Assembly: GCA_013265495.1 (NCBI GenBank)
Contig: MU057403.1
Span: 62,001-126,000, forward strand
Reading direction: 5' to 3'
From: Vicugna vicugna
Taxonomy: Eukaryota
DNA: 64,000 bases
Numbering within the stretch: position 1 is the first letter of the stretch; every line of letters begins with the position of its first letter. Both the position numbers and the translations under genes were made by a program. This document shows positions 1 to 64,000 of the stretch, piece after piece. A model generated the notes under the pieces. That model did not search any database and was not told the origin of the DNA. It saw nothing but the letters and a program-made list of their open reading frames with translations.

Positions 1-918
1 CGTGAAAAGGTTCTCAACATCACGAATCATCATGGAAATGCAAATCAAAACTGCAGTGATATATCACTTCACATGTGTATAGGCTTACACAAGATGAGAT
101 AAATGATGGAGAGGATGAGCAGAAAAGGGAACCCTGTTAGTGTGAATGTAAGTAGGTACAGTCACTTTGGAAAACAGTACGGAGGTTCCTCAAGAAACTA
201 AAATTAGAACTACTATATGATCCAGCAGTCCCACTTCTGGGTATATATCCAAAGGAAATAAAATCACTAGCTCAAAAAGATACCTGCACTCCACATTCAC
301 TGCGGCATTATTCACAATAGTCAAGACATGGAAACAACATAAGTGTCCATCAACAGATGAATGGAGAAAGAAAATGCAGTATGTATATACAACGGAACAT
401 TATTCAGCCTTAAAACGAGGGAAATTCTGCCATTTGCAACAACACTGATTAACCTGGAGGGCATTATTCTAAGAAAATAAGCCACACAGAGACAGACAAG
501 TACTGCATAATATTACTTATATGTGGAATTAAAAAAAAAAGTCAGATTCACAGAAACAGAGAGGAAAATGGTTGTCAGGGGCTTAGAGGGTGGGGGAAAT
601 AGGGAAATGCTGACAAAAAGTTACAAACTTTCAGTTATACGATAAATAGGGTCTTAGGATCTAATGTATAATATGATGACTACAGTTGATCATACTGTAT
701 GGTGTAATTTGCTAAGAGATTAGAACTCACATGTTCTCAACAAAAAAGAAAAAATGTAAATATGTGATGTGATGAATATGTTAACCTGATGGGAATACTT
801 GAATGCATATATCAAAACATCATCTTGTACACTTTAAATGTATTATAATGTTATGTCAACTACACCTCAATAAAGCTGAAAAGAAAAATAAGCATAAAAG
901 TAAAAAGAAGAAATAAAA
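1..918 (+). mobile_element. Old L1 (L1MA-type) ORF2 end plus 3' UTR, cut by window edge
   Basis: Typical L1 motifs (atgcaaatcaaaac, gatccagcagtcccacttctgggtatatatccaaag, gccatttgcaacaac), AATAAA near 869 and A-rich tail. Confidence 0.9.
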
Positions 919-1568
919 ACTCAAGGCTGCCTTTTGAATGAACCTGAAGGAAATGAGGATGAAACCCTTGCTCGCCACTGTTGGAATGAAGAGCCCTGAC
1001 TTAGGGTATAATCAAAATTTAGTTTAAAAAAAAATCGGTAAGATGTTCAGTGGAATTTAACTATGTAGATTTTTAAAATCACCCTGAAAAGTTATATTTG
1101 ACATTTTTATTTCAGGAGGGAAATTGTCCATCTATGCCATGTCAGTTTGGGTTTTGTTTTGTATTTATTCACAAATAAAATAACCAGATCTAAAGGCTTT
1201 TCTGTTAATGGCAAAACAAAATGGTGCCAGGGCACTCGTGAAACCTGAGCTTATCAGTGATCAGAGGTGAACATGACAGAATAACTAAAAATGAGAATCC
1301 TAACTATTTAGAATATTAGGGCAGAAAATAAGAAAGACTGATTCAGCAGGTCATTGCTTTCTACCAGAATGCTTTAACCTTTTGAGGCTCCAAGTTTTGA
1401 AATTACATTTGGGAGGTATGATGTTGACCTTTCTGTTGCAATATAAATTATTAAGAAAAATAAACCTGTATTTTTACGTTCCTTAGTTTTTTAATATAGA
1501 GTTTTACTAGGACTGGTGATCTAGAATAGACGATCATGGAATTTTCTTACAGTACATGTGGCACTTAC

Positions 1569-1718
1569 CCATTCGAAGACATTCCAGAGAAGCTTGGCCC
1601 CAGTTCCTTGTATATGAAGACTCAATATAGTAGCAGTGACCGTGGAAAGGAATCCATGCTGTGTGCTCTGACTCAGGGCATCTACCAGGCAGTTGTGGAG
1701 GCTCGGTGGCAGGGGTTT
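1569..1718 (-). CDS. MRC1: MRC1 exon 26 (start of CTLD8), 150 nt
   Basis: (E)TPATEPPQLPGRCPESEHTAWIPFHGHCYYIESSYTRNWGQASLECLRM(G); taacag/gtaagt. Confidence 0.97.
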
Positions 1719-2570
1719 CTGTTAATAAAAAGACATTTAAAATAAAGTAAGACATGAAGTTTCCATAGTACGTAGAATAATATATTAGTAATTAAGGAAA
1801 ATGTCATCACTTATCATTATTAAAAAAAAAAGCTCCAGTGGTAATCATTTGGATCCACCATTTTTATTATTAAGTTTTCCTTTTACTTAAAAATTTTTTG
1901 ACTTAACATATATCTCAATAGAAGATACTATAGTATAGTAGTAATCAATCACATTCATAATCAAGAATGCAGCTCTGTAGATACCTACAAAGATGTGAAT
2001 AAGTTCCCCCAAAAGGTCATCCAGAAATAATTTGCAATAATTTGACACTCTTCTCCTTTTCTAGGATCCTAGCCCCTACAGAACTTTCTTAGCTATGACT
2101 GACGTTGATGTTATAACTAAACGATGTAGGTAGAATTCTAGGACTTTATCACTGTCCAGTTCTATGACAGAATTCTAGGACTGGATAGCCAAAATATCAC
2201 TGACTCTGATGAATCCACATGCATCCTGATAAAATTATTTTGATATAGATGTGTTGTCAACATCAAAAGCCATCATAATTTCCTGAGGAATCTGATATCA
2301 TTGATTCAGAGAACAATCTCAATAATAAAAATTCAGAAGTGTGTCCAGAGCAAATAAACTCAAGCAGTGAAGAATAGTTTCTATTTCCATCATTCTGATC
2401 CTTGTAGATTTGTTTACTGCCAAGTCAGTCTTCCGTCAGGTGAAGGAATATGTTTTATCTTATCCTTGAGTTCCCCAAAACATGCTAGTGTTTAATAATA
2501 TCAACAGTGGTTTGTATTAGCACACTGATAAAATTTCAGATCCCTCGATTGTTTCGGTGAATTCAATTAC

Positions 2571-2736
2571 CTTCTGAACTTTTGCAGAGAGAATAAAAAC
2601 TTTCATTGCAATTCGCTGTCTTCCAGTAGCCATCAAGATCCATATAAACACATGCTGACTTCAGTCTGGGTTCATCAGGAGCCCAATTAGTGTACCTCAC
2701 TCTCCACTTATCGGTCCAAACGTATTCATTATTGGT
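2571..2736 (-). CDS. MRC1: MRC1 exon 25 (end of CTLD7), 166 nt
   Basis: TNNEYVWTDKWRVRYTNWAPDEPRLKSACVYMDLDGYWKTANCNESFYSLCKSSE(E); ttacag/gtaatt. Confidence 0.97.
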
Positions 2737-3457
2737 CTGTAAGAACAAAAGCACCCATTAGCATAGACCCTGGCTTCACTTAGAAAATACCCAAAGAACC
2801 AAGCGAGGAGTGGAAAGTGTATTTAAGACTGTAATGGGACAAAGAATTTTCACCATTTGGGAATAAAAAACACATTATGTATTATTTCTATCTAACTCAA
2901 ATTCAGGTAAAATCAGCCTTTCTTAAAAAAAAAAAAACTACTTCCCAAAGATCCCCATTAATAGAGCATTGGAAGCTATTTTGAAAGACACAAACTTAAA
3001 AGCCTACGTCTTATTCTATAAACTCTTTATTTGCAGGCTTCCAGTGCAAAAGAGAAATTTTATGTTCAGAACAAATAAAATGTTATTATACTATCCTTGA
3101 AACGATAATAAAAATTTAGTAACTTTCATTGAATTCATGGACCCCTGAGGGAAACATTTATCTCTTCTAATCTTACTGTTCAGCTGTTGAAACAGGGCCA
3201 ATGACAAAAGTCTTATTCAAGGCCACATGGGTAGGTAGATAAGGGAGGAGCCTAAGCCTCTTGCCTTCCAGTTAGGGGGCCTTTCAACCATAATGAAACA
3301 CGATGGCTTTTTTTTAAGCTAATTGTTTTATTCAATTTGCATATTTAATTACTTAATAAACTTAGTTGAGTAAATTTATGGTCACATACAAATTAACTAA
3401 TAACATCAAAAATATTACTCTTCAATAACATCTTTGTAACAGTTTAAAAGAGATTTT

Positions 3458-3560
3458 AGGGGACTGGTGGTATAGCTTAGTGGTGGAGCAAGTGCTTATT
3501 AGCATATAAGAGTCCCGGGTTTAATCAGTGCCTTGATTAAAAAAATTGAATAAATAAATT
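3458..3560 (+). mobile_element. tRNA-derived SINE (vic-1-like), degraded
   Basis: A box tagcttagtgg, degenerate B box gggtttaatc, A-rich tail. Confidence 0.75.
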
Positions 3561-4767
3561 TAAAAGATGTTATAGGTAAAGCCTCAGAACTGTTGATATA
3601 GAATATTAATCAGAGATAACTGAATTTTTAAGCCATTTAAACACTTGTCCTCTTTTTAACTGCATTATTTAATTTACCAAGCCAATTACCAAAGATTTGA
3701 TGACAAAATAAAAAGCATGTTATTATCTCAAGTTAGAATTTGGTAGGATTCCACCATGTTCAATCAAATAATGATCACATAATCATTAACTCCATAGATG
3801 CTAGGAAGATAATAGTATTGTTTTAGTTATAAATGTCAACAGAATGGAAAGGTATTTAATAATTCTAACTCTAAATAAAATCATGTTTTAAACTCATAAT
3901 ACAATTGTGGCCATACCTGTGAAAAGAAAAGGAATGAATTACCAAGAGAATGAATTACTAAGAATAGATTTAACATAGACATAAAAATGTCACGGCTAAG
4001 TTTAATCACAGAAATCACTGTGGAACTACTTACTTTTTTTCTTTTTTTTTTTTAATTGAAGTATAGTCAGTTTACAATGTTGTGTTACTTTCTGGTGCAC
4101 CGCACAGTCACCACCCTACTTAGGAGCTACTCACGCATGAAGTGTAAATTTCAATCTCTGCCTCATGGTAGAATCAGTTCTGTAAAATCTGATAACAACC
4201 TGCTTTCCAGTTTTATCCCCTTCTATCCTTTTCTCTCTTCTTGGTACTCCTTCCTTATGTTCCACCATCCTAGACTACATTTATAAAGTTTGACTCTCTC
4301 CAAGAAGCCCTCTGGGTCCTGTCCCTTGGCACAACTGATCCCTCTTCTTTCCCCTCATCGCACTTTGTATATACCTCTCTTTGTCACGTGTATTATCTCC
4401 TAGTTACCTATGGCATACTTGTAATTATGACACGAGAAAGATGTTAATAAATAAAACTGTTTAGGTACAGAATTTAATTTTCATATTCAAAAGCAACATG
4501 AAAGTTAATATAAGTTAGGTTAAGTCTTAGATTGATGTCTGATAGGCATCACTAACTTGCTAGATCCTTGAAGGAACTGGGTCCTAGAAAGATTGGGTCT
4601 TGTTCATGTTAGTATTGTTCCCAATGCTTGGCAGATTCTTACACATGACACGTATTCAGCCAAATGAATGATAATACAAGCATCAAAGAGAGGTATGTAC
4701 AAAGAAGAGAATCATATTCAATCATAATATATCAATCATGTCAAGTTACATGCTTCCAGCATCTTAC

Positions 4768-5000
4768 CAAGTTACTGTTCAGGGCGATCCACACTGGTTC
4801 TTTAAACGTCTGCATGAGCATCCATGCAAATGCGTTGCTATAGGGATCTAGAAGACTAGCAATGAAGGAAGTGTGAAGCTTGCAGTAATTATCTGCTTCA
4901 TGCCACTGTAACTTTAATTTCATGAGCGAATAGTTACTTCTGCCATATTTAATAAAGCCATCTGTTGGAACTGTCGTTGGAGAACTAGGCAAGGAAGAGT
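4768..5000 (-). CDS. MRC1: MRC1 exon 24 (CTLD7), 233 nt
   Basis: (D)SSLPSSPTTVPTDGFIKYGRSNYSLMKLKLQWHEADNYCKLHTSFIASLLDPYSNAFAWMLMQTFKEPVWIALNSNL; ttccag/gtaaga. Confidence 0.97.
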
Positions 5001-5715
5001 CTGGAATAGAAAAATTATTTTTATTAACATTAACAATGAACATCATTTGAGCACAATTGGTATTTGACTACTATATTTCATACATCATAAAAATAATCTG
5101 AATAGCACAAATCCAAACCCTCAGGTGTTAAAAACATTTTCATGAGCCATTTTGTACCAGAAAACAAAGTTCTATTTTTAAATTAGGATGCCTGATTGAG
5201 TTAAGTAATTTCCAAACTCTATTTAGAATATTAAGGGAAATACATAATCAAGTTTCTAAACTATAAAAACCAAAAGACTTGTAAATCCAATGAGATCTAA
5301 TATCTAGATGCAAGAAATGCCACAGTTTAATCCCGTAAATTAAAGCACATCTATCATCCTGTCATTACCAATCTCTGTTTTTCCATCTTGGTCAAATTTC
5401 AAGGTCAAGCACAGTCTTCTCCACCCTCCCCCATCAATCTGTTCCACTCCCTCAGTGAGTTTGTATCTACTTGTATCTATTTGACTTCACCTGTGGATAA
5501 TGGACCTTCAAGAGATTGGTTTATGCTCTGGAATAAAGCCACTTAACAGTTCCCAGTTCATTTAACCTTGATCTCAGGATCAAGCTTTATTCCTGTGATG
5601 ATAGCCTGGTCCTTCCCAGAGATACCCTGTATCTTATCCAAACTGACTCAGGGCCTGGAACCTTTGCAAGCAAGAGCCACTCCAGCTTTCTGATCCTTCC
5701 TCTTCAATCTCTTAG

Positions 5716-5822
5716 TGTGGGTTTCGAATAACTACTTTGGTCCCACCCAATTCTTTGAGCCACTCACTGTGGGTTTCGAATAACTACTTTGGTCCCACCC
5801 AATTCTTTGAGCCACTCACTGT
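5716..5822. repeat. Perfect 52-bp tandem duplication
   Basis: tgtgggtttcgaataactactttggtcccacccaattctttgagccactcac at 5716-5767 and 5768-5819, followed by tgt. Confidence 0.97.
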
Positions 5823-5894
5823 CAAGACCCAGAAAAAGCTTGTTTCTGCATGCCTTAGCTGATGCCTTGGTGCAGAACAGAGGTCAGAACAGAA

Positions 5895-6192
5895 TGACAG
5901 CCAGAGGGTGAAATCTGGCCTGCTGTCTGTTTTCGTAGTCCATGAGTTTTTAAATGGTTGGGGGGGGGGAATCAAAGAATAATATTTTGTGACATGTCAA
6001 CATTACATGAAATTCAAATGTGTGTCCATAAATAAAAATTCAGTGGATCACAGCCAGGTTCGTTTGTTTATGTACTGTCTATGATTGTCTGCGATCACAG
6101 CAGAATTGAGTCATCGCAACAGAGACCGTAAGGTCTGCAAATCCTGCAACGCTTATAATCTGTCTCTTACAGAAAAGGTTTACCAACCTCTG
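5895..6192 (+). mobile_element. hAT-Charlie MITE (MER58B-like)
   Basis: aaatctggcctgctgtctgttttcgta ... ttacagaaaaggtttaccaacctctg resembles MER58 ends. Confidence 0.7.
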
Positions 6193-8374
6193 GTCTAGGT
6201 CCTAGATATATCCCTGCCTGTCGATGTTGTCTTGGCCAACTCTCTGATCTGTTCCACTGCATACCAACCCAACCTTCCATCTGCCTTGCTCTTAATATCC
6301 CTGGTAACAATTTTAATTCAGCAAGGATGGCAGCCTCCCCTTCCGCCGTTGCTGCCACCTTGTGTTGGTAAAACAGCATTAAATCCAGGACCCAGGCCAG
6401 GATCCTTGCATATTAACAGCCCTTAGGAAGTGAAAGGTCTTATTTCCCAGCTTGGAGACGACTAGGTTTGTCTTAGTATCACTGGAAAAGTTTCAGACTG
6501 CTGAAAGTGGCAGATGAAGCTTGAGATAAGATTTAAAAGGCTTCATGAAAGGCTATATGCGGCAAGGAAAGTTAGCTCACTCCCTAATTTGCTTGTTTAT
6601 TAAAACATTCATAGGAAAAAATTATAATTAAAAAATTATAATTGAAACTAAATTATTGAGATGTTATCTTTAGGTGGTTAGATAATGAGTAATTTTTTCT
6701 CTTTATGCTTTTCTGAATTTTCTAAAATTTCATCAAGGAACATGTGCTATGTATTTTTTAAGTGTTGTTTATTCATATATATTCCTATGTATTCATTCAT
6801 GTTTTTATTCATATATCTTTATATATCTATATGAATTCATATATATTCTTTCATTTTATTCATCTATAGTATACGAATAAAGTCCACACTGTTTTAAAAA
6901 ATACTGAACATGTGTTCTTTGTTGAAATTTCTTAGGAAATATAGAAAAGCCTAAAAATAAGAGAAAATTACTCAGAATCTAACCACCTAAAAATTACCTC
7001 TCAATATTTTAGTGTTTCCTTATAATTTTTGTATGTAGAGAGATATATTCATAGATAGATATAATATATACAATATAAATGTAAATATAGAGAGAGAGAG
7101 AGTTAGAAAGTTAGTTTTTGAAAAATATTGGAAAATACAATAGCACACTGGAGGAACTAAAGTTCTTAATCCCACTATCCAAAGATAATGTCTATTTCTA
7201 TTTTGATGCATTTCCATAGCTTTTTTTGTTCTTTTTTTTAAAGGACGTTCAAAAGGTTTTTTTAAATGTTTTTTGTATAATCAATAGTCTATAAAATTTT
7301 ACATCCTGCCTTTTTCACTTCAATACTGTGAACCTTTCCTGAAGCCTAAATCATTAAAAATCTTCAAAACACTTTTTATTGGTGGCAAATATCCTACCAC
7401 TTATGTTTACAGGAAGAAGAAAAAGAAGATTTTAAATAAGCTTATGAATCATCGTTAACTAATTTCCCCAAAGAACAGCAGCACAGATGCCATGCTTTGG
7501 CATGGCTGGTGGCCTGAGATGCCGGTGCTGCCGGGCACAGTGCAGAGGAGAAAGTGGCATGGCCTGGACCTGCTTTGGGATTAATAGAAAGTTAGAATTT
7601 CTTCAGTACTTCTCCATCATCTGAAAATACCTTAAGCAATTTTCACTCATTGTCATGAGCTGACGTTAGTTCCCTGATTCCCCAGGAAGTATAAAACACC
7701 GTGAGATCTGGGAGAACAAATACCTTCTAACTCAAACTCCTCTGAAGAGCTGTCCTCAGGATGACAGCAACTCAGCCCATCTTTTCAACCCTTATCTCTA
7801 ATCTTTCTTTTATTTTCTGATCATCTTCTAACAGGGCCAAACATTTTTATTCTAATGTCACTAGAAACTAAAATGCATACAACCATAATCTTGATTCTTG
7901 GTAAATATCGACATAACTGAACAGATTTCATTGAACCAAAGTCAGGCTTCCTAAGATGAAAAAAGTAACACAAGTAAGTTACCTACATTTTTAAAGACTC
8001 AAAATATACAACGATTCACGAGGCAAAGATGATGCTTTGTGGCAACTGTATTCTACACACGTTCAACTGAGGTATTCCTACTCTGACTATTTTTTAAGGG
8101 ACAGGTAAGCAAATATACCAAGTTTCTAAAAAAATTAGAAAAAGTTTCAACTTCAAAATTAATCTGTACAAACTTCCCGTGATGGATGAGGGGACACACT
8201 TCTATTCATAAATACAAATTACAGGAAATATCCTTTTTATCGGTCACAGGCATATGTGGATTGAAGTCAAAATCAAATAACTTGTTGATGTGCAAGGGAA
8301 TTTTTTTTAACAAAACTTTATTTTTTAGAGCAGTTTAAGGTTCACAGCAAAACTGAGAAGAAAATCATTTTTTT

Positions 8375-8890
8375 TTTAAAGAAAACATACGTTCACACCA
8401 AGTCCTACACATGAACATAAATAGCAGTTTTATTAGTATTTGACAGACACTGGAAACAATCCCAGTATCCAAGGGGTGAATGGATAAATGCATTGTGGTA
8501 CATCTGCACAATGGAATACTGTTGAGCAATGGAAAGGAACCAACTCTACACACAACACAGATGACTCCCCAAAGCATTTGCTACATGAAAGAAGCCAAAC
8601 ACAAAAGGCTACTTACTGTTTGATTCCATTTATATGACCTTCTGGAAGAAGCAAAATCATGGGGACAAAAATCAAGTATGTAGTTGCCAGGGGCTAAAGG
8701 TGGGAGGAGGGAATCACTATCAAGGGACCTAAGGGAACGGCTTGGGTGATGGTTCTGCATTGTGCCTCTGGTGGTGGTTACATGACTATATAATAAATCT
8801 GAACAACTCACGGACCTGTACACCTAAAAAGGATGAACTCTACTGTATGTAACTTAAGTCTCAATGAATCCAACTTAAAGTTTTTTTAAA
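8375..8890 (+). mobile_element. Old L1 (L1MB/ME-type) 3' end
   Basis: ctggaaacaatcccagtatcc, gaatggataaa, tgattccatttatatga, ctgtatgtaacttaagtctcaat. Confidence 0.8.
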
Positions 8891-8945
8891 AAGTCATTTT
8901 TAAAAAAAACCCCACCTCTTAACGGCAAGGTCTGGCGGAACTTAC

Positions 8946-9048
8946 CAGGAGGGGTCTGGCATATATAGCCTCGCTTGCTATCACAGGTGTCATCCATCCA
9001 TTTTCCTGCATCCCTGGATTTCCCTCCAATAACAACAACGCAGTCAGC
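8946..9048 (-). CDS. MRC1: MRC1 exon 23 (end of CTLD6), 103 nt
   Basis: ADCVVVIGGKSRDAGKWMDDTCDSKRGYICQTPP(D); atacag/gtaagt. Confidence 0.97.
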
Positions 9049-9635
9049 CTGTATATTTATGGAGAAGAAAAAAGAAGCCACATGTGGATCGACCATCATT
9101 TAAATCAATTCATTAATCAGACAAAAATAAAATCCTTCATCCCTAACCTCCACATTTTAGGATAGTCCTAATTCATTTACAGCATCTGCAATTCATCCTA
9201 TTTCTACACAACTGCACCAACTTTCCATGTGGATCCCTCACACCAAACTGTGGCTGTCTTAACTGAACATTAAGTAGAGACAATAGATAAAGCTTGGTGA
9301 CAGTTCTGAGAAATGTGCTATCAGACATCTCATGAATTCCCTGATCCACAGCTACCACAGTTTCACAACAGCCAGTGGTCTTCTCAACCTCCCTGCCTCC
9401 AGTCTCACTGTCTCATGAGTTTCAACTATCAGGAACCCCCAAACCTACATTTCAGAAATTCTCCACTCATTCCCATCTCCCTTCTAAGCTACTCTTACCT
9501 TCCATTCTCCTGGCTCAGAGTCTCTGCTCTAAGCCAGGAACCCTGTAAAGAACAAGAGTCCTGGCATTGTAACAAAACAACATATGTGCTTTGATTCCAC
9601 TTTTGTGAAATATAAACTTAGTATTTTTACCCATA

Positions 9636-9687
9636 CTAAGGAAAAGTTTATGAATAAAACCCTAAGGAAAAGTTTATGAATAAAACC
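9636..9687. repeat. Perfect 26-bp tandem duplication
   Basis: ctaaggaaaagtttatgaataaaacc x2. Confidence 0.95.
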
Positions 9688-11069
9688 AGCAAAAACGTAA
9701 GTGTTTTTTTCTGGAAGGTGAGATTACAGATTTTATTTGTTTCCATTGTTTCTCCTTTTCTTTCTGTTCTAAAAACAAAAGAAACTTGTGCAATAATGAT
9801 TTTTCTTTATTTTAAAATAAAATTTGCCACTCATCCATGAAGTCTTTCTAAGCAAACCCATCTCCACTCTACTTTTCAGCCCTCATTGATGTAAGGAGGA
9901 TTCAAAGAATTTCTCCCTGGAAAGTCACTTACCCATAACTAGAATGTACCTATGCATCTCATAGATACCAAATGAATTATCATCAAGGTGCCATTTCGAT
10001 CAGGTCATTTTTCTGCTCAAACCATTTTTTTTGCTGCCTATCTGACGAAGTCCAAACTCTTTCATAAGGCATCCAAATTTTCCTAAATTCTGCTTTCCAC
10101 CTTCTAAAGCTAACTCTTAACTTTTTTTTTGCATCACGCCCCTGCTACATCCAAAGCCCTTTACTCTAGCCCAAACCCACCTTGTATCTTTTTCCTGAAG
10201 ACTTTATTCACCTTTCGCACTTAACATAAATTTCCCCATCCTCTCGTCACGTTCCCCTGATCATTATATTTTAAACATATTGAGGAAAAGACCCATTGCT
10301 CATTCTTCCTCATATCCCTTCTTTCCACCAAATGAAGAGCTCCATAGATATGTGTTTGCTGATTAGATCACTCCATCCCACAGTAAGTTTCTTTTCTCCT
10401 AACTGTTCTCATGCTTTACAGTTGACCCTCTCATTATGCAATTTCATTTTGTTGCTGTCCAATTTCTTGTATGAGACTTGTGGTCTAGCTTAAGTTCAAC
10501 CTTCTTTAAGGTAAGAATAAAATCTCATGTTTCTTCACATATTTCATAGTGCCTAGTAGGGTGTTTAACACTGATTTGTTGACGTCAATGATGTAAGATT
10601 AAAAGTAGGGAAATAAAGAAGAAGTCATCTGTCTCTTAGGTTAGGTTACTAGCAAGCTCTCTGCAGATGATAAGCTCAATAATGATGATGATGATGATGA
10701 TTATATCATTAGAAGCTCTAGTAGCTTCCAGAACTATACCCCAAATACTACAACAATTTAAAGAGTCTAGGGGCAGCTGATGCAAAGAATGTTGATAACT
10801 CTGGGTTCAAATAGACATAAGCCCACACTGGAGCTGACTTTCCCCGTTCCTCACTACCACGACCACCCGCCCCTCCAAGATGAAGAGTTCGTCAGTGAAT
10901 TCACAGCTTTTCCTTCAAGGCTGTCTCAGCCTGAAACAGTTAAAATCTGCAAGAATGGATCAGATCAAGGAGTACTCTGGTAGATTTTTTAACACAAGAT
11001 TAATCACTAATATGATGATTTGAAGCAAAGAGACAGTGTACAGAGAGGTGACCTGAAAGTGATATTTAC

Positions 11070-11236
11070 ATCTTCATAAGAAAGACTGCTCCTTCTCCCA
11101 CCAGGGAAGCCCTTCCCCCAGTTTGTGTAAGAAACTCCTCGTCCATCCGTCCAAAGGAAGGTGTGCTCTGAGTTGACATCATTCAGCCCAGTCCAGGCAT
11201 TAAAAGTGGAGTCCTTCATATGATATGTAAGAAATG
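11070..11236 (-). CDS. MRC1: MRC1 exon 22 (CTLD6), 167 nt
   Basis: (A)FLTYHMKDSTFNAWTGLNDVNSEHTFLWTDGRGVSYTNWGKGFPGGRRSSLSYED; tttcag/gtaaat. Confidence 0.97.
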
Positions 11237-11463
11237 CTGAAATAAAGTTTCACGAGATAATTTTAAACTTTGGGGGGAAATACCCAACATATGGAAAATA
11301 TTCAAAATGCATTAATTTTAAAATCCCAAACATGTAATTAATGTCTCTATTATTATTTAAAAGTACTTACCGTGAAAACAAACACATTCTAACCGGAGCA
11401 TCATGTTATCACCTCAGCTCTGGACTTTGAAAAGTTTCTCACAATAAAATTCTAGGTTTTATC

Positions 11464-11671
11464 TGGGTCACCACAGATAACTGTACAGGTTGTATCCTGC
11501 CCAAGGGCACTGGGGCACCAGGGCATGGGAGAAGGGGAGGCTAAAGTCCATTCCATGCCCCTCTCTCCATTTCGTATAACCCAGTCTAGGTTGTGGCTGC
11601 CTACCATTCTTCAGGAAAAGGTTCATTTTTCTAATTTATGCACAGTTACCCTACGCGTTAGCTGGTGTCCT
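11464..11671 (+). mobile_element. hAT-Tip100 MITE (MER91A-like)
   Basis: acaggttgtatcctgcccaagggc ... tttttctaatttatgcaca ... gttagctggtgtcctg resembles MER91A as recalled. Confidence 0.55.
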
Positions 11672-13184
11672 GATTCTACAAACAAAATTATCTGGTCATA
11701 ATAACTAGGGGGCAAAGAGGGCTCTGAATCCAGAAAAGCCCTGAAAATGAAAATTACTTGTCAAAACAAGAAGCATGAAGCTGTCAAATTATCACCACCT
11801 TGAATTGCCAAACCAAAAGAGCTACCTAACTACACCTCCTCCTTGGGGGCCAACTCCGAGGGGTCAGCAGCCATCCACTGAGGGTGCTGGGATCCAGGAG
11901 GCTCTCATCGTTGGAAGAGAAGTTGTAGAGAAACTCAAGTAGGACAAACATGGCCTCCTGCTTCTTTATCAATTCTGTGGCAGAGACAATGGTGGCAAAT
12001 ATCCAGAAGCTGTGAAAGGCTTGACAGTATCCATGCCCCATCCTTTCTGCCTCCCACACAACAGCAGCTGCCTTCTGCAGCCATCAACCTCCCTTGCCAG
12101 GAGCCGTGGACACGTAGGACACGGATGGACACCTAATGGATGAGCACTGGCTCTACAGAACAATTCCCAAACTATGCTTAAACATGACTCCTGAATGCAA
12201 ATAGGAAACCAAATGACTCAGCACTCGGGGTGACTAATAGAAAATACAAGACAGAAAGAAGCCTATAGAGATACCATTATCTGTTTATTCATAAACAAAC
12301 AGTTCCACAGAGGGGCCACTGCTACATACTAACTGTTCAGCAGAGTGTAGATGCCACCAGCCTGCTCAGAGATTTATTTCTCAATTAACTAAAAGTAAAA
12401 AAACTAAAACCAAAAAGAACAAAAACAAAAAAACCCAACCCCCCCAAAAAAACTTCTAATATTTTTCAGAAAGAAAAATATTTACTTTGTTTTCATTTTT
12501 CTTCCCTAAATAAGATCATAATTCTTGCCCTATCCCCAACTTGCAATGAAATGTGGAAAAGCGCCACCTGCCAATATTTCAGCCCTGACTTGTTTTCTGC
12601 CAAGAACCACAATAAGAATTCAACAGCATGTGCCTATTTCGCCAGGAATAATGTTATTTTATCTGAAAATGGTTTCCTTCTGCACATCTCTATTACCCAG
12701 GTTCTAATTTTGTTATGCCAGGAATCAGCACTTTGTGGTTAAGAGAGGAAATCAGTTATTGTGTTTCTCTCCGGGGTAGCTGAGCCCAAAATGTGGTAGA
12801 CCAGTTACATAAATGTGAATATTATATTCCTACAGTGTGTGTGTGTGTGTGTACTTCAAGTAAGGTGGCCCCAAAAAGACCATGCGTAAGGGGTCTAGTA
12901 CTTTCTGTGGACAATACTATACTGAATTTTGCAATCTGCTACATGGAAGTGGTGAATTTCCTCCTTCTGTACTTCAAAGCTCTGGCTTATCCTCACATTT
13001 TATCCAATTTTTTCCCCTCAATTTGTTCAAAGGTCATATTTAAAACTTAGTTTTATTGCCTTAGGAATTATCAAGTGCCTAGAAGTAAATGGAAAATCAA
13101 CAATTTCTTACTTTATTCCTAGAACTACTCCACTTCTTTGGCTCTTTGGTGGACAAACTGGTTTGGTAGAAACAGGTGGAATTT

Positions 13185-13375
13185 AATCTGGAAGACCCAG
13201 TTTGATACCCAACTCTACCACTTTACCCACCAAGTTCCTTAACCTGAGACTCCCTAAACACCATTTCCTCATTCACAATGGAGTAATGATCCCTGCTTCA
13301 TGGAGTTGTTACGAAAACGGAAGGTACTTTGTATGTAAAATGCTCAGCACTGTGCCTACAAATAATAAAACAGCT
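13185..13375 (+). mobile_element. MIR
   Basis: acccagtttgatacccaactctaccacttt ... tttcctcattcacaatggagtaat ... gtaaaatgctcagcactgtgcct. Confidence 0.7.
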
Positions 13376-13516
13376 CTCAGTAAGTCTTTGCTTTCCCTTC
13401 CTAGATTTTCACTCTGGAAAACCAAAAAAAATCATTTACTATAAGCAACATTCTACCATTTTAGAGGAAAAAATTTCATGTTTATGTGCATCACTGGTTC
13501 TAAACAGCCCACATAC

Positions 13517-13631
13517 CTTGCTCTTTTTCATTTTGTATGGATGCCAGATTTCCTCCAAATCCTATGCAAGCTTTTCGTGCCTCTTGCCAATTTTTTCTTT
13601 CTTCTTCAAGAAATCCAAAGATTTTAAAACA
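13517..13631 (-). CDS. MRC1: MRC1 exon 21 (CTLD6), 115 nt
   Basis: CFKIFGFLEEERKNWQEARKACIGFGGNLASIQNEKEQ(A); tcccag/gtatgt. Confidence 0.97.
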
Positions 13632-13973
13632 CTGGGATAGAAGGAAAAAAAATCATGGGATTAAGTACAGAAAGATAAGAGTGTTTGCTCTAAAGAAATT
13701 GAAATTATTCATGACGATTATAGTTAAATATAAATATTCCCACAACCAAATAGAGACCCAAAAAATTAAGATAGTTTTGTTAACTTTCTTTGCAAAGTTT
13801 TTTTCTCCCTTAGGACAAAGGGCACAACAATTTTGAAAGTACCTTTGAGTATATCCTTATGTCTAAAATTTTCTGGAGTGCTGTGGTAAGCAAAAGTTAA
13901 CTTTAAGCTGAAAGATTCGCATTGTCACTCTCCATATGGATCAGTGCCAAATACCACTCAAATTTCTTAGTAC

Positions 13974-14116
13974 CTTGTGATTGTAAAAACTCCAACCTTC
14001 CTTACAACCTCCTGGGGCCGAAGGTGCGGTAGGGATAGCCGTGGCATTGATACTGCTGTTATGCCGCTGGCAAATGAAGGCATTTGGATAACCACAGTTA
14101 ATGTCATTCCAAAATC
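13974..14116 (-). CDS. MRC1: MRC1 exon 20 (CTLD5 end with WND, linker), 143 nt
   Basis: (G)FWNDINCGYPNAFICQRHNSSINATAIPTAPSAPGGCKEGWSFYNHK; tgtcag/gtacta. Confidence 0.97.
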
Positions 14117-14779
14117 CTGACAAAGAACAAAACAGTTTAATGAGATTTACATGTTTACCTTCAAAAGCACTTTTATAATGCATTTACATTTTATAAGGAT
14201 TCTCAAAAATGGTTTATACTACAAACATCATTTTTACACAAGAGACCAGAAAGATCTATGCAATACCCCTTTGTGCTTTTGCTTACTAATAATTTCACCA
14301 ATAATATTTCAGGTTGACAGACAGCATCCCATGAGTGAAGCGTGTACTTGATGTTGCAGATATATTACCTAAATAGCCAGTAATTGCCAATAATAATCTA
14401 ATAATACCTAAACTTTATGTACATGAAGCATTTGCTTTAGTGTTTTAGATGTATTACCTCTTTAATCTTCTCAGGAGCAGATACATTCTGTTATTATTCT
14501 GATTTTACAAATAACAATGTGGAGAGAAAGAAAAGAGAGAAACATTTAAAAATGTTTCACAAAATGAGAAGTGAGAATATTGTGTTGTGTATTAGTATAA
14601 TGTTAAACATCCAGCTCCTTAAAAAGGCAACAGCTATGTTGCTAAAATTAGAATTCTCCTTCATTCTCTCTTCCTTTTCCTCTGAGTTAAGTACACAACT
14701 TGCTACTTCTAGCCTAGGAATGTAGCAAATGACACATCACACCAGGAGGCAAATTGGAGAAGATTTTGATATTGTCTAC

Positions 14780-14880
14780 CTGAATTTGAATACATGGTTA
14801 CACAGTTTTCATCATCATTTGCAAAATTGGGTTCACCTGTGGCCCAAGCCACATAATCCACTTTGCTTCCGTCCATCCAA
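14780..14880 (-). CDS. MRC1: MRC1 exon 19 (CTLD5, EPN motif), 101 nt
   Basis: WMDGSKVDYVAWATGEPNFANDDENCVTMYSNS(G); ttccag/gtagac. Confidence 0.97.
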
Positions 14881-16017
14881 CTGGAAAAGAAAATTTAGCC
14901 AATGAGCAAAAACCTGATTCTGAGAAGAGTTGGCTACAGCCTAGTGGTGGGAGCAGGCAAGTCAATCAGGATGAAGGGAGCCCAGGATCCTAAACAAACA
15001 GAAGAGAAGTTTCTAGAGAGACTAGCATGAAAGCCCCAAAGGGAGCTTGTGCTCCCCACGGCACCAGGCTCCTCTGCAGCAACTGAATGCCTGGGGAGTC
15101 TGTCTTCTTTTCCCTCCCTGGAAGAAGTAGCTTTTGTCTTGAAGTGAGAGAAGAAACGGAGATGCCAGTCACCCTGAACAGGGACCAGAAGCAAACATCC
15201 TCCCACAGGACTTCTTGGGCATGATTCCCGCAAAACAAAACCACCCATAGAGAGATGGAGAATACAGAGTTTCTCATTAGGACAAGTCTCTGATTTGAAT
15301 GCTAACTGTGGCTTTTCCTAAGGTAGGTGGCCCTATGCTTCTTTTCATAATTCATAGAAATTTGGAGGCTGTCAGCTCGAAAGAGACCAAGAGATCACTG
15401 AATGCGACCCTCTTATTTTGGAGATTGTTAAAATGAATTCTGGTCCAAAGGAGCGTCACACATTTCTGATCTTTAAAAATAATGACTGTGAGTTTGGGTC
15501 TCTGTTGCCCAAAACGGCAATCAGTAGCAGTCACACGGAACAAGTGTGGTTAAAATATCTGGGTGGGTCCCGAGAAGACGTATCCGCTCTTCCAGCTTGA
15601 GGAGAACATGTGTCATAATAAACAATGAAAGAAACCCCTGAAACATACTAATTCCCTCCCTCCTGCATGAAAAACAGTACAGTCATTCCTTTGAAGGGAA
15701 AGCATTTCATGCAGTTGAAAGAATACTTCAAAGCAGAGCTGTTAAAGCACTAAGTGGGGTGACACGAAAAGGACCCTTTGGCTCTGTGCACCAAGGACAG
15801 TCCAAATGGGAAGCATTGCTTTTCAAATAAATTCAGTATTCCTATCTGTATAATACATCTTCTCAGTAGCTGATTTACTAACTGGTGATGATCCCCTAAA
15901 ACAAAGAGAGGTGACATTTTGCAAAATTAAACCAGACTTTGAGTTGTTTACTTGAGAATTACAATGTTGAAAATATTTAACAGAATTTTTAAAAATTCTC
16001 CTTGTTTTTTTAAGAGA

Positions 16018-16394
16018 GAAAAAGGCCATATGATATCACTTATATGTGGAATCTAAAAAATAAAATAAAATAAATAAGGACACAAATGACGAGTTATTAT
16101 TCACAACTTAGATGACTGATTTCTTGAATATGTGTAAGCGTATTTGACTGTCCTTTATGATTGGGTGACCGCATTCTGCTGATTCTTACTTTGTGGTTGG
16201 CTTTATTCCTTTGATAACTACGTAAGCGTAAAAAGCTAAAGCTCTAATCTGTTCTTAGAAACAATGATCAGTACATATATGTAAACTAAAAAAAATGTGC
16301 AGTGTACTATATATATGTATTTACATGCAATATAATGTATATGTGCAAACTGTAATAATTCACCTAATAAAACTGAAAAAGGAAAAAAAAAAAA
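16018..16394 (+). mobile_element. 5'-truncated L1 3' fragment with non-canonical tail (copy A)
   Basis: L1 motif atatcacttatatgtggaatctaaaaaa, then a tail shared with 44188-44370, AATAAA and poly(A). Confidence 0.8.
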
Positions 16395-16526
16395 GATGCT
16401 TTGTAGATTAACAGCCCAGTAGGATTTTTTTTTAATGCATTCAGCAAAACAAAAGTCTGAAAGTAACTCTTAGGCATTCATCAGATCACTATCCTAAGCA
16501 ACGTTGTTTTATTTTGATTTACTTAC

Positions 16527-16594
16527 GCAAATTTTCTATCCAAGCTGATCAATAAGCCAATAAAATATGCTTGCTGTGCATCATTTCTGTTGAC
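16527..16594 (-). CDS. MRC1: MRC1 exon 18 (CTLD5), 68 nt
   Basis: VNRNDAQQAYFIGLLISLDRKF(A); ttttag/gtaagt. Confidence 0.96.
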
Positions 16595-17283
16595 CTAAAA
16601 CATGGAAGTTTACATATAGTTCAGTCTATACCATAGTAAGCAAATTCTTAAATAAAACCTACATATTAATGAGACGGTCTATTAGGGGACTTTCCTAAGG
16701 AGGTATTCATGCAAAAATTTTGTTGTACATTCAATGCTCTTCATAGGAATAAAAATAAAAATATGCACATTATATAACAACCTGTATTTATACAGGAAAT
16801 ACCTTAAGTCATTCTCTTTAATACCAAACACCTATAGTAATTAGGTTGTTGAAGACATTCTTTAAAGCAAAGTAGCCATTTGGGATTACGTGTCTAAGGA
16901 AGACTTCTCCATCCACAAATATATTTGTGCAGTATTAGGAAATAATCCTGAGAATTTCAAACCACGGTGTATCTACAATGATGAAGGTAAATCAGGCTAT
17001 GCTCTAATGCTTTTGTAATCAAATGAATTTTTATTCTTTCACTACTGTTGAACTCACTTTTGCCTTCTCTCCCTCTTACCTCCTTTCTGGAAAACAGTGA
17101 GGATGCCATGAAGATTTTTAAAGAGAAAGATTGAACCAAGCACCCTCGGAAAAAAATAAATTACACCTCCACTGTTAGCTGACAATTTTGGTTCAACCAA
17201 GAAAGAGTTTTATATGAATAATCAAGCTGTACTATCTGTTTATTAACTTTGTTAATACTGTCTTATTAACCAAGAATCTGGTC

Positions 17284-17445
17284 TGGGGGCAGTGGTGGCG
17301 GGTCAGGACAGAGGGAAGGTTATAGCTCAGGGGTAGAGCATGTGCTTAGCGTGCAAAATGTCCTGGGTTCAATCTCAGGTACTTCCATTAATAAACAAAC
17401 AAAAACAAACCAAATTACCTGCCACCTCAAAAGGAAAAAACAAAA
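17284..17445 (+). mobile_element. tRNA-derived SINE (vic-1-like) with 12-bp TSD
   Basis: tagctcaggggtagagc A box, gggttcaatc B box; TSD AAGAATCTGGTC at 17272-17283 and 17446-17457. Confidence 0.9.
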
Positions 17446-17846
17446 AAGAATCTGGTCCAACTGAGACAGATTATTAAATTAATAATCAACTTGCACTATA
17501 ACACAAAGGGTCCGGTATTGATAATTAACAACTAGTTAAGAATGATAACCTTTGAAACTCAAATTAGTGAGCTTAAAACCATCAAGTCTGAATTCTCACA
17601 AAGCCCAGTCTAAACACTGTTTCTGGGTTCTGTGACTCTGCATTGAAAACTCTAGCAATCAGGTCACTCACTTCTGTGATGGCCAGCACCTATTTCCCCT
17701 CCTCTGACCCTCACATTTTTACCCCTGACCTTAGAAGGCTCCAATTCAGCACATAATTTGAAATTGCACCAAAGGGTAGCAATCATGGACATTATCTTTC
17801 CTTATCACATGTCACTTTTCCATGCTTAAATGAATCATATCCTTAC

Positions 17847-18010
17847 ATATTTCCATAGAAACTTCTTTTCGCTTTCACTTTGGATGGAAACAAGATCACC
17901 AAAATTCTTCTTGCAAAATTCTCGTGCCTTGTCCATGGTTTCCTTCTCTTTGCTAAAATAATACTGGTAGTCTTTGTAAATAACCCACCCATCTTCAGTG
18001 ACTGGGGGAT
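17847..18010 (-). CDS. MRC1: MRC1 exon 17 (CTLD5), 164 nt
   Basis: (N)PPVTEDGWVIYKDYQYYFSKEKETMDKAREFCKKNFGDLVSIQSESEKKFLWKY; tttcag/gtaagg. Confidence 0.97.
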
Positions 18011-18503
18011 CTGAAAAATTAATGAGAAAAGGTGATGGATTTTATGTAGACGAATTCAAGAATCTGGTATGTATGCTACATAAAAGTGAAAAGGGCGGAG
18101 TAACCCTAGCAGAGGTATCTGCAACTCTGAGAGGCCAGAATGAATAGGATGTTTATGTTAAATACAGACTGAATTATCTAATTCCAAATATTCACTTTCT
18201 ACCAACTCCGTAAAAACTAGCTGTTTTTCTTCTCAATTAACTTCCGCGTATCATCATTTGGTAAAAGAACTCCCAATGTTACTTTTAACAACTGGATTGC
18301 TGAGCTGGAGTAATTTACATATGTGCACCCGTGATGGTCTAGGTTCAAGGAGTGGAAACTGTGAGCGAGTAGCTTTCATCTAATATTACAAATGTAACAG
18401 ATGGACTTGGGTGCTTCATAATTGGAGAACCAAGGAATTCAGGTACTAGGAGGACCCCTAGGGCTTCTTTGAAACCATGGATTTCTAGGGACTTCTATAG
18501 TTC

Positions 18504-19003
18504 TGTGCTGGAGCAGGCTTAATAAGAGGCCCAAAGACACCCAGGCCTTAATCTCTGGACTCTGTGAATGTTATACAGAAAAAGGTACTTTGTAGATGTG
18601 ATTAAGTTACGAATCTTGAGATGGAGAGATTATCCTAGATTTTCTGGGCAGGCCCTACCCGTAAATCACAGGCACCCTTACTGAGGGAAACTGAGGGAGA
18701 TTTGAGTAGGAAAGGAGGGGCAATGTGACGAATGAAAGAAAATGCTACATTGTTGTTTTTGAAGATGGAGGGTGGGGCCATGAACCAACAAATGTGAGGA
18801 ATGCAGCTCTAGAAACTGGTGGCAAGGAAACAGATCTTCCACTGGAGCCTCCAGAGGGAGCATGGAGCTGCCGCTACCTTGATTTCAGCCCAGGGAAACT
18901 GCATTCATAATTCTGATCCCCAGAACCATAAGGGAATACATGTGTGCAGCTTGAAGCCACCAAGTTGGTGGTAATTTTTTACAGCAGCCACAGGAAATTA
19001 ATC
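18504..19003 (+). mobile_element. MaLR solo LTR (MLT1C/D-like)
   Basis: gatgtgattaagtta..gatggagagattatcctagatt ... gagcctccagagggagc ... aagccaccaagttggtggtaatttttacagcagccacaggaaattaatca. Confidence 0.85.
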
Positions 19004-19238
19004 ACCTGAGGTCCTTAGATTAGTTTCACGAACCCTGAGACATTGTATTAACAAGCCTCTTTGTGTTTGTGCGTGTATCTGTCTGGAGGAGAAGATCCAA
19101 ACTTTCATGAGATTCTCAAAGATATTAAGAATCTCTTCTCTCCACCTTCCAAGGGTAAGTATTTTGTTTTTCATTAAGAAAGGAAAGAGAAGGGGAACAG
19201 GCTATCAATATGGAGATCAGAGAAAAGGTAACACCTAC

Positions 19239-19280
19239 TGTCTTGAGGAGCTGGGGTTGGCTCAGGGTTGGGTGTTTGTC
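19239..19280 (-). CDS. MRC1: MRC1 exon 16 (Pro/Thr linker), 42 nt
   Basis: (G)QTPNPEPTPAPQD(N); ttccag/gtaggt; phase 1-1 fits both neighbours. Confidence 0.93.
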
Positions 19281-20860
19281 CTGGAAAACAAGAGAAGATT
19301 AGATACAAAGTATACTTGAACATCTGCTATTACATTACTTCCTAGTTTCACAGTCAGTTACAACTGAAAACTTAACTGCTCTCTCTTTCTCTTTCTCCCT
19401 TCCACTCTCCAATCCTCCTGCCGTGCTGTAGGGGAGGAGGATAAAGGGAAACGGAATTAGGGAGGTAAGAGCTAAACAAATTAGGTACAGCACCACCAGA
19501 AACTGGAAGACAGTTTTCAGGCACAACAAAGAGCATCATATAAAAAGAAAGAAAAAAAAACATCACTTTTGGAATTAGAAAGCCGAGATTCAACTCCCAC
19601 AACTGGATTTAAATTTCTTACCCTTAATTTTCTCAGCAGCAGAAAGGAGTTAGTCATACATGTAAAGCTATGGGATAAAACATGCAAGTTGTTGGTATTC
19701 AGAAGGTGCTCAATAGCTGTCCGCTTTACAGTCACACATCTTATAACTAGCTGTGGAGTGACTTAAATTTTCATGATTTGAAACCATTAAATACAAACTG
19801 TTTTTTTGTGAAATATATTTTCTTCAAAAAACTTATTAAATGTATGTTTTACAAAAAGTTAAATGAAATATTTTTCTTTCCAAGAAGTGAATGATACACC
19901 TGGACTTTGCTGGAATCTGATAAAAAGGACTCAGGTTATCTAGCTTTTGGTTTAATGTATTTAACACCTTTTAGAACAAAGCTACTAATAATACACAAGG
20001 AAACTGGTCCTCGGTAGCTAGGAGGCCTTTAAAGAAGAACTGGCCACTATTTATGCTTCCATTCTGAAAACCTTGGAAGCATCATCTAAGCAGAAGGAGA
20101 AAGGAAAGCAAGCAGACAGACAGGAGAACTGTCTTGAGCAACAGAGCAGGAATAGTAGCCAAGTTTCCTTGACAGCAGAGGGCAATGTGGTTCCACTTAT
20201 CTGTTTACAGCGGAGGAAGCTGATGGATACTCTGGTTCAAGGGTGGGTCTGTGTGTGTTTATTGTAACAGAAAACGTTTGATCCTCTGCCCTCAATACCT
20301 GACTTGGATATGTGAAACTTTCTGAGTCACAGGTCATGACTGATATGTATGTATTGATAATTTTTGGCCATCAATAACATAGTGGGTCTCATAGCATCAG
20401 GGGCTTCAAAAAGGTGCCAGTTCTTTGGTTGAACATTTCCTTGAGAAATCAGTACTTAGCATATTCAGACTGAGAAAAACTTTCACCCATTGGACGACTG
20501 ATGTGAGTCAGAGGGTGAAAATCCCCAAATAGAAATTGCATTCTCATTACTCTGCATCCAGATGAGAAGACCCACCCACTCCCATCACTACAGAACCTGA
20601 GCCGGAGCCACGGCTCGTGGGAAGTATTTTGGAGGACGTGACTCTGCTCCAGGGATCCCGGGTGGCCTTTTGATCTTCTGTTCCTTTGGAACATTTATCT
20701 ATGCTCAGTGACTTCATTCTTATCCTGTGAAATGATGACCCCTGCCAGTTCCCTTATTTTGTTGTTTTGTTTGTTTGGTTCTGCTAATAAAGGGAAGATG
20801 CTGGGATTGCAGGAGGTTAGTTCTCCAAACCAAGATGAAGGAGAGGACCAGGTATCATAC

Positions 20861-21005
20861 CTTTTCGTATCTGGCAGATCCAGTTGTTAAGATGTTCACA
20901 GTTAATATCATTCCAGGACATACTGGGATCTCCTTTCAACTCGCCACAGTATTCAACATTTTGATAATTATTAGGTTCTCCATATGCCCAATTTTCATAT
21001 GAAAC
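20861..21005 (-). CDS. MRC1: MRC1 exon 15 (CTLD4 Ca2+/mannose site, EPN and WND motifs), 145 nt
   Basis: VSYENWAYGEPNNYQNVEYCGELKGDPSMSWNDINCEHLNNWICQIRK(G); acatag/gtatga. Confidence 0.97.
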
Positions 21006-22292
21006 CTATGTTATAAATGTTACGTTAACAACTGTCAGCCATTTCTATCAGGCCAGTGTCAATCTGCTATCCAAACGTAAAAAGAAAGATACATTTATCT
21101 TTTTTAACCTATTTACTTTTTTCACAATAGGTTTGCTTTGGAAACAAGGTTTATGAACACAGCTGGGAAAGGAATAGCTTTCATTACATGGAAACTTTTG
21201 AAACTGAATAGTATACACTATTAATGATTATAAAATTGCATTTACTCATATTAAATAGACTGGATCCAGGCCATGAAAGCTGGATTTATATACAGGAAAA
21301 ACCTTGCAAAAAAGTTCTACTTCTCAGTATTGGGAGTTCCTGACTCTATAACCTGATCTTAAGGGATAAGATGTGATGTTGGAAACCTTCTTTTTCTTGA
21401 AACAATAGGATAAAGAAATATAATGAGCTCTTCTTACAAAAGAAAAAAACAGGAGATGTTGCTAACCAAGCTGCTAATCTTTACCAAAATGAGCAGTGGA
21501 AATAAATGGAAAGGGCTTGGTTTTGGTCCCCTGTGGAGTTTTCAAAGTGGAATCACAGCCCACAGGGTTTTAGAGATAAGCATTATGATCTATTTTCCAG
21601 AGATCTGAACATAAAATCTAAGTTATCAATGGAGCCATCAAATAATCCACCAGACCCAAATGCCTCAAACCGTTGATGATGGCTTGTAAGAGGAGGCAGA
21701 ATTGAAATTACACAAGACCACTTTCTGTGATGACCAGAGGGTTAACATTGCCAGCATGTGCCGTGGCCCCTCATTTCTCCATCCCTGAGAATTGCTGAGA
21801 ATGGAGAAGTCTGATGAAGCCTAATGGTTTTTCAATGGAATATCAATAATTATTTCCATTCCTGATCTATAAGAGGCCATAAACACTCAATCTTTAAGAA
21901 GTTTAGCAACTTGCATACCAATTTGGCGTGATAGAATGAAGACATTATTTTATATAAATTAGAGGAATGTGTTCTCTCATTTTTTTTTCATCCAGTCCAC
22001 CCTTCTCATGCCTTGGGTGAACAGGACACCTGTACTGGGGCAGGGGCAGGGGCAGGATAAGGATTGCAAAATAGAATTTATTTTACATAGAAAAATGTCT
22101 CCAGCTATCCTAATAACCTGTCTTACCAAAAATTTGGATTAAGCCAAAGGGTAACATCAAGATAGATACATGAAAAGTTTGCAAGCCACTGTAGTTAAGT
22201 TACACTGGCAAATAAAAGCAAAAATTAACCTCAAAAAAAAAGATAAATACACGATAAAGTAAGAAAATGATATATTAAGTCAAGTTACTCAC

Positions 22293-22380
22293 GGGAGATC
22301 CATCACTCCAAGTAAAACCCTCAGAAGGACTTCCATATGTCAATCCCAACCAAAAGAGTTCGTGGTAGCTTCCACTAGCC
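22293..22380 (-). CDS. MRC1: MRC1 exon 14 (CTLD4), 88 nt
   Basis: ASGSYHELFWLGLTYGSPSEGFTWSDGSP; ttgcag/gtgagt. Confidence 0.97.
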
Positions 22381-22383
22381 CTG

Positions 22384-22529
22384 CAAGATATAAATAAAAC
22401 ATAAAGTTTTATAAAGTAAAACATAAAAATAAAATATAACATAAATAAAACAAAATATAATAATAAAATACATAAATATAATATAATAAAAATTATAAAA
22501 TAAAACATATAAAACGTACAAGATATAAA
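22384..22529. repeat. A-rich low-complexity (ATAAAA-like) tract between 11-bp direct repeats
   Basis: CAAGATATAAA at 22384-22394 and 22519-22529 flank about 125 bp of A/T-rich units. Confidence 0.85.
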
Positions 22530-23000
22530 GATAGCTTATGTTACTACGTGAACCAAGTTTGGTTACCTACAAGTCCTAATCAAATTTGAGAGTGATCTCC
22601 AAAACATTAATTAGTTATTACACAGATAAAGGGATTCCATGACTAAACATAGCATTATGCCACAGTTGTGCTTTTTGGTACAACCCGTAAATATCCTGAA
22701 AACAAGGCACCATCCGAGAATAATTGTAAAGCACTGACAGATACTCATTCATTTATTCATGTAACAATATGTACTGAGTGTCTTATATGTTTATAGAGCA
22801 ATTCATCACAGGCTTCATAGCTATAAAATTAAAGCCTTTGGAAGTAAAACTAGATCCAAAAGTGCCCACAGATTTGGGATATGATCTATGTACTCAGAGC
22901 AGCATAATAAGCCCACACTGTTGGAAATAGGAGACTTTTCTCAATATCATTAACACCGAAAGGGTCAAAGAAAGGAGTATTACGTAGAAAAGATACTCAC

Positions 23001-23128
23001 GTCACTAACCGCCATATTGCTTGCTGCTCCTCTTTGTTATTGATACTGGCTAGGTCTCCACCCAGAGCTCTGCAAAAGTCTCGAGATTCAAACCAAGTCT
23101 TCTTCTCGTGTTTGCCTTTTGTAAACAG
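23001..23128 (-). CDS. MRC1: MRC1 exon 13 (CTLD4), 128 nt
   Basis: LFTKGKHEKKTWFESRDFCRALGGDLASINNKEEQQAIWRLV(T); ctttag/gtgagt. Confidence 0.97.
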
Positions 23129-25575
23129 CTAAAGGTGGTACAGATTCAGAAAATTTTTTTACACTTCATAGCTTATCAAATCTGATGAGATTTTCATGTG
23201 TAGAAAAGAAAGACATTACAATGGCCCCCAAACAACGTCATTCTCTCGGTTGAAAGATCAATTGGTGAGCAAAGAGTTGGGTAACAAAATCTGGGGGATG
23301 ATTTTGTAGAAAATAAAAACCTTAGAAAACAAAATTATTTTTATAGCACAGATTAAATGTGTAGACACTTTAGGCATATGGATTAAGCACTGAGCTCCTT
23401 GCAGGAGACAGGGTTCACGGGGTTAATTTGGTTCAGTGTGAAAAGTGGCATTGAGACAGAAAAAAAAAAGGAAAGAAACTCCATATGGAGAAAGGAAACA
23501 CACAAAAAAGAAAACTTTAAGGATAATAACCTCCCTAAGGTTATGCCACAGTTTGTTATCCTGTTAAACAATGAATAGGCAGGCAGTCTCCAACACTTCA
23601 TTGGTAGTGTTCTGCAAGAATACCGCCTTATCTTTTATCCTTATGGATGCATATTGTAACAATGATTGGCACACATGCCATGACAGACACTTAATGGGCA
23701 GAGCATCTAAAAAGATGGGATATAAGCTGAACTACATTTAATATCAATACAATTTAGAGACTATGTCATATTTTTCAAAGGACTGCAGGTGGCATGGAAT
23801 CCACAGTGGCAGTGTGAGAAATATCTATCAGGATGCAAACAGGATAGAGTTCCATGTAACTCCCAACTTTTATAGCTTCCATTCACTGTTTCGCATGAGA
23901 CATGGCCCCTGTCATCGCCACCTTGTAGAGAAAGGGATTTGCTTCCAAAGGACTATGGCTGTCCGGTGGTCACCAAGCATCCCCAGGCAATTTTTACCTT
24001 CACCCTGCTTGGGTTATCAGGACACAGGTGACTTGAGCAAATTTCCACTTCAATAATTCCCAAGACCCCAGGAATATCAGCTTGTGAGACCATGATTGAA
24101 GATTTCATTTTCTTAAATCAATTTCCCAACAGCTGAATTTTATTAATAACCCCCACATCTTAATATGTGCAAAGATGGTCTATATATTTTCAAATATACC
24201 CTACTCCAAGCATCTCTAAAACCACATAATTTCTAGGGAAGCACATATGTGGATTTGTTCAACGTCCACCCAGATCACGTTTACCGGAGCCCTTGGTTCA
24301 CTTTCCAGCTCTGGAGAATTCTGCCGCTTCTTGCAAAATCCAGCAACAAATCTCTACGACCTGCTACCCTCAGGTGAATGGCTGTGTACAGGATGAACCT
24401 GGCCCCTGCGTAATAACTCAAAAGGTTCCAGAAGCAGCAATAAAATACCTGGTGGGCTTTGTGTTAGTCCTCAGTCCATCTGCAAAATCCTCTCCTGTGT
24501 TGGCCCAACAGACGCCCTTCTACATAAACCAAGCTTTTAGCTTTGGCTGGCTAATCTGGGTTGCGTAGCTCATTAGTCTCTGTTGCTGCTGGTGGGAGTG
24601 ACCAACCCAACCAGTCCTTGAGTTAGAGGAGACCAAACGATCTCATTCTGACGCACGTTAGTACTTCGAGTCCCCCACTGGCCTTGCCTAACTATCTTAC
24701 AAAACATACCATGGCCACATGCCTCAAAGGATTGAACAAAAGAGGTCCAGAGAGCTGGCCTTTAAAGAATAATGTCACTAGGTGATAGATAGGTGCATTG
24801 CTTTATTTGGTTAAATCCAGCCTTCTCTAGAAAGAATATGATTTACAAGAGAGAAAAAAAAAACCCAAATGCTTCATTTGTTGGGGTATCAGGGGTATGT
24901 TTGTTTGGGTGAATTTGATTGCCTAAGGAGAAAATGGATGGTCCAGCCCAGGAATGAAAAAAATGATAGCAGGATATCAGATTGTCATTTATAGGACACC
25001 GAATGGCCATGTGCCCCTCCTGAGCGGTCCTTCATCTCCCTTCAGGCATGATAATCAGGGGCTAACTCAAAACAGGGGGGTAGCCTCTCTAGGATCCCTA
25101 CATGGCATGATTGCAGACTTGTTTATCGACGCACTTAGCTAAAAGCTTGTACTCAAAGAACAGAGTGAAAAATGGGGTGCAATAGGATAGCATAAGGGGG
25201 AGCAGAAATTTTCATCAAGATAAAAAGACATGCAAGCTCAGACTGGGGCTAGAGAGCGTGAGGGAGAGGAAAGATGTCAAGAGTGGGGGTGGGTTGGGGG
25301 GTGGTGATGAAGGCAAAGCAGGAGAAGAAAGGCTGCTGTGCATTGTGTTTGGGGTCTCAGCCGTGTTTGTCAGTCTAAACGCAACTGGTCCTTTGCACCC
25401 GCCCAAGGAGAGTGCTTTAAAAACAGCCAATGCCCAGGCCCCCTCCACATCAATAAAATCAGGATTTCTACAGGTGGAGCTTGCGCAACGGTTTTGTTCT
25501 GTTTTAATTCCTTAGGGGATTCTTGAGGCCAAAGCAGATTCCAGATTCTTTAATAGCCGAGCAACTGACACTTAC

Positions 25576-25775
25576 CTTGAAACACAAGCTAGTTTTACTG
25601 GAAGTGCCCCAATTCTCTGGACATTTGGGTTCAGCGGTGGTGGTGGGCTCTGGTGGGCGAGTTACTCCTTCTGCCCAGTGTTTGCACACAAATTTTGCCT
25701 TTTCTTCACATCTCAAAACATCCCACAAGCCTCCTGCGACCCCAGTTCTCATGGCAACACACCCAGCTTTCCGAC
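25576..25775 (-). CDS. MRC1: MRC1 exon 12 (CTLD3 end, linker, CTLD4 start), 200 nt
   Basis: (G)RKAGCVAMRTGVAGGLWDVLRCEEKAKFVCKHWAEGVTRPPEPTTTAEPKCPENWGTSSKTSLCFK; ttgcag/gtaagt. Confidence 0.97.
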
Positions 25776-27775
25776 CTGCAAGTAATATAAAGTAGATTTC
25801 ACTCAGCAGGTGATAATGCAAGCCAGCCCTGCTCACAGAAGACAGTTCACACCTAACTGTCAAATCGTGTGATAAAATCCACACCTGATAAGAAAACCGT
25901 GGAGGAGTGGTCCTGCTGCATCTGGCAACTGATTTGTGCTATTTTTGAACCATCATATACCCTGTATTTGCATGGCCTGTATCCCCAGCTGAATTATAAT
26001 CTCAAAGGTCAGGGTTTTAGTAACATTTTTATTTCTAACAGCTGGCAGGGTGGCCCCCCACCAACAGAGACACAATTTTTCTAGTATGATAAAATTTACA
26101 ATAATGACAAATATAATGGTTTTTGATGTTTCTTTCATTTTTTTAAGAAAGTATTTAAGATCTGTTTCTTCCCCCTGGGGTCCATGTAAATATCCCAGAA
26201 CAGAAACTCTTCGGGCTTCAAAATGAGACCTGACTGAGTTAGAGATTTTAGATCAGTTGCTGAACTATTCTGAACTCATTTCCTCGTCTTAAAATGCAAG
26301 TATCACTACCTCCCTTACAGAGTTGTGATGCACACCAGCTTCAATGGATAAAAGGGTACATAAAATAAAATGTAGATTATACCAGGCTTCATAGTTTATA
26401 ATTGTGTGTTACAGTCATGATTAGTTTGAAACAGTAATTAACTAAGATGAAGCTTTGAAAACATTAGGATTTCTTGCTGCCGACATGAGGTCATCTTTTA
26501 TTATTGTTCCTTTAAAGAACAGTTAAGCGTTCAGAAGTAACTCTCAAAGTTCTGGGGAGATACATCTTTCCCAAAATATTTTCTCTAAGAAGGCTAGTTC
26601 CCTAGAGTTCTGGTTTGATTCATTTTTAACCCCCTAAGGATGTTCCCAGAGTAATCTCTTAGAATCCTACTGCTAAATGATCAACACCAACCAGTGAAGT
26701 TAAGGAGTTTTGCCTGAAGGGTAAGAATTACCACTCTTGACCAATATTTTTTTTTTAAGTGTGCATTCTGCTCTTAACATAATGTCCTGTTCTTTAAACT
26801 GAAATCTTACCATTTTTCAGGATATTCAATAATTAAACAAAAGCCACACTCTCCAAATTACTGATCTATTTTCCTTATTAACAGCTGGGGATACAAATTT
26901 TAAAAACTTCGGAAGATTAGGACTTACTAGGCCGAGTAGCAAATTGATGCATTTAAGCTATATATTACTCCTTTAGCTTTTTATCCAGATTCAATGAAAC
27001 ACTTGCTCTAAGGAGGCTGAATTTCCTGAGTGCAATCATACGCTATGACACCAGCGCATAAAGAAAGCAAAGACTCAAAGTCTGCTCAGAAATGACTTAT
27101 TAAAGAAGGCATATCAAAATTTATAAGGAGGCAGGATGGTATTAATGCACACAGCACAGATTTGGGAATTACAAAGATTAGTCTAAATCCATGCTTGGAA
27201 GCTTTCTGACCGCATAAATTTTCTGAGTCCCAGTTTCCCCATCTTTACGAGGATATTTGAACTTGCCTCGCAGATTTTTTATAAGGATGAAATAAAATCC
27301 GAGGCATAGAAAGGGCTAAATAGTGTGGCACCTACAAGACATTGAAATAATGAGTCCCACCTAAGCACCATCCGTGGCCCCACTGCCCCAGCACGGTAAT
27401 ATTTTTGCTCATAGTTGCACTGAAAAGCTTCATATCCCTTAAGTACAGTTTTAAGTTTTCAGAAGTATATTAACCATTTGGCATCTTTAGGACTATTTAG
27501 GATTTCATCAATATTTCATAAATATTCGAAATAGAGCAGTACCCGATAACCAAGCTGTTTTCTCTTCCTTTTTTTCTTAGACTGCTACAGACTAATTGGA
27601 ATATTTTTGAAAGAAAAAGAAAAAACAAAAAAAGAGTGAAATATAAAATAATGAAATTTAAAGAGCACAACTAACTGATGTAAGCCTGTTTGGAAAGGTA
27701 CACGGAGCAATCACAGGCTCGGCCCAATGGACGTGTAGGGTGAATGGAAACCCAAGGTGGAAGCCGGGCACGTAC

Positions 27776-27924
27776 CTGGCATATCGGAATTCCAGTGGGT
27801 GAACTGCACATCTTCTGCAACGGTCCACTGAAAGGTCCCTTTGTTTTGTACATCTGAAAGTCCTGTCCAAAAATACCTTTCAGGCCTCAATCCAACCAAA
27901 CTAGTCAGAAAGGCTTGTTCATAT
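27776..27924 (-). CDS. MRC1: MRC1 exon 11 (CTLD3), 149 nt
   Basis: YEQAFLTSLVGLRPERYFWTGLSDVQNKGTFQWTVAEDVQFTHWNSDMP(G); tttaag/gtacgt. Confidence 0.97.
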
Positions 27925-28237
27925 CTTAAAAAAAAAAAAAAAGTAACTGAATTTTAGAAAAATGTGAATTTTTCTAATTATCCACATTAAAAATCTCTCA
28001 ATTGTATGCCTGAGCTACGATTTCATTGCCAATTCAAACCCACTGTGTTGTATTTAAATATTCTTTAAATTATGCAAATTTTCACTAAGGACATGGGCTC
28101 TTGTGAAAGAAAAAAATCTTATACGGCTGATTGAATAAAGTCACACAAATGTACCCAAACCATTTCTCTCTATTGCTCATCAGCCCCCCTGCCCCTCCTC
28201 AAAAGGTAAAAGAACTCTGAAAATGCAAAGGAGAAAA

Positions 28238-28688
28238 CTTTTACTGAAGTAAATCACATCACAATATGTCAATTTCTGGTGTAGAGCAGTGTCCTGGTGA
28301 TGCATACACATACATATATTTGTTTTCATATTTTTTTCATTAAAGGTTATTACAAGATATTGAACATAGTTCCCTGTGCTCTACAAAAGAAACTTTTTTA
28401 AAAATCTATTTTTATATATAGTAGCGAACATTTGTAAATCTCAAACTCCCAAGTTTATCTCCTCCCACCCTCTTTCCCCAGTAACCAAAACTTGTTTACT
28501 AAGTCTGCAAGTCTGTTTCTGTTTTGTAGATGAGTTCACAGTATCCTCTTTTTTTTTTTTTTTAGAGTCTACATATGAGTGATATCACAAGGTATTTTTC
28601 TTTCTCTTTCTGGTTTACTTTACTTAGAATGACGATCTCCAGGTCCATCCATGTTGCTGCAAATGGCATTATTTTATTCTTTTTTATT
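28238..28688 (-). mobile_element. L1 3' end (younger, lineage-type)
   Basis: Reverse complement of the tgtacaccagaaattgaca..cttcagtaaaa terminus and tgccatttgcagcaacatggatggacct. Confidence 0.88.
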
Positions 28689-30193
28689 AGCCTTTTAAAA
28701 TATATTATTTAAAAATCAGTCCACTCTCAACTACTTCAAGTGTTCTACATAATTCTTGGTTAAGGAAGTTGAGATGTTATAACATTATCAAGGATAATAC
28801 AATTAGAAAATCTCTGTGGACTCTCCTTTCAATTTCATTCTCTTACCTCATCTGTAAACAGAAGAGAAAATTATCAAAAAACACAGAGAAGTAGAGATTC
28901 AGTCTCTAGAAAGAAAAGGGAGCAGAATCACAAATTTCAACATTTTCTCTCCCTCTGGACTCATCCTTGTATTTGGCATAATCTGGTATTAACACAATGT
29001 GGTTAGTAAAGCAAAGTCTATCTTAATTGACAGGCATTAGACAATGATACAACAATATATACAAAAAAATCTCTCTTTGGAGCAAAAGAAAACTAGTGTC
29101 CCAAAGTTTCCAGGAATGAAGGGAGGTGTAGATGACTCCAGAGAGAGCAGAGAGGGAAGTGGAGAGAAAGCCACAATAACAGAACATTTGTTTGACCCAG
29201 TCTGAATAATTTCATTCCCTAAACCAAACAAATGCAAAGCATGAAAAGTAACAAACTCAATTTTTCTTCAATGTCTAAAAACCAAATTTAACCTCAGTTG
29301 GGGAGCTCCTGAACAGAAGCATCATAGAAAACACATACAGAAAAGCAAACGTAAAATATAAAACAGAGGGAAATCTCTGCGCCAGTAGACCCAAAGATCA
29401 ATGGTTCACATCAGAACATGCTCCCATGGTACTGAAAGATGGACAGCTCACCTCCTTGTCATAAGAGAAAAAGTATCTATGCTCTGATTTTCAGATGTTA
29501 GCATTATATCAAGGTGTTACAATGTGTTAGACATTTAATTGTACATGAAAAAAGAATGTTGACATACAAGTTCTTTTATAAAGACTATACAAATTCTATG
29601 ACATCTTTCATTTTATCAAAGAATTTTTAGCATCTTCTACATTCAATTGGGTCTGCCTTGAAAAGCCAATAATTATAACTCACTATATTAAAATGCAATC
29701 ATCTTTGTTTACTCCAAATCAAATGGACATTTAAAAAAATTATTTTATGTTTCTTCTCTATCTGATCCAGTGCTTTGCAAAAAGTAGGAGAAATTTTTTT
29801 AAAAAAACTGAAATCCCAAAGGTGGATAGGACTCCAGAGGTTAAAAGTTACATAAAATCTTGTTTATGGCCACATCATTTTCTAGACCTATTAGTCCAGT
29901 AAACCTAGCAAAGAAAAGAAAACCATGGAAATAATTAATAAAATATTTCATAAATCTCTCCATCCTCTTTTTTATTGGAGGTGGTAGTAAAGATAGAAAG
30001 TGGAATTTTGAGATAACAAATTTTACTTTTCCTGCTTTAAAAAATTTGACATCTATTACATAAAAAAAAGGACAATAAATGACATTTACTGGAGTATTAG
30101 CAAACTGTTCTGAATATTGTTTTATGGTACTAAAAAGAGCAAAATATTTTATAGTGTTTGCAAAAAAGAATCCAAATAAAAATATGTTTTTTG

Positions 30194-30837
30194 CTGGGTA
30201 ATCCTACTCCTGGGCATATATCCAGAAAGAACCCTAATTCAAAAAGACACCAGCACCCCAATGTTCATAGCAGCACAATTTACAATAGCCAAGACGTGGA
30301 AACAACCTAAATGTTCATCGACAGATGACTGCATAAAGAAATTGTGGTATATTTATACAATGGAATACTATTCAGCCATAAAATGACAACATAATGCAAT
30401 TTGCAGCAACATGGATGCTCCTGGAGAATGTCATTCTAAGTGAAGCTAGCCAGAAAGAGAAAGAAAAATACCATATGATATCACTCATATGTGGAATCTA
30501 AAAAAATTAAAACAAAAACAGAAGACAAATGAACTTAAATATAAAACAGAAACACAACTGACAGACATAGAATACAAACCTGTGGTTGCCGAGGGGGAGG
30601 TGGGTGGGTAGGGACAGACTGGGAGCTCGAGATTTATAGATACTGACAGGTATATATAGAATAGATAAACAAGTTTATACTGTATAGCACAGGGAAATAT
30701 ATCCATGATCTTGTAGTAGCTCATGGTGAAAAAGAATATGAAAACGAACATATGTATATTCATGTATGACTGAAAAACTGTGCTGTACACCAGAAATTGA
30801 CACAACATTGTAAACTGACTACAACTCAATTAAAAAA
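30194..30837 (+). mobile_element. L1 3' end (younger, lineage-type)
   Basis: Continuous L1 3' UTR ending tgtaaactgactacaactcaattaaaaaa; possible TSD AAAAATATG on both sides. Confidence 0.92.
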
Positions 30838-30972
30838 TATGCGTTCTTTAATGGTGCTACCTTTACAAGATTGAATATAATTTACTCAGAAATTCAGAGC
30901 GCATTGATATGATTTCCTGGAAATGTTTCATTATTTGAAATATTTGAAAATAAACTTAAAGTAACGGCATAC

Positions 30973-31088
30973 CTGTCTTCAACAGTTGTTAGGTAAGCCT
31001 TCTCATTTGCACAGGTTTGGTTAGCTTCTGCGAACGTTGAAAGTGTGTGTCCAATCAAATAGCAGTAGAAGCCATGTCTTTTCCAGCC
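30973..31088 (-). CDS. MRC1: MRC1 exon 10 (CTLD3), 116 nt
   Basis: GWKRHGFYCYLIGHTLSTFAEANQTCANEKAYLTTVED(R); taacag/gtatgc. Confidence 0.96.
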
Positions 31089-31668
31089 CTGTTAATGTTA
31101 TCAAGCAAATTATCGTGCATATTTATTACATAATATCACTTAACAATTCTCCTAGCATGTAACACAAATTGGTAAACAAAAGATATGTGTAAAGAGCACA
31201 AACACGAATACTGTCACAGGCCATGAAGATAATTTATGTGAATAAAGAAAACAGAAGTTTACTGTTCCTCATGTGACAAGTTGTCATACAAAATGGGGGT
31301 GGAGGGAGTCATTCTTTCCACTTCTGATGCAATTTGCAACAAAAATGATTTGCAAAATATTTACCAGAGAAACTGAACAAAATGGCTAGGAGCTCGGTTT
31401 TGGAATAGGTAACCACAGGAAATAATCTGCAGAATGATAAGCCTAGTCGCCTACTGAGGCCAGTAGTAGATGAGGAGTATAAAGCCGTATCATTTGGTCA
31501 CAGGAGGGTATTTACCAAACTTCTGGCAACATGATTTGTGTGGTTTCTCTCCTACACTTCAAGCACACAGAAATGCTAAATAAAAACATAACAATAAACA
31601 AAAAAATCCATACTAGAATTGGAGAGAGAGAGATGGGGAAGTCTCCAGGTATCAAAAATAAGTACTAG

Positions 31669-31779
31669 TGGAGATACAGGTGTAGCTCAGTGGTAGAGCT
31701 CATGCTTAACCTGCATGAGGTCCCAGGTCAATCCCCAGTATCTCCTTTAAAATAAAAGTTTAAAAATAAAAAAATAAAC
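31669..31779 (+). mobile_element. tRNA-derived SINE (vic-1-like) with TSD
   Basis: gtgtagctcagtggtagagc A box; TSD TAAGTACTAG at 31659-31668 and 31780-31789. Confidence 0.9.
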
Positions 31780-32907
31780 TAAGTACTAGAAAACTAAAAA
31801 GCTGGAATGGAAAATGCACATGCTGAGATTATAGTCAGGCAGTCATGTATCAGACCTTGATTAAGGTCCTGGGGTCTAGGGCCTGGGGTATGACTGCCCA
31901 TACAGATTAGAATATTTGGTACATAAAGATGATACCCACTAACAGTAACCCCTCTGCGAGAGGAGAATGAGAAAACTCCACCCACAGAACGAGGAAATGA
32001 CAGAGATTCTTGTCATCCGCCTTGGGTTCTCGGTGCAGGAAGAAAAAAATTCTTCTTTTTGAAAATAAATAACAAGTCTGTGCCATAGGTGGGTGCCAGC
32101 CCCGACTTCACACTAGCCATACTGTATAAGAATCTAGAGCCAAAAAAGCAAAATAAAACGTGGTCTACAAAAGGAGAACCTTGCAAGCACTCTGAGAAGT
32201 CGCAGAAATATTTCACAACCCAGATCACGTAAGACTAACACACCTGCACCTCAGTGTTCACAGCAGTAATATTTACAATAGCCAAGACATGGAAACCTAA
32301 ATGTCCATCAACTGGTAAACGGATAGATTTCTGCTCAAGATGGTGGAGTGGTAGGACCACAGGCTCGCCTCTCCTGCCAACGACAGAAAAACCACGACTG
32401 ACTGCTAAACCACCATTGGGGGGAAAAAAAGCCTGGAACCTAGCAAAAAAGATCTTAAACTGGAAACATAAAGAAGGAACTACAGCAGGACGGTAGGAGG
32501 GGCGTGCTCACAATATAATCGGGCCCCATACCCCCCAGTGGGCAACCCACAAGCTGAAGAATACTTTAGTCACAGAGTGAGACTTAAGTGGGAGTGAGAG
32601 ACCCACGTCAGGCTCCCCAGCCCAGGGTTCTGGCATTGCAAGAAGAAGGAGACCCCAGGACATCTGGTTTTGAAGGCCAGTGGAGCTTAACTCCAGGAGC
32701 CCCACAGGACTGGGGGAAACAGAGACTTCATTCTCTTGGGAAGCGTACACAGAATCTTGCGTGCACCAGGTCCAAGGGCAGAGGCAGTGATTTCATAGGA
32801 ACCTGGACCAACATGCCTGCTGGTTTTGGAAGTTCTCTTGGGGACATAGGGGACAGCTGCAACTCACCCAGGGGACATAAAAGCTAGTGGCAGACATTCC
32901 AGGAGTG

Positions 32908-33740
32908 TTCATCTACATGAGCTTTCCTGGAGGCTGACATCTTGACTGGATCATTAGTACCAAGATCTGGTCCCACCCAACAGCCTGTAGGGAAGCCTCA
33001 GGCCAAACAACATACTAGATGGGAACACAGCCCTGCCCATTAGCAGACTTCCTGAGCTACAAAGGCCTCTAGATACAGCCCTGCCCACCAGAGGTCCAGG
33101 ACCAAAGTTCACCCAGCACTGGGCAGACACCGTGAAACCTGCATAAGCCTCTAGTCCAGCCTCATCCACCAGGGGGCAGAAGGAATCCACAAACACAGGC
33201 CAGACTCTACCCTGAGCCCGGCTGGACCTTGGTCCTTGGGTGACAAGAGAGGAGTGTCCTGCTGGGATGCATATGACGTCTCCCACAGAGGGCCACCTCT
33301 CCAATTCATCTACATGAGATTTCCTGGAGGCTGACATCTTGACTGGATCATTAGTACCAAGATCTGGTCCCACCCAACAGCCTGTAGGGAAGCCTCAGGC
33401 CAAACAACATACTAGATGGGAACACAGCCCTGCCCATTAGCAGACTTCCTGAGCTACAAAGGCCTCTAGATACAGCCCTGCCCACCAGAGGTCCAGGACC
33501 AAAGTTCACCCAGCACTGGGCAGACACCGTGAAACCTGCATAAGCCAGGAAACCTGCATAAGCCTCTAGGAAACCTGCATAAGCCTCTAGTCCAGCCTCA
33601 TCCACCAGGGGGCAGAAGGAATCCACAAACACAGGCCAGACTCTTCCCTGAGCCCGGCTGGACCTTGGTCCTTGGGTGACAAGAGAGGAGTGTCCTGCTG
33701 GGATGCATGTGACATCTCCCACAGAGGGCCACCTCTCCAA
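32908..33740. repeat. 397-bp tandem duplication in L1 5' UTR; second copy is 436 bp with an internal 21-bp triplication
   Basis: 32908-33304 vs 33305-33740, about 4 substitutions by eye; gaaacctgcataagcc(tct)ag x3 at 33531-33590. Confidence 0.95.
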
Positions 33741-33793
33741 GGTCGAGAAACATAACTAACCTAGCTAAAAATATAAAAAGAAAGATAGACAAT

Positions 33794-34680
33794 ATGAGGC
33801 GGCAGAGGAATATCTTCCAAGCCAAAGTACAAGATAAGAATCCCAAAAGCAGAAATAAGCAATGAGGAGACAGGCAATTTATTTGAGAAAGGGTTTAAAG
33901 TAATGATGGTGAAGATGTTCAGAAAACTCAAGAGGAGTATAGATGCACAGAGCAAAGTTTTTAGTAGAGAGTTGCAAAATATAAAGAATACCCAGAGTTG
34001 AAGAATAAAATCACTGAAATGAATAACACTCTAGAAGGAACCAAGAATAGACTGAACGAGGCAGAAGAACAGATCAGTGAGCTAGAAGACAAATTAGTGG
34101 AAATCACTACTGCAGAAAAAAGAAAAAAGAATGAAAAGAAATGAGGATAGTTTAAGAGAACTCTGGGACAATATCAAGTGCACTAATATTCACATTATAG
34201 GGGTCCCAGAAAGAGAAGAGAGAGAGAAAGGGACTGAGAAAATTTTTGAAGAGATAATAACCAAAAACTTCCCCAACTTGGGAAAGGAAACAGTCACCCA
34301 AGTCCAGGAAGTGCAAAGAGTACCATACAGGATCAACTCAAAGAGGAAAGCACCAAGGCACATAGTCATCAAATTGGCAAAAGTTAAGGATAAGGAGAAA
34401 ATATTAAAATCAGCAAGAGAAAAGCAACAAATCATATACAAAGGAACTTCCATGAGGTTACCAGCTGATTTTTCAGCAGAAACTCTATAGGTCAGAAGGG
34501 AGTGGCATGATATATTTAAAGTGATGAAAGGGAAAAACTTAACAACCAAGAATACTCTATCCAGGAAAGCTCTCCTTCAGATTTGAAGGAGAAATCAAAA
34601 GCTTCACAGATAAACAAAAGCCCAAAGAATTCAGCACCACCAAACCAGCTTTACAACAAATGTTAAAGGAACTTCTCTAG
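33794..34680 (+). pseudogene. Disrupted L1 ORF1p
   Basis: Starts MRRQRNIFQ; includes NEDSLRELWDNIKCTNIHIIGVPE..IFEEII..NFPNL..PRHIVIKL..PADFSAETL; premature stops and frameshifts; preceded by GC-richer 5' UTR from about 32328 (caagatgg motif). Confidence 0.92.
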
Positions 34681-36699
34681 TCAAAGCACAAAAAGAAAGA
34701 GGTTAAAAAAAAAACCTACAAAAGATTGCTTTGGCAATTCAGGGTCTTTTATGATTCCACGTAAGTTTTGGAATTGTTTGTTCTAGTTCTGTGAAAAATG
34801 TCATATGAGTATTTTGACAGGGGTTGCTTTGGATCTGTGGATTGCTTTGAGTAGTATGGCCATTTTGATAATGTGGAGTCTTCCAATCCAAGGGCAGAAG
34901 ATATCTTTCCATTTCTTTGTATCATCTTCAGATTTCCCTCATCAATGTTTTACAGTTTTCAGAGTATAGGTAACCTCCTTGGTTAAGTTTATTTATAGGT
35001 ATTCTGTTGTTTTGGTTTTTTTTTGATGCAAAGGAGATGTTTATGACAGTTATAAAATTCTGGTTTTTGAAGTTTAAAAAAAAGTGAATAAAGGGCTGCA
35101 AATGGCAAAATATCCTTCTTTTTTATGGGTGAGTTGTATTCCATTACATATATATGCTACATTGTCTTTATCCATTCATCTATTGATGTACACTTAGGAT
35201 GCTTCCATGTTTTGGCAACTATAAATAATATTGCTGTTAATAGTAAGGTGTATGTATCTTTTTGAATTAATGTTTTTGTTTTTCTCAGATATATGCCCAA
35301 TAGTGGAATTACTGGGCCATATGGTGGTTCTATTTTTAGGTTTTTGAGAAACCTCTGTATTGTTTTCCATAGTGGCTGCACCCATTTACATTCCCACCAA
35401 CAGTGTACAAGGGTTCCGTTTCCTCTACATCCTTGCCAACATCTGTTACTTGTGTTCTTATTGATGATGGCTCTTCTGACAGATGTGAGATGATATCTCA
35501 TTGTGATTCAGATTTGCTTTTCCCTGATATTAGTGATGTTGAGCAACTTTTTTGTTCCTGTTGGCCATCTGCATTTCCTCTTTCAGAAAAATGTCTGTTC
35601 AGTTCTTCTGCCCATATTTTAAGTAGGTTGTTTGTTTGCTTTTCAACCGAAGTACCATTGATTTAAAATATGTTGTATTAGCTTCTGGTGACAGCATGGA
35701 TGGACTTGGAGGGCATTAGACTAAGTAAAATAAGTCAGACAGAGAAAGACAAATACTTTAAGATATTACTTACATGTGGAGTCTAAAAAAGTACAACAAA
35801 CTAGTGAATATAACAGAAAAGAAACAGAGTCACAAATGTAAAGAAGGAACTAGTGGTTACCAGTGGGGAGAGGATAAGGGGAGGGGCAAGATGGAGGTGG
35901 AGGACTAAGAGGTACAAACTATCAAGTATAAAATAAGCTACAAGGATGTACTGTACAACATGGGGAATAGAGCCAATATTTTATAATAACTATAAACCTT
36001 TAAAAATTGTGAATTACTATATTATTTACCTATAACATATAATATTGTACATCAACTACACTTCAATTTTAAAAATATGATATTGTAAAATAAATACATA
36101 AATAAATTTTAAAAATGAAAAAACAGATGAATGGATAAAGAGGAGGTGGTATATCTATACACCTATACACAATGGAATATCACTCAGCCATAAAAAAGAA
36201 TGAAGTAATGCCATCTGCAGCAACATGGATGGACCTAGAGATTATCATATTAAGTGAAGTAAGTCAGATAGAGAAAGACAAATGTCATAAGATATTGATC
36301 ATATATGGAATCTTTAAAAATATACACACATTTTATTTACAAACCAGAAATAGACTCATGGACATAGAAAACAAACTGTGGTTACTAGGGGGAAAGGTGA
36401 GGGAAGGATAGATTAAGAGTTTGGGATTAACAGATACATGTTATTATATATAAAATAGATAAATAACAAGGACCTACTGTATAGCACAGGGAACATTATT
36501 CAATTTTTTATAATGAGAAGCAATGTAAAAGAAACTAAAAAAAAAAATGTATGTATGTATACGTATAACTGAATCACTTTGCTGTACACCTGAAACTAAC
36601 ATTGTAAATCAACTACACATCAATTAAAAATAAGAATTAAAAAAAAAGACTATGACATTTAAGCGTTGGGGTGGGGATGGTTTGGGGCCTAACTCACAA

Positions 36700-38380
36700 T
36701 CAAAAATTACAAACCATGTGAAAAAAATGTCTCCTTTTAAGGGAGAGTCAGTAGTTTAACAGAAGAAAACAATCAGGAAAGATATAAAAATAAGCATCTT
36801 TGCAATGATTTAAGTGACAAAAGAAGAAACAATCAGTAATGAAAGATCAAAATACTATGAACAAAGGACAAAAGGATTTCAAAACACACAAAAATAGAAT
36901 TTCTAGAAAAGAAAAATATAAGTTAAAAACTCTATATATATGAATAACTGAATCACTATGCTGTACACCAGAAACTAATACGAAATTGTAAATCAACTAT
37001 ACTGTAATTAAAAACCCTCAATGGCCAGATTAAATATAGAAAATGTGGTTTCAGAAAGATCAGTAACTTGAATGAATGTAGAAGAGGGATTAGAATATGA
37101 AAAGATGTTAAAAAATCATGATAGAAAATATAGAAAATAAATGAAGGTTGAAAATCAACCTGAGAGAAGTTTCAGAAGCACTGAAGAAAATTAACAATGG
37201 ATAATTTTCAAGAATTGAAAGATACAAATCTTCAAGATGATGCACACTGAGTATGGAACCAATAAATAAATCCAAATCTCAACATATTGTACTAAGAACA
37301 AAGACAATGATCTTTGATCTTAAGATCTTTAAAATCAATCAAAGAAAATATAGAGCACCCACGAGAAGGAGGAGGGGGGGAGGGGAAGAGGAAGAGGAAT
37401 CAGTCTAATGGGATTCCAATGGCAAAAATGAAGGTCAGGAGAAAATGAAATAATACACAAAGTGTGGTCAGAAAACAGCTGTCAGTATAGAATTCTAAAA
37501 CAACCTACCTAAATTATTATGTGTGGTGAAGATGAATTCAAGATATTTTTAGACAAAGACAGTCTTTTCCACTCCCAAATTCCAGTGAAAGAACTTCTAA
37601 AAGATTTACTTTGGCAAGACAGTAAAGTTAAGAAGCATGAGTGGGCTAAATTCTACAGTGAGCAAAGAAATTGATAAATGTTGGTAAATCCAGGTCTAAC
37701 TGTGTGTACAAATAGCAAAGATCAGCAGCTGGGAGTGGGAGGTTACAGAATGGGAGAGTAGTAAGATCTGTGGTTTAGTTAATAAAAGCGTATCCACGCC
37801 AGTTGCCTGTTGCGATAATGTACTTTGGTTAGATAAGACGTTCTCACTGGAGGAAGCAAAATGGATGATTTAGGAGAATTTTCTGTACTTTTTTTTAAAC
37901 CCCTGTGAGTCTCACACTGTTTCAAAACTTAAAACATTTTAAAAGTTTATGTGGAATAAACATTAATAAGTTTTATCTAGTAATAAGTCTTATCTAGTAA
38001 CCTAATAAATTTAATCTAGTCCACATACATAGACCTTGAAGACCCAAATCAAAGATTATTCTGTTCAAGAACACATGGAAGTTTACAAAAACTGACTATG
38101 AACTAGACCATGAAGAAAATCTCAACAAATTACAACCCTCAAAATTTTATATGATCACAGTGTCATGAGGTTAAAATCAATAGTACCTCCCAATTATTTA
38201 GAAACTGAAAAACAAACCAAACCCCCAACACCGAAACTTCCAGCACTACAATCACACACACACATACACACATATACACATTTTTAAATAGCTAATGGGT
38301 CACAAAAGAATCTCAGTGGAAATAAAAAATGTTTAGAATTGAATTATACGAAAACATTACATCACAAAACTTGGTGGCAG
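36700..38380 (+). mobile_element. Ancient, highly decayed L1 ORF1/ORF2-endonuclease region
   Basis: gtcagtatagaattcta (ORF1 RILYP-like region); ttcaagaacacatggaagtttacaaaaactgact..ccatgaagaaaatctcaacaaatt (endonuclease region). Confidence 0.55.
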
Positions 38381-40243
38381 GCTCACGGTTTCAATTCCAC
38401 CTTTTATTTCTGTAAGCCTGTTAAAACAGATTCACTTTAATATCATACCCATTAATTCCACCATCTAAAGCTCCTGGTGGGATATGATTCTGAATTTCAG
38501 ACTCAGCTGTGGGATCCTTGATCAGCCTGGAAAGGGGGACTTCTCTACAAAGAGGATTTACATTTGCCTCTATCAGACATCCAGGAATATTAGTAACTTG
38601 GGACCACTTCATGATAATTTCTTAGATCAATTTCTTACTTTCCCACACAGGCAGCAATGAATTGATAACTGAATCCCAGATCTTTATGACAGCAGGTCAT
38701 AGTAGCCCTGATTCTTAGAAATACCCCTACCACCAAGTGCCCAGGCAAAAAAATTATTCTGTCATCTTCCTTTGCTGGCAAATAGATTATTTTCCTAGTC
38801 TTCCCAGCTCTGGGGAAATCACTGCCTAGAGCATGTGTTTTTAAGTTGGCCGAATTATTATCTCTGCACTTGTTTCCTCTCCTGCCTAATTAGAAATGTA
38901 ATGTTTATCTTTTAAGATCATTGAGAGTATAATAACCACACTCAACAAACAGTTGCCTGGTATTTTCTTATTTCCAGCCTAATGATTAAATTGGATTTTA
39001 TCAGAGACTGTAGATGTGACAATTAGAAAAAATATATATATAAAATTATGATTGTGTAGAAGTAATAAACTTTGAATATTGGTTTATTACTTAAAGAAAA
39101 TTACAATAATGTACAATCTCCTGTATATGCACATGATTAGGCAAAGAAAATATAAATGTACTGGGAACGAAATAAACCACGGAAGCATAATGACTTTGTG
39201 GCAGGAGACCTGGGTTCTAGTCTTGCTTCTGTGTCACTCTAAAAAAATTAATGCCTCTCTGGGCTGAAATTTCCAGGATGCAAAAATTAAAAGGGGGATT
39301 TTGATCATCACTAACATCCTTGATCTCTCTCACATTCTGTGATTCCTGTGTTTTCTCTATTTTTCTTTATGGTTTAACTGTACATCACTAAATTATGTTT
39401 CATGAATTCTGATATTTGTTGTAAGATGATTTGTGATCATAACGTGATACTCTTGGAAGGAAAATTGGTTTCTACTTTATTTTTATCCAAGAGAAGTGAG
39501 AAAGGAAAAAAGAGGAAGACGGGTAACTCAGCAATCAAACAGGAAAATGATAATCATGCACCCTGGCTTTTTGTAGCTTCTTTTAACGTTTTTAGAAACT
39601 GCTTCACCGAGATCATTTACTCTAACCTCAAAGAAATACAGGATCTGCGGGGAGGTGTTCCTAAGTGTCGTGCCGGTGACATGGAAGCCCGATAGGGTTG
39701 CCTGGTTTTTCTTGGTTTAACTGAGTTACTAGCTGCTACTACCAGCTAGAGTCTAAACCTCCTGCCTCCCAGTGCAGGGATCTCCCGAGAAGAATCCCCA
39801 CCAGAAACTGGCTCAGAAATACTATAAATGGAAAAAAATGACTAAGATAGCTTGCTATCTACAACTTAAGGTTATCTACTGGAAATATCCCTGATGGCTC
39901 ATAGGGTCACGGACTTCCAGCACCTTGATGGCTTGCCTTCACCTCCTTACCCTCATCAGGCTCCATCCGGTGCACCGTCTTATTCCCTGGTCTCGTTCCT
40001 ATAATTCCCATGACATTGGGAAAGCAGTTACTGATCACACGTACACCGTAGAGGGAATACGCAGAGAGAGCTTGAGGGACAACAATGACACAAAACTGCC
40101 GCAATAAGCCACCAAACATTGAAACAGCTGAAGCACTTGGCTCCTATGACAGCAACCAGGGACTTTCGCAGACAAAAGTAAAGCTCAGTACGTCACATCC
40201 CCATTTGCTGCTCTGAAACCATCATGTGTGTTCTTTTACTCAC

Positions 40244-40354
40244 TTTCCGGCAGCCTGTTTCTCCTTCCACTATTCCTGAAGTTTGGGCTTGTGATTTCGT
40301 CTTACAGATGTAGCCAAGAGGCCGTTCGCAGGCCCGATCTGCCCAGTACCCATC
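40244..40354 (-). CDS. MRC1: MRC1 exon 9 (end of CTLD2), 111 nt
   Basis: DGYWADRACERPLGYICKTKSQAQTSGIVEGETGCRK; ctgcag/gtgagt. Confidence 0.97.
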
Positions 40355-41007
40355 CTGCAGAAAGCAAAGAGAAAAAAAAACCAAAAAAACAAAAAAAAAA
40401 ACCCTTAATGATTATCAGTTGTTTGCCTTTGGTGGTATTTTCTTGTAAGAGTACCTCCGACATGGAAAACAAAGATTTGAGGTCATGAAGAGAAAGTGGC
40501 ATCTTTGGAAAGGAAAGGTAAATGGATATTTTACAAGGAAACTGCAAATCTGGCTCTGGCTACAGAGATGTGAAAAGAGATTGCAGCCCCAGAGTGTTTT
40601 TATATCTTCACTATCAAGCCACTAAAGAAAGGGCTCTAGAGAGAAAACAAAAATGCTTGTAAGTCCCTAAACGATGGTCCCAACAGAAGGTTTGCAGGCA
40701 GCCTCCTCGCCTACACTGACAGTCACCTGTTTTCAAGTTAACTGAGTATCTATAAAGCCATCCAGGAAGAACTCCTCCGTGCAACACGCCCAACCTGAAA
40801 ACACACAAGAAACCGGTCTTCTTTCCTCCCTTCCTCCTATTTCTATTGATGAGTATCCTCCTGGATCTAAGGTGCCATCTCTCACTCGACTTCAGATTCT
40901 ACCTTTCCTCCTTCCCTGGAGATTTCGCCTTAAAATGACTTCTCCTCTCCTTCCCTTACCTGCTTAACCCCTTGAAAACTGTCTTCAATCTTGTCTGCCT
41001 CTTATTT

Positions 41008-41278
41008 ACAGAACAGAGACAGACTCACAGACATAGAAAACAAACGTACAGATACTAGAGGGGAAAGGCGGTGGGAGGGATAAATTGGGAGGTCCAGATT
41101 TGCAGATACTAACTAATATATATGAAATTGATAAGCAACAAGGACCTACTGAATAGCGCAGGAAACTATATTCAATATCTGGTAATAGCCTATAATGGAA
41201 AAGAATATATATGTATAAGTGAATCACTATGTTATACACCAGAAACTAACACAACATTGTAAATCAGCTCCACTTCAA

Positions 41279-41313
<35 letters not shown>

Positions 41314-41315
41314 TA
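41008..41315 (+). mobile_element. L1 3' end with (TA)n-derived tail and TSD
   Basis: acagaacagagacagactcacagacatagaaaacaaac ... cttcaattaaaa; gtctgcctct(t/a)att on both sides. Confidence 0.9.
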
Positions 41316-42360
41316 GTCTGCCTCTAATTCCTCATCTCTCATTTGGTGTCAACCCACTACAACCTGGTACTCAACTCTGCAGCCAGAGTACTACTTATAA
41401 ATTGCAGATTTAGTTTTGCTACGCCCAGGCTAATGCATGTTTTCTCATTGCCAGTATTCCTCCTACTCACCCGTGTACCTCTGACTTCACACTTCCAGCC
41501 ATACCGTCCTTTAAGATTTTACATGTACGATGCTCTCTGGTTTGCTTTTCCCATGACACACTTCTGCCTGTTCTTTTAATAACTAATACACACTCTTTTC
41601 TTAAGCTTTCAATTTATCACAACAAAAGCAACCACTACGACAGCAACAGTACCTTATACTCATTGAACAATACGTTTGGGTCAGGGTCAGGCACTGCACA
41701 CGTTATATGCATTAACCCATTTAATCCTGATACCCACCATGTGAGCTGGGTACAATCATTATGCCCATTTCACAAAAAAGGAAATAAGCCATGCATCAAA
41801 ACCCAGCCTGCTAACCACCATGTTCATCATCTGTAGAACAAAAGACAATCTGACGGTATACTTCAGTTGCTAACGTGCTATTTAAGACATGGAAGCCGTC
41901 TTTTCATATTTGACACCTCCATGTAACCTAAACAAACAAACGTTAATTCTCCAAGCACAGATTCTAAGCTGTAGGACCCAGAGTAGATCTGACCAGGTCT
42001 ACATTCACTCAGAGAAACCAGCTGAAAGTAGAACCAAAGTTCTGAACTGATTAATCAAGCCATATAAACATATGGCACCACTGAGAACCAAGCATAAGAA
42101 CAATATGAGTATTTGTTAAGGGTTAATTTCATCTTTGAACTGAAAGTTTCTGTCTGTTGCTTTTCTGGTCCTCTTGAAAATCTGACTTTGCTAGACAATT
42201 GAGAGAGACTCAAGAAACTGAATCTGAAGTTTAGTTCAACCTTCATCTGTATCACTTCACCTAGAATAGAAATGATGGAAACAGTGCTTTGTAATAAATA
42301 GGACAGAAGGAAACTTTCCCCGTGGCTTTTGCTAACCATCAGTAATTAAAGCTGCCTTAC

Positions 42361-42518
42361 TTTGCCTTTCATCACCGCACAGTCTTCCTGCCGATTGTTT
42401 TCATGGCTTGGTTCTCCACGAAGCCATTTGGTAAATGTTACAGGGGTGCCATCACTCCATTCAAAGTACATCTGAATCTTGATGTCATTTAAGCCAATCC
42501 ACAACTCATCATTTGGCT
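42361..42518 (-). CDS. MRC1: MRC1 exon 8 (CTLD2), 158 nt
   Basis: (E)PNDELWIGLNDIKIQMYFEWSDGTPVTFTKWLRGEPSHENNRQEDCAVMKGK; gtttag/gtaagg. Confidence 0.97.
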
Positions 42519-43880
42519 CTAAACAGGAAGAAAAACACAGATGCAATTTACACGAAGTTTTCTTTCCAAAGATCAGAAGGTTATCAAGAAAGGAAGACCC
42601 TTTCTTTATCAACAACTCCCTGGACATACAATTATCATCAAAGACCATCCCCTTGAGTGTCAATCTGATCTACATGCTGTAGACTGAGGCTTGTTGTCAA
42701 TTTCAGTGTACAACGTGTAATGTAGTCTTCACATTTTCAATGTGACCGTACTCTTTTGTTGGGCTACTGCAAACTCTATCTCCTGGGGGTTGTTAAAGTG
42801 AAACTGAAGTAGGTCTATCACTACCCTCTATCTTGTGAAGCTGCTTTTTTGTTAAAAATAACCCACCATACCAGCCACATTCATGGTGCTGAAAAACGGT
42901 AGCTTATTTATGCATAAACCTGTTTGACAACTGTTAAATCTTACGAAGATTTTGAAATAGTAAAAATTAAAAGATGCTTCTATTTTACTGACGATGTTAT
43001 CGAGAACATTCTAGGTGTTTTTGTTAAAGCTGAATCACTGTAATAGGAGTGAAAATAATCTATATAGTGAGAAGATATATAAACTGAACGGTTGAGCTGT
43101 CTCCTGGCACTTACCACTTATTTACTAGTCTATAAACATAAATGAATCTGCCCCCATTTTCACCACAAAATACCAGAAAAACCCAAATAACAAACAAAAA
43201 TTGAAATAAAAACAACCAGATATGGATGTAAAAGGTGATCATTTTGTTTCAAAATTCTAGGAAGAGCATTATTGACTTTATTAGTAGTTATCATTCTAAA
43301 AATTCTAAGGAAGTAAACAATGGGACAAAATTGCAGGCTTGAGATTTCAAGGCTGAAAACCTACACATTTCCATATTTCTTTAAAAAATTGAAAGACTAC
43401 ACAATTCGATACCTATTTAAGTTCTATCTAAGTTGCCCTACTGGGAATTCCATCATAAATACTTGATTGATGTTCTTTAAATAAAATTACTTGCCAAAAG
43501 ATTGCAAAGATGATGTTGTAGTAGAAAATGAGGAAAAGGCCGCATTGCACAGGAATTTCCCTAAATGGCTTCGCCTGTTCTTCCTAAAAGCTGTCACTCA
43601 ACTTTGCTTTTGGAGAAGTCCCTGCCTGGCCCGGTGCCAGACCCACCAGATGTTTCCAGCACCATGAAGCGTGAATGGCATTGCTGGGACAATCCTTTTT
43701 CCTTTCACTTATTTTGCTAGATCATGGTCTTTTGAGCAGCAAATACAGGCTTCAAAATGACCTCATGTACCCCTCAATGGTTTGAGGTTCAAGATTAATG
43801 AAAACCCAAGTTCTCAAGTCCCATGATTATAATAAAACATGAAGAGTTTCTGGGTTGTGTATGAATGTGTATATATACAT

Positions 43881-44452
43881 GATTCAAAAAGACACATACA
43901 CCCCAATGTTCATAGAAGCATTATATATAGTAACCAAGATATAGAAGCCACCTAAATGTCCATTGACAGATGACTGGATAAAGAAGCTGTGGTTTATGTA
44001 TATACAGTGGAATACTACTCAGCCATAAAAAGAATAAAATAATGCCATTTGCAGCAACATGGATGGACCTGGAGATTATCATTCTAAGTGAAGTAAGCCA
44101 GAAAGAAAAAGAAAAATACCACATAATATCACTTATATGTGGAATCTAAAAAAAAGAACACAAATGAACTACTTATTTTTTATAACAAATGATTGATTTC
44201 TTAAATATGTGTGAGCACATCTGACTGTCCTTTATGATTGGATTACTGCGTTCTGCTGATTCTTATTTTATGATTGGCTTTATTCCTTTGATAACTATGT
44301 AAGTTTAAAAAGCTAAAGCTCTAAACTGTTCTTAGAAACAATGAACAGTACACGTACATAAATTTTAAAACAGTTTTATGTCTCAATGGGTTGCTTTTCC
44401 TAGAATAATTTTTGTTTACCCAAAAAATAAAAATTAAAATAAAAACAAAAAA
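43881..44452 (+). mobile_element. L1 3' fragment with non-canonical tail (copy B)
   Basis: About 290 bp of standard L1 3' sequence, then the tail shared with 16112-16295. Confidence 0.85.
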
Positions 44453-46261
44453 ATTTTTTTTTCCTTACTTAACTTCTCCCCCTCCAGGTTTTGTACTTTA
44501 TTCACACAACCTTGATTCTACAAAAATATATAAGATGGAAGCGTAAAGTTGTTAGACTGAATTTTATAAAACTGTTAGGGAAGCTATCTTAGTTGATGGA
44601 GTCAGAAAGCATATGTGTAGGTCTCAATTTGTCTGTATTTCTGTGATTAACACGGAAGATATCATCTCAACTAGCTAACAAAAGGCTTTCTCAGCTTTTA
44701 ACTTAGCAACAATAATTTTAATTTTGTAACATTTCTTTATCAATATTATTTGAATTGCTTTAAGTAAATAAATCCTCATTGATAATAAAAACAGGAAGCT
44801 TTCCCTAGTGAAAATTTACTAATTCTCCAGCTGAGTTTAAAAGCAAACTTTGTCATCCAAATTCCCACAATAACTACAGCAATAAATCTATAAGGTTCTC
44901 CTATGACTAGACCATATTCTATAAAGTAGAGCAAAATTTGCATGTTAACCCTACAGGCTCCTAACTCATGTTTTCCACTGATTCATTTGCGAACTTCATT
45001 ACTACTGTATCTCATTGTATATGTCATGGTATTATTCAGATATATCAGGGCCTTTTTATTTTAGATATATCAGTTTTGATAACATTATTATTGTGTAGTC
45101 CAAATGCTCCAGGATAGGTAAATATAGAATAATCAAGAAATCATTTATGGAAGAATATGAAAATGAATATACATATGTATATGTGTGACTGGGACATTGT
45201 GCTGTACACCAGAAATTGATACATTGTAACCTCAAAAAACATCATTTATGTGCTATATCTGAATGTCATCTCCCTACTAAACTGAGGTAAGCAGAGCAGA
45301 AATGATTCCATTTGGCACAGATTCTAAAAGTAGCAGTGTTGGGGAACTTTTACATCTCTTTCAGAGACTATTCTGTTTTTCTTGTCTATTTGTTCATTGT
45401 GTTTTCTTCTCCCCTACCCCTACTCTATCAGTTTTCAGGCACTAAGTGTCAGGAATCAGTCCCCACCATCATCACCATCCATTTCCTCTTGTTTTGCTCT
45501 CTGGAAATGAACAGCTGCAACCAATCAGCATTCTCATCAGTAGAAGCAGAAAAAGATCATCATTGAATCAGCAAGGGTGACTGAGTGCCAAGTACCACCG
45601 CATCCTTCCTCCCCTCCTCCTCTTTCAGATCAGCATCCCCGACTCACTTTACCCACTTGTTACATGTTTCTGATAGGCCTTGACAATATTTTAGTGACTA
45701 TGATTTCTATACACTTCTTAAATTATACTCCTAAAATTAAGACACCAATTTCTTAAAAAGGTTTAAGCCAGCATCTAATGATGCCAATCAAATATTTTAT
45801 TTCTTTCAGTGCTCATCATTTGAGCAGCATTAGCGAGGTTAATAAAGTAAATAAAATCCTAAGTATGAGATGGCTCATTTAGAGACCTGTCCTGTGAGAC
45901 CAAATACAAGCCTTATAAAAGAAAATACATTCACGCACACACATAATTTCAAAAAGTGAAATATTGTTGACAAATTTAAGGTAGGCTGCTGTGAATCCAG
46001 ATTATACAGAAAAATAGTAGAAAAATAATTTTGAAACTATGCATAAATTGATTCCATGTTAAAAGAAAAATCAGATATTCTTTCAGTGATAAAAACTCTT
46101 TAAACTACTCTACAGTTTTTATATTGGAGGCATGATTAATATTTGTTACTAAACTGCTCATTGAACTGGTAATTTGAATTTTATTAGATTTCACACTTGC
46201 AATTAAATTTTCCAGAATCAGGAAGACAAGAGACAAGCATATGTCTGATGGAAATTCTTAC

Positions 46262-46447
46262 CGTAGCCCAGCTGGGAGATGATAAAGTCAAATTCCTCAA
46301 TGCTGTGGATACTAGCAAGATCTCCACCTTCCTTCCTACAGGCAGTCAAGGCATCTCTTTGAATTTTCTTTTCTTCTCTGTAAATCCTGTAGCAGTTGCC
46401 TGTGTATGGCCACCACTGGCTCGGACAGTTAGTAGGAATATCACTTT
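46262..46447 (-). CDS. MRC1: MRC1 exon 7 (CTLD2), 186 nt
   Basis: (E)SDIPTNCPSQWWPYTGNCYRIYREEKKIQRDALTACRKEGGDLASIHSIEEFDFIISQLGY; ccctag/gtaaga. Confidence 0.97.
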
Positions 46448-47616
46448 CTAGGGAAAAAAAAAAAAAGAATTTGAAAAACATTTAAAAGGAAAGAGTTGTT
46501 TTTTTCAATTGTAACAATATTTTCTACCATTCTATATGTGAAACAGTTCATAGTTATAAGCAAATACAGTGAATATTTTCCATTGTTTTCACCTAGACAG
46601 TCACAAAAGATAGACCAGATCGTGTTCGCTTTGGGACTAAAATGTATATGAAGGCACCTTTCATTTTAAAATAAAGCTAAATGAGAAATCTCTTTTTTTG
46701 ATTGTACCTACAACAAGGCCACACTAAGATACAATAGACTGTTTCATTTTATCCGCATTTGATCATCGGCAAACCTGAACTAAGCATGTTATGTAAATGC
46801 AGAGACGCAAACGGTTTCGCATATAATGCATTCCTGAAAATATTTCATTTTACTTCCATTCTATGGAAATTAGAGGCAGGGCAAGACTCATCAGACAGCA
46901 GGAGAAAGATTCTGTTGAGACAGGGAACGGAATGAGTGGAGGGCAGGGGGCCACCAAGGAGCTTCTGAAACCACAGCGGTGTGAGCCGGCTACCTGGGCC
47001 CCTGAACCGACCCACTGCCATTGACTTGCTCCCAAAAGATGATGTTATATTGCCAAAGTCACAAGGATTTAGATTTAGAAGTCTTGAATGCAAAACCTGA
47101 ATTTGCCACAAGTTGTATGATCTTGGGCAAGTCACATCACATGAACCAAATTATCCATATATGTAAAAAAACGTAAATAATATTAATGCAAATATGACTA
47201 TTAAACTACCCATCCTCACTGTGTTGTTAAAACATTTGCGATCACATGCTGTAAATCACAAACAGGACAATTACTATTTAATCAAACCCATGATAGTGAC
47301 TGACATCATAATTACTGCTACTAATAACTATGGTCAAATTTCATGACCTTGGCTATACATTAGAAACATCTACTGTAATAGTAATGAGCTGGGGAAAGTG
47401 GTGGGAATGACATTTGAAGGCAAAAGACTCACTTTATTCAGCCCCGTATGCCCTAAAACAGTAGAGCACCTGGCACATGATAAGTGTAATGAATGTTGGT
47501 CAGGGAAAAAATGTGAAGTTATATTTGATATACAGTAGCTTATTATGACCATTTTATGGGTACTGTTTCAAACAGCAATTCTACAATGTACCTTGCTTAA
47601 AGAGAAGCTATATTGT

Positions 47617-48132
47617 TGACAAACACTATTTCAGCCAGGTGACCAAGGTCAACACTAAGGTCATAAATCACGCTGACGATATGTACCCTTGATATGATGT
47701 GATGAGAATGATATTTCACCCGTGCAATCTTTCTCCCTGAAATTCTACCCATGAGAAAAATATCAGACAAAAAAAGGGGTATCTTACAATATACCCAATC
47801 ACTACACCTCAAAACTGTCAAGATTGTCAAAAACAAACAAGTCTGAGAAACTGTCACAGCCAAGAAGAGCCTAAATTTAGAGACAAGCCAGCTAAAGTCA
47901 TGTGGTATCCTGGATGGGATCCTGAAACAAAAGCACACTAGGAAATCTGAATAAACTATGGACTTTAGTTAATAATGTATCAATGTTTGTCCATTAATTG
48001 TAACAAATGTATCATAGTAATGTGACATATTAACAACAGGGGAAACTAGGTGTGCAGGTGTATAGTACTATCTTCTCAATTTTACTGTAAATCTAAAGCT
48101 GTTCTAAATATAAAGTTTATGTTTAAAAAAGA
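47617..48132 (+). mobile_element. L1MC-type 3' end with TSD
   Basis: cagccaggtgaccaaggtcaaca ... ctgtaaatctaaagctgttctaaa; agagaagcta(t/c)attg on both sides. Confidence 0.8.
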
Positions 48133-48638
48133 GAGAGAAGCTACATTGCCAAATGAATGTCAATTTCTATATTTAAGTTTGATATGAAACATTCTCAAAT
48201 GTGCTGCCTTAGCAAAGGATTAATATTGGGTACCTTTGGTACCCATTTAATGTATCAGTCCCATATTCTGTTAAGGCTGGGACTATCTACACCTTTGGAT
48301 AAGCCCAGGATTCTGCACACAGTCATTCAAGGAAATAGGCAGTCATGATATCCAAACCCTGTATTATTATAATAGAAAAATGCATATTGTTAGAAAGTCT
48401 ATGCCTTTTGTACAAGTTCCAGTGGTTCCAAAAACAAAAGTAAATGTTAGTATAGCTCTGGAGCCCTCTGGTGGGATATTTCAATTTTGCAGCCCAGGAA
48501 GCTGAAAATAATGCCAGCAAAGGTTGAGGGCTTCAAAAAACAAAACAGATGAGCTTTAAAAAGATTTCAAAACATGAAAACAACAAATGAAGGGGAGTTT
48601 CCTAGGGGAGCCACAAAAGATGGCTGGTCCCTCCAGAG

Positions 48639-48969
48639 CAACACTCTCCTATTGAAAAATATTGTAATCTACAAATGTAAGCCACACGCATAATCGTAAA
48701 TTTGCTAGTTGCCATGTTAAATGTAAGTAAAAAGAAATGAGTAACTTTAATTTTAATAATATAGCTTATTTAACCCAATAGATTGAAGATATCATCATTT
48801 CAACATGTAATCAATAAAAAAAAAATGAAATAGTTTACTTTTTTTCATGCTGTGTCTTGGAAATCCAGCGTCTTTGACCCTGATAGCACATTTATGTTGG
48901 AACAAGCCACATGTCATGTGCTCAATGTATCAACATGGGGTTAATGGCCACTGAACTCAACAGTGTGGC
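48639..48969 (+). mobile_element. hAT-Charlie MITE (MER33-like)
   Basis: aattttaataatata..atttaacccaata ... agccacatgtcatgtgctcaat; 8-bp TSD-like ctccagag / ctctagag. Confidence 0.75.
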
Positions 48970-50233
48970 TCTAGAGATCCAGGGTTTATGGATGAACAGG
49001 GTGGCACTGAAGAAACAAACAGGGTACAACATGGAACCCTGGCCCAAGAGAGTCACCAATCGTGTGTGCTTCATAATCTTAACTCTGATATACTTTTCTA
49101 AGCTCTTGTTTATTTGAGTTTGTAGGTAAGATAGAATGATTAATCCAGGAAGCATGGAGAAATTCAAAACCCAACAGGAAGTGAAGGTTAGCAAATGAAA
49201 CAAGGTGAGGCATGTAACCAAAGAGGACCCCCTGGGGCCTTCCCGGGACAGTTATATTGAATGCTGCCACTTATAGAAAACAGATAAAAATAATCATAAA
49301 CATGTGTATTTACATATTCATAGAATAACTAGGTAAGGATATACATCCAGACATAGTAATTCAGAGAGGGGAACAGCATATTTGAAGTAAGAGAGGTTGG
49401 AGGAAATTATTATTGTGTTCCATGCCATACCTTTTCACTTTCTAGCCACATCAATCATATTTTTAAATAAATGAAATTGTTTTTAAAAGTCAAGGAGAAA
49501 AAAGTCAAGAACGCCGCATCGTCAGATTTCCCAAGCAGAATACGTATGTACACACATACATCCCTCTGACGTACTAAGTGTTCTCCAAAAATAGCTAATG
49601 GGGAAAAAAATGTAGCTAATTTGTTTTTTGTTAATTTGAAGAAAGAATGCATTCGTGCCCAAGTAGTTGAAATCATCTATAAAATTATAATAGAGAGCCT
49701 AATTGCATTTTCCCCACTGGTCTAGCCTGTATACAAAATTCAGTTACTACTTCCGGGATGTTTTATTCCATTTCTGTGAAGACTTCAGTGTACGATGTTA
49801 AACTGAATAGCTCTGGAGCCCAGACAGGTCATTAAATAGTGAGGACATAGTAAACACATCCCTTTCAGATATTTATTTCCCAGCCTGGATTCCAGGGCTG
49901 TCACAGGTGCAATTTTTTTTATATCCTCTGACTAGCTCTTCTCTCATCTAGAACATGTGAGTAACAATACCTACCTCAGACGGCTGCCGTGAAGATAAAA
50001 TTTTTACTAATGTTCTGTGAAAGGCTTTGCTCATGCCTGAGAGCTAGAGAATATTCAGGAAATGTTAGCAACCAGGAGGAGTAGCCAACGAAAAGGAACT
50101 TTGTAGGAATATCATTAAACAGACCCCCTACATTAGCAGCAAAACCCGTCACTGCATACAGTTAGGACTAGGTTGTAATTTTATCTTTAACTTATCTTTC
50201 ATGCACTTCAGATCAAATAGATCACTTACTTAC

Positions 50234-50380
50234 CTGAGGGGATAACAAAAGAATTCAAAGTTGTGTTGCCCTTTTTACAAATATAGCCTAGTTTCTGAAC
50301 ACACTGCAGATTTTCCCATTTAGCACTTTTCCCAGGGTTTAGTGACACACAGCTTTTCCCCGGTTCTGCTGAAGGACTTC
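50234..50380 (-). CDS. MRC1: MRC1 exon 6 (end of CTLD1), 147 nt
   Basis: (G)SPSAEPGKSCVSLNPGKSAKWENLQCVQKLGYICKKGNTTLNSFVIPS; ccaaag/gtaagt. Confidence 0.97.
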
Positions 50381-50472
50381 CTTTGGGGAAAAGAAAAAAT
50401 AAAAGCGGGATTGTTACAGGGATTACAAGCAGACAGCCTCCCACAGCCCCATGTGTTCATCCTTGGCATTTA

Positions 50473-50556
50473 TTGGATCCCCACTTGCTCTTTTGCTATA
50501 TATTCACCAATAAATATTTACTGACTGCAGAGCAAGAGACACGTTGGGTGTCTATT
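50473..50556 (-). ncRNA. MIR511: mir-511 homologous hairpin in MRC1 intron 5, diverged and possibly non-functional
   Basis: Minus strand AATAGACACCCAACGTGTCTCTTGCTCTGCAGTCAGTAAATATTTATTGGTGAATATATAGCAAAAGAGCAAGTGGGGATCCAA aligns to human pre-mir-511 as recalled; same intron and orientation as human. 5p arm 50522-50542, 3p arm about 50485-50504. Confidence 0.85.
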
Positions 50557-51123
50557 TGTTTTCTCGTCGTTGGATCATTCCAATATCTAAAATGTTGATT
50601 TTATAAGTTGACGTCTTTGAAATAACTTTTTTCCCCCACAGTATCAAATAATAGAGCTGGACCTTAAACCTTGACCAGTCCCCACGCTGGGTTATGTTAT
50701 GTAAGTAGCAAAAGAATACATGATGTTCCAAACCAGTCATGTTAAACAGTGTCCAGACCTCCCAAAACACCTCAGTCAAGCAAACTGTGAGGTCCAGACT
50801 AGAGAATGTCTGGACATGAAAAATCTTTCCCCAGTTAGAAAGAGGAGGCAGAAAAGAAGGCACTGGAGGGGAGAAAGACAAGGGAAGAGATGCTACAGGT
50901 AACACCACGCTACAGTAAATGCAGGTAAAGTGCTCTCGGAGCCAAGACTCTTTCTCGAGATTTTCAACTCAACTTATTAAAGAATATTGTTAATAGTTAA
51001 CCCTTATCTCGTAGCTTATTGGAAGCTGCCTAAAACCCAGATCAAGTCAACTTTCCTAATGCAATCGATACATGCGTTGACACCCACATTTTCATGCTTT
51101 TTCACTACTTTAACATATAATTT

Positions 51124-51252
51124 AAATTTTTTTTTAAATTTTTAATGGGGAGGAGGTAATTTCAGGTTTATTTTTTTAAACAAAGATACTAGGAATTGAA
51201 CCCAAGACCCTGTGCATGCTAGGCATGCACTCTGAGCTATTCCCTTGCCCCC
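51124..51252 (-). mobile_element. tRNA-derived SINE (vic-1-like) with TSD
   Basis: Reverse strand ggggcaagggaatagctcagagtgcatgcctagcatgcacagggtcttgggttcaattcc; ttaacatat(a/g)att on both sides. Confidence 0.88.
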
Positions 51253-52389
51253 TTAACATATGATTTTACAACCAGCGTTCTAAAAGCTAGCTCCATCTCA
51301 CAAGACAGGATAATGAGTCACATTTTGTCAATGACTGTTTTGTGACCTCTGACACATATAGGCCTGGATCCGGGCCACACTTTCCCTTTCCCGCAAGATG
51401 GGAATCACATTACCTGCTCCATAAAGTCTTTGTCAAAATTTTTTGGAAGTTGCTTGAATAGCTCACGAAGAAAAAATTGTTAGTAATCAGGATAAAGATG
51501 TTTTTTAAAATGTGTTGATATTATGACCAAACTCACGGTGTAACTGAACTAACAGATCAGGTATCAGTACTAAAAAGAAGCTTTCTAGTTTCAAGAAACA
51601 ATAATATATTTTATAGCTAATGGTTATTAATGAATATATGAGCTAGTAAATCATAGAGAGTTATTTATCAACAGAACACCATTACCAATTTTAATATATC
51701 AAGTAGTTGCCTTTAAATAGTTGCCATAGTTAAATATTCGAATTCATAGTCTATATTATCTGTGTAAAATGTTCTCATTTCAAATGTAAATGTATTTTAA
51801 TAGATGTAAGTACTCAGTTGAATACTTGATCCAACAATTTATACAATAACAACTTCTAATGTTCCACAAAGTTTCTAATTTTCATTTGAAGAAACTCTTA
51901 TATTACTTCAGAAGGTGATTTAATCTTGTACCTACTTCTCAGGAACTTGGTTTAAAAAGAAAAGACATTTCTTTTTCCTTTCTCATTAATAGTCCTATTT
52001 TATTCCTCACTGAAGTTAAGCCCTCATTTTTCTCACTGAACTCTTAGAATGAAAGTGGTTAAATATTACAATAATAACTTCAAAACTGAGTAATAAAGTG
52101 GCCTGCCTAACAAGGTACAATAATTAAGCAGCAAAGAATAAACTTTAGTCCCCCAGTAAATGATTATTGTTCTCTAATGGTCTGACAGAGCCAACTGGCA
52201 TTCTCCAGTTTAATTTGACTGAGTGAACGGTCAGACAAATCAAATTTTTACACGTAAAAAGCACATCTTAAATTCTCTTGCAGCCATGTTTACCTCTCAT
52301 ATTCCAGAGGCGTCTAGCTGACAGCCCTGTAACCATCATGCATTGAAAGACTACACCGAAAGTCAAATTTCATAGTAAAATCTAATCAA

Positions 52390-52612
52390 CTTGCAGATTC
52401 TAATTAGTATATATAAAATAGATAAACAAGTTTATACTGTATAGCATACGAACTATACTCAATATCTTGCAGTAACTTCTGGTGAAAAAGAATATGAAAA
52501 CAAATATATGTATGCTCCTACATGACTGAGGCATTGTGCTGCACACCAGACATTGCTACAGCTTTGTAAACTGACTGTACTTCAAGAAAAACATTTTTTC
52601 AATTAAAAAAAT
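52390..52612 (+). mobile_element. Short L1 3' end
   Basis: aaatagataaacaagtttatactgtatagca ... tgtaaactgactgtacttcaa. Confidence 0.85.
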
Positions 52613-52734
52613 GAACAACATAGATTCTTTAAAAATTCCCTCTCATGTTTCAGCATATACTGAATATTATTTATTTATTTCAAAGTTTTTCTTTTTAATA
52701 CCATAAGTTACTAATACAGAAAATGGAAAGCTTA

Positions 52735-53461
52735 TTTTTTTATTGAAGTATAGATGATTTACCAGGGTGTGTCAGTTTCTGGTGTACCACATTGTGATTC
52801 CCACACATATGTGTATTTATATTCTTTTTCGTTATAGGCTATATTAAGCTATTGAATATAGTCCCCTGTGCTATACAGCAGAACTTTGTGATTTATGTAT
52901 TTTATATATAATAGTTTATATCTGCAAATCCCAAACATCTAATTTATCCCTCCTCCTCCTTTCCCCTTTGGTAACTATAAGTTTGTTTTCTATGTCTGTG
53001 AGTCTGTTTCTATTTTGTAAATAAGTTCATTTGTATCATTATTTTAGATTCCACATATGTGGTATCATATAATATTTGTCTTTTTCTGTCTGACTTACTT
53101 CACTTAGTATGTTAATCTCTAGGTCCAACCATGTTGCTGCAAATAGCATTATTTCATTCTTTTACACAGCTGAGTAATATTCCATTGCATATACATACCT
53201 AAACTTCTTTATCCAATCATCTGTCCATGGACATTTAGGTTGCTTCCATGTCTTGGCTATTATATATAGTGCTGCTATTAACACTACGGTGCATGTATCT
53301 TTTCAAATTAGACTTCCCTACAGATATATGCCCAGAAGTGGGATTGCTGGATATGTTAACACTATTTTTAGTTTTTTAAGGACACTTCATACTGTTTTCC
53401 ATAATGGTTGCACCAAATTACATTTCCACCAACAGTGCAGGAGGGTTCCCTTTTCTCCACA
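52735..53461 (-). mobile_element. L1 3' end
   Basis: Continuous reverse-complement L1 3' UTR from ttttttattgaagtatag to agggttcccttttctccaca. Confidence 0.92.
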
Positions 53462-54610
53462 GCTGGAGAGTTTAATTTTCTAAGGCAAAAGCAAAAACCA
53501 CTCAATGGCTTTAAAAAAGAAGTCTGACCATATGAAGAACCACCACATCAGTGTTTTCCACAGCAGAACTAGTAAATGAAGATGTGACCCATCCTCTCCC
53601 ACAACTAAGTAGACATCACCAATCCTTAACTGCACTCTTTCTTCATAAATCAAGATTAGTACGAGATAGGGGTGTGGATAGGGAGTTTAGAATCATATTC
53701 ATCTCAGTGCCTTAAGCGGCTACTAACAATGGTTGATATGGGCCAATAAGATGAAGATCTTTCATCATCACTTGTCGTTTTGTTTACTCTCAATAATTAC
53801 CATATTTGTAAAACATCTTTATTATTTAGTCTTCTTTTATGTTCTGTTACCTCAGTGTTATGATAATGTAGAAATAATTAGTTCAGAGCATTTTCTATCC
53901 TTCAAAAACCTGTAAAGTTATTGAAGACTTGATCATCCCCTGTGTTTTCCTACAGACCAACTATGACTTGTCAACAAAACTGCTAATGAATTATTATGCT
54001 AGTATGGAATATTACAATCTGTGACTGATACTATTTTTAGCCCAACTCTATTTGATTCAAAACAGGAGAAAATGGTGTTCCTGTAGACCTTAAGATCATT
54101 ATAATAGGCAGAAATATTGCAACTATCTCATGGGTCAAGATAATGAGAAATTCTCCAGCCCCATTCCCCTCAAATTTAAATTTATCAAATTCATAATGTG
54201 TGTAGATATAAATAAATATTTATAAAATCTTTGAATATACTATATAGCATTATATATCTTTCATAAATATAAAATCAAATTTTTGAACAAAACACCTAGC
54301 AAATGAAGGATGTACCAAGAATATACACTTTAACAGTCTTACATTGATTTGTGTGATAATCCTTCCAGACAAGTTCTTTTCCCAGAAAGCTGGAATAACT
54401 ATATATATTATAGTTTTAGCATATTCAAATCTAGTTGACAGATGTCAAAACAAGGTGAGAAATGGACTGTATTTGATGAAGTCTGCCAGTTCTCCTCTTT
54501 GAGGTCTACATGTGAGATGACGAAGGTTTCCATGGCATCCAGGTAAATTAAATTTAGATGACTTCAGCCAGCTTAATCGTACCTGGTTAATCAGACAAGT
54601 TTTAGCCTAC

Positions 54611-54724
54611 CTGGTAACCAGTTCAGATATCGGAACGGGCTGCCCCCACTCCACTGCCATCCACTGTTGAAACTCAGACTGTTCAGTCCAATCCAGAGTC
54701 CTGACGTCAAGGTACTGGTTAATC
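54611..54724 (-). CDS. MRC1: MRC1 exon 5 (CTLD1), 114 nt
   Basis: (G)LTSTLTSGLWIGLNSLSFNSGWQWSGGSPFRYLNWLP(G), WIGL motif; atatag/gtaggc. Confidence 0.97.
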
Positions 54725-56411
54725 CTATATGACAAAAGCAAAAGCAAAATGAAACTGACATTCAGAAAAGACAGTGAAATCAAACTCAGAATTGAGTGCT
54801 TGAATCAAAAGGTATTAGAGGGAAGCCATGAAACTCATGCCTAGCACGTCTCCTTTGATTCTCCTAACAACCGAAATTGAGTATAACTGTTACCTCCATC
54901 GGCAGGTAAAGAGACTGACGTGAGGATACAGGTAAACTGGTAACATTCTTGCTAAGGTTCTAATCTAGGTGTGACCAGGCTTCAGCCCCGTCATCTGTAC
55001 CACTTACTGTAGGATGGAACGAATGTGCTTCCAACTTGGATAAGACTCTATCGTCAAATAAGATTTTTTACTTCATTTTAGAGTAAAAGTAAAATTTATT
55101 TTATATGAAAGTCACAGTTTTCTATCATGAAAAAGTTTAATAGATATTTCAGTCTATCACTCTAATAAGTTATTACCCTGACTTCATATTTCAGAATTTA
55201 CATGAAGAATTTTATTCAATGACATTTTTAAAAATCAAATGTTTTCCTCATTAAGTTGATGACTAAAATCTGAACCCTAAGTGCTTATGCTGCCATGAAC
55301 AACACTTTATTGAGGCAGTTAATAAATCATAATTACAAGGTTTCAAACTGTGTGTAAGGCCTGATGTGAAATTAAAAAAAAAAAACTGAAGCAACATGGA
55401 ACTTCAGTCCATGTTAAACACTATTATTATCTATAACTTTAAAAAATTTTTTTACTGAAGTATAGTCAGTTTACAATGTTGTGTCAGTCTCTGGTGTGTA
55501 GCATAATGTTTCAGTCAACCATTAAAAAGCCATGGATTCTCTGCCCTCCCCACATTGTTTTCAGTTGATGAAGAAAGAGTTAAGGAAAAAGAAACTATCC
55601 TTTGTGTTAAATAAATACCAACCTGAAGTGTCTGCACATGCTGGTAAACATAAATAGGGCACTTCATATTTACTGTTCTCAGAGGATAAGACTCCCCAGT
55701 CAAATCTTTTCAATGGTGAGAATAACCACTTATTCAGCACACTGTTTTTGCTCATTTTTAATCCTCACAAACTCTGATTAGGTTCTGCCATCTCCACTGT
55801 ATACACGAGGGACTTGACACTCAAAGAGTTTAGACGTCATGTGCAGAGCTGAAATCTAAACCTAGGTCCTTATAATATCAAATCCCAGACTCTGTAGCTC
55901 TGATGTAGCCAACTAAGCTATCCAAATTCACTCACGTTTTCCCCAATTTTTCATTAGCTTCTATATACCCACATTCATGTTACAAATTCAAATGAATGGG
56001 GATTCCACTCACTCGATGCCCCCCAAAATCACACCTCACATTTATTGCACTCCAATGCCAAGCACAGATCACTCTCTTAGAGAACATGTAATCTGAATGC
56101 TGTCCTTAGCTTTCTCAGCATCTGACAGAGAGGCCCTTGCGGAGGGAGAAGCCACTTGAGGATATTGACTAGGTTGATACTGATTAGTTACGTTGATGCT
56201 TAATGAGCTGGAGTTATTTACTGAAAAGTAAACCTTACTGTATAATTTCTTTAAATAAAATAATAAACATGGGATGAAATTAAATGCTGGCATGTAAAAA
56301 TCAGTGAAAATTAATTCAGATTCACTTACCTTTATCAGGTGTTCCTAGAAAAAAGAAGTCTGAGTTAGCAGAGCTCTCACACATGGGTACTTTATATACC
56401 TTGGGAGGTTT

Positions 56412-58320
56412 ATATGGTATTTTTCTTTCTCTTTCTGGCTTTGCAAATGGCATTATTCTTTTTCATGGCTGAGTAGTATTTCCTTGTATGAATCTATTAC
56501 AACTTCTTTATCCAATCATCTGTTGATGTGCTGTCTATTTTTTTTCAATTGAAGTAGAGTTGATTTACAATGATGTCTGTTTGATAACAGCCATTCTAAC
56601 AAATGAGGTGGTATCTCATGGCAGTTTTGATTTGCATTTCTCTGATGATTAGTGATATTGAGCATCTTTTCATGTGTATGGTTTCTTTGGAAAAATGTCT
56701 ATTCAAGTTGTTCTGTTTTTTTTTCCCCAGACTTCTGATGTTGAGTTGTATGGGTTCCCTGTGTATGTTGGATTTTAGCTCCTTATCGGATATATCATCT
56801 GCAAATGTCTTCTCTCATTCAGTAGGCAGCCTTTTCATTTTGTTGATAGTTTCCTTTGATGTGCAAAAGCTTTTTAAATTTGATATAGTCTCATTTGTTT
56901 ATTTAGCTTTTGTTTCCCTTGCCTGAGGAGATATCCAAAAAACTACTGCTGAGAATGATTCAAAGAGCATACTGCCTGTGTTTTCTTCCAGAAGTGTTAT
57001 GCTTTCAGGTCTCACATTTAAGTCTTTATTCCATTTGAATTTATTTTTGTGCCTGGTGTGAGAGAGTAGTCCAGTGTGATCATTTTGCATGTGGCTGTCC
57101 AGTTTTCCCAACACCACTTATTGAAAAGGCTGTCTTTTCCCCATTGTATATTCTTGCTTCCTTTGTCATAGATTAACTGACCATATAAGTGTGGGTCCAT
57201 TTCTGGGCTCTCTGTTCTGTTCCATGAATATTTGTGTCTGTTTTTGTGCCAGTAGCATACTGTTTTGATTACTATAGATTTGTAATATAGTTTGAAGTCT
57301 GGAAAATGTTACCTCCAGCTCTGTTCTTCTCTCTCAAGATTTTTGTGGCTATTCAGGGTATCCTGTGTTCGTATACAAACTTTAGAATTGTTTGCCCTAG
57401 TTCTGTGAAAAATCCCATTGATATTTTGATAGGGATTGCACTGAATCTGTAGATTGCCTCAGGTAGTATCATCATTTAACAATAATAATTCTTCCACAGG
57501 AGTGATATATATTTCCATTTGTTTCTGTGTCATCTTCAATTTCTTTCATCAATGTCTTATAGTTTTCTGAGTATAGGTCTTTTTACCTTCTTGGTCAACT
57601 TTATCCCCAGATATTTTATTCTTTTTGATGTGATTATAAATGGGATTATTTTCTCAGTTTTTCTTTCTGATAGTTCATTGTTAGTGTAGGGAAATCCAAC
57701 AGATATATTTATTTATGTTAATTTGTATTCTGCAACTTAACTGAATTCATGTATTTGTTCTAAAAGTTTGTTGGTGGCATCTTTAGGATTAGTATCATGT
57801 CCTCTGCAAATAGTGACAATTTTAATTCTTTTTAATTTGGATTTCTTTCATTTATTTATTCTTATCTAATTGCTATGGCTAAGACTTCCAATACTATGTT
57901 GAATAAAAGTGGTGAGAGTTAGCATCGTTGTCTTGCTCTTGATCTTAGAGAAAAAGCTTTAAGCTTTTCACCGAGTATGATGTTAGCCATGCGCTTGTCA
58001 TATACGGCCAGAATTATGTTTAGGTATGTTCCCTCTATACCCATTTTGTTGAGAGTTTTTATCATAAGTTAATGTTGAATTTCATTAAATGCTCTTTCTG
58101 CATCTACTGAAATGATCATTTGATTTATATTCTTCATTTTGTTAATGTGATGTATCACATTGATTGGTTTGTGGGTGTTGAATCTTCCTTGCATTTGAAA
58201 TAAATCCCACTTGATCATGGTGTGTGATCCTTTTAATGTGTTCTCAAGTTCAGTTTGCTAATATTTTGTTGAAGATTCTTGCATCTATCTTCATTAGGGG
58301 TACTGACCTATAATTTCTTT
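56412..58320 (-). mobile_element. L1 ORF2 (RT and C-terminal region) relic with adjacent 3' fragments
   Basis: ORF track fragment [38 protein letters not shown] is L1 ORF2p; many disruptions. Confidence 0.92.
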
Positions 58321-61300
58321 GAATTCTTAAACACTGTACTAACTTGAAGAATAATTATCTCCATACTTACAGAGGGGTATACCAGAGGAAATGATTCTGA
58401 AAGTAGCATTTCAAAAATGTCAAATATAGCTGTTCCCAAAAATCAAATTCTCTCGTATTTTTAAAAACTTATAATAAAATAAGCATATCTAAGTTTTTAA
58501 AACTCTAAATAATTCACTGACTGTAGGAAGAATTAAATTAGATTTTGTCTGATATTGCTCAATGAAATTACTGTGTTTGGCATGATGAGAAAAAGATGAA
58601 AGGTCTTTAAGGCAATTATCTATTCTTTGACATTCCTCATCTACTCTAGGTACTCCTGGGTTTGTTTTGAAGAATTAAATTAAGTAATAATTCTTAAAAC
58701 AGGGTCTAGCACACAGTATATGCCCCCAAAAATATAAGCTATTGCAATCACTATTATTCATGGTGTTACTATTATTATTACTACTCCATGTTGAATTAGG
58801 GTTGGCAAAAAGTGTGATTTAGAAACAAAATTCAAACTTTGTGTTAAATACATCACTTAAAGGTAATGAGCACTTTTTTTCTCTAATGTGCTTGTAATTT
58901 TATAAAGAACCTGACTAAAATTTTAGTGTTATTATATAAATAATCAGTTCCACATGCTAAACTTTTTAATTTTTAATTTTCCTGCATGTATTGTCTAAAA
59001 CAGTTTATACCTACTTTTGACCTTAGTTATAAGAGAAGACGGTTTCATGTCCAATATTACACTGTATTTTTCTTCTCTATCCTGTGGTCCAATTTGTTCT
59101 CCAACCAGCACCACAGGAAGCTGGCGAAAACAATCAGAGTAACAAGCCAATTTCACTTCCTATATCTTATTTCAGTTCTGTAAATATAAATCCTGTGCAT
59201 ACGTGGTTATAAATCTGATTCAGGAATGGAGGATTCAGTAGCGTGTCCCAACGTTTTTGAGGGTAGAAATAGGAGAGAAGATGATGAAATGATCATGGGT
59301 GATGGAAGAATTGGCTACTGGGCAGAAACCATGAGCCCAGGAGATTATGTGAAATCAGATTGCCAGTTTAGGATAAATTTACTGGAGCAAGGAGCTGTTG
59401 ACATCTAAATTAAGTGTTCTGTTTAGTGCTTTGGGGACCACCAGATTCCCAGTTACTTTTCAGCGAGACCTGGGCAGAGTGTAATGGAAAGACAGCGCTG
59501 AATTACAACCGAGTTACTTTCTGAATACGCGGCATTAGGCAAAATTTGTAACTTCTCCCTCCTAGTCTCTTAACTTATCTATGAAGTAAGGACAGTAATA
59601 CTCATTTACGAGGTTGGTGTCAGCCTTGGAAATAAAGCTCGGTGTCTGGCACACAACAGCTGTTTGATCTCAGAGTCATAAAAGAGGCTTACACTTTTTC
59701 AAAATATGAAATTTACTCCTCAAAAGTCTCACATAAATATTTAAGGGCTATTTGTGCTTTTTAAAAAATTATACTGGCATATTTCCCCAAAATGGAGTCG
59801 ATCACAATCCCCCTCACCCACATCATGATTTTCTTTTTAGATACTTCCTCCATAAATGTCAATAGATTCCAAACATCATGAATATCTTCTCTCCAGAAAA
59901 ACAAAATTCAGTTTTATTTTTGAAATTCCCCTATCAGACTTTTTTGGCTCCTAACGCGTGGTGTTTTTGACTTAAAGCAAAGCAGGAAATACTACAAATC
60001 TCATTCGAGAAGTCATTTCTAGTCAGCTTTCAGTTAAAATGTGCTGACTGAAATTCTGGAGGCTTGGATAAGATTCAAATAAGTATTTGAGATGAACTCA
60101 GCCTCCCAATCTTGCAGGGCTTGTTTGCTCTCCCAACGGACAGAATAATAGCCCTTGCTGATTAGGGAAGCATTTCCTGCAGCCGGAGCCTGACAGCAGG
60201 GGGCCGGGGCAGGATGCATGGAGATGGGGCACAGCCTCTGCCCAGATGGCCCCCTCCCGCTAAGCAGCCAGGCAAGAGAGTTCAAAGGTAACCTGTGCTC
60301 TGCCCCTTGGTTTCCAGGAAGCCAGAAAACAAGGAAAACTCGAAAGACTCAAGATAACACAATCCACAAACAGATTCTTAAAAAAAAAAAAAAGAAAAGA
60401 AGCCAAGTGAAACCATTTCAACACAACTCTGACAGATTTTTCTCCCCCCCATGCAAGCCAGTGCCAGTCACACCAGGATTATCGCAATGCATCCTTTCTT
60501 TTCCATCATCATCGACACAAATTTAGTTTTGTCTCTTTCTGTGCTTTCTTCTCTTCTTACTTGTTTTTCAAATACATGGTTGTAAATACTGATCACCCTG
60601 TACTTTGTCCCTATATTACATACAAAGACCCCAAAGACCAACATAAAACAGAATAACCCAGCAGATGGAGGCATAAACCCATCTCTGAGTTTAGGAATGC
60701 CCACAGTGGGGTCCCATTGCTTTTCCATCATCAATTTCCTTAATAATAACTGAAAGAAGATGGTGGCCTGCAGCCTACACCGAAAGGAGAAAAATGTTCA
60801 GTGTTATACCTGGTGCCCAGCTATTGCAGGGAAGGTTTCATTCGAGTGGGGCCAGTTTTCATGATTAAGTCCTCAGACTAGGAGTAGAAAAATCTTTCTT
60901 ACCCAAGAACGCTCGGTATATTTCACAGGATTGTATTAAATAAATGCCTGTCACCATTTTTTCACCCACCTAAAATAGAATGCAATAAACATCTTCAAAT
61001 TCAATTTAAAACGTAATTACTTATAGGAGAAATGTGTTCCAGTTGACAAAGCGTATCATCCAAAAAGAGTTGGAGAAAGCGGAGCCCTAGATGATGAGGC
61101 AAGGCTGGGGGCACGCTCTGTCCCTTGTACCGGCTCACACACCCTCCCCCCTAACAGATGACATCACTGCGGCAGAGACGCTTCAGGCCATCCCCCCAGG
61201 GTCTCCTGGCTTCACAGAGCCGGGACCCAGGCAGGCAGACTCCTGAGTCCACACTCCAGCACTCTGCTGCCTAGTGTCATCAGACAGAATCCGTAGGCAT

Positions 61301-61334
61301 TGCCAACACAGCAGGAACTGACAGAATGCTTTGC

Positions 61335-61475
61335 CAAGTGTGGTCCCCCAACCACTTGCCCCCGAATCCCCTGGAAATTTGACAACGTGCAGATTCCTTG
61401 GCCCCACATCACACCTACTGATCTAGTCTCTGGGGTTTGCACTTAGGCATCTTTACGTTAACAACGTTCCCTGTT
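61335..61475. mobile_element. MER5-like hAT MITE
   Basis: aagtgtggtccc ... gcagattccttggccccacatcacacctactga..tctctgggg. Confidence 0.6.
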
Positions 61476-61689
61476 TGATGAATAAGCAACTTCATATTGT
61501 TCTTAACTGTCTTCTCGCCACAAGCTGACCACACGTCCAAACGTGAGGCTGAATTCCCAAGTACTTTTCTGGTGCTGTGTCATCATCTGTCAGTCAGCAA
61601 ACATCCACTGAACTGTCTTCCTTGGAAGGTTCTGTGTGAGCCTCTTTGGGGTGGGGAGGACATCACTATTCACAAGACGTGCCTCATTT

Positions 61690-61930
61690 TCAGCCGTCTG
61701 ACCCTCGAGTCCATTCTCCACACAGCCTTCAGTTGGCTTTCTGCACCGCACTCAACTATAACTCGTATCTACTTGCTTGTCTTCTTGTCTATGTCTGTTT
61801 TCCCCACTGGACTTTAAGCTCCACGTGGACAGGACGTGCCTGACTTTGGTTACCATCATGTCCCTAGGATCTAGCATAATGCTTTACACACAGACGCCAC
61901 CCATCCTGTTGAATGAATGAATGAATAAAA
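61690..61930 (+). mobile_element. L2 3' end
   Basis: tgtctgttttccccactggactttaagctcc ... ctgttgaatgaatgaatgaataaa, typical L2 terminal (GAAT)n repeat. Confidence 0.7.
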
Positions 61931-63014
61931 AAAGATTGTATGTATAGTGTTTTGGGGAAGTGGGACATATGTAAGTAACTGTCATAAAATTGGTAAACAA
62001 GTAAGAGAAATGCAGATGGAAATGGAAAACACTGCATTTCAACTGTATAAAATTTGGGGAACTTCAGGGACAAGAAGTGACAGGGGAACAGATGTGGAGG
62101 CAAGAAAGTGTGGCAAAGATGAGGAACTTCAAACCTTTCTTTTGTCAAGACTGTGAAATGCATGAAGGGGAACAGCAGTGAGCGGACAGACGGCCACCTC
62201 TGAATGCCAGGCAAAGGTGTGTCGCTAATTATTTGATACGAAATGAGAAGCCACTATGGGCTTTTTGAACACGGTGGCCATTGGACCAGAGCCTTGTTAA
62301 GCTAGCAGCAGTGTCAGGGTGAACTGGCAGGGAGGGGGTTCTGGGGAAGAGGGGGTGCTCGTTCTCCCACATTCATGTCTGGTCCTAATCTCCCTGGTCC
62401 CCAAGTGTGGATTTCAGAAGCTAAAACTGATCTCAAGCAAAACATTAGCTCTTTAAATCTTCACAATCTTATAAGAACAAATGCTTAAACAAACAAACAT
62501 TATGGAAAGAGAATCAGTAAGACCTGAGTACCCATAGAGTCTGGAGTTGAAGAGACAGGAGACAACAAAGACAGCTCTTTACTTGTTCCTGCTTGTGGTG
62601 GCAGCATTTCATTGAATCATATTAAATTCTCTGATGCTAATGGAAAACCTGGGACCTCCGGTTAGAACTAGCCTTCTTGACCAGCATGGTACCCATGCCT
62701 TGTGTCCCAGAACGGCATCACTAATTCATCGTGGCATTTTCTACTTTGAGCTGAGATTAATCCTCAGAATCTTTCTCAGCCCAGGTCCTGGAGCCTGTCA
62801 CAACTGATAGAAGAAAGCTGGCTCATGAGATGACACCTATTTGCCATCCCGAGTGTCTTTTTCAGGGTGCAAATTTGTCACACCCTCAGCACCATCTGTT
62901 CAGGACTGACTCTATCATGATGTCCATATTTACTCGTGCTGTCTGCTTTAAACTCTCTAGAAATAAAATAATCATGACCCCACTCACAATTTTGTTTTCT
63001 TTTCACATCATTAC

Positions 63015-63179
63015 CTGTCAGGTATGTTTGCTCGTGTATCTCTGTGATGCTCAAGAGTTCAGCATTCTGCTGTTGGCAGCTCTTCCTCGCCTGGTGCCAA
63101 GTTAAAGCAGACTTGGAATTTATCTGGTAGGAGATGCTGGTCAGTGGATCTTTAGTCCATAAGCTTTCGCTGCCCTCAA
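63015..63179 (-). CDS. MRC1: MRC1 exon 4 (start of CTLD1), 165 nt
   Basis: Translates (F)EGSESLWTKDPLTSISYQINSKSALTWHQARKSCQQQNAELLSITEIHEQTYLT(G); acceptor ttacag, donor gtaatg; not in ORF track. Confidence 0.97.
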
Positions 63180-64000
63180 CTGTAAAAGAAGTCCAAAGGA
63201 ATTGGCTGCATTATGCATGGAAAAGACTTTCAGGGAACAATATTTTTTAAACAATCTCGGTATTATTTAAAAGCATTATTTAGTGCCTAAAACATTATAG
63301 TTCTTTTCTGTCTTTTCTTTCTTTTACTTAGTTTTCGAGTGACTATGAGATTTTCCTCACTCCTGAAATGAAGAGGGGGAGTTTTCAAAGGACTGACCAC
63401 GTTCAGTCTGTTTCATGTGCCTAAAGAAAGGAAGGAAAACACTCTATTTTTCCATTAGGACTTTTGAGATCAGATGACTTGGGAAGTGAGGCAAATGCAA
63501 AGACACAGAGGTACCAGCCTGACTGCCTTCACCTAGGAAAAAAATAAAAATAAAAGGAGGAGAGAAAATAAACATGTCTTCTCTCAGCAATGAGTATTTG
63601 GCCTGAACATTCTAGTCTGGTCTTTTTAGATCAAAGACACAGACATTAGAGGGGAAGGTCATGGATTCCACGGAATCCAGCACCTCCAGGCACTGTCACT
63701 CACTCGTGATTTGACCTGAGTTAAACTGCTAACTTCTGGAGTCTCATTCTCTCATCTCTAGAATATATTAAATATAGTAACTCCTGGCAATAATAGATGT
63801 TGATTGTTAGTTTTTCTTCCTTCAGAGTGAAAAAAAAAACTCTTTTAGCTTATTTTTTCTTTGCTATTTTATGGTTTCCAATATACTCTATAAACTAGGC
63901 TGTGTTCTACAAAAGATCAATAATATAGCTTGATAAATATTATTGACAGCATTTGACATACAAGATGTCTGGGAAATCAGTTAACAAATGAAATATTTTT

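Follow-up and report, generated by a model that had tools for sequence, protein, structure and literature searches.

The MRC1 host gene and the intronic hairpin

The window (the whole stretch of 64,000 nucleotides of Vicugna vicugna DNA that was analysed) carries the gene MRC1 on its minus strand. Residues 214–1266 of the Vicugna pacos MRC1 protein (P0050) map to colinear minus-strand blocks spanning positions 1567–63177 of the window, with 1050 of 1053 residues identical. The residues that were not matched as identical (358, 796 and 1093) may be real differences or may fall in split codons. Residues 17–155 and 155–227 are encoded by two upstream exons on the same contig, and matches of P0050 on other contigs reach only 46–59% identity. 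The mapping places exon 4 (residues 214–268) at 63013..63177 and exon 5 (Vicugna pacos residues 269–306) at 54609..54722, both on the minus strand. Exon 6 lies at 50234..50380 on the same strand, where its boundaries read ag/GAAGTCC and CAG/gtaagt, and it contributes the last third of C-type lectin domain 1; the residues it encodes, 307–354 of P0050, are identical in the two proteins. The minus-strand open frames around the hairpin encode thirds of a C-type lectin domain, and when the exon 6 peptide was searched, 31 of the 32 candidates had E ≤ 0.001, with the named ones almost all annotated as (macrophage) mannose receptor. The host gene therefore looks intact, as judged from its exons.

The intron between exons 5 and 6 occupies 50381..54608 on the minus strand, with an approximate 5′ end set by the P0050 exon blocks at 54722–54609 and 50378–50235. 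It is numbered intron 5 by counting a signal-peptide exon that is too short to be detected. This is the position known for miR-511 in mouse, where excerpts of PMC4551340 locate the miRNA in intron 5 of Mrc1. Excerpts of the same paper and of a preprint describe miR-511 as residing in MRC1 and being co-regulated with it in both mouse and human (PMC4551340; bioRxiv 10.64898/2026.04.20.719771).

In the window, the corresponding hairpin lies on the MRC1 sense strand, 93 nt upstream of the 3′ splice site of exon 6. A covariance-model search of the 64-kb window with the Rfam mir-511 family (RF01910) matches 50474..50554 on the minus strand with 63.7 bits (E 4.9e-14), and the match covers the full length of the model (positions 1–81 of 81). 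The preliminary description of this DNA had placed a homologous mir-511 hairpin in an MRC1 intron, and this score, together with the exon mapping that gives intron 5 and the sense strand, bears that assignment out. When RF01910 was run against the whole 2.03-Gb assembly, 50474–50554 was again the sole match (E 5.3e-11), a count that is a lower bound, as 57 of the 422,232 first-look candidates were scored. The mir-511 locus is thus single-copy as far as tested. Since the alignment to RF01910 runs from end to end and the site is the only one found in the assembly, the similarity reflects homology and not chance.

The match nevertheless falls short of the score at which family membership is curated. 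At the RF01910 gathering score of 80, the 64-kb window contains no match, and curated mir-511 membership is not reached. The same assembly was searched with control families, and all three of the mammalian miRNA families exceed their gathering scores by 18–26 bits: mir-764 (108.2 bits; gathering score 82), mir-1249 (106.8 bits; 83) and mir-711 (85.9 bits; 68). The plant and insect miRNA families RF01911 and RF01913 have no match in the assembly, as expected, and RF01909, which passes, is a lncRNA region and not a miRNA control. The shortfall in score is specific to the mir-511 locus in that the other tested miRNA families (n = 3) are normally conserved in this genome.

A stop-free frame of 99 codons (50299–50598, plus strand) crosses exon 6 and the entire hairpin in antisense. 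This frame is probably a chance occurrence, and the 99-aa plus-strand ORF has no relative in the protein collection searched.

Arms, seeds and predicted structure

The alignment to RF01910 defines the homologues of both mature arms on the minus strand. The 5p-arm homologue is GUGUCUCUUGCUCUGCAGUCA (50522..50542, reading from 50542 to 50522), and the 3p-arm homologue is AAUAUAUAGCAAAAGAGCAA (50485..50504, reading from 50504 to 50485). All arm changes given here are relative to the Rfam consensus line and to the mouse precursor printed in the available part of PMC4551340. At position 7 of the 5p arm (50536), the U of the Rfam consensus and mouse is replaced by C in the window, and at positions 4 and 6 of the 3p arm (50501 and 50499), the G of both references is replaced by A. 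Consequently, neither canonical seed is present: the 5p seed reads UGUCUCU and not UGUCUUU, and the 3p seed reads AUAUAUA and not AUGUGUA. Excerpts of PMC6056075 identify miR-511-3p as the active strand, and it is in this strand, as that source designates it, that both of the 3p-seed changes fall.

Remodelling of the 3p arm at its 3′ end comprises the insertion of a G at 50488, the deletion of one model position and further substitutions. These arm changes (U to C at 5p position 7, G to A at 3p positions 4 and 6, and an altered 3p 3′ end) had all been listed in the preliminary description, and they hold against the Rfam consensus and mouse, both of which differ from the window at the seed positions concerned. 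Counted by eye over the 81 positions of the Rfam consensus, the differences amount to 10 substitutions and 2 indels. Much is also retained. The 5p arm agrees with the consensus at 20 of its 21 positions, the apical GUG of the hairpin is kept, and so are the middle of each arm and the start of the loop, as compared with the mir-511 family. The motif AGCAA now occurs two times in the 3p arm.

The changes affect pairing as well as sequence. Of the 29 pairs in the RF01910 consensus structure, 24 are standard in the window and five are broken, with an additional 1-nt bulge. Two of the broken pairs are C:A mismatches within the duplex (50536:50492 and 50527:50501), and the other family pairs are lost to A:G mismatches at 50519:50508 and 50544:50484 and to a C:A mismatch at 50550:50478. 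The lower stem has lost two of its seven pairs. At 50529:50499, a U:G pair has been turned into U:A. The two duplex C:A mismatches and the change from U:G to U:A were correctly anticipated in the earlier pairing by hand, which also proposed a G:G mismatch; that mismatch arises only with ungapped pairing of the arms, and in Rfam's alignment the G is bulged. The remaining three broken pairs were missing from the earlier list. When the mouse precursor, as printed in the available part of PMC4551340, is paired by hand on the same structure, 2 of 29 pairs are broken, including a C:A in the duplex. On this modelled pairing, the camelid stem is worse than that of mouse, but not by an order of magnitude.

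Minimum-energy folding suggests that the family hairpin is no longer the structure preferred by this sequence. When the 81-nt precursor is constrained to the family structure, it folds at −13.2 kcal/mol, a figure that is uncalibrated against folded mouse or human precursors and makes for a thermodynamic test that discriminates weakly, whereas the free fold reaches −20.4 kcal/mol in a different structure that is not miRNA-like. By computation, then, the family hairpin is not the predicted stable fold of the precursor. The free minimum-energy fold is the same in 81-, 84-, 121-, 161- and 221-nt contexts. For the 84-nt stretch, the predicted energy is −21 kcal/mol (z −2.0), with 7 of 200 shuffles as stable, and the structure is again one other than the family hairpin.

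The free fold comprises a small hairpin, AGACAC/GUGUCU, and a second element at 50484..50536 on the minus strand, in which an 8-bp helix formed by CUUGCUCU (50536–50529) and AGAGCAAG (50491–50484) surrounds a 7-bp helix of A/U pairs. In this second element, both helices are predicted to use derived bases: CUUGCUCU and AGAGCAAG form a perfect 8-bp complement that was created by derived bases, and the two G-to-A changes let the 3p arm pair with the old loop in the 7-bp A/U helix.

The contribution of the individual changes was probed by in-silico reversion. Returning four sites to the Rfam consensus (model positions 19, 54, 56 and 47) brings the family fold from −13.2 to −25.9 kcal/mol, and the four changes would therefore cost approximately 12.7 kcal/mol, which halves the energy of the family fold. 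Together with the five of 29 broken pairs, this supports the earlier proposal of a destabilised stem. After the four reversions, the family fold still accounts for only 6% of the ensemble, and for that reason ensemble share is a poor yardstick for the mir-511 family.

Orthologous hairpins and conservation

Orthologous intron sequence was recovered from spurious open reading frame “proteins” predicted in assembled mammalian DNA, which run from MRC1 intron 5 into exon 6 and were back-translated. These entries (P0029, P0036, P0037, P0030, P0032, P0033 and P0038) are not genes; they are read-throughs of intron 5 and exon 6 that serve as a proxy for the intron sequence. In P0029, P0036 and P0037 (91 aa), the exon part is identical to that of the window and equally to that of five cetacean MRC1 proteins (6 of the 15 listed members are identical). 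Their reading frames start with Met-Cys (AUG UGY) exactly at the 3p arm, which gives G at 3p positions 4 and 6, and this P0029-type 3p arm is one codon (3 nt) shorter, with further changes downstream. The exon part of P0038 (134 aa) is closest to Myotis MRC1, and its frame reads through the entire hairpin. In its 5p arm, positions 4, 5, 10 and 19 depart from the consensus, and its 3p arm keeps the AUGUG start and has several differences beyond position 12.

An assignment of the P0029 type to an Old World camel was considered and dropped, as its exon peptide is equally identical to those of five cetaceans and 23–28% of the determined positions of its intron do not match the window. A phmmer search with P0038 against 1.84 billion representatives returned 104 matches, among which there is no further mammalian ORF that spans the hairpin; the short matches at 53–58% identity look too distant and were set aside. 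A two-motif pattern scan gave no match in prokaryote genome contigs and a single one in metagenome contigs (locus L002), which was rejected as a chance match because it has no similarity outside the pattern.

The A residues at positions 4 and 6 of the 3p arm of the window are derived, since P0029, P0036 and P0037 as well as P0038 keep G at both positions. On the comparison with the P0029 type and P0038, the three seed-region changes are derived. Relative to P0038, 11 of the 52 determined positions of the hairpin are different (21%), a small count from back-translated sequence in which the change of two lineages is summed. The 50-nt 5′ flank (50555–50604, minus strand) differs from P0038 at 3 of 29 positions (10%) and is thus better kept than the hairpin, on counts that are too small to interpret, and the 3′ flank differs at 10 of 40 (25%). 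For P0029, the corresponding differences are 5 of 17 positions (29%) in the 3p part and 11 of 40 (28%) in the 3′ flank; the 5′ flank lies outside P0029. With small, back-translated counts that sum the change of two lineages, the hairpin does not appear visibly better conserved than the adjoining intron in comparison with either P0038 or P0029.

The published record was also searched for miR-511 in related species. According to excerpts of bioRxiv 10.64898/2026.04.20.719771, the miRBase orthologues of miR-511 come from mouse, human, rat and rhesus. In the literature searched, supplementary tables aside, rno-miR-511 is named in 19 papers and bta-, ssc-, chi-, oar-, eca- and cfa-miR-511 (cow, pig, goat, sheep, horse and dog) in none, an absence of names in papers that does not equal absence of the miRNA. 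The same literature contains no report of miR-511 in camelids (camel, alpaca), with only reviews or work on miR-5110 being returned, and a search for MirGeneDB and Mir-511 gave nothing on phylogenetic distribution among the matches listed.

These observations bear on the age of the changes. The weak constraint on the hairpin may be older than the camelids, in which case a camelid-only framing is too narrow; an older change is suggested because the arms have diverged in P0038 and in the P0029 type, and because names for miR-511 are missing for six well-studied Laurasiatheria. On the other hand, the 3p seed kept in P0038 and the P0029 type could mean that the seed is constrained elsewhere in Laurasiatheria and that the camelid change is a real event and not old drift. 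The locus may accordingly reflect a loss in camelids, an older loss in Laurasiatheria, or a miRNA that exists only in the primate and rodent branch.

Status of the locus and comparison with known mir-511

The reading that best fits these results, to which a probability of about 0.6 is assigned, is that the hairpin is a true mir-511 orthologue that is evolving without miRNA constraint, and that most likely it is no longer a working miRNA gene in this lineage or never was one. The hairpin would be transcribed passively within the MRC1 pre-mRNA. Its family-register stem would be too weak, and in competition with a rival fold, to be cropped well by Drosha/DGCR8, and the weak and interrupted lower and middle stem is expected to make a poor Drosha substrate. 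Canonical targeting by miR-511-3p would be lost together with the 3p seed, and the hairpin sequence would be drifting at approximately the rate of the surrounding intron, as under neutral drift.

A drifting relic is likelier than a working gene because both seeds have changed and the stem has been weakened. The preliminary description had offered two readings, pseudogenisation or a re-seeded miRNA. The balance tips towards decay, since the score lies below the gathering threshold while all three controls pass theirs, the energy of the family fold is halved and the hairpin shows no apparent extra conservation relative to its flanks, and it amounts to full proof of neither. There is also evidence that runs counter to decay, in that the 5p arm agrees with the consensus at all but one of its 21 positions and the stretch remains more stable than the majority of its shuffles (z −2.0). 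A working miRNA hairpin can also carry several mismatches.

The same features are what a working gene would draw on. In this alternative, which is possible but less probable, the hairpin is still cropped and diced and yields a camelid miR-511 with new seeds (5p UGUCUCU, 3p AUAUAUA) that is co-expressed with MRC1 in macrophages and has changed targets. It would be consistent with an orthologue that spans the full model, is single-copy and keeps the expected intron and strand within an intact host gene, with the 24 of 29 family pairs that remain and the near-consensus 5p arm, and with an apical GUG that is kept in a stretch that folds somewhat better than its shuffles. However, the family-register fold of −13.2 kcal/mol is outcompeted by another fold, and the two broken pairs among seven lie in the lower stem, which is what Drosha measures from. 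The 63.7 bits below a gathering score of 80, in a genome in which three of three controls pass, and the apparent absence of greater conservation than in the flanks also argue against it. Furthermore, a seed of AUAUAUA would match very common A/U-rich sites, which makes a specific new function less likely. The more far-reaching form of this proposal, that South American camelids possess a re-seeded miR-511 in which the active 3p seed went from AUGUGUA to AUAUAUA, the 5p seed was also altered and the macrophage programme was rewired, is regarded as unlikely.

Function could also reside on the plus strand, which is antisense to MRC1; there, G:U wobbles take the place of the two C:A mismatches, and the best fold is a long family-register hairpin. 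The plus strand of 50473–50556 does fold at −22 kcal/mol (z −2.71), with none of 200 shuffles as stable, and its minimum-energy structure is a single long hairpin. This stability arises because the sense-strand C:A mismatches are G:U wobbles on that strand, and it is probably a trivial effect of transitions. Any hairpin folds on both strands, transitions give a wobble or a mismatch by strand at equal odds so that two or three cases are not significant, and the Rfam score of the plus strand is only 27.1 bits; the antisense proposal is therefore very improbable. Slighter still is the chance that the changes stem from errors in sequencing or assembly, or from a rare allele, with the real sequence of the species being canonical, as twelve differences including two indels over 81 nt are unlike an error pattern. 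In 14 DNA-type runs from several organisms, 0.90–0.99 of the words sampled from the surrounding 1.5 kb are shared, which, the words being unaligned, lends weak support against error. In other runs the shares for this 1.5 kb are 0.38 (RNA run X15), 0.25 (RNA run X17) and 0.34 (X16), and none of these unaligned word counts is evidence of expression, of fixation or of species.

The element is an orthologue of a known miRNA locus in its known place, and its likely decay is an ordinary kind of event. If the decay of the mir-511 orthologue is real, the locus offers a clean example of a host gene that is kept while its intronic miRNA drifts. If the hairpin is instead processed with its new seeds, the locus would amount to a seed substitution carried out by nature, which is a rare case in an orthologous miRNA. 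Should camelids, and perhaps other Laurasiatheria, have no working copy, findings on MRC1/miR-511 feedback in mouse and human would not be transferable to them. Either way, this is a modest point at the level of a lineage and not a new kind of element.

In mouse and human, excerpts of three sources describe miR-511-3p as active and as co-regulated with MRC1 in alternatively activated macrophages or microglia (PMC6056075, PMC4551340, bioRxiv 10.64898/2026.04.20.719771). Relative to mir-511 of these species (RF01910), the vicuña locus has the same host gene, the same intron 5 and the same strand, is single-copy and is homologous over the 81-position model. It departs from the mir-511 family in its score (63.7 bits, below 80), in the change of both seeds and in a stem with 5 of 29 pairs broken and a bulged G, as compared with 2 of 29 broken pairs for mouse when paired by hand. 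The hairpins of P0038 and the P0029 type occupy the same position in the intron, just upstream of exon 6, and all of them, like that of the window, differ from the consensus. Their 3p arms start with AUGUG, which is compatible with the canonical seed, whereas that of the window starts with AUAUA.

That a conserved miRNA is lost or decays in one lineage while its host gene is retained is a general phenomenon. The vicuña locus resembles such cases in having an intact host gene and an intronic hairpin with changes in both seed and stem, and it would be one of them if expression has ceased from a mir-511 that once worked in this lineage.
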